From assembly GCF_030222135.1 (NCBI RefSeq), contig NW_026988420.1:6451875-6515874 (forward strand): a DNA stretch of 64,000 nt, written 5' to 3'. This DNA comes from Aotus nancymaae. Lineage: Eukaryota. The position numbers and the translations under genes are program-made. The notes beneath the pieces are model-generated. The model did no database searches. It was not told the DNA's origin and saw nothing but the letters and a program-made list of their open reading frames with translations. This document shows, in pieces, positions 1 through 64,000 of the stretch (positions within the stretch are counted from its first letter, which is position 1; every line of letters starts with the position of its first letter).

Positions 1-946
1 AAACTTAACAGAAGAGGACCACATAACAGACTATATTAGTCTCCTCAGGCTGCCACCCCCAAACACCACAGATTAGGCAGCTTAAACAGTAGATTTATTT
101 CTCACAGTTCTGGAGGCTGGGAGTCCAAGATCAAGGCACCAGCAGGGCCAGTTTCTGGTGAGGCCTCTCGCTCAGCTTGCACACAGCACCTTCTCACTGT
201 GCCCCTCATGTGGCTATTTCTTTGTGCACACAGAGAGAAAGGAACAGAGAAAGCTCTGTTGCCTCTTCCTCTTAGAATGACACTAGTCTTTAACCGTAGA
301 AAAGAAGGTTCACAGCATTTATAAGATTATTTAACGTATTTACAAAATTGTAATAGAAACTCTTGTTTTATTAGAACATTAGTTTGGATGAGTTCAAGTC
401 ATTTTGCCATTTTACAACCCACTTGGAAGACTTTGCTATTGCCATGCAAATGTTCAGTTTAGCTCATCGTCCTGTCAGACTAGGTAAGTTATATGAAAAA
501 CCATTCAATTTTTATCATCTATAAACAGTTTTACTATATTCTTCAATTCTAAATACTACCAGTCAAGGAACAAATTATAAGTAAAAATAATGTGGTTATT
601 CTAGCTTTTAATGTGGCTATTCTAGCTTTACAATACCAGTACTTCAATTAAATGGTTACTTTATTTACTTTTATATTCTCATTCTCCTAAAAAGAAGGAG
701 GAATTATTTAAATATATGTCTATAGCATTGATTAAATTAAAATAGCTCATTTATCTTGCAGTGACTTTAATGCCATCTCTCAACTTACAATTTGAATATT
801 TTCTTCATGGGCATTTTTGTTTTTGTTTTACTTCCCAAATAATAAAAATTTGGATTTGCTTTTACTTCTCAAATAATGAAAATTTAGATTAGTTCCACTT
901 AGACTATTTCATGTAGTTGATGAGTTGTTTTATCTTTGTTTTTTAG

Positions 947-1104
947 CCGAGTTTAAGAGAGCTGTGAAAGTAGCAACAGGACAAGAGCTCTCAAACAATA
1001 TTTTGGACACTGTCTTCAAGATCTTTGATTTGGACGGTGATGAATGTCTTAGTCATGAAGAGTTTCTTGGGGTGTTAAAAAACAGAATGCATCGAGGTTT
1101 ATGG
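947..1104 (+). CDS. MICU2: MICU2 (EFHA1) penultimate coding exon: ...EFKRAVKVATGQELSNNILDTVFKIFDLDGDECLSHEEFLGVLKNRMHRGLW
   Basis: Acceptor ttttag|CC at 945-946 and donor TGG|GTAACC at 1104/1105. The translation contains a canonical EF-hand loop DLDGDECLSHEE and matches the MICU2 C-terminal region as I remember it. It splices in frame to the exon at 2901. Confidence 0.75.
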
Positions 1105-1326
1105 GTAACCAATTTTTTTATATAATACATGTTTACATTATCATTAACTGAATGATATTAAACCTAGAATTTGGGCAAATGTACAGTGTTTAAATGGAGT
1201 TTTCATCATTTAGAAAAAGATTATAAGCTGTAATTGAAATATGGAAATATACTTTATGTATGAGATTAGACATTTTCTTCGATTTTTAAAAAATAATCTG
1301 AATCTAATCAGAAATCACTATTTAAA

Positions 1327-1408
1327 GTTGCCGTGAGCTATGATCGCACCTTTGCACTCTAACCTGTACAACAGAGCAAGACCTTGTCTATTTAAAAAAA
1401 AAAAAAAT
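1327..1408 (+). mobile_element. Alu 3'-end fragment with A-tail
   Basis: gagctatgatcgcacctttgcactctaacctg...agcaagaccttgtctatttaaaaaaaaaaaa matches the Alu 3' end consensus. Confidence 0.6.
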
Positions 1409-1448
1409 TTTTTTTTAAAAAGAAAATGCTATTCAGAAATATAGTCTA

Positions 1449-1570
1449 GCCGAACATGGTGGCTCACATCTGTAATCCCAGCAGGAGGCCAAGGTGGGCA
1501 GATCACTTTAGGCCGGGAGTTCGAGACCAGCTTGGGTAACACCATAAGACTCTGTTTCTACAAAAAAAGG
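1449..1570 (+). mobile_element. Alu left-monomer-like fragment (FLAM-like)
   Basis: gccgaacatggtggctcacatctgtaatcccagc...gttcgagaccagcttggg, then an A-rich tail. There is no right arm. Confidence 0.6.
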
Positions 1571-1950
1571 AAAAAGAAATCATACCCTAGTATTTGACTA
1601 ACTACATGTAATTAGGTATATGTAAATTCAAATCCCAGCTCTACTGTTTATTAACTGCTGAATCTTGCAAAGCCACTTAATTTTTCTTAGTCTCAGATTC
1701 TTTATCCATACCATGAGGAAACTAATCTATCAGAAAGCATTATTGTAAGAATTTAATGTGAAATACTTAGTATAGTAGCTGAGATAATGAAATTAATTTC
1801 ACCATTAGCATTATTCACTCAAAGTCATATATGAGTCTGTACTTATGGGACAGATCAAATTCAGATTTTCTTTTAGATTAGAATGTGCTAGAAGCACTCT
1901 CAGAAAAGAAGTCTGCAAGGGGAAAACTAGGATCCAAAGAGACCCTACAT

Positions 1951-2016
1951 GGTAGGTAGGTAGGTAGACAGACAGACAGACAAGAAGAAAGAAAGGAGGG
2001 GGAGAGAGAGAGAGAG
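1951..2016. repeat. Simple repeat (TAGG)n(CAGA)n(GA)n
   Basis: ggtaggtaggtaggtagacagacagacagaca...ggagagagagagagaga. Confidence 0.8.
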
Positions 2017-2900
2017 AATATGGTACTATGCATGAAAATAAAGCTATTTACAGCTTAGAAAAGCAATTCCATTTCCTGCAACAAATATAACTTAGGGAAA
2101 AATAATAAATATGATTTTCATTAGCAAACACAATATTTTATAAGCTTTGCAGTTATCCAACACCCCATAAATATATTTCTGAAAATAAGCCAGTCTTTAC
2201 AGTTCACAGTTTAATGTACCTCTTTGCCCTTTCTCAGAAGACATTAAAAAGAAGAGCTGTAAATCAGTCACAGGAAAAAGAACATATATAATCTGGAGTA
2301 GAATTTTGCTTGCACTTGGCTAATTTCCATCAATGCTATGTTCCTGTGGTCACCAGGATCCAAATATTTTCTAACCTTTACCTTTTTATTGAGAGAAATA
2401 GTAATCCACACATATTTTTTGCTAACAAATGTTGCACATGAATTAGATTATTTCTTGACACTTTTCATTAAATATTTTGTGACCTATTGCTTCTTTTTTA
2501 GTTTTAGCCAACATTAAATCAAAACTTTGGGTTTATAATTTTATTCCACACAGCTAAATAAAGTTGACCAGAAAAAGGGAAAGATTATAAAACATTATAA
2601 AATAATTAAAGCCAGTATGTGAAAGAAGATGGCCCAACATCTTTATTACCCTCTTACAGAAGAAACTCCATTAATGTGTGCTGAGTCTGGTTCCACTCCC
2701 TAGTTACGTTAAGTGTAGTCACATTCACTTTTTGTCTTTTACCCTCATTTTACAGTTCTGTTGTGATCATCTTTTACAACACAATCCATCCTCAACTACT
2801 TTTGGAGGAGGGAAGGAAATAAACAGTAACGTAAACTACACATGAAATCATGTTTAACCTTGAAGACAGTGACCCCTTGATGTTTACTTTTGGTTAACAG

Positions 2901-3005
2901 GTACCACAACATCAGAGTATACAAGAATACTGGAAGTGTGTGAAGAAAGAAAGCATTAAAGGCGTAAAAGAAGTCTGGAAACAAGCTGGAAAGGGGCTTT
3001 TTTAA
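2901..3005 (+). CDS. MICU2: MICU2 terminal coding exon: VPQHQSIQEYWKCVKKESIKGVKEVWKQAGKGLF*
   Basis: Acceptor ttaacag|GTACCA. The reading frame is continuous with exon 947-1104 (GLW|VPQ). Stop TAA at 3003-3005. The peptide matches the MICU2 C-terminus as I remember it. Confidence 0.75.
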   Translation, partial: VPQHQSIQEYWKCVKKESIKGVKEVWKQAGKGLF

Positions 3006-3830
3006 TAAAAGCTGTAATAATATGGCAAGTATGTTGCTCCAAATGTCAAAATTTGTGATTTTTAGAAGTACTAGCTATATATCTTCATAAATCTTCATTG
3101 ATATTCTTTATGATATAAGCATATCTTGACTTACTTTCTGATTTATAATTTTACTAAAGAACTTAGAAAAGTAAGTATAAAAATAGATATTGGATTCTGT
3201 CAGAAGGCCTAGATTTGAAATAATGTTTTGTACTTTGGTAAGATGGAAAGCTTAGTAAAGATTCACTGATTTCTTAGACACTCTAATGTGATACGCTTTC
3301 TGGTAGGATAAAACAGGTACATATAGGAACAAGTACTTGAGACCAAGGCCAGTATCAATTCCAGACATCCTGATGTTCCTAATAGGGTAAATGAAGTTAA
3401 AAACTTATTTCAGATTTTTCTCATCTGTATCTTATGTCTCATAAATTTATTGTATATTTTATGTCAGTAGCTTAGCTGTTTATTGTCTTTAACATGTAAA
3501 TTTCAACATTCTATCTGGAAGCAGAATAAAATATTCACATAGATATAAAAAATACTGAAAGGTGCTTTTTATTTTTCACTTGTTTTTAAAACTACTTTTT
3601 TAAAAAATTATAAATACTCGTCATCCCTTGCCAACCTTAGGAGTTCTTAAAGACTAGTGTAGTTGGGAGAAATTTTGATTGCAAGGTCAAGGTCTCATGG
3701 GATATATTAGGTTATGGAAAACGTTTAAAATGGTGTCAAATTAATTGGCATTAAACTGAATATAAAATGCTATTATAAAATGGCATTTTTTAAAAACACA
3801 GTAAATAAAAATTATAAAAAACTTGTGTGT
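3006..3830 (+). other. MICU2: Putative MICU2 3'UTR. Candidate poly(A) signals AATAAA lie near 3524 and 3803.
   Basis: AT-rich non-coding sequence immediately after the stop codon. The end point is a guess from the poly(A) signals only. Confidence 0.35.
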
Positions 3831-5819
3831 CAGACACACAATTTAAGAAATTTCAAATATGTAAAACCAGTTCCATTCTCTAGAGAACTGGCTAATTCCA
3901 AGGCTGTGACAGGGAAATTCCAAGATAAGGCTAGAACATCCTGTGCCTAAAAGTAAAGAAAGGCTCACGGAGAGGTGAAGAGGCAGAAGGACAGAGCCAG
4001 CCTGAAGAGGCTGCCCCTGTCTAATCTGGTTCCACTCAAGGATCAGAACAATTAATGTCGGTAATAGATTATAGCTTACTGAATAAGAATTCATGAGTTA
4101 CACCAAAAATTAATTAATGAGGCCAGAGAAACCTCTCCCTTTTTGTTGAAGGATAATGCCTTGAAATGTGTTAATCCACTAAACTGAAAAACTCTCCCAC
4201 ACAATTTAATGATTGAAATCGACAAGGGGCAAAATCTTTTGTCCATGTATTAAAAATAGTTTGCTGCTGATTGAAAAACAAATTTGCTCTAATGAATTGT
4301 TTTAGAAATAATTGCTTATAAAATAATTTTTTTATCTTATAAAACCAAAAGAAACTATAGGTATGAATGAATCCTCCATTTTATCTGTCAGCCACAAAAA
4401 TGCTGACTCGTCACCTGTCTTTCCAGATGCCCTTATGGGTAAAGATTAGGGGCACAAAAATTAGGATGGTTTCTCATGCCTTCACAGGCTCCACTTTTTC
4501 AGCCTCACCTGGCACTGATTTGTTCTGCCCTACTTTTCACAGCATTCCATGAATACTGTGCTGTGCCCCAGCAACGTAAAACTCCTGGTCTTTCTTCATG
4601 TGCACCATGTGTGTTTCACATTTCCCTACCCCCAAGCTTTTACACATGCCATCTCCTGACAGCGATGCCTTTCCCCTGTCCTCTTGATGAAATTCTAGAC
4701 ATCAAGGTGCCATCCACATATCAGATTTATCTCTACTAAAGTATTAAATCAAGAGCAGGAGCACTGCTTTAGTCATCTTTATATACCAGTCTAGCTGAAT
4801 CCCTGGCATCCAACAAATGTTTGTTGAACAGAAAGAAGAGAGGGAGTGAGGGAAGAAGAAAGGAGAAAGGTGGGACGGGAAGAGCTAGTCAAGTTCATAA
4901 GTCAACAAAGAAGTATGCCAAAAACCTGCTAGGAACCAGGCATACAACGATGAATTAAATGGTTCCTGCTGTCATGGAACTTATAGAAGGTGAAGACTCA
5001 GAACTAACCACGAAACATTTTAAGTATATATATACAACTACAAACTAAGATCAAAAAAAGCGATGTTAGAGATCAGACTTTCTTACACAGGAGTATTTAG
5101 AGGGCTGAGGATACAGTTTTCAATTTTTCGAGGCTAAAAGGAAATTAACAGAAGATTTCTGAAAATGAATAAAGTTCATCATGTGATTACTACAGAACTA
5201 CTTGATCCCATTTGAAAAGAATATGAATAAATGTCTGTATCAAATAAGCAAACTAGATTTGCCAGTGTCTCCTAAGAGTTCGGAGACTTTCACCTGGAAA
5301 ACAGCTGAAGCTTGTATTTCTCTGCTTATCCCTTCAAGGTGGGGGACAGTTGCAGTGGGTAGCTGAGCCCTGCCTTCGCTGGTCTTCTTGCCTACTCCCT
5401 CAGGAATCTCATCACACCTCTGGCTTCTGTTCTCTCCTCACCTTCAGGCCCCGTTGCTTTCTAGATGTCTCCATTTGGTTTGTCCAACTCGGCACATCCA
5501 AAACTGACCTGATTATGTCTCCCTCTTTTTCCAAACTTCATTTCTTCATGTCTTCTGCCTTACTGAGCGTCTCCCACAAGAGACCAACTGGGAACCAGGC
5601 AGTTATCCAGGAGCCTCACTCCCTTAATCCTCCATAGTCAATCATGTCCTATCAATTCTGCTTCCTCAAAGTTGCCCAACTTGTGCTCCAGCTTCCAACC
5701 CCGTTGCCACTGCCTTAGTTCAAGCCCTGATTATTCATTACTTAGATGATCTCAATAGAATCCTAACTTGCCCTTTCTCCAGCCCATTGTAAGGCACAGC
5801 AATTAAGCATCCAAACTCT

Positions 5820-6000
5820 GCTGTTAGACTACCTGGATTCAAATCTCAGCTTCACCACATTAGTTACATAACTCACCATATAACGTTTGGCAAAGTACTT
5901 GACTTCTCTGTGCCCATTTTTTCATCTAAAAAGGAATGATTTTAGTTCTGATGTCATAGCATTTTTGTGAGGATTGGGATGATACGTAAAACTAGAGTAA
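5820..6000 (+). mobile_element. MIR-like SINE fragment
   Basis: ...ggattcaaatctcagcttcaccac...ctctgtgcccattttttcatctaaaaaggaatga...gtgaggattgggatgatacgtaaa resembles the MIR core and 3' region. Confidence 0.3.
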
Positions 6001-6150
6001 ACCTTTAGCAGCTTTTAAATACTATTGCTGTTAACTTATTTGAGATCCTCCTTTACAACACTTATTTTCTGAAGCATAAATCTGATCATGTCACTACACT
6101 TCTGATAATCTTACCACACTAAAATGGCTTTAAAAATAAAATTCAACTCA

Positions 6151-6453
<303 letters not shown>

Positions 6454-6870
6454 TCAACTCTACATGCTTTTGCCCCATCTATCTTTCTCATATCCTAACA
6501 CTTGCCCCACACACCTTGCACTTACTAGTGCTCCTATTGAAGATGCTCCCACCTGCCTAACTGCATGTGCCATTTTATCTGTGAGGTTTTCCATTTTTCT
6601 CCCTGCTTTTCCCTCACATTCATTTAGGTATACATGCTGTTAGTTCCTTCACACATTTCTGTCCACATATCTTTCAAGCCTCATTAAAGTATACTGGAAT
6701 TCTTTTATATATTTGCTTTTTATTGGCTATTTATTGAGAACAACAACATGACTCTTTAAACACTATCTCCCAGCATCCATCAAAAAGCTGGCACATACTG
6801 GTTGCTCAAAAAATGTTTGAATAAAAAGGAATGAATGAACAAAAGGAAAGTAGAACAAGAAATATCCCTG

Positions 6871-7250
<380 letters not shown>

Positions 7251-7451
7251 TTAAGGGAGCTTTAAGACAGCTCTGGTTTGGCCTTTGCTTTGGACATAGA
7301 TAGCAAATATCAAGAGAGACTGGCCAGTTTCTGATATGGTTAGAAAGCAGAACAGGTTCTGGGAGGGGAAACAAATTGAAATACCTTCTCAAAGTTTGGA
7401 AACAAGGTTACCCTCCAGGAGTTAAATTATATAATCAAAGCATAATGTAGG

Positions 7452-7747
7452 GACCAGACATAGTGGCTCATGCCTGTAATCCCAGTAATTTGGGAGGCCA
7501 AGGCGGGCAGATCACTTGAAGTCAGGAGTTCAAGACAAGCCTGGCCAACATAGTGAAACCGCATCTCTACTAAAAATACAAAATTAGCTGGGTGTGGTGA
7601 GAGGCTCCTGTAATCCCAGTGACGCAGGAGGCCAAGGCAAGAGAATCACTTGAAATCAGGGAGTAAAGTTTGCAGTGAGCCGAGATTGCACCATTGCACT
7701 CCAGCCTGGGTAATAAAGTGAAACTCTGTCTCAAAAGAAAAAAAAGG
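7452..7747 (+). mobile_element. Alu (full length), TSD ataatgtaggga
   Basis: Starts ggaccagacatagtggctcatgcctgtaatcccag and ends gtctcaaaagaaaaaaaa. The flanking direct repeat ataatgtaggga sits at 7441-7453 and 7748-7760. Confidence 0.85.
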
Positions 7748-9939
7748 TATAATGTAGGGAATGTCAGGGAAGATGACAGAGCAGGAGGATCCAGTAATCT
7801 GTCTCTTCACCTAAACAACTATTGAACTGGCAGAAATTGTCTATTTTGGAACACTTCTGACATCTGAGGGAGAGAGTGATGAAATTGGTAGTAAATTTTG
7901 GTGAACTTCAGCCTTTTGTGATGTAGCAGCAACAGGAAAAAGCCTGCCAACCAGCACCAGGAAACTGTCAGAGAAGCAGCCCACATTTCTGGTGCAGCTT
8001 CCTGGAACCAGTGTAGGCACAAAGGACCTTATCCTCCAGGAGTGGGAAGTCATGTGTTTTGCTAGATGCTTGCTGCTTTTGATTGTGAGGGACCAGGCTG
8101 GACGCCAACCATTTTTTAATGCCCACCTCACAGGTTGAAGCAGCTTCCCAGCCACAGGAGGTTTAAAGAGACAGGATCTCTTCCCTCCTTCTTGAGAACC
8201 AGACATTTAAGGACATTTAACTGTAGAGACAATGGAAAAGAAACCTCAGTGGCCACACACAACAAGGAAGATACACTTTGCAAAAATAGTTTGGAAAAGG
8301 CACAAATAGGAATGGGTCCAGCCTGCAACAAGCAAAAACAAATAATTTCTGAGGAGTAGAATTAGATTCCACAGGAACTATAAAATAATGCTCAGAATAA
8401 CCAGTTCCCAACAAAAAAATTATAAAACATGTAAAGCAACAGGAAAGTATGATCCTTTCACAGGATATGAAGAATTTCACAGAAACCATACCTAAAGAAG
8501 ACTAGACTTTGGAATTATTAGTCAAAGATGTTAAATCAATTGTTTTAAATACATTCAATATATTTTCTAAAGGAAACCATGAATAAACACTAATAGAAAT
8601 CAGGAAAACAATGTCTGAACAAAATGAGAATATAAATAAAGAGACAGAAATTATAAAAAGGAGCCAAACGAATTCTGAAGCTGAAATCTGTAATAACTGA
8701 AATGAAAAATGCAACAGAGGGATTCAACAGTAGGTTTGAACAAGGAAAAGAGAGGAAGACATTAGAAATTACCCAGTCTAAGGAAAAGAAAGAAAGAGTG
8801 AAGAAAAATGAAGAGAACCCGAGGAACCTCTGGGACCTCATCAAGCATACCAAGTACACATTATAGGAATCCCAGAAGGAGAAGACAGAGAGAAAGGAGA
8901 AGCAAAAAATTTGAATAGAAAAATTCCCAAATCTGATTAAAAACATGAATATATACATCTAAGAAGCTCAATGAACTCCAAGCAGGAAAATTTTAAAGAG
9001 ATACATATTGAGACATATAGTCAAATTATCAACTCCCATAGACAAAAAGAGAATTTTGAAAGCAGCAAGATAGAAGTGACTCATGCATGTACAAGAGACC
9101 TTCAATAAGAATGAGAGTTTATCTCCCACCAGAAACCATGGAGGCCAAAAGGCACTAGATGACATATTTAAAATCTTGAAAGAAAAAAAACTGTCAACTG
9201 AGAACTCTATATACAGCAAAATTATACTTTAAGAATGAAGGATAAATTAAGATATATCCAGATTAAAAAGACTGAGTCCATTTATTACCAGTATCTACCC
9301 TACAAGAAATGCTAAAGGGAGTGCTTCAGGCCGAAATGAAAGGATAATAGACAGTAATTCAAAGACAGAAAAAAAAATACTACTAAAGGTAACTTCATAA
9401 GTATATATAAAAAAAGTCACTGGGCCACAAATATGTGGAAACTAACAACACACTCAAACAACCAATGAGTCAAAAAAAAAAAGGGAAATTAGAACATACA
9501 TTGAGACCAATAAAAATGAAAACACAACAGCAAAACTATAAGATACAGTGAAAGCAGTGCTAAGAGGAAAAGTAATTGCTGTAAATGTTTACATTTAAGA
9601 AGAACAATAACCTCAAATCAACAACTTAACTTTACACCTTAAGAAACCAGAAAGAGAACAAATGAAATCTAAAGATAGAAGGAAGGAAACAATAAAGATT
9701 AGAGCTGTGATAAATGAAAGAGGGAAAGAATAGAAAAACAATAGAGAAAATCAATGAAACCAAGAGTTGATTTCTTTTGAAAAGATCAAAGTTAGTTAGC
9801 AGGCATTTAGCTAGACTGACTAAGAAAAAAACCGAAGACTCAATTAAGATTAGAAATGAAAGAGAGGACATTACAAGTGATCTTACAGAAATAAAAAGGG
9901 TTATAAGAAAATATTATGAACAATTTTGTATGACCACAA

Positions 9940-10015
9940 ATTGGATAGCTACAGTGAGCTATAGTCACACCACTGCACTCCAGCCTGGGTGACAGAGTGA
10001 GATCTTGTCTCTTAA
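9940..10015 (+). mobile_element. Alu 3' fragment
   Basis: cagtgagctatagtcacaccactgcactccagcctgggtgacagagtgagatcttgtctc. Confidence 0.6.
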
Positions 10016-10061
10016 AATAAGAATGAACAATACAAAAAAAGAAATTAAGAAAACGATTCCT

Positions 10062-10378
10062 ACCGTGCGAGGTGGCTCACGCCTGTAATCCCAACACTTT
10101 GGGAGGCCGAGGGGGGTGGATCACGAGGTCAAGAGATCGAGACCATCCTGGCCAACATGGTGAAACCCCATCTCTGCTAAAAATACAAAAAAAAATAAGC
10201 CAGGCATGGTGGCACACGCCTGTGGTTCCTGCTACTCAGGAGGCTGAGGTGGAAGAATCGCTTGAACCCAGGAGGCAGAAGTTACAGTGAGTCAAGATTG
10301 TGCCACTGCACTCCAGCCTGGTGACACAGCAAGACTCTATCTAAAATTAAAAAAAAGAAAAAGAAAAAGAAAAGAAAA
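10062..10378 (+). mobile_element. Alu (full length)
   Basis: Starts gtgcgaggtggctcacgcctgtaatcccaacactttgggaggccgagg and ends cagcaagactctatctaaaattaaaaaaaagaaaaagaaaa. Confidence 0.9.
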
Positions 10379-10384
10379 CTATTC

Positions 10385-10988
<604 letters not shown>

Positions 10989-10994
10989 TGATGT

Positions 10995-11284
<290 letters not shown>

Positions 11285-11454
11285 TAAAACTATTCCATTT
11301 ATAGCAGAACCAAAAAGAATAAAATAACTAGGAATAAACTCAACCAAGGGGGAATAAGACTTGTACAAAACATTGCTGAAAAAAGTTTAAGAGAAATAAG
11401 TGGAAAGATATCTCATGTTCATGGATTGGAAGACAGTATTATTAAGATGTCAGT

Positions 11455-12930
11455 CTGGCGCTCCCAGTCGGCCGGCACATCTGCCGGGGACTCTTGGCCA
11501 GCAAGAGGGTTCCAACCTGAATAGGGGAGTGCATGGGGAGAAAAGAGAGAGAGATAGCAAGGTCCGGAGGGTCAAGTGAGCTTTTGCTCAAATGACAAAT
11601 TTATTTTGCATACAGTTAGTATATATATCTTTGTCCTACTTCGTTTGCAGGAATAGACACCAATATCTCATACATCAAAGGGAACAGAAAGTCCTGGCAT
11701 ACAAGCTTAGGCAGCAGATAACACAATAGTAAAATCGCATACATAATCAGATACAATCAAGTCGACCAGGTGGGTCTCATTACCAGGCTGGGGAAACCTA
11801 AAGTTAAAAAGTTAAATATGCAAGGCACCAGAGAGGCAGTAAGCCTGTTAACTGTGCAAACAGCAGTGAAAACTAAAGTTAAAAAGTTAACTATCTATGC
11901 AGGGCACCAGAGAGGCAGTAAGCCTGTTAACTGTGCAAACAGCAGTGAAAACTAAAGTTAAAAAGTTAACTATCTATGCAGGGAACCAGAGAGGCAGTAA
12001 GCCTGTTAACTGTGCAAACAGCAGTGAAGGCTAAAGTTAAAAAGTTAACTATCTATGCAGGGAACCAGAGAGGCAGTAAGCCTGTTAACTGTGCAAACAG
12101 CAGTGAAAACTAAAGTTAAAAAGTTAACTATCTATGCAGGGCACCAGAGAGGCAGTAAGCCTGTTAACTGTGCAAACAGCAGTGAAAACTAAAGTTAAAA
12201 AGTTAACTATCTATGCAGGGAACCAGAGAGGCAGTAAGCCTGTTAACTGTGCAAACAGCAGTGAAGGCTAAAGTTAAAAAGTTAACTATCTATGCAGGGA
12301 ACCAGAGAGGCAGTAAGCCTGTTAACTGTGCAAACAGCAGTGAAAACTAAAGTTAAAAAGTTAACTATCTATGCAGGGCACCAGAGAGGCAGTAAGCCTG
12401 TTAACTGTGCAAACAGCAGTGAAAACTAAAGTTAAAAAGTTAACTATCTATGCAGGGCACCAGAGAGGCAGTAAGCCTGTTAACTGTGCAAACAGCAGTG
12501 AAAACTAAAGTTAAAAAGTTAACTATCTATGCAGGGCACCAGAGAGGCAGTAAGCCTGTTAACTGTGCAAACAGCAGTGAAGGCTAAAGTTAAAAAGTTA
12601 ACTATCTATGCAAGGCACCAGAGAGGCAGTAAGCCTGTTATCTATGCAAACAGCAGTCACAAGAACAAGCACAGGAACCAGCAAATGGGTAGACAAAGTC
12701 ATAAAATGCAGAAACAGAAAATAAACACAATGTCTTCTCAGACCACATAGGTATCACCTTATCGTCTAGCAAAGTTGCTTTTAGATATCCTTTGATGTCA
12801 GTTTAACTTTCCCTGATCTTGACTGCCTCCAACGGGAAACTGTGTCCGGGCTCAAGCTCACTGTATGGTGTGGCCCAATTCCAAGGGGCTTCACATGGGA
12901 GCGATCCCCACATGTCAGTGCTACCCAAAG
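11455..12930. other. Unclassified ~1.5-kb insertion interrupting the L1 ORF2, carrying an internal 79-bp minisatellite
   Basis: The L1 ORF2 homology stops at about 11455 (...gaagacagtattattaagatgtcagt) and resumes at about 12930. The intervening sequence matches no repeat family that I recognise. Confidence 0.4.
11798..12660. repeat. Minisatellite: ~11 tandem copies of a 79-bp unit (agttaaaaagttaactatctatgcagggcaccagagaggcagtaagcctgttaactgtgcaaacagcagtgaaaactaa)
   Basis: The motif gcagtaagcctgttaactgtgcaaacagcagtgaa recurs at about 11838, 11917, 11996, 12075, 12154, 12233, 12312, 12391, 12470, 12549 and 12628, the last copy degenerate. Variant sites (gggCaccag/gggAaccag and gaaAActaa/gaaGGctaa) cycle with a 3-unit period, about 237 bp. 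Confidence 0.9.
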
Positions 12931-13699
12931 CAATCCTACAGATCCTACAGATTTAATTCTTATGAAAATTCCAATGGAAATTTTTGGAAAAATAGAAAAG
13001 TCCTTTTTAAAATTCATATGAAATCTCACAAGACTCTGAATAGCCACAACAATCTTGGAACAGAAGAACAAAGTTGGAGGACTCACACTTTCTTATTTCA
13101 AAACTTACTACAAAGTACAGTAATCAAGACAATGCGGTTCTGACATAAATACAGATATATTGACCATTGGAATAAAATGGAGACCCAAAAATATGCCCTC
13201 ACAAATATGGTCAAATGATTTTCAACACAGCTGCCGAGGACATTAAGTGGAAAAAGGATTGCCTTTTCAACAAATAGTTTTGAACGAACTGTATATTCAC
13301 GTGCAAAAGAATGAAGTTGGACCCTTACTTTTTGCCATATGCTAAAAATTAACTCAAAGTGTATCAAAAACCTAAACATAAGAGCTAAAACTATTAAATT
13401 CTTTTAAGAAAACAGGGGGAAAGCTTCATTACATTAGATTTGACAATGATTTCTTAGATATGACACCAAAAGCACAGGCAACAAGAGAAAAAAATATATA
13501 AATTGGTCTTTATCAAAATTTAAAACTTTTGTGTATCAAAGGGCACTATTCAGAGAATGAAAAGACAACTCAAAGAAGAGGAGAAAATATTCGCAGATCA
13601 TATATCTGATAGGGATTAATAACCAGAATATATAAATAACTCCTATAACTCAACAAGAATAACAACAAAATCCTAGTTAGAAAATAGTCAAGAATTCAA

Positions 13700-14145
13700 C
13701 AGCAAGTTTCCAAGATGCCGCCCAAAGGAAAAAGTGGTTCTGGAAAAGTGGGAAATGGGGAGCAGCCTCTGGGAGTGACAGGGATGACAAGAAGGCTCCC
13801 AAAGGTGGTGGGAATGCAGGAAAGGTCAGACACGTTCTATGTGAAAAACATGGGAAAACCATGGAAGCCATGGAAAAGTCAAAGTCTGGAATGAGATTCA
13901 ATGAAGTGGCCACACAATATAGTGAAAATAAAGCCAGGCAAGGGGGCGACTTGGGTTGGATGACCAGAGGGTCCGTGGTAGGACCATTTCAAGAAGCAGC
14001 ATTTGCCTTGTCTGTAAGCGGGATGGATAAGCCTGTGTTTACAGACCCACCAGTTAAAACAAAATGTGGATATCATGTTATTATGGTTGAAGGAAGAAAA
14101 TAAAATCATATGAAAGACTGAAAAAAAGAAAAGAAAAGAAAATAG
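13700..14145 (+). pseudogene. PIN4: PIN4 (parvulin-14/17, peptidyl-prolyl isomerase NIMA-interacting 4) processed pseudogene inserted in L1. CDS-like region 13714-14103.
   Basis: Intronless. ATG at 13714 gives [11 protein letters not shown]...; after a 1-bp deletion (the frame shifts from 2 to 1) and a 6-bp in-frame deletion, the translation continues [80 protein letters not shown] to the stop at 14101-14103. This is about 91% identical to the human PIN4 protein as I remember it. A short 3'UTR is followed by an A-rich tail (aaaaaaagaaaagaaaagaaaa). Both flanks are L1 ORF2. Confidence 0.85.
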
Positions 14146-14246
14146 GCAAAGGACTTGAATAGATATTTCTCCAAAGGAGATGTGCAAATGGCAAGGAAGC
14201 ATGTGAAAGGATACCCAACATCATTAGCCATTGGGAAAATGCAAAT

Positions 14247-14873
<627 letters not shown>

Positions 14874-15441
14874 CTACTTCAAATGCTTTAGGATGGCCAT
14901 TATCCACCCCCAAAATGGAAAATATGTGTTGGTAAAGATGTGGAGAAGTTGGAACCCTCATATATTGCTGGTGGGAATGTAAAATAACAGACAGTCATTG
15001 AAAAGTTTGGTAGTTCCTCAAAAATCTAAACATAGAATTACCATATGATCCTGGAATTCCATTCTCAGGGACTCAGACAATACTTGTATGCCAATATTCA
15101 TTGCATCATTATTCATTTAGCCAGGACGTGGAAACACCCAGGTGTCTGTCAACAGATGAACGGAGAAACAAAATATGGTATATATATCAACAGAATATTA
15201 GCCAACCGTAAAAAGGGATGGGGTTCCGGTACATGACACAACATGGATGAACCTTGAAAACATGCTACATGAAGTAAGCCAGACACAAAATTGTATGATT
15301 CCAGTTATGTAAGAACCTAGAATAGGCAAATTCAAAGAAACAGAAAGTAGATTAGATGTTACAAGGAGCTGGAGGGTGGAAGTCGGGGACAATGTGGAGT
15401 TACTGTTTAATGGTTCCAGAGTTTTGGTTTGGGGTTATGAA

Positions 15442-15582
15442 AATTTTGGGGCCGGGTGCAGTAGCTCATGCCTGTAATCCCAGTGCTTTGGGAGGCCAAG
15501 GCAGGCATATCACGAGGTCAGGAGGTCGAGACCAGCTTGGCCGATATGGTGAAACCCTGTTTCTACTAAAAATACAAAAATG
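15442..15582 (+). mobile_element. Alu left-monomer fragment (FLAM-like)
   Basis: ggccgggtgcagtagctcatgcctgtaatcccagtgctttgggaggccaaggcaggcatatcacgaggtcaggaggtcgagaccagcttggccgatatggtgaaaccctgtttctactaaaaatacaaaaatg. Confidence 0.7.
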
Positions 15583-15583
15583 A

Positions 15584-15955
<372 letters not shown>

Positions 15956-15975
15956 TTAAAAATTGTTAAAATGAG

Positions 15976-16583
<608 letters not shown>

Positions 16584-16589
16584 CTAGAG

Positions 16590-16760
16590 GAAGCCATGCT
16601 TGGTGGCATGGACCTATAGTCCTAGCTACTGAGGAGGCTGATGTGGACAATCCCTTGAGCCCAGGAGTTCAAGGCTGCAGTGTGTTTTGACAGTACTTGT
16701 GAATAGCCACTGCATCCTAGTCAGGGCAATATAACAAGAGCCAATCTCTTAAAAAATGAT
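16590..16760 (+). mobile_element. Old Alu right-arm-like fragment (AluJ/FRAM-like)
   Basis: gccatgcttggtggcatggacctatagtcctagctactgaggaggctgatgtggacaatcccttgagcccaggagttcaaggctgcagtg... Confidence 0.5.
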
Positions 16761-16775
16761 AATAAAGAAATAAAA

Positions 16776-16867
16776 GACCAGACACGGTGGCTCATGCCTC
16801 TAATCCCAGCACTTTGGGAGGCTGAGGCAGGCAGATTATTTGAGGCCAGGAGTTTGAGACCAGCCTA
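16776..16867 (+). mobile_element. Alu left-arm fragment
   Basis: accagacacggtggctcatgcctctaatcccagcactttgggaggctgaggcaggcagattatttgaggccaggagtttgagaccagcct. Confidence 0.7.
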
Positions 16868-17062
16868 TTAAATTGATGGTAAACACCAAACCACAGATCC
16901 AGGAAGCTCAGAGAACACCAAACAGAATAAATAACCATACAAATCTATACTCAGATGTATTATATTCAAACTGCAGAAAATCAAAATCAATGGGGAAATC
17001 TTGAAAAAAGATAGAGGGGAGAGAAATAACCCCTAAGGGAGCAAGCTTAAGAATAAATTACA

Positions 17063-17140
17063 ATGAACAGTTGCAGTGGACTGAGATCAAGCCACTGTGC
17101 TCCAGCCTGGACGACAGAGCACGACTTTGTCAAGAAAGAA
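17063..17140 (+). mobile_element. Alu 3' fragment
   Basis: gcagtggactgagatcaagccactgtgctccagcctggacgacagagcacgactttgtc. Confidence 0.6.
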
Positions 17141-17215
17141 AGAGAGAAAGAGAGAATGAGAGAAAGAGAAAGGAAGGAAGGAGGGAGGGAGGGAGGGAGG
17201 GAGGGGAAAATACTC
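17140..17215. repeat. Simple repeat (GAAA)n/(GGGA)n
   Basis: aagaaagaaagagagaaagagagaatgagagaaagagaaaggaaggaaggagggagggagggagggagggagggg. Confidence 0.8.
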
Positions 17216-17263
17216 TGTTATTAAGTGCCTGTGAAGTGGTATATTGTTATTTGAAAGAGTACA

Positions 17264-17575
17264 GCCAGGCGCGGTGGCTCACGCCTGTAATTTCAGCACT
17301 TCGGGAGGCCAAGGCAGGTGGATCACCTTAGGTCAGGAGTTCAAGACCAGCCTGGGCAGCATAGTGAGACCCTGTCTCTACTAAAAATAACAAAAATTAG
17401 CCAGGTGTAGTAGTGGGTGCCTGTAATCCCAGCTACTCAGGAGGCTGAGACAGGAGAATCACTTGAACCCGGGAGGCAGAGGTTGCAGTGAGCCGAGATC
17501 GCCACTGCACTCTAGCCTGGGCAACAGCGTCAAAAGAAAAAAAGGAAGAAACAAAGAAAGAAGACATAGATCTTG
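17264..17575 (+). mobile_element. Alu (full length)
   Basis: Starts gccaggcgcggtggctcacgcctgtaatttcagcacttcgggaggccaagg and ends gcctgggcaacagcgtcaaaagaaaaaaagg. Confidence 0.9.
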
Positions 17576-17576
17576 T

Positions 17577-17760
17577 CTCTATCAAAAATTAAAAATAAAA
17601 TAAATTAGCCAGACATGGTGATGCATACCCAAAGCCCTAGTTATTGAGGAGGCTGAGGCAGGAGGATCGCTTGAGCCTAGGAGTTTGAGGCTGCAGTGAG
17701 CTGTGATTGCACTCCTGTACTGCAGCCTGGGTACAAAGACCCTGCCCCTACAAAAAAGAA
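17577..17760 (+). mobile_element. Alu right-arm fragment flanked by a ~15-bp direct repeat (aagaaagaagacatag)
   Basis: attagccagacatggtgatgcatacccaaagccctagttattgaggaggctgaggcaggaggatcgcttgagcctaggagtttgaggctgcagtgagctgtgattgcactcctgtactgcagcctggg, with the repeat at about 17557-17576 and 17762-17778. Confidence 0.7.
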
Positions 17761-17803
17761 AGAAAGAAAGAAGACATAGGTTAGTTATGAATGTATATTG
17801 CAA

Positions 17804-18098
<295 letters not shown>

Positions 18099-18684
18099 GC
18101 AAACTTGAGGGTAACCACCAAAAAAGTAAATAATCTATTTATTTTCAAAGGCTCCCATAACAATAAAATACAAACCTTCACCAAGGTCTCAAGGTTCTTC
18201 CTGCCTCTGCCCCTGACTCTCCCAACCTCACTTTCTCTCCTTCCGCTTCTTGCTCAACTGCTGTGACCACCTTGTTTTTCCTGGAACCCCTCAAGCTCTC
18301 TCCTGCCTCAAAATCTTTCCCTTGCTGTTCACCTAGCATGTAATCTTTCAACTCTGGGTCTTCTTTTTTTCCTTTTATGTATGTATGTATTTATTTTTTA
18401 TTGTACTTTAGGTTCTGGGGTACATGTGCAGATCATGCGGGATTGTTGCATAGGTACATACATGGCAATGTGGTTTGCTGTCTCCATCCCCCGAACTCTG
18501 GGTCTTTCACAGGACTCACCCCCCTGCATCATTCAGGTCTCTGCTCAGTTATCCTTATGAAAAAGACCATCATGAACCAATCCCCCTTGCTCTCCACCCT
18601 CTTTCCCTGTGTTGTTTTCTTACTAGAACTTGATCATCACCTAAAAGTGTGTGTATATACATATATATGTATATCTGTTTATAT

Positions 18685-18960
18685 CTATTTATCCTATTAG
18701 AATGTAAGTTCCATAAGAGAGGGGATTTTTTTAGAGACAGGGACTCACTTTTTAGAGACAGGGACTTTTAGAGACAGGGACTCACTATGTTGCCCAGGCT
18801 AGCCCAGAACTGCTGGACTCAAGCGATCCTGAGTAGCTGGAACTACAGCAGGAATTTTTCTTTATTCACCATTGTGTTCCTGAAACTTGAAACAACACCT
18901 GTCGGACGGTAGACGTCCAATAAATGTTTTTGAATCCTGGAACGAATAAATAAATCAGAA
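18685..18960 (+). mobile_element. MIR SINE remnant interrupted by a short minus-strand Alu fragment at about 18722-18850
   Basis: cctattagaatgtaagttccataagagaggggattttt ... ccaataaatgtttttgaatcctggaacgaataaataaa resembles the MIR 3' region. The Alu right-arm reverse complement is in between (gacagggactcactatgttgcccaggctagcccagaactgctggactcaagcgatcctgagtagctggaactacagcagg). Confidence 0.45.
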
Positions 18961-19929
18961 AGAGCATTGGGTCAGTCACGCAAGCACAGAAAAGAGGCCA
19001 CAGAAACGAGCAATGCAGTTGCCATCCAAGAGCTGTCCACGCAAAGGCAGCCCCAGCAAGGACGCATTCTCCTTTCACGACAGACCTGTTCCTATTTAAA
19101 GATGAGCACAGCAGATTAGCAGAGCCTGTCGCTGTTAATCACATTATTATGTTAGTACACCTCGTTCTGATTTTATGGTCTCCGAGCAAGCCTCTGATAA
19201 TCTGGTTTCCATATCATCTGCTTACAGGGAAGGAACACTCTTTGGTACTCCAGCCTCTCCTGGCCAAGCTGGAACCTTGATACAGGTTTCTCCATAGGTA
19301 ATCATTAGGACGCTTAGACAGAAACAACAGAAAGCCATCTCTAAATGGGTTAGGGAAAAGCGGAGTTGATTGGAAGGGTCTGCAGGAGTGTCACAGGGTC
19401 AAACCTGGGGAGGTCGGGGAGCGGCTGGGATGTAGGAAAACTCCAGCTGAGGAATTGAAGCCCCCAGAACTCTCTTGCCAGGCTTTTCACTGCTTCTGTC
19501 TGGGAAGCAATTTCATTCTCTTTCACTGCATGTACACCAGGGAAATTCTATGTACACCAGGGAAATTCTAATTCTGCTCTCCCTACAAGTCAAAAATCCC
19601 TGGGAAAGGGGCTGATTGGCTGCCCTGTCTGAACCAGGTTCTATTCCAGACAAATCCACTGCAGCCAGGAAGACAGGGTCTATACCAGCACGGCAGCTGC
19701 CATGCCCCCACACTCTTCGAGGGCATCAGGGAGGAACACTTTCTAAAAGATGGTGATGACTACTCCCAGAAGGCGTCAAGGGTGCTGGGCAGACACAGTG
19801 GATTATTACTCTAAGCGGTGCAGTTCTATAGGCTAAGACCAGTTCAGGAGTCTCCAGGGGACTGCAGGGCAAGTTACACTCAACACTAGAGGATCAGGGT
19901 GAAAGTTACAAATAAGTTTCAGGAGAACT

Positions 19930-20240
19930 TTCTTTTTTTCTTTCTTTTTTTTTTTTTTAGACAGAGTCTTGCCCAGGCTGGAGTGCAGTGGTGTGATCTC
20001 AGCTCACTGCAACCTTTGTGCCTCCCAGGTTCAAGCGATTCTCCTGCCTCAGCCTCCCAAGTAGCTGGGACGACAGGCATGCGCCACCACACCCAGCTAA
20101 GTTTTGTATTTTTAGTAGAGAGGGGGTTTCGCCATGTTGGACAAGCTGGTCTCAAATGCTGGGCCTCAAGTGACCCGCCCACCTTGGCCTCCCAAAGTGC
20201 TGGGTGGGATTACAGACATGATGAGCCACCGTGGCCGGCC
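19930..20240 (-). mobile_element. Alu (minus orientation) with TSD caggagaactttc
   Basis: (T)n, then agacagagtcttgcccaggctggagtgcagtggtgtgatctcagctcactgcaac ... gggattacagacatgatgagccaccgtggccggcc. The identical 13-bp flanks lie at 19913-19925 and 20241-20253. Confidence 0.9.
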
Positions 20241-20287
20241 AGGAGAACTTTCAACTTGGCTGCCTGGCTCGAAGAAATCAACATACC

Positions 20288-20670
<383 letters not shown>

Positions 20671-21579
20671 TCAATTCATATTTTGCTTTTTCTCTGCCTG
20701 GGGCATGTTTTAATTTTATTGTGGGCCAAGAGGTAGGCAGCAGGGATCTGAGTAAGCAGAGAGGAGTCGTCTAGACCCTCTAGACGGGTCCCGGGTTTTT
20801 ATTTTGAGTCCTGGGTTTTTGTTTTCTGATCCCATAAGTGATATTCCTGCCACCCCTCACCTCTGCCCCAGTGATGTAGAAGCAAAGGAACAAGAAGAAA
20901 GGAGAAAAAGCAGTGCCCACGTTGCCAGGCTCGTGCCTTGACAGTTCTCTAGATTCCAGCCTCTCTGCCAACATCGTGCCAAAGAAGACCCAATGTCAAG
21001 GGCACATGCTGAACAGCTGAGCTCAGCTCCAGCCCGTTAGAAGGAGAAGCTTCCATGCTCAGAGGACTCCTGCCTCAGCACCCCTGACCCCTGTAGGTAT
21101 CCCCTGGGATTTGCTTAACTTCACATTTTCTCACCTCTGCCTCGGAAGTGACAGATGTTTAATTCTAAATTGTGGCAGTTAATGGACTTTCAAAGACTCT
21201 TTCCTGATATTTTTCTGGAGGAGTACAAGGCAGACTTCAGAGTCAGAGATCAATGCAGGTAAGTGCACAGATCCGTACGCAAAGGCGACAGAGGACAAGT
21301 GAGGCACTACGTTTTCTTTAATGGAAACTGTGTATCTTCAAAAGCTGGAGTCCAAACTGACTCTAATACCACCTCGATGCCATAGAATAAATGAGACAAA
21401 ATGATGAAATGCAGGGAGAAAACTCATGTTGAGAAAGATTAAAAGAATCCTGCAAATCACTTCCAGCATGACCGTTGATTTAAAGTGAAAGCATTTAATA
21501 TAAATGTTCCACAAGGTGGCAGCCTTGCGTTTCCAAAATTTTTTTATCTGCCTTGCACATGCCAAACATGGCTTTTTTC

Positions 21580-21695
21580 TCTTTTTTCTCTTCCTTCCTT
21601 CTTTCTTCCTTCCTTCCGTCTTTCTTTCTTTCTTCTTTCTTTCTCTCTTTCTTTCTTTCCTTCATCTTCCTTTCCTTTCTTCTCTTTTTTTTTTA
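21580..21695. repeat. Simple repeat (CTTT/CCTT)n
   Basis: cttccttccttctttcttccttccttccgtctttctttctttcttctttctttctctctttctttctttccttc. Confidence 0.85.
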
Positions 21696-21978
21696 AGATG
21701 AAGTCTCACTCTGTCGCCCCAGGCTGGAGTGCAGTGGTGCCATCTCAGCTCACTGCAACCTCCGCCTCCTGTTTCAAGCGATTCTCCTGCCTCAGCTTCC
21801 CAAGTAGTTGGGATTACAGGCACCCACCACCACATCCAGCTAATTTTTGTATTTTTAGTAGAGATAGGGTTTTGTCATGTTGGCCAAATTGGTCTCGAAC
21901 TCCTGACCTCAAGTGACTGACTCACCTCGGCTTCCCAAAGTGCTGGGATTACAGGCATAAGCCACCATGCCCAGCTTT
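21695..21978 (-). mobile_element. Alu (minus orientation)
   Basis: ttttttttaagatgaagtctcactctgtcgccccaggctggagtgcagtggtgccatctcagctcactgcaacc ... gggattacaggcataagccaccatgcccagc. Confidence 0.9.
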
Positions 21979-21989
21979 TTTGCCTTTTT

Positions 21990-22240
21990 TTTTTTTTTTT
22001 TTTACAGGGTCTTGCTTCACCCAGGCTGCAGTGAAGTAGAGTGTTCACAGCCTACTGAAACCTTGAACTCCTGGGCCTAAGTGATCCTTCCACCTCAGCC
22101 TCCCAAGTAGCTGGGACTATCAGGATGCACCACTACACTCAGCTAATTTTTAAAACTTTTTTTGTAGAGACGGGGTTCTTGCTATTTTGCCCAGGCCTCC
22201 CAGAGTGCTGGGATTATAGGGTAAGATGCTGCACCTGGCC
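21990..22240 (-). mobile_element. Alu (minus orientation, older AluJ-like, internally deleted)
   Basis: (T)18, then acagggtcttgcttcacccaggctgcagtgaagtagagtgttcacagcctactgaaaccttgaactcctgggcctaagtgatcc ... gattatagggtaagatgctgcacctggccc. Confidence 0.75.
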
Positions 22241-23559
22241 CACACATGATCTTTAACAGAAAAACTAACTGTATAACAAGATATATAGAAAATTACAGAA
22301 TATCTCAAAGATGATTTGCTTAATGAAGGAGAAGCATTGGGGGAGACTTTGGACTGACATGCCTCAGCTAAATATTGACCGACTCAGAGAAATAAGCACT
22401 TTACCACATTTACCGTTATCACGTGCTGTTTGTGTTTGCTTATGTTTGGCAAGAAAGGAAATGAATGTTCGGAATCTCTATGCAACATCTTGTTACCAAC
22501 CAGGTTATTTCCTCAGCTCATCAGTGTCAAATCTTTATTAAAACCTGCTCTATTCAAAGCACCCTGCTAGATGCTAGTCTTCTTTCTAGGACAGTTCTCT
22601 TGCCAAAAGGATGAAATGGGAGAAAATAGTTTACTTATAGTACTTATAACACCTGGACTTATATAATATTTAAACATTCAATTGTGGGTGAAAAAATATT
22701 AATAACTCCTTTATGCTTTGCAGAATGTCATATGAGCTCTTCCCCAAAACTTTATGATCCAAAAAGAATTCAAGGAATGTTCATTGTAGCATCATTTCAA
22801 ATAAAACTTGAGAAACAACATGAATATCTAGCACCATGAAAATGGATAAACTGTGGTACAATTGTACAGAGAAATTCTAGGCAGCTGTTAAATGGTGAAT
22901 GAGTAAATTAAGGTACTAAGGTTGCTGAGCTATTGGCTTTGTGATGATGGGGCAGGTCCCAGGTCCTGCAAAACCCGGTTCCCTTTGCTTACTGGCGGCG
23001 TGCTAGTCTCTGCCGATAGGGGGCAGTAGAGGGAGCCTGCAAGCCGGGAGGAGGGAGAGAGGCTCGCTCCTCTCTGTGTTAGTGTTATTTGTATCTGCAT
23101 TCAGCTTTCATTCTGGCAGCGGTCAGTACCAGTCTCCGATTTTTTTTTTTAATGTTTTGTTTTGTTTTTGTTTTGCACTCCCGGAACCAGCCACATTGTG
23201 TCCTCTCCCCGCTCCCGCCACCCACCCAGGCACTGACACCAGCTGCCAGGTGCCTCCTGGACAAGGCAGGCCTTTCCTTCCAGCTTCTGGATTCTAATCC
23301 CCCAGCCTCTTCTTCTCTTCGTCCCCTAGCCCGGGGCGTGGTAGCTGCTTCCGGCATTTACTTTCTTCTTTGCTTTTTCACTCCTCTTAACACCTGTTCA
23401 ACCAGCTCCTTCTATTAATTTTTTTCTGTTGAGCTCCCATTCCCCAGGCCTGAAAAAAAAATCTATTGAAATACTGAATGTGGACCCTGACTCATACAAT
23501 GACCATGTGCCAGGAACTACAGATATATAACACAGGAAAATAGGGAGGTAGAGGCATAG

Positions 23560-23695
23560 CAGACATGCATGTATACATATTAGAATATTTCTATATACAT
23601 ATGTATATAAAATGCACATCTATACACATATAAGTACATATGTATTTCTTACATGTACTATATTTAGACCTATATGTACATATATATATAATTTC
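23560..23695. repeat. TA/CA-rich low-complexity tract
   Basis: catgtatacatattagaatatttctatatacatatgtatataaaatgcacatctatacacatataagtacatatgtatttcttacatgtactatatttagacctatatgtacatatatatata. Confidence 0.7.
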
Positions 23696-23699
23696 CTGC

Positions 23700-23837
23700 T
23701 GGGTGCAGTGGCTCACGCCTGTAATCCCAGCACTTTGGGAGGCAGAGGCAGGTGTATCAACTGAGGTCAGGAGTTCGAGACCAGCCTGACCAATATGGTG
23801 AAACCCTGTCTCTACTAAAAAATACAAAAATTGGCCG

Positions 23838-23838
<1 letters not shown>
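23700..23838 (+). mobile_element. Alu left-monomer fragment
   Basis: tgctgggtgcagtggctcacgcctgtaatcccagcactttgggaggcagaggcaggtgtatcaactgaggtcaggagttcgagaccagcctgaccaatatggtgaaaccctgtctctactaaaaaatacaaaaatt. Confidence 0.7.
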
Positions 23839-24246
<408 letters not shown>

Positions 24247-25522
24247 CTACAATGCATAGCTAATAAGTGGTAATGCTGGGATTTGAATCCAAATATCCCT
24301 GACTCCACAATCTATACCTTTGCCATATGCCTTAAAGTTGTTTAGACTTCAATTCAATTTATCCTTAACTGTGTTCTGCAATATAACTCAGTCCTTAGGC
24401 TAATCAACAACTCTCTTCTTACCTAATAGTGTAAGTAAATATAACTATTCTAATAATTACTAGAGAATATAATCACCGTAATGCAAGACTGCTTCTGTGA
24501 TTGAAGTTAAGGGAAGGTTGAGAAAACTGTAGGAAAAGCATGGACATTTCTAACTCCAAGTTACTTGTCATTCATTCATTCAATTAATATGATATAGTGC
24601 TTACTATGTGACTGAAGATGTGCGGGACTCACAATGACAAACAAAATAGAATTAGTCTTTCCTTTAAAAACCTTCCAGTCTAAGGAAAGTGACAGTTTTT
24701 AATTAAATAATCATACATAGGAGAAATACCTAACTATATAACACAGGGACTTAATATAGACTGGATACTTCACTACAAAGCCTGTTCCAAATGCAGACCC
24801 CCATCTCTCCCCCCGCCACACACACACACTCTAGAGCCTGGCATCTGCCCCTCTCAATGCCTAGGATGGCATGCCCACTCTGATTTTGTTTACAAGGAAC
24901 TCGTCAGTTCTCAGTCCAAAGTGATCTTAGAGAGATATCACAGCAATAGAGAAATAGAGTTAGTGCAGCTACATAATGTTTTCTAAAAACCTGCTCTTCT
25001 GGTCATTTTACAACTTGCCTCCTATGTGACTTGTGACATTAATCAGTGTTTTCGGTGGCAGCCTGTTAGACCAGACTTTTCCTGTAGCCTAAATACAACC
25101 AGCAACATATACCTGGACTGATCAGTGAACAATGGGCAGGAAGGTTTATAAGGACAAAGTTCCAGAAACGCAGAAACAGAAAATCTAACCAAACCAGAAA
25201 CTCACATAGTAATCAGGGCTGAGAATCTGTTTATCCCCCAACCAGGACAGCTAAATCTCTAAACTCCCTTTTAGCTGCATTTCAGTAGTCAGGAAACAGA
25301 TCGTTAGACAACCCTGCAGCAAAGAAAAAGAAAAAGACCTCGTGGAGTCAAAGTCCACCGATGGAAATGAAAAATTAGTGGGAGAAACTCACAGAGAAGC
25401 AGGCTTTCTGCCTAGCCTCAAAGTGCCTCCTCCCTAAGTACTTATTAATTACTATAATGATTGAACAAATTATTTGATATTCCTCCCTTAGGAAGTGGAA
25501 TCTCTTTTGTTTTGGTTTTTCT

Positions 25523-25800
25523 CAATGGAGTCTCACTCTGTTGCCCAGTCTGGAATGCAGTGGCGGGATCTCACTGCAACCTCCGCTTCTTGGGTTCAAG
25601 CAATTCTTGTGCCTCAGCCTCCTGAGTAGCTGGGATTACAGGAGCATGCCACCACGCCAGCTAATTTTTGTATTTTTAGTAGAGACAGGGTTTCACCATG
25701 TTGGCCAGGCTGGTCTCAAACTTCCAACCTCCGGTAATCTGCCCATCTCAGCCTCCCAAAGTGCTGGGATTACAGGTGTGAGCCACAGCACCCAGCTAGG
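25523..25800 (-). mobile_element. Alu (minus orientation)
   Basis: ctcaatggagtctcactctgttgcccagtctggaatgcagtggcgggatctcactgcaacctccgc ... gggattacaggtgtgagccacagcacccagc. Confidence 0.9.
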
Positions 25801-25806
25801 AAATTG

Positions 25807-26308
<502 letters not shown>

Positions 26309-26499
26309 TCAAAAATCTATAGCTCATCTGTTCAGACTTAATTTTTTAAAATCCATAATCCCATCCTAGTCATGAGAAAACATCAGCCAAACCCAAATTA
26401 AGGGACATTCTACAAAATGCCTGACCAGTATTTTCTTGTTCTTTTTTTCAGGAGACTGTCTAGTCCACAAGGACTAGACAACTTGAAACTCCTATGCAA

Positions 26500-27850
<1,351 letters not shown>

Positions 27851-28712
27851 AATGACTCCATCGGTTAGGGAGAAAATAAGGGAAGAGAACAAGAGTCTCC
27901 TCTGCCTGATGATCCAGAATTCTCCTGATCATCAGGCAGAGACTGGTGATCCAGTCAAGACCACCAAGGTAATAAGTCTACAAGTCTGTAAGAACCACAG
28001 TGTTACTGGGCTTAGGGTGCCTCCTAATGCAGACACAGTTGCAGTGACCAAAAACTTAGATCACAACACTTAAGTCCCTTCACACAGAAAAGTGTTGGGG
28101 TCTGTGAGAACAGCATGTCTGCTGGGGTCTCTTGACCTGCAAGAGGGTCCCAATACCTGGAAAAGAGAGTGTGCGGAAGAAAAGAATGACAGATGGCTGG
28201 GGTCTGGAGGACTGACAAGGCAATGTCCCAGTCAGCAGTTTATTTCGTGTACAGGGTCTCATTATATACTTTTCAGCCCGCAATGGCTGATGTCAAATCA
28301 TTACAACAAAGGGGAACAGAACATTGCAAGCCTGGGGATGAAGATAAAACTAGTACATAAAGATTGATCCAAAAAATCATAAAACAAACACATGACCTTT
28401 TCTACTTATAGGAATAAGATAACATTTTACAACATTTTACAACTGTCAAAGCAAGCAATAAATTTGAGGACAACAATTTCAAATGGCATGCGAATAATCA
28501 CAAGCTTCAGTGAATACTTGGTAAACAAAGTGATAAAACTAGCCCAGTACAAAAACTTCAAGAAACACAATGTCTAATAAAACCACACAGCCTTCACACA
28601 GCCATAATATTAGGTCAGTGAACCAGAAATAGACTTTTGTAATATCAAACTCCTTTCAGCTCCTTCTTTCCCTCAGCTCGACTGCTTCCAGGGGGGCGAA
28701 ACATGTCTGGGC

Positions 28713-29510
28713 TCAAACTCCATTATGGCGGAGACACTTAGGGGTCTCAACACTGGAGTGATCCCCACATTTCCCCCGTTTTGTTTTTAAATGGAGCTCA
28801 AACATTTTAAGCTGCAAACACTGGAGGGAGGAGAACACAAGGCGAAAGAGAAACGGCAGGAGAATGATAAGCAGAAGAACACAACCAGCCACGGCCAGAA
28901 TGGTGGAAAAGGATGGCAGGTGAAAACCGCGGGTCCAGGAGAACAAAGTGTTAACAATATCATGGGCGACAGTATCATCCCGCGGAAGGTCCTGGCGTGA
29001 AAAATCAATAGCATGAATTTGTTGTTGAAGTTGAAGAACATCAAGGGACAAGTTATTATGACTCCAAATACCTTGTAAATGGGCCTTGACCAGAGGCCTA
29101 CTCCATTCAGTGTCATTATAAGGTGTATTGGTTACACAAATATATTTAAAATCAACATGACCAAGTAGTAACAGGCGAGATTGCATGTTGTAAACTTTAT
29201 CCCCCAAAAGGGTAACAGTTTGTTCCAGAGCATTAAGTTTGGCTTCCAATTTCTTATCAATATCTATTTGAGTACCCATGGAGACAGAAATATTTTGAGC
29301 CAGATTGTTGACATAGGTAGCAGTTTGAACACTGTGAGCTAGACTAATTGTAGCTGTAGCAGCAGTAGCAACAGTAGAAACAATAGCCAAAATACTAGCA
29401 ATGAGCAAACCAATAAAACGTTTAGGACGGACCATAAGGTCCCGAATTTGATGGTGAATTTGCATGCTCTGTTCATCATACCAAGAACCTGTAAGGTTGA
29501 TGGGAAGCAT
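28713..29510 (-). CDS. ERV env TM-subunit ORF, uninterrupted for 265 codons from a Met (a relic; not claimed to be functional)
   Basis: The ORF reads MLPINLTGSW...RFIGLLIASILAIVSTVATAATATISLAHSVQ (a fusion-peptide-like hydrophobic stretch) ...CVTN...HLQG... then a membrane anchor ILAVAGCVLLLIILLPFLF. Its last ~19 codons run into the polypurine tract and the LTR start. Confidence 0.55.
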   Translation of the reverse strand: MLPINLTGSWYDEQSMQIHHQIRDLMVRPKRFIGLLIASILAIVSTVATAATATISLAHSVQTATYVNNLAQNISVSMGTQIDIDKKLEAKLNALEQTVTLLGDKVYNMQSRLLLLGHVDFKYICVTNTPYNDTEWSRPLVKAHLQGIWSHNNLSLDVLQLQQQIHAIDFSRQDLPRDDTVAHDIVNTLFSWTRGFHLPSFSTILAVAGCVLLLIILLPFLFRLVFSSLQCLQLKMFELHLKTKRGKCGDHSSVETPKCLRHNGV

Positions 29511-30056
29511 AACATAAGGAGGCTGATGGACAACAAGAATAGTGGGGGTCGGATAGACAGAGGAGTCCAGGCAGTTGGTAAGAGTACAAGAAGAACGGGA
29601 AATAAAATATTGTCCATTTGTATAGGTAATGTTAATAGAGCCATACAGGAGAGCATATGGAGAAGCAACACAAGCCTTAACATGATAAGCACGAGAGGAG
29701 AAAGCAGAGCTCCAAGAACCTACTCGCCAATAGCTAGGAGCTAAAGCAGTAAAGAGTCTCCAAAGAGAGGTATAAACACGGCCAGAAGAAGTGGAGAAGA
29801 TAGGAACCGGCCGACCAGCAGGAACCTGATATCAATCAATAGTGGTAGCCAGGGGGGCGGCAACAGACCAATCATAAAGGGAAAAACCCAAAGAGAGAGT
29901 TTATGTCAGGGCAGTATGTTGTTTTGGATAACAAAAATTCCAAGGGGGGGAAGGGCCAAAGGATCGATTGCTGGGAGAGCAGCAGGAACGTTCTATAACA
30001 GGAAAAGCAGGGGAAGAGACATTCCAAGATTCTTTGATACCAAGATATGACAGAGT

Positions 30057-30515
30057 TCATGCCCTAAGGATTGAAGTTTCACCCTGTAGGAGAGAGGATG
30101 GGCCTTCATAGGTAACAAGATGTTTCATACCTAATTCAAAACAAAATGGGCTGTTAGTGGAAGGAACAATGGGCAGAAAGGAGAGATGGTCAGAAAGAGA
30201 CAACTCATCCCAAATTTTAGAGGCATAGAAACACATAGGGGGACTGACCGCTTGGGCAGAGTAAGAATAAGTAGCAGTTTGAGGAGTAATATGTGTAGCA
30301 GAAGGAAAACCCAAAAGGGAAGTGTCATTAGTATATACTGGAAAGGCTGGATCAGTCCAGGTAACAAGACGAAGAACAGGAGGGTCAGGCACATAAGCCC
30401 AAAGAACTTGAGAATCAGTTGACACTTGAGCGTGGGCATTGGTTTGACATGATAAGATGGCTAGCATAGCAAGGAACAGAACAGAAGGTGTTCGAGATTG
30501 TCCATTTTCAATCAT
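30057..30515 (-). CDS. ERV env N-terminal (SU) ORF fragment with a signal peptide
   Basis: MIENGQSRTPSVLFLAMLAILSCQTNAHAQVSTDSQVLWAYVPDPPV...NDTSLLGFP... It is separated from the TM ORF by stops and frameshifts across 29510-30057. Confidence 0.45.
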   Translation of the reverse strand: MIENGQSRTPSVLFLAMLAILSCQTNAHAQVSTDSQVLWAYVPDPPVLRLVTWTDPAFPVYTNDTSLLGFPSATHITPQTATYSYSAQAVSPPMCFYASKIWDELSLSDHLSFLPIVPSTNSPFCFELGMKHLVTYEGPSSLLQGETSILRA

Positions 30516-30528
30516 CAGTCAGGAAGCC

Positions 30529-31131
30529 TCAGTGCTGAGCCATCTCATTTGGGCCCACGCTGGGAGAGGCACTCCTCGGGGTGGCGTCAGAGACGGTGAG
30601 TGTTGACAGGGGTGACGGCATCTGCGTGGTGGCTGAGGCATCAGGTAAAGACGGCAAAAGTGAGGGATGAGGCCGTTTGTGTTGCCACAGTGGGCCATGT
30701 TTCACCAAGCGTTCAGGAACCCAGATGGGAGAAGTTGCAGACCTAGGAAAAACACAAACATGTCCTCGTCCCCATATAAGGACTGGATCAGGACCATGCC
30801 ACTGGTTAGAAAGGGAATCTTTCCACAAGACCTCAGCTGTAGATGTATGCTGAGAATGCCAAAAGCGGTCAGCTGGTGAACGGCCATCAGCATCTAAAGT
30901 CAAAAAATTGAGAACATGTAGGGCATGGTTCAACCAATTGTGAGGTGACTTAATTAAAAGGGTAGAGGAAGGTTCATGACGTAATTTCTGTAAAAGAATT
31001 TTCAAAACAGAGTGAAAACGCTCAATGACTGACTCCTTGGCCCTGTGGATTGTATGGAATGCCTGTACGATGAGAGATTTGAAACTGAGAGCAGAAAGAG
31101 GCAAAAGCCTTACTGACATAAGCCGGTCCAT
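30529..31131 (-). CDS. ERV pol integrase C-terminal ORF fragment. An N-terminal IN piece also lies at about 31175-31375.
   Basis: [57 protein letters not shown]...[65 protein letters not shown]. Upstream, ...GKAFLSHFAVASAHLGEAAKDVVAHCL resembles AKDIVQHC at the IN zinc-finger start. Confidence 0.6.
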
Positions 31132-31377
31132 TGTCTGTCTTTAGAATTTTGGGAACACCTAGAATGGAAAAAACTCACAAGCAGTGAGCAACAACATCTT
31201 TAGCAGCTTCCCCCAGATGGGCAGAAGCAACAGCAAAATGAGACAGAAAAGCCTTCCCAAGAAGGCCAGGTACAAACAAGCCCAGACTGCACAGACTATA
31301 ATGAACAACGAAGACTTCAGTGACCAGACACCAACAAGCATCCACAAGCATCAAGATAATCCAGGAAAACATGGCTT

Positions 31378-31667
31378 CCTGAGATGGGGTTTTGCTCTTG
31401 TTGCCCAGGCTGGAGTGCAATGGCACAATCTTGGCTCACTGCAACCTCTGCCTCCCCTGGTTTAAGTGATTCTCCTGCCTCAGCCTCCAGAGCAGCTGGA
31501 ATTACAGGCGCCTGCCACCACACCCGGCTAATTTTTTGTATTTTTAGCAGAGATGGGGTTTCACCATGTTGGCCGGGCTGGTCTTGAACTCCAGACTTCA
31601 GGTGATCCACCCACCTCAGCCTCCCAAAGTGCTGAGATGTCAGGCATGAGCCACTGCACCCAGCCCA
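31378..31667 (-). mobile_element. Alu (minus orientation, 3' tail truncated), abutting the ERV fragment
   Basis: gagatggggttttgctcttgttgcccaggctggagtgcaatggcacaatcttggctcactgcaacc ... gtcaggcatgagccactgcacccagcc. Confidence 0.9.
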
Positions 31668-31765
31668 TTTAAACAATTTTTAAATGTACAACCCAGTAAC
31701 ATTAATTACATTGACAATGCTGTACAACCATCACCACTACCTATATTCAAAATTTTTCTGGTATT
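31668..31765 (-). mobile_element. L1 3'-end fragment (minus orientation)
   Basis: The reverse complement reads aaaattttgaatataggtagtggtgatggttgtacagcattgtcaatgtaattaatgttactgggttgtacatttaaaaattgtttaaatg, the canonical L1 3' terminus. Compare the + strand copy at 15890-15975. Confidence 0.7.
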
Positions 31766-31789
31766 TTGTTGTTGTTGTTGTTGTTGTTG

Positions 31790-32230
31790 TTTGTTGGTTT
31801 TGAGATGAAATCTTGCTCTGTTGCCCAGGCTGAAGTGCAGTGGTGCAATCTTGGCTCACTGCAACGCCCCCCTTCCCAGGTTCAAGCGATTCTCCTGCCT
31901 CAGCCTCCTGAGTAGCTGGGATTACAAGTGCACACCACCAGGCCTGTCTAATTTTTGTATTTTTAGTAGAGATGGGGTTTCACCCTGTTGGCCAAGCTGA
32001 TCTCAATTCCCTGACCTCGTGATCCACCCACTTCGGCCTCCCAAAGTGCTGGGATTACAGGTGTGAGCCACTGAGCCCAGCCTCAATGTGACTTTTTATT
32101 GTGATGTTAACCCTGATCACTTGGTTAAGATGCTGTCTCCATCATAAAGTTACCATTTTTCCCTTTCCCGGCACTGTTCATTAGAAAACAGTCATTAAGT
32201 CCAGCCACACCCAAAAAGAGAGGAGTTAGA
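31790..32230 (-). repeat. Inverted duplicate of 25807-26245: a minus-strand Alu at 31790-32085 plus segment X' at 32090-32230
   Basis: See the feature at 25807-26245. The Alu-X junction is identical, and the X body is about 90% identical. Confidence 0.7.
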
Positions 32231-32235
32231 TTCAA

Positions 32236-32650
32236 AAGACATAGAATGGCTGAATGGATTAAAAATCCAAAATCTACAATCTGCTGCCTACAAGAAACAC
32301 ACTTCACCTACAAAGATACACATAGACTGAAAATAAAGGGACAGAAAAGATATTCCACGCAAATGGAAACCAAAAAAGAGCAAGAGTAACTATAATTACA
32401 TCAGACAAAACAGATTCAAGACAAAAACTATAAAAAGAGATTTAAAAGGTCATTATATAATGATAAAGGAGTCACTACAGCAAGAGGATATAACAGTTGT
32501 ACATATGTATGCACCAAACACTGAAGCAACCAGAGATACAAAGCAAATATTATTAGATAGAGAGATAGATCCCAATACAATAATAGCTAGAGACTTTAAT
32601 GCCCCACTTTCAGCATTGGACAGATCATCCAGACAGAAAATTAACAAAGG
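32236..32650 (+). mobile_element. L1 ORF2 N-terminal (endonuclease) fragment
   Basis: ...KRHRMAEWIKNPKSTICCLQETHFTYKDTHRLKIKGQKRYSTQMETKKEQE...HYIMIKESLQQEDITVVHMYAPNTEATRDTKQILLDREIDPNTIIARDFNAPLSALDRSSRQKINK. Confidence 0.8.
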
Positions 32651-33180
<530 letters not shown>

Positions 33181-33191
33181 TAACCAACCTA

Positions 33192-33527
<336 letters not shown>

Positions 33528-33899
33528 CTAAAAGATTATATTTGAATTTTTTGTGACACAAAGGATGAATGCTTGAGGAGATGGTTACCTCATTTACCCT
33601 GATGTGATTATTATACATTGTATGCCTATATTAAAATATCTTATATATTCCATAAATATATACACACATACTATGTACCCACAAAAATTAAAAATTTTAA
33701 ACATCATGAGACCTATAAATTTGGAGAGAAGAGCTGCATCTCCTGTAAAGGGTTGCAGCCTGCAGGTGGTCATCCTTTCAGGCTGGGAAGCACATCCTTT
33801 CCAAGAGACAGAAAGCAGGCACTTCAGAGAAAAAAAGGAGAGGCTGTAATTTGGATCCAGTGAGATTAGCGATACATATATATTCAGTAGGGTACAGGA

Positions 33900-34780
33900 T
33901 AATCTTACAAATATTTGTAAGGGAGGCCTAAAGCATGCAGACTGGATAAACATGTATATTACATGTGACCCATGTTCGCCTTGAAGTGGAGCCTTAATAT
34001 TTCAGACGAGATCCGGCACATTTGGGGTAGTATGGCCGTGGACGAGCCTTAATATTTCAATGCATTACAGTCAGGCCCTATACATCAAAAAATGAGGCAG
34101 TGATGCAAAGGCACTCAGTGCACAGCCTCTGTGAACTGGCCAGAACCAGTCCATGGTCGGTGATCTCTTACCAAGAGAAAGTTACTGAGATCAGTCTCTT
34201 GTCCAATCAAAGCTGTAGCTACGGCTGGTGGAATGGGGGTGTTGGGGCCAGTTAGGCAGTGTGTGGAGGTCAGAGGAGCTGTAATTGTTTCAGTATTGCT
34301 TATCTTCACATTAGTTCTTGTTTACCTGCTAGAGAAAAAACAAACAAAAACCCTTGCAGCATTTGGAGCATAATTGATTCTTTAAGTGCAGGGGTTCACC
34401 ACCTAACCCTTGCCTGGCATGGTCTTGTTTATAACTTGATATCTCACTGCCACAAAGACTCCGTTCTATTAGTCTTATGATCTCTATTTTACCATCAACG
34501 TTGGTCAGTTGTATTTAAACCACAAAAGGGAGGGGCTGTAAAGAGGCATGTGACCCTACCATCCCATCATGGCCCGATGCTCGGTTTTTAAGGTTTCTGT
34601 AGGGTCCTCATGGCTAAGAGGGGGTCTGATCAGTCGAGTGGGGGTTATTGTTTTTTCTTATTCCTTAGTAGGAAGCCAGGTCTTAGGGAGGGGTGGGGAA
34701 TCTGGGGTGAGGAGGAAGGGGCCAAATTTTGCAGGCAGAGCTCCCAGATGGAACAGCATGACCTGTGCAAATGTGTGCTG
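33900..34780 (-). repeat. Possible solo LTR or unclassified interspersed repeat (family not recognised)
   Basis: An internal ~40-bp near-duplicate (gagccttaatatttcagacgagatccggcacatttgggg / gagccttaatatttcaatgcattacag), a purine-rich block (ggaggggtggggaatctggggtgaggaggaagggg), and a TATA-like gtatttaaaccacaaaagggagggg. There is no coding signal. Confidence 0.2.
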
Positions 34781-35537
34781 AGGTTCACATAGAAGAAAGG
34801 CAGCCTTGGGCAGGCCATCTAGAAGGAAGGGTGGTGGAGATGAGGTGGGGCAGGAAGGGAGGTGAGCTTCAGGGCCTGGGAAGCCCTCCTTAAGGCCCCA
34901 TCATTCAGACCATTCAAGTGTGTGAAGCAGATTTAATTTTCTAAAGGCTCATTCTGCAGACTGGAGGCAAATAGAAAACAAAGAAAGAACCAAAGCTACA
35001 CGAGAGCAAAGATTTTCTCTCTGTTCCCTAGTGCTTAGCACAAAGAAGGTTATCAGAACAGGTTTGTTGCTGGGCGAGCACAGGAATGGAGTGTTTACAG
35101 AGGGTTGGAGGAGGACAGGGGCCTGTGGGGGCAGCAGCGGGGAGGCTGTGAGCTAATCCAGGTGAGAGTTGAGGCCAGGATGTACACAGAGGAAGATTAA
35201 AGGAGTGAGCAAACTGGGTTTCCAGCTACAGGTAGCACCTCTGCTTCCTGAACCGGCTCCTCGCCCCTTCTCTCCTTCCTCATCCCACCCTAAATCTGCT
35301 ATTTTTCCTTCTGTCCCTCCCCAGGGCATCACTAAAGAGTGTGGACTTGCAATTTTCCCTAACTCACCTGCTCCTAAAGCAAGACGCAGCCCTTCTGAAG
35401 TTCTCAAAGAATATTTTGATAGTTGGTAGTGTAGGGGAGAAAAGATTTCTCACCCAGTGCAAATTTCATAGCTGAGGCACCTGTCATAAAAGACAGATTA
35501 ACAAGAGAAAAGCATACACATTTATTTAAGTGTTTTT

Positions 35538-35830
35538 TTGTTTGTTTATTTTGAGACAGAGTTTCGCTCTTGTTGCCTGGGCTGGAGTGCAATGGTGCTA
35601 TCTTGGCTCACAATCTCCAGCTCCCAGATTAAAGTGATTCTCCTGCCTCAGCCTCCCAAGTAGCTGGATTACAGGCATGTGCCACCACGCCTAGCTAATT
35701 TTTTATTTTTAGTAGAGACGGGGTTTCTCCATGTTGGTCAGGCTGGTCTCGAACTCCCGACCTCAGGTGATCCGCTCACCTCAGCCTCCCAAAGTGCTGG
35801 GATTACAGGCCTGAGCCACCGTGCCCGGCC
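35538..35830 (-). mobile_element. Alu (minus orientation)
   Basis: tttgagacagagtttcgctcttgttgcctgggctggagtgcaatggtgctatcttggctcac ... gggattacaggcctgagccaccgtgcccggcc. Confidence 0.9.
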
Positions 35831-38800
35831 CATTTATTTAAGTTTTATATGACACAGGAGCCTTTTTGTAGCTCTCTAATTATACTGTCTTAAAACTCCT
35901 GCAGCATCTGAAATATGTCAATATTATTTATAATGTTTAAGTTAAACAAGAGACATTATTATGAGAATGACACATCACTTATAAAATGTAGTCTTTTATA
36001 CAATAAATTCAGAGGCTAACTCTAACTTGAGACTTGCTTAAATAAATAAAAAACCACAAAAATAAAATTCCTACTTATTTTAAGTTTAGATAATAGGAAA
36101 CATATATGTATTATGATGTTTAGATTAATCTGACAAAAAGTACAATTAATACCGGTATACTGAAAATAACAACTACATCATGGTGGTAAGAACTAAGCTC
36201 TGATTTTTATCTTATCCAAATTCCTATCTAGGAGTCTGGGGAGTCATGCCCTAGAAACCATAAATTCTCATCAGATGGGTTTTATTTAACCCTATATATT
36301 GTGACTTATATTTTAATCTGACTCTGGCATAACATTATGAGATGAGGGAAAAAAATATTTAACCCCAAAATATATTTCCTTGCCATCCCTTGAAATTGCC
36401 CTGCAAAATCTCTTATGGGAAAAATCCACATTCTATAGAGAATCCCCTTGCCCCTTTGTTTTCCTTCCTCCCAGATCCAGGAGATAATAACCAGGCAGCC
36501 TTTTAAGTCCAATAAAAACAATGTACAACCTGCTGACTCCAAAGTGTGTTATCAAAGAGCTTCCTCTGCTCAATAAAACTTGGTCTCCACAATTCTTCAT
36601 CCATAACCTGAGCATTCCTTTCTATTGATCCCAAGTCTTTAGACAAACTCAACTAATCATCAACTAGAAAATGTTTAAATTTACCTGTAGCCTGGAAGCC
36701 CCCACTTTGAGTCGTTCTAACTTCCTAAACCAAATCTGTGTATTTCTGAAATGTATTTGGTTGATGTTTCATGCCTTCCTAAAATATATAAAACCAAGCT
36801 GAACCCCAACCACCTTGGGCACGTGTACTCAGAACCTCCTGAGACCTGGGTCATGGGCCACGGTCACTCATATTTGGCTCAAATAAATCTCTTCAAATGT
36901 TTTACAGAATTTGACTCTTTTTATCCACTTCGATCATGATAATATGATATCCAGTGCCTTTACAAATTTTGGGTGCAAAGACATTTTTCTGACAGGTTTA
37001 GGAATAGTTTGACAGTTTTCTGCAATGTTTTTGTGACAATAACGTTATAGACAGACTTTATAAAATGGGCAACATGACAAAATCATTACTAGCCAGGCTT
37101 TGTCAAAGTAATAACTCTATACCAGATAAAGGAAGAAGGCTTTATCAAAGAAATCTTATATTATCATTCATTAACACTATGTAAAATGTGCAGTTTTACA
37201 TGACTTGAACTAAGAAACTACTAATGTTATTATTTTCTTTTCTTCCAAAGGCTCTTCTCCTAAATATTTCCTGCGTGCAATAGATTTTATTAGTTCATTA
37301 TACCCCAGTCACAAATACTTTCATAATATACACATTACTTAATTACAAATCAAATACTTTTCTTGATAGACTGTTTACTTTTATCCTGAAGAAGTGTTAA
37401 CTCTCTGGATAGATAATACTTTTTGCATAATAAATTTAATTAAAGGTCATTCTTTTTTTTCCCCCTCCTAACTCTGAAAGAGTACAGGGTAGAAGTAGTT
37501 GCCTCTATTCCAATCCTGGAGCTGCCTCTCCCTACATAAATCCTCTTCCAGCCTTTTGCTAACTTTTGAATATTTTACCACACAAATGACGGCTGAGGGC
37601 AACTGCTTTGGGAAAGAGATACCAGGTCAGGTTTACAGGGTCACAGGGAAAAGGGACAGACTTAGAACACTGGGAGGGAGCTGTCACAAAAGGGGCTTAT
37701 GAGAGCTTTCAGAAGGGTTGATGGCCCCAGTTTTGTCCAGACTGGGGCAGTTCTGTTCATCAGTGAAAACTGGCAAATATGAAATGACTTTCAAAATTCC
37801 TTGCATTTTCTTCTTGCTTTACCATTAAATCACCTATTTTCCTAATAATTCCCTTAATAGAAATTCAGAACTGTTGTCACCCATTGAATGACTTAATACA
37901 GTGCCTGGCACAGGTCATAGAAGGAAAACAGAGAGAAAAGCATCTTGGTGACGTTAATCACTGTCCTATTCAGTTATAGACAAAAGTGACATCAATGGCT
38001 TTGGAAGTGTGTAGAGCAACAGCTTAGGAGAAACTGAACATTGTCAGAGGAAATAAAAAAGCTTATTAGACTGATCATCTTCATTTTATGCCATATGCCA
38101 ACGAAATCAAAAGCTTAATTCAGTAGGAGCTAATTCCTAATGAATTAAAAAACGTAAGCTTTACATTAAACCATTCTTCCTTTCTCCATGGTCTTTATGT
38201 TTATTTCCAAGTGGAGAGTATGTTTCAGATGGTGGAGGTGGCTAGAAGTCCAACATTGATAAGGGAACACACTTGAAACTTCAATTGTACTTTTTCATTA
38301 AAGATCAGTAGCTGACAAAATTATACACAGGAAAACAATGTACCAGCGAATTTCAGCTAATTGAAAAACTTGTCTCATAACTGGTAGTTTTCACACTACA
38401 TCCCAAATCAATCTAAGTTTCCACACAGGACACTGCAGGATTGAAAGATAAGGAAGTCACAGCTTCAGAGCTGGACTTTTGTCTTACTGAATACAGTTTC
38501 ATAGACATTTTGTTAAAACGGAAAGTGCTATTTTTCAATTTTTTTAAGGTATGCCACCAATGTAGCTAAAGTCCCTAGTTTTTCCTAAGAGGCAATACAG
38601 GCTCAGAGAGATTGTAGCTTGCCTGAGGTCACAAAGTGAATTAGCTACATACAGGCCAGGAATGGGCATTAGGTCTCCTTACTGAGCCTGGAGTTCTATG
38701 CCAGCTGCTTCCTTCTTATTCAGAAAACAGACATAAATTTTAAAATAAAACTCAGAGAAAATGCATATGTAAAACTGTCACATAGCTCAATAATGTTTAG

Positions 38801-41337
38801 GCATGATGCAGAAAAGAGAAGTTTTCTAAACTGCAATTAATGTCAGAACTTCTGTTAGTAGCAGTGAATGTACTCAATGTATAAAGAACATTTTTTAAGT
38901 CACTAAACAAGGAACATGAAATAAACAGCCTTTAGTTGAACTAAGCAAGCTGAAGTTGAGAAAAATTCTTCCTCAAAAGAACTATTAATTTTCTCCAAAT
39001 AAAACATGGTTTACCACAATCAATTAATAAGTCAATTATCTATGTTGTAGGTTATTTATAGCAAAATTGGAAACACAAAACAGATTTCTCTTTTTCATCT
39101 AGCACACTTCTGTCCACCTTTTCATCATTACAAAGACATGGATTTAATTTCAATTACAATTGAAATCCAGGCAGAAATGATAGGAGAACCCTGGTTTCCC
39201 TGGCCTCACATTTCCACATGAGGACTTACACTACACTCTCTCTACCTTCCTCTTGGAAAGATTTACCAAAACTGTGAATTTGTGCTCACCTGGTTCTGTG
39301 TTTCTGCTTTGAAATGATGTGTCTGCCCACAGTGACATGAATTCAAGTCAGCTGTCATCTCTGCAGCAGGCAGCCCCTTTGGAGATGGGTATCAAGAACC
39401 TGCTTTCTCCACTTATAACTGTGTAGGTGAGTGCCTAATCTGGGATGAAGTGTTCAGAAGCCCACTGTGCCTGCACATCTGAGCCACATCCCCCATTAGT
39501 GATTCTGAGTCAGTAATAAAAGCTAGTACATTGATGCGTATCTATCTAACTACTATGTTCTCAACTTTGAAGGGGATTTGTTGCTTTCATTTATAGTTAA
39601 TATATTTTCAGTAACTTTTGATGTTTTCAAAATAAACTGTGATAGCATTCTCTATTTTAAGGATTATTTAAGTGTTGTAAAAGTAAATAGGCACTCAAGT
39701 GTCATAGAATCAACTGTTTGCCCACTTAAACCACTGACATTTAATATCAAATTTAAATAGGCTAATGAATGGAGGAAATGATAGTTGTCAGTCTGTAATT
39801 ATGAAATACATATAGTTTGTCACAGAGAAAATAACTGGGGAACAGTCTGCTGGTTGAGGAGCTAAAGGATTCAGTACAGAGCCACACATCTATTTAAAGA
39901 TCTTGTGAAAAAAGTGAAGAGAAAGAATGGGAAGAAGGTGAGAGAGTGCCTGAAACTTTCAAAGGATAAAACGACTACTGAACATTTGACTAAGAAGATA
40001 CAAGAAAGTAGAAACAGAAGGAATCATATAGAACATATAACTGATGTAACAAAAAGGTTTATCAAACACTGTCTTTGTATCCTGAATAAATAGCACAACT
40101 ATTATGATACTTTGATTGGAGTTAAAATTCAGAGCAGACAGGCACTGCTTTCATGATGCAAACAGGCCTCTTTACAGTCAGGAAGAAATGCAACTCATTC
40201 TGTTGAGACACAATGCTCCACCGTGAAAAAAAATCAAACATTTAGAAATGTTGTTTTGGCTCAGATGTACCTGTATAACCACATTTAGAAAGAGTTGCTA
40301 AATAGAATGCATCTTTGAGAAAGAGAGAAATTACTTAAGCATTTCTGAATGTGTCAGTAATGCACCCCAAATCCAAAGCCAGTCAATGTAAAAAAGAGTC
40401 TTCCTATTTAAAACATTAAAAGTAAACATTTACTACAGTGACTGCTGTGGGCCCTGTATTCTGTTAGGGACATACGTGTTAAATAATGCTTGAACATACA
40501 CAATTTTTAAACCAGATAAGTTTTACCTTTTATAAAATTAGAATCATTTTTTAAGATTCTGGTGATCAGATCATTACTCTATGTGCAAAAAACTCCCACA
40601 GCGAAGTAGCTGTTCAGGCTAATTTTAAGTTTGCTTTTTATAACATTATAATTAAAAGAGGAACCAATAGAATTTTAAAACTACTTCTGATATATAAAAC
40701 AAAGCATACCAGAATTAAACTAGAATGTACAAACTGAAAGTAAAACTTAGCAAAACGTGCAGTAATCCCTAATCACTCCATCGCTAACAGATTAGTGGTG
40801 AAGCTAGACTTCACAGAACAGTGAGAAATGCCATTAAGGCTGAACATTATGAACATAGAAAAAAACCGCTTCAACCACCAGCACAACTGAAATCATATAC
40901 TAGAGAAATAAGTTATTATAGTAATTTTCCTTAAAGTTAGGAAAAATGCTCAGTAAGGTAAAACTTCATAGGAATATTTCAAAATGTTAAACTCTTGCAA
41001 ATAAAACCGATGGCTAATAAGCATTAACGCAGTGTTAACATTTTACTTTCTAGAAGCATAGCTAAAAGTCTCTAAACGCCTTGGTGTTTTATCATGCTCC
41101 ATCCAAAAACCCACCCTTTTCTATCATTTTAGGAAGTATGTTACCACCTCTCATAGTGTTATTTGATGTTTTCCTAGGGCAGATACTTACATTCCTAGCA
41201 ACTCTAGGAGTCACCTTCTTTCTGTAACTCTAATCATTCTGTAAACAACAACTGTGTAAGAATTCTTTTAAGGCGTTCTGCAGTGATTGTGGAGACACAT
41301 CTCTTTGTATCTTGACAGAAAGTACTTTTCAAGCTTT

Positions 41338-41637
<300 letters not shown>

Positions 41638-41826
41638 ATCTTTTTTTATTGTCTAATATGATTTGGCAAACCAATGCCCCACAAGAATACCATTACACCT
41701 TGAAACAACTACATTAAGTGTACAATAAACTGTTGTTCAACTTACTGAGAAATCCTAAAAATAAACACCCATTTCACACACCCCCACAAAATAAAGGGAA
41801 AATATTTTCTGAAAAAATCTTCCCTT

Positions 41827-48832
<7,006 letters not shown>

Positions 48833-49185
48833 TAAACAAATGAACAATGTGACTGACTTAAGAGCAATTCAAAGGTATGATCTAATTTCTAAATAATAAT
48901 TTGTTTTTCCTCATATTCCTGTTTTGTGCCAACTCTTCTTAATTAGCAAATGAATTTCTAATGAGAATCACTATTCTGAAATATCAATTTGTTGTAATAA
49001 TGATGGAAATGAAGACACTGAAACAGAGAAACAAGTGCTAGCTTTCTTCTGTAAATCTATAAAACAAATTGCTCTAAGAGAAGTAGAGGAAACATATTCA
49101 ATGTACATATCCAAAATACAACTTGCAGTGAAATGAATGAAAGAACATAAAAGATAAATAAACTAACCTCTAAGAATAGGTTTAC

Positions 49186-49377
49186 TTCTTCTAATTTTTC
49201 TGTTAACTCCCATCTTGATTGTTCTTTAATCTCCATTATAAAACGTTCAAATTGTCCACATTCCACCATATTTATTTCCATATGACTTTTCAGATTTACT
49301 ACTACTTGTTCCAACTTCTCTTTATGCTTCTGAAGTTTTTCACATTTCTTCTGTATTGTTTTCATAAATAATGAATT
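49186..49377 (-). pseudogene. ANKRD26-like family (ANKRD26/ANKRD36/CCDC144/ANKRD20A-type) coiled-coil exon: NSLFMKTIQKKCEKLQKHKEKLEQVVVNLKSHMEINMVECGQFERFIMEIKEQSRWELTEKLEE
   Basis: Minus-strand acceptor ttcaacag|AATTCATT (+ strand 49378-49383) and donor GAAGAA|GTAAAC (+ strand 49180-49185). The peptide resembles ANKRD26 ...MKTVQKKCEKLQKNKKKLEQEVINLRSHIE..., as I remember it. Confidence 0.55.
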
Positions 49378-51494
49378 CTGTTGAAGAATTTGATTTTACA
49401 AAGGTGAGGAGAGTGGTGGTTTTAAAACACATCTACTAATTGGTTGACATATTTCTCCCATGAATTTCCTTCTGTTGAATACAAGCTTGGCCTTAATAAC
49501 TAGCTTCTAGTCAATATAGTGTAATGGAACTGCAAAGTCACTTCCAAGGTTAGGTTAGAAAATATAATACAGCTTCTAGATGACTTTGTCTCGCTAGAGA
49601 AGTTTCCCCTTAGAATCCAGCCGCCATATATCCTGAGGAAGCCCAAGGCACGTGGTGAATCCTTATGCAGCTGTTCCACTGACTGTCCTAGCTAAAGTCT
49701 CAGCTGAAAGCCAGCTTCAACTGCCACACATGTGAATAAACAAGCTCTTAGATAATTCTAGTCCTCAACTTCAAGTCACCTTAGCTGTTGCCAAGTGGAA
49801 GAGAAATGAGCTGGCCCCACTTAACCTTGCCTAAAACTGCAGATTCTGAACGAAATAGGTGTTGTTTTAAGACACTGAATTTTTGAGGTGGTTTATTATA
49901 TACAGCAGTAGATAACTGATACAGATACAGATACGGATACAAAATAAAAGTTGCTGTCATTAAAGAAACAATAAAAATAAGTACTAAAACACGCAGGATA
50001 CCTTTGTGCCAGCAGGTAGGTAGAGGCTGAAAGAAAAGATCTAGAGATGAATGAAAATGGAAACCCAAAGGGCTTCAAAGAGACTGTTAGTAGAAACCTG
50101 ATGGCCCTTGAGCAGAAACCTTACTTGCCATGAGAAAAGTAGATGATAAATTTAATGTGCTGAAAGAAAATTGTGAGCCTGAATATGATACCCAGCAAAG
50201 CTACCTTTGAAGAATGAATGAGAAATAAAGTTTTTCTCAGAGAAGCAAACACTGGTTAACAAAAAGTTAATGCCCCAGGATAAAGTAGGACTTCTCCCTG
50301 GGAGGCAAGGATGGTTCAACATATACAAATTAATAAATATGATACATCTCATCAAAAGAATGAAGGAAAAACACATACAACTATCTCAACAGATGGAGAA
50401 AAGCATCTGATAAGATAAATGAGAAAAACTGTCAACAAATCAGGCATACAAGGAACATCCCTCAACATAATAAAGGTCACATATGGCAAAGCCACAGCTA
50501 ACATCATACTGAGTAGGGAAAAGCTGAAAGACTTTCCTCTAAGAACTGGAACAAGACAAGGATACTCACTTTCACCATTTGTATTCAACATAGTACTAGA
50601 AGTACTAGCCAGAGCAAGTGAGTGACAGAAGAGATAAAGGGCATCCACATTGGAGAAAAGGAAGTCAAATGGTCCCTCTTTGTAGATGACCTTATCTTAC
50701 AGAGAGACAAACCTAAAGACTCTACCCAAAAAGACTTAGAACTGATACACAAATTTAGTATAGTTGCAGGAGACCAAATTAGCATACAAAAATATATTTA
50801 TTTTTGCTTCTATACATCAAATGAAATAGCTGAAAAACAATCAAGAAAGCAATCCCACTTATAATACCTACAAAAAGATTAAATATCTAGGAATAAATTT
50901 AATCAAGGAGCTTAAAGGCCTCTATGAGGAATACTAAACAATACTAATGAAAGAAATTGAAGAAGATACAAACAAATGGACAGACATCCCATGATCATGA
51001 ATTGGAAGAAATCATACATATGTTATTTAAACAATAACCATACTATCCAAAGCAATCTACAGATTCAATGTAATCCTTATCAAAATACCATTGTTTTTCA
51101 CAGAAATTGAAAAACCAATCTTAAAATTTGTATGGAACTGAAAGAAGATCCAGAATAGCCAAACCACTCCTGAGCAAAAAGAACAAAGCTGGAGAAATCG
51201 CACTACCTGACTTTAAAATATATTAAGAGGCTATGGTACCCAAAACAGCATAGTGTTGATATGAAAACAGATACATCAATGAAACAGATCCGAAAACTGA
51301 GAAATAAATCCACGTATTTACAACCAACTGATTGTCAACAAAGGTGTCAAGCAGATACACCGGGAAAAGAACACCATTTTCAATAAATAGTGCTGGGAAA
51401 CCTGAATATCCATACGCAGAAGAATGAACCTGGGTCCCTCCCTCTCACCATGTACAAAATGCACTTAGAATGGATTAAAGACTTAAACATACCT

Positions 51495-52829
51495 GTACCT
51501 GTACCTGGGTCCTTCGGGCCCCACGCGCGGCCGCCCCACGGGGCTGCGGGTGGCTGGGGAAGCCGAGGAGACCGACTCGGACCCGGAGCCGGAGCCGACG
51601 GCCGCGCCCAGGGACTTGCCTCCGCTCGTGGTGCAGCGGGAATGGACGGAGGAGGCCTGGGGCGCGGAGGAGGCCCCGGCGCCCGCCCCCGCGCGCTCGC
51701 TCCTGCAACTTCGGCTGGCGGAGAGCCAGGCTCGGCTGGACCACGACGTGGCGGCCGCCGTGAGCGGCCCAAAATGACGGCCCCTCCTAACCCAAGGCAG
51801 GGGATCTTCCTCCCGACTCTGGACCAACGTAGCATTTCCTGCAGGCCTCTCCAGGCCAACGTGATGCTTGCTCTCAACTCTCTAGGCCAAGGTGGTGGCC
51901 TCTCCTGACGCTCCAGACCTAAAGTGAAACCCTTCAGGCACTTCAGGCCAGATTCATTCCTGCCCTGGTGCTTTGGGCGCCAGCCGACAGTGCTTTACAG
52001 ATAAGAACGACATGACGCGTGTGGATTTCACTACGTTGGCTCCTGGATGCTGTAAGAGGCCTCGGATTTCTGACTTGGCTCAGGACCTGGGGTTAGCAGC
52101 CGCTTTCTGCTCCTTCGCACTTGCCGATCTTCCAGCCCCAGCTCTGGTCCTTCAGCTCCATTCATACTGACTCACCTCTCCCAGCCTATTACCCTCTCCC
52201 TTGTCCCAATCCAAAGCCAAGTTCTGAGGCCCCAGGATGAAAAATGGGCAGGAGCTTTTCATGGCAGACTGATTAAAACTCTAAGCCTTTACCCTTAAAA
52301 AAAAAAAAAAAATTTAGGACTATAAGGGCAAGAATTATGCTGTCAGTCTATACCAAATGTTAACACTTTGTCAAATGCTGTGTTTTTTAAGCTTTTTGTT
52401 TTTTTAATATTGGGAATATCCCTTGGTGCTGTGAGTGGTGCTGAGACACCTGAACCTTTGTGCTTAGTGGTACTGAATTCCTGTACATAGGACCTCGTTG
52501 GTCTGTGCTCTGGTAGCAATTGCACTGTGTGCACACTGCCCTTCACGGGGGCATTTCTACCTGCTGCTGCCACGATGTATTCATGCTGCTTGTTAAGTCC
52601 AGGAAGTTATTCTGACGTTGGCCTCATTGTAATATACAAACTGTTGTTAAATGGATGTATATGTAACAGAATTTTGTATTTTATATGCGACTTTCACAGA
52701 ATCCTCTGCGATATGTCCCAGCTAGCTAAGTGTGTGATATAGTCTTTTTTGAAAGGAAAATCCCATCTGTGCCCAAGAAGATATTAAATGACAAATAAAA
52801 GCTGCATGATCTCTTAAAAAAAAAAAAAA
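51495..52829 (+). pseudogene. Retroposed transcript (processed-pseudogene-like) of unidentified origin: a CpG-rich ~0.4-kb 5' block, then ~0.9 kb of UTR-like sequence with an internal A15 tract (52291-52305) and a terminal AATAAA plus poly(A)
   Basis: The L1 ORF2 homology is interrupted at exactly this point. The block ends ...gacaaataaaagctgcatgatctctt(a)14 at 52816-52829. An ATTAAA lies ~20 nt before the internal A15, so this may instead be two stacked retrocopies. No intron-like structure and no convincing ATG-initiated ORF. Confidence 0.45.
51509..51900. promoter_or_regulatory. CpG-island-like block (very high CpG density, >70% GC) at the 5' end of the retroposed segment
   Basis: For example ccacgcgcggccgccccacggggctgcgg...gaccgactcggacccggagccggagccgacggccgcgcccagg...gcgcggaggaggccccggcgcccgcccccgcgcgctcgc...gacgtggcggccgccgtgagcggcc. 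About 45 CpG fall in roughly 300 bp, whereas the surrounding repeats are CpG-depleted. Confidence 0.55.
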
Positions 52830-53147
<318 letters not shown>

Positions 53148-53310
53148 AGAGATGGAAGGTTTTATTAGACTAGGAGATTTGTGGGAGGTGTGAGCGCTGG
53201 GCCAAGGTGGCACTGGCCATGCTCAAGGCACCCTCTCGGGTGCAGTGACCACCAATGAAGCTGCTGGCATGGACGAAGATGCAGCCAGGAATCCCACTGA
53301 CCTGGTCCAG
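53148..53310 (-). other. 165-bp GC-rich non-L1 segment between the Alu 5' end and the resumption of L1. Read on the minus strand it ends ...CTAGTCTAATAAAACCTTCCATCTC directly at the Alu 5' end. It may be the 3' terminus of an mRNA co-retroposed with the Alu as a chimera.
   Basis: The segment is not part of L1: the L1 ORF2 is contiguous across 51494|53311. The AATAAA-like signal lies ~15 nt before the junction. No homology was recognised. Confidence 0.3.
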
Positions 53311-54099
53311 GGCAGTTACTAGAAGAAAACCTAGGAGAAACGCTTCAGGACATTCGACTAGGTAATGATTTTATGGTTATGATTCAAAAGCACAGGCAAA
53401 AACCTCAAAATAGACCACTGAGACTATGGTGAAATAAAAACCTGCTACAAACAAATGAGGCAACCAACAGAGTGAAGGAGAAATCTGTAGAATGGATCAA
53501 AGTATTCACAAACAATTCATCTGAATAGGGACTAATACCCAGAAAATATAAGAATTTCAAACAACAACTTAAAAAAACACAAATAACCCAATTAATGGTT
53601 AAACCAAGGAACTGAAGAGATATTTGTCAAAAGAACATGTACAAATTGGCAAAAAAAAAAAAAATAGATAAAAAATATCTGTGAGATATCTGTGAGACTG
53701 TGAGGAAAGTTAAAATCAATGTAAAATTAAGGGATAAGTGTTTTGCACAAGCTAGACAGGTGCTGAAGCATATGGTCAATGAGAGTCAGAACAGTGAGGG
53801 AAATTTTCATGAAAAAGGGAAAATTGGGTGCCAGGTCTAAAAGAAGGAGGCTAGATAAACAGAAGCTGAAAAGTCAGGAAGGACAGCATGGGTAAGCCAA
53901 AGAGATGGTGAAATCAGCCCAATAACTTGAGGATAAAATCCAACAGCATTGGGAAAACAAACAAATAAATCTATGTCCACACAATAACATTCAACAATGA
54001 ATGGACAACTGGTATGTCCATACAATAGATATTATTCAACCATAAAAAGAAATAAAGCGCTCATGTGTGATATGACACAAATGAACCCTGAAAACATTC

Positions 54100-54476
54100 T
54101 GAGATGGTTTGGGTATGTGTCCCCTCCAAATCTCATGTTGAAATGTAGCTGCCAGTGTTGGAGGTATGGCCTGATGGGAGTTGTCTGGATCATGGGGGAG
54201 AATTTCTCATGAATGGCTCAGCACCATCCCCTTGGTGGTAACTGAATTCATGCAAGATCTGGTTGTTTAACTGTATGTGGCACCTCCCCCTCCACTCTCT
54301 TGCTTCTGTTCTTGCCAGGTGATTTGCCTGCTCCCCTTCCTCCCACGCACCATGCTTATAAGCTTCCTAGAGTCTCACCAGAAGCTGAACAGATGTTGTA
54401 ATCGTGTGTGTTCAGCCTGCAGGACCATGTGCCCGTCTTTATAAATGACCCAGTCTCAGGTATTCCTTTAAAGCAG
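54100..54476 (+). mobile_element. MaLR solo LTR (THE1/MST-like), 3'-truncated
   Basis: tgagatggtttgggtatgtgtcccctccaaatctcatgttgaaatgtagc...ggaggtatggcctgatgggag...catgggggagaatttctcatgaatggctcagcaccatcccc...cttgccaggtgatttgcctgctcc...ataaatgacccagtctcaggtattcc matches the MaLR LTR consensus (TGATATGGTTTGGCTGTGTCCCCACCCAAATCTCATCTTGAATTGTAGC...). Confidence 0.8.
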
Positions 54477-54990
54477 CCATCTCCAACCTTTTTGGCACCT
54501 GGAACTGGTTTCATGGAAGACAATTTTTCCATGGACCAAGGAGCAGAGGCATGGTTTCAGGATGATTCATGCCCATTACATTTATTGCACAATTTATTTC
54601 TATTATTATTATTATATTATAATATATAATGAAATAATTATACAACTCACCATTATGGGGAATCAGTGGGAGCCCTGAGCTTCTTTTCCTGCAACTACAG
54701 TGTCGCATCTGGGGGTGATGGGAGACAGTGACCAATCATCAGATCTTAGATTATCAGGAGTGTGCAGCCTAGATCGCTTGCATGTGGGTAGTTCACAATA
54801 GGGCTCAGGCTCCTATGAGAATCTAATTTCACAGCTGATCTGACAGGAGGCAGAGCTTGGACAGTAATGCAAGTGATAAGGTGGCTGTAAATACAGATGA
54901 AGTGCAGCTCACCTCCTGCTGTGTGGCCTGGTTCCTAACAGACCATGGACTAGTACCAGTCCGTGACCTGGGGGTTTGGAACCCCTGCTT
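54477..54990. repeat. Interspersed repeat of a family I recognise but cannot name (possibly a non-autonomous DNA-transposon-type element)
   Basis: cagccatctccaacctttttggcacc[tg]g[ga]ac[ct]ggtttc[ag]tggaagacaatttttccatgga...cagatcttagattatcaggag...cctagatcgcttgcatgtgggtagttcacaatagggctcaggctcctatgagaatctaat...gctgatctgacaggaggcagagct...gctcacctcctgctgtgtggcctggttcctaacagaccatggactagtaccagtccgtgacctgggggtttggaacccctg recurs widely in human DNA. Confidence 0.4.
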
Positions 54991-55611
54991 TGTAACACAA
55001 AAATGGCCTACTACACATGCAAAATGAAAGAAGTCAGTCATAAAAAAAAAACTGCATTTTTGTATGATGCTATTTGTATGAAATGGTCAGATGGGTATAA
55101 TCTATGGAGACAAAAAGTAGAGGGTGGTTGCCTAGGACCAGGCAAGGTGGAAAGACATGAGTAGGGGTTGCGGCCAGTGATGGCTAAGAGAAACAGGGTT
55201 GCATTTCAGGGAGAAGAAAATGTTCTAAAATTAATTGTGGTGATGGTTACACAACTCTGTGAAAATACTACGAAACAGTGAATCATATATGGTTGATTGG
55301 TATGATATGTGAATTATAGCTCAATAAAGTTGTTTTAAAAAAATCCAGTGGTGGGATCTAGATAATTTTCTTCTATCTTAATTCTTTTTTTAACTCTTAA
55401 TTTATTTCTCTATTTTTCATGTACATACTATACATAATCTAAATATTTCTATGCTTTTATTTTTAAAATAAAAAGAAACAAAGAAAATGCCTAACTTATT
55501 TAATAGCTTATAAATTCATCTAAAATATTAGCATTCTGGCCAACAGGATAATGGTCTTTCTGAACAAGTTATCCTGATATCCATTAAACAAATACACAAT
55601 TATCCTATTTG

Positions 55612-55745
55612 TCTCTACTTTTGTAAATGGATACAGACACAATAGTATCTGTGTCTGTATCCATTTACAAAAGTAAAAACTGATACAGACAACAGGAACC
55701 AGATACTGTTGTGTCTGTATCCATTTACAAAAGTAAAAAGAAGAA
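55612..55745. repeat. Local palindrome plus tandem duplication: 24-bp inverted arms (acttttgtaaatggatacagacac / gtgtctgtatccatttacaaaagt) with a ~10-bp spacer, the right arm repeated ~45 bp further on
   Basis: ctacttttgtaaatggatacagacacaatagtatctgtgtctgtatccatttacaaaagtaaaaactgatacagacaacaggaaccagatactgttgtgtctgtatccatttacaaaagtaaaaag. Confidence 0.85.
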
Positions 55746-57378
55746 ATATAATTTTCTAGAACATTTTGTTGAATGTTGAATTTGGTCTTCAAAATTACTT
55801 TATATTGTTTAACCAGCTGTAGACTAACTATTGACACATTCAATTTCATATGTACATGACTTCTGATTTGACCTCATTTTTTCTTTGACTCTTGTGTGTC
55901 CCCTTCTACATGGATGTGACAATGGGATATAACCTCAAATGAAGCCTCTGACATAGATTGTTTTTAAGGGTATCTGCCAATTCTTGTTGAAATTGTCTTG
56001 CAACTACCCGATTTTTTTTCTACGATTTTATAAATCACCTTATTATTAAATTATGTTAACATCTAAATCTAGCATATATATGTAACAAATATAACACCAC
56101 ATACATTGACTCACCTTCTTTTCTTTATGGGTTCACATTCCTGTTTATTACTGAATTCAGTTAAGGACACAGAAGGTGTTACCTTCCTGCCAAATCTCTA
56201 TTGTGTTACTTAGACAACAGATTCACCCCACCCACTATTCATTCATCCCCTGATGAATATTCAATGCCTAACATCCTACTGAAGTTCCACTAAGAAATGG
56301 GTATGTGGGAGGGTCTGTAGTGATAAATTCTGCACTGTGAAATGTTTTCCCTTTCTTTTATTAGAAGCTCAGACAAACCTTAGAGCTCCTACATAGTCAA
56401 TTGCCTGCTCAAATCCTTCCAGCAGATTCCTATTTCAGAATACAAGGAAAATTCCGAGGCCCTAGGTAAACTGGCCTCTACCTTCCTCTCTGACCCCAGC
56501 TCCCACAACTCTTGTCCCCACTACTCACTCGTTTCCCACTATATGTGAATCTGTCACCCCTCACTAGTCTGAAAATGGGGTTCCAATGCTAAACTAATAA
56601 ATCACACAGAGCTACAATGATCTTTGTGCTGGACAAAGTTATATTCAAATGATAGTCATGGAGCCTTGAAATGAAAATTATGAGCAAATTATTTGTGAAA
56701 ATATTCAAAGTAAATGATATATAACAGTGAGAAGATTAAATCAAATGTGGCTTTGATAAAATTCACCACATTTGTCCCAAATGCTGATTTAACGAAAAGT
56801 AGATGCCTTTAAAGAATTGAGTGATCATAACAACACATAATTTGAGATGGACGTATTTTCAGATTCAAGTCAAATGGACATTAATAAAAATAAAATAATG
56901 CCAAATAAAATAAATAAAAAGATACCGATGTAAAAGTATTATAAGATTCAGCCATAAACTCCACTTCACCTGGGAAAACTGAAATTAACTTTCAAAATAA
57001 CCTACTGAATTGAATCTTAAGTTCAAAAATATTCATTTTAGGAGTGATCATTTCCATTCATCTGCTTCATCATGGTCTTCACATAAAGATGTTGAAATTA
57101 TTCTATCAGCAGTATAAGACAACTTTATTAATACTAGTCTATATCTATTAACAACTTGTAACTTAACCTCCTAAAATTTCATAGATGACACAATGTCTTT
57201 ACTCAAACTAAAGCATCTCTCAGGTCTCTGGGAACAAGCTATGTTTCTAGGCTGATATAGCAAATACCTTGACAATCCATCCATTTTCACATTCAATTCC
57301 ATTCAACATTTAGCCAAAACCAGATATTACATTTTCTTTCAGGAAGTTTGAAAAGTATTCCTCTTTCTTAATACTTAC

Positions 57379-58298
<920 letters not shown>

Positions 58299-59526
58299 CT
58301 AAATGAAACAAAGGAAGCACTCACTAGCTGGCACTCAATAAAAGGACCTATCTTGATTTCCTCTGAAATTAAATCATACCCTACACATCTATACAATGAA
58401 AGGGTTGCCATCAGTGGATATGCAATGGGAAAGTTGGATCAAAACCTCAAACCTTATTGGGCATAAATTCCTCAATGTTCAAAAGTTTATTTGAAGACAA
58501 CAAATTTGTGAAAGTAGAAACTAAACCTCTAGAGAATGTTTAAGAATCTCACAATAAGAAAAGCTTTTCTCTGAATTACAAAAGACAAACTCAAGGGCAC
58601 AACAAAAAAGATTAACAAATTTGAATCCATTAAAAAATTGGGTCCACTCTGATATCTAACCTCTACACCACTCCATAATAAAAGCCTTAACTCTGGGTAT
58701 CTTTGGATAGGTAAATTTCCCAAAGTGCTTCAGGTTCACTTTGCTGAGAATATTCTATAAATATTCTACTTTTCTAACATTTAATACTCTATATAACATT
58801 TAATATTCTACTTTCAATATTAACAAATATATAACCTTTAATATTCTGCTTTTCTATCATTTTTATAATGTTATAATAATTACATTTATTGACAAATGAT
58901 CCATCAAGTCATTGTACTAAGCACTTCTACATACATCAATGAACTCATTTACCACAACTCTGAAAAGGAGAGGTGACAAATAGAAACAAGCTGAGGATTT
59001 TCCCCAGGTCTTCTGATTCTATGTCTAGTGCTCCTCCGCCACGTCACAGTTCCTTCTGTGATGTAAATATGTAAATGCAAAAGAAGCTTATTTCTCCAAG
59101 AACAATGGCAAATAAGATGAAATTTACAGAGCTCTTCTTAGAAAATCGTGGGATTACTTGCTGTTGCAGTAACTTTTGTTTCCTTCATAATGTTGGAAAC
59201 AGTATTAAATGTGAAATAGGAGAAAATACACTAAACTATCTCACTAGGAACAAAATATTTATCAATAAATTATCACTAAGTATACATTATGGTATCTTAT
59301 TGTTTCAAAATGCTTTTTGTACTGAAATAAGATACCACTTGGAGAAAACTGTTATTCTCAAAAGTGAGGAGACTCACATTCAAAATATGGTCTCTCAATT
59401 GGCTGTACTTTTTTGCAAATAATAAACTAACCTCTCCACTAATAAACCAAGGAGATGAAATCACTTCCAAAAACTAGAACGTCTATTGTTAGTATCAAGA
59501 GTTTGGAGATAATGGAGAGATCATCA

Positions 59527-59655
59527 ATTTCTTTGAGCCAGTACTATCTCCTTCCGTTTGCAAAGGTGATTGGTCAGAATCTCATCTTGTAGTATTCTGG
59601 CATTCTGTTCTCAAGAAAGTTGCCTCTGGGTGTCATTTAGCTCTTGTACAACCTA
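59527..59655 (-). pseudogene. Degenerate tandem duplicate of the exon at 59915-60052; its splice-site contexts are lost (the acceptor AG has become AT)
   Basis: About 95% identical to 59930-60057. It translates ...[42 protein letters not shown]. The 3' side has ctat in place of ctag. Confidence 0.5.
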
Positions 59656-59914
59656 TTAAAAGCCTCTCCTTTGGATGAGGCCATTATGAGAGTCACTGCT
59701 TGACCACTGCACACAAATGGAGTTTAATTTAAAACATGACTTTATCCAATGGCCAAAAATGCCACCACCACACCTCCAACTGACTATATATACACACATC
59801 AATGGTTTTAAAATATTCTCTATTTGCCAAGATACAAATAGTTGGATTTTAAATATATATACACATACAAATACCTATACACACACATATTTGAAAATGA
59901 CTGAAAGAAAATAC

Positions 59915-60052
59915 CTTAAAATTCCTCTTCCTTTGAGCCAGTGCTATCTCCTTTTGTTTGCAAAGGTGATTGGTCAGAATCTCATCTTGTCGTATTCTGG
60001 CATTCTGTTCTCGAGAAAGTTGCCTCTGGGTGTCATTTAGCTCTTGTACAAC
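59915..60052 (-). pseudogene. ANKRD26-like family coiled-coil exon: [46 protein letters not shown]
   Basis: Minus-strand acceptor ctctag|GTTGTACAAG (+ strand 60053-60054) and donor TTTAAG|GTATTT (+ strand 59911-59914). Confidence 0.55.
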
Positions 60053-60637
60053 CTAGAGATACATTACATTTTTGGTCTAATAAACATTGAAAAAGAAGTC
60101 TAAAACATTAACAGCAGTTTAAAAAGTAGCCTATTAAAACACAAGAACCTTTTTCCTTGAAGAATGGCACAAGCTTTAATGGCATAAGTAACAGCTACCT
60201 TCATCAACGAGCAAAAACAGTTTTTAAATACAAGCAGATATAGTGTGGTGAGGTAAAATTTCTTTGTAAAACATTTAACTAGTTTCATTACAGTTTTAAA
60301 GCCTGTATTTTAACTTAAAAATGCCTAAATGAACATTTATGTTAATGATCAAACTCAACATACCCTTCACTCGGGGAACATACTGAGCATCTATTTGATG
60401 CCAAGAATATAATAAATAACTTTAGCTATAAATGTCATAGTTTATTTTAAAATAACATTTTTTGATTTTTTTAAGCCTAAGATATTAAAACAAAGGGATA
60501 TTATAAGTAATACTGATGAAGTAAAATTAGAAACAGAAACATTTTACCAAAGATTATTTTACCTGATTCAAATTATTTCTTACTGTTCTCAATTCCATAT
60601 CTCATGTTATCAGAGTCAGTTGAAGTTGTTTTTTCAC

Positions 60638-60735
60638 CTCAATTTCTTTCCTGTACTGCTCTTCTTTTCTTCTTAAGTGTCCCCTGATTTTTTCATACAA
60701 TGTATTGGTGGTTTTTCTCTTCTCTTCTTCTTGTC
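60638..60735 (-). pseudogene. ANKRD26-like family coiled-coil exon: STLRQEEEKRKTTNTLYEKIRGHLRRKEEQYRKEIE
   Basis: Minus-strand acceptor tttcactgcag|ATCTACC (+ strand 60736-60737) and donor ATTGAG|GTGAAA (+ strand 60632-60637). Confidence 0.55.
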
Positions 60736-61965
60736 TTAAGGTAGATCTGCAGTGAAATATGTTTATCTTAACGTTCATTCCATTAGAAAATAAAAAGTTC
60801 ATTTTGTGATCTGGCTCTCCATATGTTGGTTACTATACTAATAAAATGTCTACAATCTTGAATGTTTTTCCTTTCTAGTTCTTATGTTTTCTGTTTCTTA
60901 CTTCCATCTCTTCCAAAGGGTGTATACTTGAAAGGTAGTGAGGAAAGAACATACTGGTAATTGGGAAGTTTCTGTTCCTAGTAACATTGGCAAATATTAT
61001 GGAAAAGGATATTGGAAATTTCCATATCCATTGGAAATTCAGCAACATTATAGGTGGAAAATAAACTTTTTTTCTCTATCAGTTGCAATTGCTTCTCAAT
61101 TAGGACAAGTAATTTAGAGTTAGCTAATTAAAATGAAGTTACTGTTTATAAATAAGTTTGTAAATTCACTAGAAATAAATGTTCATCTTCATGAAATAGT
61201 GCAGATATCCCTAAAACTGATTTACGGTGTAAAAGAGCACCTTCAATTGTCTTTCACACATGTATCAGCAGATTACTATACTGCAAGACTAGACTAAGGA
61301 GCCTAATATCTGCTACCCCACGCTTTTGATGTTTTTTTTGGGGGGGAGTGACACTTTGGACAGTATGTGTTTTCAGATAGAACTCTGAATTAACTTTATC
61401 TGTGGAAAAGTGAGAAATGTTGAATAAACTAATCAGAAATCACCTTTCATTTCAACTTTTATTTCGTGCATAGTAAGAATAAAACTATAAATTTAAAAGA
61501 ATTGCTCTGAGTTTTTAAAAAATGAACATTTCATACTGTGTTGATTGAGTCATAAGTAAGAAACATTGATAAAAGACCATTTGTTAAAAGTTTCTATAAT
61601 TAAACAAAAAAAAATCTACATTGAAGATTTTATTCAAAGCAAATAACCAAAAATGTAGAAAAACATTTGTATAAAAGATGTTCCTTGCAACGTTATTTAA
61701 ATACAGAAAACTTTAAAAACCCCAATTCAATCTGTTAAATCAATGATGCGATTTCCATATGGTAAACCCCTATACAGTCACAAAAATTATGATTTAAAAG
61801 AGTAAGCATTTAATTAATAGTAGAAGTATTCATAGTAAAGAACCTTTCATATCAAAGATTTCTCACTCCAGAAGACTCAGAAGTTCTCCCCCATTTGGCC
61901 CCAGAAGGCAAGTCAGTAATTACCAGAATTTTTCTACATATTTTTAGTATAAAGGAAATACTTCA

Positions 61966-62232
61966 ACTATTTCTTTAAAACTAGGATATCATGCCTCAAA
62001 CTGTAGAAATCTCGTTCCCATTCATTGTTTCGATGTTCTAACTGTAATTTTATTTTTTTTGTTGTTTCAGATAGTTCCTTTAGTAGTACATGGACCTCAT
62101 TTTCCATTTTTTTCATTTTTAGTGTAAGTAGTTCACAGCGATTTTTTTCAACTTCTATTGATCTTTCCCATGAATGAACTGCATCCTGAATTTTCAGTAG
62201 GTTAGCAGGATCTGTTTCAGAAAAAAAACAAG
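61966..62232 (-). pseudogene. ANKRD26-like family coiled-coil exon-like ORF: ...NLLKIQDAVHSWERSIEVEKNRCELLTLKMKKMENEVHVLLKELSETTKKIKLQLEHRNNEWERDFYSLRHDILVLKK*
   Basis: Minus-strand acceptor ttttttttctgaaacag|ATCC (+ strand about 62214-62230). The exon's 3' boundary is not resolved. It is colinear with the other exons: it lies upstream in the minus-strand gene and encodes an earlier coiled-coil segment. Confidence 0.4.
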
Positions 62233-62654
62233 ATAGACATAAGATAAATGAGTATTTTTTGGATATGAAAACTGCATTTTAGCATTCAGTCATTCCTCCC
62301 TGAATAAATATATATTGAGTGCCTACAATGTGGAAGACATTATGCTAAGTTCTGCAATGAAACAGACAAGACCTCTGCTCTTGTTTAGCTTCAAGTACAG
62401 TGAAGAGTGAAGACCAAAAAAGATGACAATTTTAAATCCAGACAGATGCTGTCAGAGAGAAGACTTTTATGGACATGTAAGAGAATTTGACCTATATTGG
62501 ATTTCTCTGAGGAAGAGATGGCTACCCTGAGAAATGAAGGATGAAAAGGAAGCAGTTAAGCAAAGGAGGAAGAAAGGCATTCTAGCCAGTCTGCAGCATG
62601 TGCTGAAGCTCTGTTGCAGTCTGCTTCTAGCCAAGAGGGAGCAACAGGTACTGG

Positions 62655-64000
62655 CTTTCCTTCTTCTTTTTTTTTTTATTGCATTTTAAGTTTTGGGGTA
62701 CATGTGAAAAACATGCAAGATTGTTGCATAGGTGCATAGGTGGCAGTGTGATTTGCTGCCTTCCTCCCCTTTACCTATATGTGGCATTTCTCCCCATGCT
62801 ATCTCTCCCCAACTCCCCACCCACCACTGTCCCCCCACTCCCCTCAACAGACCCCAGTGTATAGTGCTCCCCTCCCTGTGTCCATGTGTTCCCATTGTTC
62901 AACACCCGTCTATGAGTGAGAACATGCAATGTTTGATTTTGTGTTCTTGTGTCAGTTTGCTGAGAATGATGGTTTCCAGGTTCATCCATGTCCCTACAAA
63001 GCACGCGAACTCATCGCTTTTGATGGCTGCATAGTATTCCATGGTGTATATGTGCCACATTTTTCCTGTCCAGTCTATCATCGATGGGCATTTTGGTTGG
63101 TTCCAGGTCCTTGCTATTGTAAACTGTGCTGCAATGAACATTCGTGTGCATGTGTCCTTATAGTAGAACGATTTATAATCCTTTGGATATATATCCAGTA
63201 ATGGGATTGCTGGGTCAAATGGAATTTCTATTCCTAGGTCCTTGAGGAATTGCCACACCGTCTTCCACAATGGTTGAACTAATTTACACTCCCACCAACA
63301 GTTTAAAAATGTTCCTATTTCTCCACATCCTCTCCAGCATCTGTTGTCTCCAGATTTTTTAATGATCGCCATTCTGACTGGCGTGAGATGGTATCTCAAT
63401 GTAGTTTTGATTAGCATTTCTCTAATGACCAGTGATGATGAGCATTTTTTCATATGCTTGTTGGCCTCATGTATGTCTTCTTTTGTAAAGTATCTGTTCA
63501 TATCCTTCGCCCATTTTTGAATGGGCTTGATTGTTTTTTCTTGTAAATCTGTTTTAGTTCGTTGTAAATTCTGGATATCAGCCCTTTGTCAGATGGGTAA
63601 GCTGCAAAGATTTTTTCCCATTCTGTTGGTTGCTGATTCACTCTATTGACTGTTTTTTTTGCCTTGCAGAAGCTGTGGAGTTTGATTAGGTCCCATTTGT
63701 CTATTTTGGCTTTTGTTGCCAATGCTTTTGGTGTTTTGGTCATGAAGTCCTTGCCTACGCCTATGTCCTGAATGGTTTTCCCTAGGTTTTCTTCTTGGGT
63801 TTTTATGGTGTTAGGTCTTATGTTTAAGTCTTTACTCCATTTGGAGTTAATTTTAATGTAAGGTGTCAGGAAGGGGTCCAGTTTCTGCTTTCTGCATATG
63901 GCTAGCCAGTTTTCCCAACACCACTTTATTAAACAGGGAATCCTTTCACCATTGCTTGTTTTTATCAGGTTTGTCAAAGATCAGATGGTTGTAGATGTGT
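62655..64000 (-). mobile_element. Young primate L1 (L1PA-type) 3' half in minus orientation, continuing beyond the window end
   Basis: The T-run at 62660-62675 is the poly(A) on the minus strand. Next, ttgcattttaagttttggggtacatgtgaaaaacatgcaagattgttgcataggtgcataggtggcagtgtgatttgctgcc is the reverse complement of the L1 3' terminus. Long antisense ORF2 fragments include ...[89 protein letters not shown]... and ...[52 protein letters not shown]... Confidence 0.9.

Follow-up and report, generated by a model that had tools for sequence, protein, structure and literature searches.

The murine leukaemia viruses carry enhancer direct repeats of ~75 bp in the U3 region of their LTRs, and the U3 enhancer repeats of exogenous retroviruses probably originate through template switches and modulate transcription. 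For a retroviral LTR, a minisatellite in U3 is nothing unusual. Tandem repeats are common in the U3 of retroviruses, where they multiply enhancer sites (PMC3601003). The U3 of the endogenous ERV9/LTR12 contains 5-17 repeats of ~41 nt, which fall into four subtypes and carry NF-Y and GATA sites (PMC11853044). In the VNTR domains of the SVA/LAVA retroelements, too, the units form ordered subtypes and several units may be duplicated together as the array grows (PMC4432496). According to a recent preprint, several groups of class II ERVs were unreported in Platyrrhini until the survey that it describes (10.1101/2024.10.28.620668).

The locus compared here with these systems is an insert with a tandem array, which interrupts an L1 ORF2 in the window (the whole stretch of 64,000 nucleotides that was analysed). 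Judged from its alignments, the insert is a solo LTR left by an endogenous retrovirus of class II (ERVK-type, betaretrovirus-like). Our main reading, to which we give a probability of about 0.85, is that the insert is such a solo LTR, that a 79-bp segment in its U3 was amplified from one copy to 11, and that one of the steps was the duplication of a block of three units. The insert, its parts and its immediate borders are as follows:

11448-11453, no strand: target-site duplication, copy 1, TGTCAG (read directly)
11454-12912, minus strand: solo LTR of class II/ERVK type, 1,459 bp (assigned by full-length alignment with titi provirus LTRs and with a homologue in the window)
11454-11599, minus strand: predicted R/U5, downstream of the poly(A) signal (76-81% identity to relatives; the exact R/U5 borders are inferred)
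11600-11605, minus strand: AATAAA poly(A) signal, tttatt on the plus strand (AATAAA is aligned in all related LTRs)
11620-11628, minus strand: TATA-like box TATATATA, ~23 nt upstream of AATAAA (the column is kept as ATATATATA in related LTRs)
11793-12657, minus strand: 79-bp tandem array of 11 copies, in U3 (TRF and table of units)
11868-12104, minus strand: first 237-bp block, units 2-4, types A-B-C (identical to 12105-12341)
12105-12341, minus strand: second 237-bp block, units 5-7, types A-B-C, exact duplicate of the first (table of units)
12658-12912, minus strand: 5' part of U3, with the TGTGGGG terminus (78-82% identity to the titi LTRs of loci L004, L007 and L008)
12913-12918, no strand: target-site duplication, copy 2, TGTCAG (read directly)

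Read on the minus strand, the insert starts with TGTGGGGATCGCTCCC, the TGTGGGG terminus, and ends with GGGAGCGCCAGA, i.e. with ...CCAGA. The TG of the canonical TG...CA termini is present at the 5' end; the 3' end is GA, not CA. The six bases TGTCAG stand at both edges of the insert and represent its target-site duplication. A TATA box is followed by a poly(A) signal, and both are aligned with the same signals in related LTRs. Counted in the orientation of the LTR, the array takes up positions 256-1120 of the 1,459, all within U3, and its end is ~165 bp upstream of the TATA box. An earlier note on this DNA had given the limits of the insert as 11455-12930. Its start is right to within one base, the true position being 11454, but its end overshoots the true end, 12912, by 18 bp.

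The relatives of the insert were found by comparing it with about 20 kb around each of eight env-related genes (loci L003-L010). The entire length of the insert outside the array aligns with LTRs of the titi Plecturocebus cupreus (GCA_040437455.1), at 70-82% identity. These LTRs, all located by alignment with the DNA of the insert, are:

L004, 8127-8773 and 11963-12596: titi LTR pair
L008, 3887-4649 and 14276-15037: titi LTR pair
L007, 6416-7058: titi LTR
L010, 7390-7996 and 11743-12366: titi LTR pair

Against the titi LTRs, the 5' part of U3 reaches 78-82% identity and the 3' part 70-74%. More distant matches are present in L003, L005, L006 (marmoset, Callithrix jacchus) and L009, with L006 matched over the terminal regions. 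In L004, L008 and L010, the titi LTRs form direct pairs around gag and env genes, which are recognised by the Pfam families GP41 (env) and gag p24. In the titi proviruses, a polypurine tract, AAAAAAGGGGGAAC, stands before the 3' LTR copies, while two bases separate the 5' copies from the primer-binding site TGGCGACCACGAAGGGAC, which probably resembles the 3' end of tRNA-Arg rather than being of the tRNA-Lys type. The boundaries of the three LTR pairs carry 6-bp duplications, TTATAC in L004, TTTCAC in L008 and GCCTCT in L010. The end ...CCCAGA, with its non-canonical GA, is common to these pairs and to L007, and a target duplication of 6 bp is found in the insert as well as in the five related proviruses with readable duplications. 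The GA end and the 6-bp duplications at the titi LTR boundaries fix both the 3' boundary of the insert and the length of its own duplication. The insert is assigned to the solo LTRs of class II ERVs because it is collinear with LTR pairs that bracket retroviral genes and are accompanied by a polypurine tract, a primer-binding site and 6-bp duplications. The earlier view that the insert is unclassified is thus superseded, as alignment with the titi provirus LTRs makes it classifiable as an ERVK-type solo LTR.

A search with the sequence of the LTR outside the repeats points to a second, more diverged copy in the window itself. This copy and the coding regions beside it are:

28093-28769 (approximate), minus strand: diverged homologous LTR, at the 3' end of a provirus remnant (BLAST and end-to-end alignment)
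28713-29510, minus strand: env TM open reading frame, 265 aa (Pfam GP41, 5.6e-38)
30529-31131, minus strand: integrase DNA-binding domain (domain match, 8.5e-22)

BLAST of the window with the non-repeat parts of the LTR detected this homologue, at ~28093-28769, through a match of 76% over 95 bp in U5, and the two LTRs can be aligned end to end with their TATA and AATAAA columns in register. The polypurine tract AAAAACAAAACGGGGGAAA immediately precedes the homologue on the minus strand. This tract, the adjoining open reading frame for a GP41 env and the integrase domain together identify 28093-28769 as the 3' LTR belonging to a provirus remnant. In a protein search with the env sequence, the best matches had 57-84% identity and all came from New World monkeys, namely Callithrix jacchus and Plecturocebus cupreus; the next match is a buffalo protein, at 40%, and there is no human protein among the env matches. 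Some homologues of this env, in marmoset, carry the name 'endogenous retrovirus group K member 13-1 Env polyprotein-like', which relates them to HERV-K(HML-4)/ERVK13-1, and this name pertains to the env of the neighbouring provirus, not to the LTR of the insert.

The insert and its relatives thus appear to represent an ERV group found in New World monkey genomes. As the LTR pairs of the titi proviruses are 95-99% identical, these proviruses are too young to predate the split between platyrrhines and catarrhines. The human context implied by the proposal to compare copy numbers in T2T/HPRC assemblies is doubtful, since the relatives of both the env and the LTR were found in platyrrhine genomes only and the 27 full-length Alus of the window do not appear AluY-like (0 of 27 are closer to AluY than to AluSx in a comparison with consensus sequences). 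The window itself is thus probably of New World monkey origin, and such an origin would also account for the failure of the earlier note to recognise the family. The Alus of the window have about 84% identity to those of titi and marmoset, and the best matches of an L1 ORF1 protein search have 70-77% identity; neither figure is informative on the host lineage. Human resources are probably the wrong comparison for what would be a class II ERV of New World monkeys.

The insertion divides an old L1 ORF2 into two fragments:

11286-11447, plus strand: L1 ORF2 fragment upstream of the insertion (translation, with the ORF2p match running across the junction)
12919-13700 (end approximate), plus strand: L1 ORF2 fragment downstream of the insertion (aligned to ORF2p)

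Excision of 11454-12918, that is of the LTR together with one copy of the duplication, leaves a continuous in-frame ORF2 reading ...GLEDSIIKMSVLPKAILQ... across the junction. The translation of the stitched frame aligns with human L1 ORF2p (PDB 8c8j, E = 6.8e-17, residues ~811-1013), and the alignment crosses the junction, so that the clean break of ORF2 by the insert, noticed earlier, is borne out. The junction fragment of 67 aa alone gave no match in a search of the PDB; the longer stitched query did. The LTR, on the minus strand, is antisense to the L1 ORF2, which is on the plus strand.

Searches by other routes gave the following. No family was matched in an Rfam search of 11000-13400, and exact look-ups of the proteins of open reading frames in the array, at the LTR/L1 junction and in env returned no record. 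An exact scan of viral contigs with a 25-mer of the unit found no match; a scan of metagenome contigs and one of prokaryote-genome contigs with a 20-mer, both also exact, found one chance bacterial match each (L001, L002). The literature on LTR13 or on HERV-K LTRs with VNTRs yielded nothing specific to the sequence of the insert. The observed/expected ratio of CpG is 0.39 in the LTR flanks of the array and 0.23 in the whole window, which is weakly suggestive of youth.

TRF reports one array, at 11793-12657, with a period of 79, 11.0 copies, 97% matches, no indels and a score of 1597, and the earlier count of about 11 copies of a 79-bp unit agrees with this. At the edge of the array, copy 1 (11793-11867) is degenerate: it has lost 4 bp and measures 75 bp. 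Copies 2-11 begin at 11868 and then follow every 79 bp. Copies 2-10, which span 711 bp, have zero private substitutions. They vary at two sites only, the same two that had been named before: 1) AA or GG at unit positions 4-5; 2) C or A at position 38. Units of type A match the consensus; those of type B differ from it by the A at position 38, those of type C by GG together with that A, and those of type D by GG and three terminal changes. The order of the types in copies 2-11 is A,B,C,A,B,C,A,A,A,D. The stretch 11868-12104 is identical to 12105-12341. Copy 8 opens a third block, after which the pattern ends, so that the 237-bp periodicity covers 2.3 periods (copies 2-8) and the A-A-A-D stretch departs from it.

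The segment homologous to the 79-bp unit is single-copy in all five of the five closest related LTRs. The match extends over 80 bp in L008, with 81-85% identity, and over 62-70 bp in L004 and L007, with 79-82%. TRF found no 79-bp array in any of the fetched loci of the relatives. As the unit is present once in the five relatives, the array represents the expansion of a single-copy segment of U3. The units at the edges of the array keep the states of the single-copy relatives: CCTTGC is found in both copy 1 and copy 11, AGATAA is kept by the first unit in the orientation of the LTR, and TTTAGGTTTCCCC by the last. In the interior, all units have derived states in common. A derived interior flanked by ancestral edges is the usual signature of an array that has grown from one copy and has been internally homogenised. 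The absence of private substitutions from copies 2-10, as compared with differences of 2.7-5% between the titi LTR pairs, indicates that the last rounds of expansion or homogenisation were recent.

The history of the locus is then probably as follows. A betaretrovirus-like ERV would have integrated into the old L1 ORF2 in antisense orientation, duplicating 6 bp of the target. Recombination between its two LTRs would have removed the body of the provirus and left a solo LTR. The 79-bp segment of U3 upstream of the TATA box was amplified to 11 copies, and we infer that the route was replication slippage or unequal sister-chromatid or allelic exchange after integration, or else, before integration, a switch of templates while the virus was reverse-transcribed. 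One of the steps duplicated a block of three units, giving A-B-C-A-B-C, and others added single units, giving A-A-A. We lean towards growth of the array mostly after integration, because private substitutions are absent, the relatives have a single copy and the copy number is high. Copy-number (VNTR) polymorphism at the array is plausible.

Alternatively, the array might have been inherited from the virus or its family. The U3 segment would in that case have been amplified by template switching and selected as an enhancer multimer, and the consensus of the family would be multi-copy. Replicating retroviruses and ERV9/LTR12 do carry U3 arrays as a family trait, and the place of the present array, upstream of the TATA box in U3, is the normal one for enhancer repeats. 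Moreover, U3 repeats occur in the same ERV group, as the titi provirus of L009 has two nearly identical LTRs that differ by a 14-bp indel within short repeats of U3. The five related LTRs, however, have one unit each, although at 70-82% identity they do not belong to the insert's own subfamily, and 11 near-identical copies without private substitutions fit recent turnover in the genome better. We therefore consider inheritance of the array to be possible but doubtful. The same relatives bear on the suggestion that the flanks of the array might belong to a known element that already holds it: the flanks are indeed of a recognisable kind, namely LTR, but the related LTRs carry one unit.

Amplification of one U3 segment within the solo LTR, which we prefer, also has to account for the order of the units. 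The earlier note had described a higher-order periodicity of three units, or 237 bp, and a true higher-order repeat would evolve in such blocks by repeated unequal exchange. The periodicity stands for copies 2-4, which are exactly the same as copies 5-7, and a third block is begun by copy 8, but there it stops. When TRF was rerun with periods of up to 1000, it again gave a single row, with period 79, and neither 158 nor 237 bp. To assess the order, all 7,560 arrangements of the same ten units were enumerated. A tandemly duplicated three-unit block with three types occurs in 1.3% of these orderings, and a duplicated block of at least three units of any kind in 2.1%. The order of the units is thus unlikely to have resulted from randomly placed variants. 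The earlier note had held that a single period with random variants would speak against its description; the period is indeed single, but the variants are probably not randomly placed. Over the whole array, 9 of 553 positions mismatch at a lag of 237 and 17 of 711 at a lag of 79. The mismatch count at a lag of three units is equalled or bettered in 5.7% of the orderings, and in 17% when the choice of the best lag is taken into account. A multi-unit lag that performs better array-wide and over several periods, as in a higher-order repeat, is therefore not seen (p = 0.057, or 0.17 corrected). With 2.3 periods only, with copies 8-11 breaking the pattern and with one duplication sufficing to explain it, a true higher-order repeat is unlikely. 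A-B-C-A-B-C reflects a single duplication of a 237-bp block and does not amount to a sustained higher-order repeat. Duplication or exchange of a three-unit block, which had also been proposed as the way in which the array grew, explains this order best because slippage of single units would need recurrent identical mutations.

The longest direct repeat flanking the insert has 8 bp, ATGTCAGT, and consists of the 6-bp TGTCAG and one coincident base on each side. An 8-bp flanking repeat might suggest a cut-and-paste DNA transposon of the hAT type, as might the weak similarity between the two ends of the insert, with short shared motifs near both (CGCTCCCA). The homologues of the insert are, however, LTR pairs in direct orientation around gag and env, with polypurine tract, primer-binding site and 6-bp duplications, and such a transposon is highly improbable. 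It was rejected, as the ends have no terminal inverted repeats, there is no transposase, and the 8-bp repeat is made up of 6 bp and two chance bases. A composite VNTR retrotransposon mobilised by L1, in which, as in SVA, a central VNTR lies between unique flanks, one of them derived from a retrovirus, can be practically dismissed, because one and the same LTR is collinear with the array's two flanks, neither a poly(A) tail nor an Alu-like or hexamer region is present, and the duplication has 6 bp rather than being of the L1 type. The absence of a poly(A) tail and of terminal inverted repeats from the actual ends of the insert excludes the L1-mobilised composite and the hAT transposon alike.

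That the array lies in the U3 of a solo LTR accounts for its origin. Each 79-bp unit holds, on reading of the sequence, a forkhead-like string TGTTTGC, a GATA-like string AGATAG and a MYB-like string TAACAG. Multimerisation of these predicted transcription factor sites may make the LTR a stronger or a tissue-biased enhancer or promoter. A more far-reaching proposal is that the insert could stand for a subfamily of platyrrhine ERVs that is absent from the catalogues, was active recently and has unusual TG...GA termini; its array would have grown very recently, might still be growing, and would act as a lineage-specific enhancer of variable copy number near host genes; on the sequence data we regard this combination as quite improbable. 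The main value of the result lies in annotation and assembly, the array being 865 bp long with units at least 97% identical, which short reads cannot span.

Among the known systems, ERV9/LTR12 of human and other catarrhines resembles the insert in having a U3 with variable tandem units of several subtypes. It differs from it in belonging to class I (gamma-like), in its unrelated sequence and in its shorter unit, and the LTR12 array is found family-wide, whereas the present array is known from a single LTR. The U3 repeats of exogenous retroviruses are similar to the 79-bp units in length and likewise lie upstream of the TATA box. Replicating retroviruses usually have 2-3 copies of the repeat, compared with the 11 copies found here, for which an enhancer role is putative. 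The VNTR domains of SVA/LAVA are comparable as retroelement minisatellites with ordered subtypes of units that grow by multi-unit duplication; SVA, however, is a non-LTR composite that is mobilised by L1 and has a poly(A) tail, whereas the insert is a plain LTR. The class II LTRs of titi and marmoset share with the insert the TGTGGGG start, the spacing between TATA and AATAAA, the conserved U5 and the 6-bp duplication. Their closest copy has ~82% identity to the insert, which is too low for the same family and leaves the insert without a family name. These relatives, 630-760 bp in length, contain the 79-bp segment once, whereas the insert contains it 11 times in 1,459 bp.

The LTR in L1 ORF2 and its closest titi relatives share an unusual 3' terminus. 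LTRs end almost universally in ...CA; the target solo LTR (window 11454-11461) and the LTRs of the titi loci L004, L007, L008 and L010 end in ...CCAGA, a boundary that is confirmed by 6-bp duplications in three complete proviruses as well as in the target. Among the loci with more distant LTR matches, the LTRs of marmoset L006 have the canonical ...CACA end, and those of L005 terminate in ...TTTA.

Short U3 repeats also occur in a more distant titi provirus, L009, which is very young, its two LTRs being nearly identical:

7134-7772 of L009 (JBDJOS010000718.1): first LTR of the pair
10751-11398 of L009: second LTR of the pair

The L009 U3 contains tandem repeats of about 17 bp (CCTACTTAAGGGYGTAG), and within this repeat region the two LTRs differ by one 14-bp and one 6-bp indel. 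The U3 repeats are therefore unstable in the ERV group of the target. The GC-rich 45-bp tandem arrays of 6-14 copies found in titi CM080816.1 (L003 578-846, 13881-14537 and 20155-20733), close to a gene that encodes a protein with a match to Pfam NUT, are unrelated to the 79-bp array of the target LTR. That array itself gives rise to overlapping ATG ORFs of 45 aa (MQGTREAVSLLTVQTAVK...), one per unit (window 11770-12750, plus strand), which are almost certainly meaningless and which ORF finders could mis-call as genes.

The window also carries part of a class II/ERVK-type provirus:

28093-31243, minus strand: provirus remnant, with 3' LTR, polypurine tract, env TM ORF and integrase ORF
about 28093-28769, minus strand: its 3' LTR
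28713-29510, minus strand: intact env TM ORF, 265 aa (Pfam GP41, 5.6e-38)
30529-31131, minus strand: integrase C-terminal domain ORF

No 5' LTR of this remnant was found within the window, and the expected continuation of its internal region, 31381-33501, is occupied by Alus. Titi and marmoset alone supply its nearest proteins, at 57-84% identity, and relatives of the ERVs were found in platyrrhine assemblies only.

Four Alus lie back to back directly upstream of the L1/LTR site (window 10063-11283), and a second L1 is present at 43000-44900:

10063-10337, 10395-10674, 10709-10988, 11002-11283: Alus
10680-10707: (TTTAT)5.6 microsatellite among them
43616-44011: RNA-binding-domain ORF of ORF1, second L1 (Pfam Transposase_22, 1.5e-45)

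Judged against consensus sequences, none of the 27 full-length Alus in the window resembles AluY more than AluSx. Together with the ERV relatives, which were found in platyrrhine assemblies only, this points to a New World monkey as the probable source of the window, rather than human. The second L1 shares 75-81% identity with an L1 that interrupts provirus L008 of titi, and the best database ORF1 proteins are just 70-77% identical to it.

The primer-binding site of the L009 provirus, TGGCGCCC..., is presumably Lys-like. The site 3' of the 5' LTRs of L004 (8776-8793), L008 (4652-4669) and L007 (about 7061-7078) is TGGCGACCACGAAGGGAC, which we take to resemble the 3' end of a tRNA-Arg and not to be a tRNA-Lys site. 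These 'ERVK-like' elements may therefore not be 'K' by primer.
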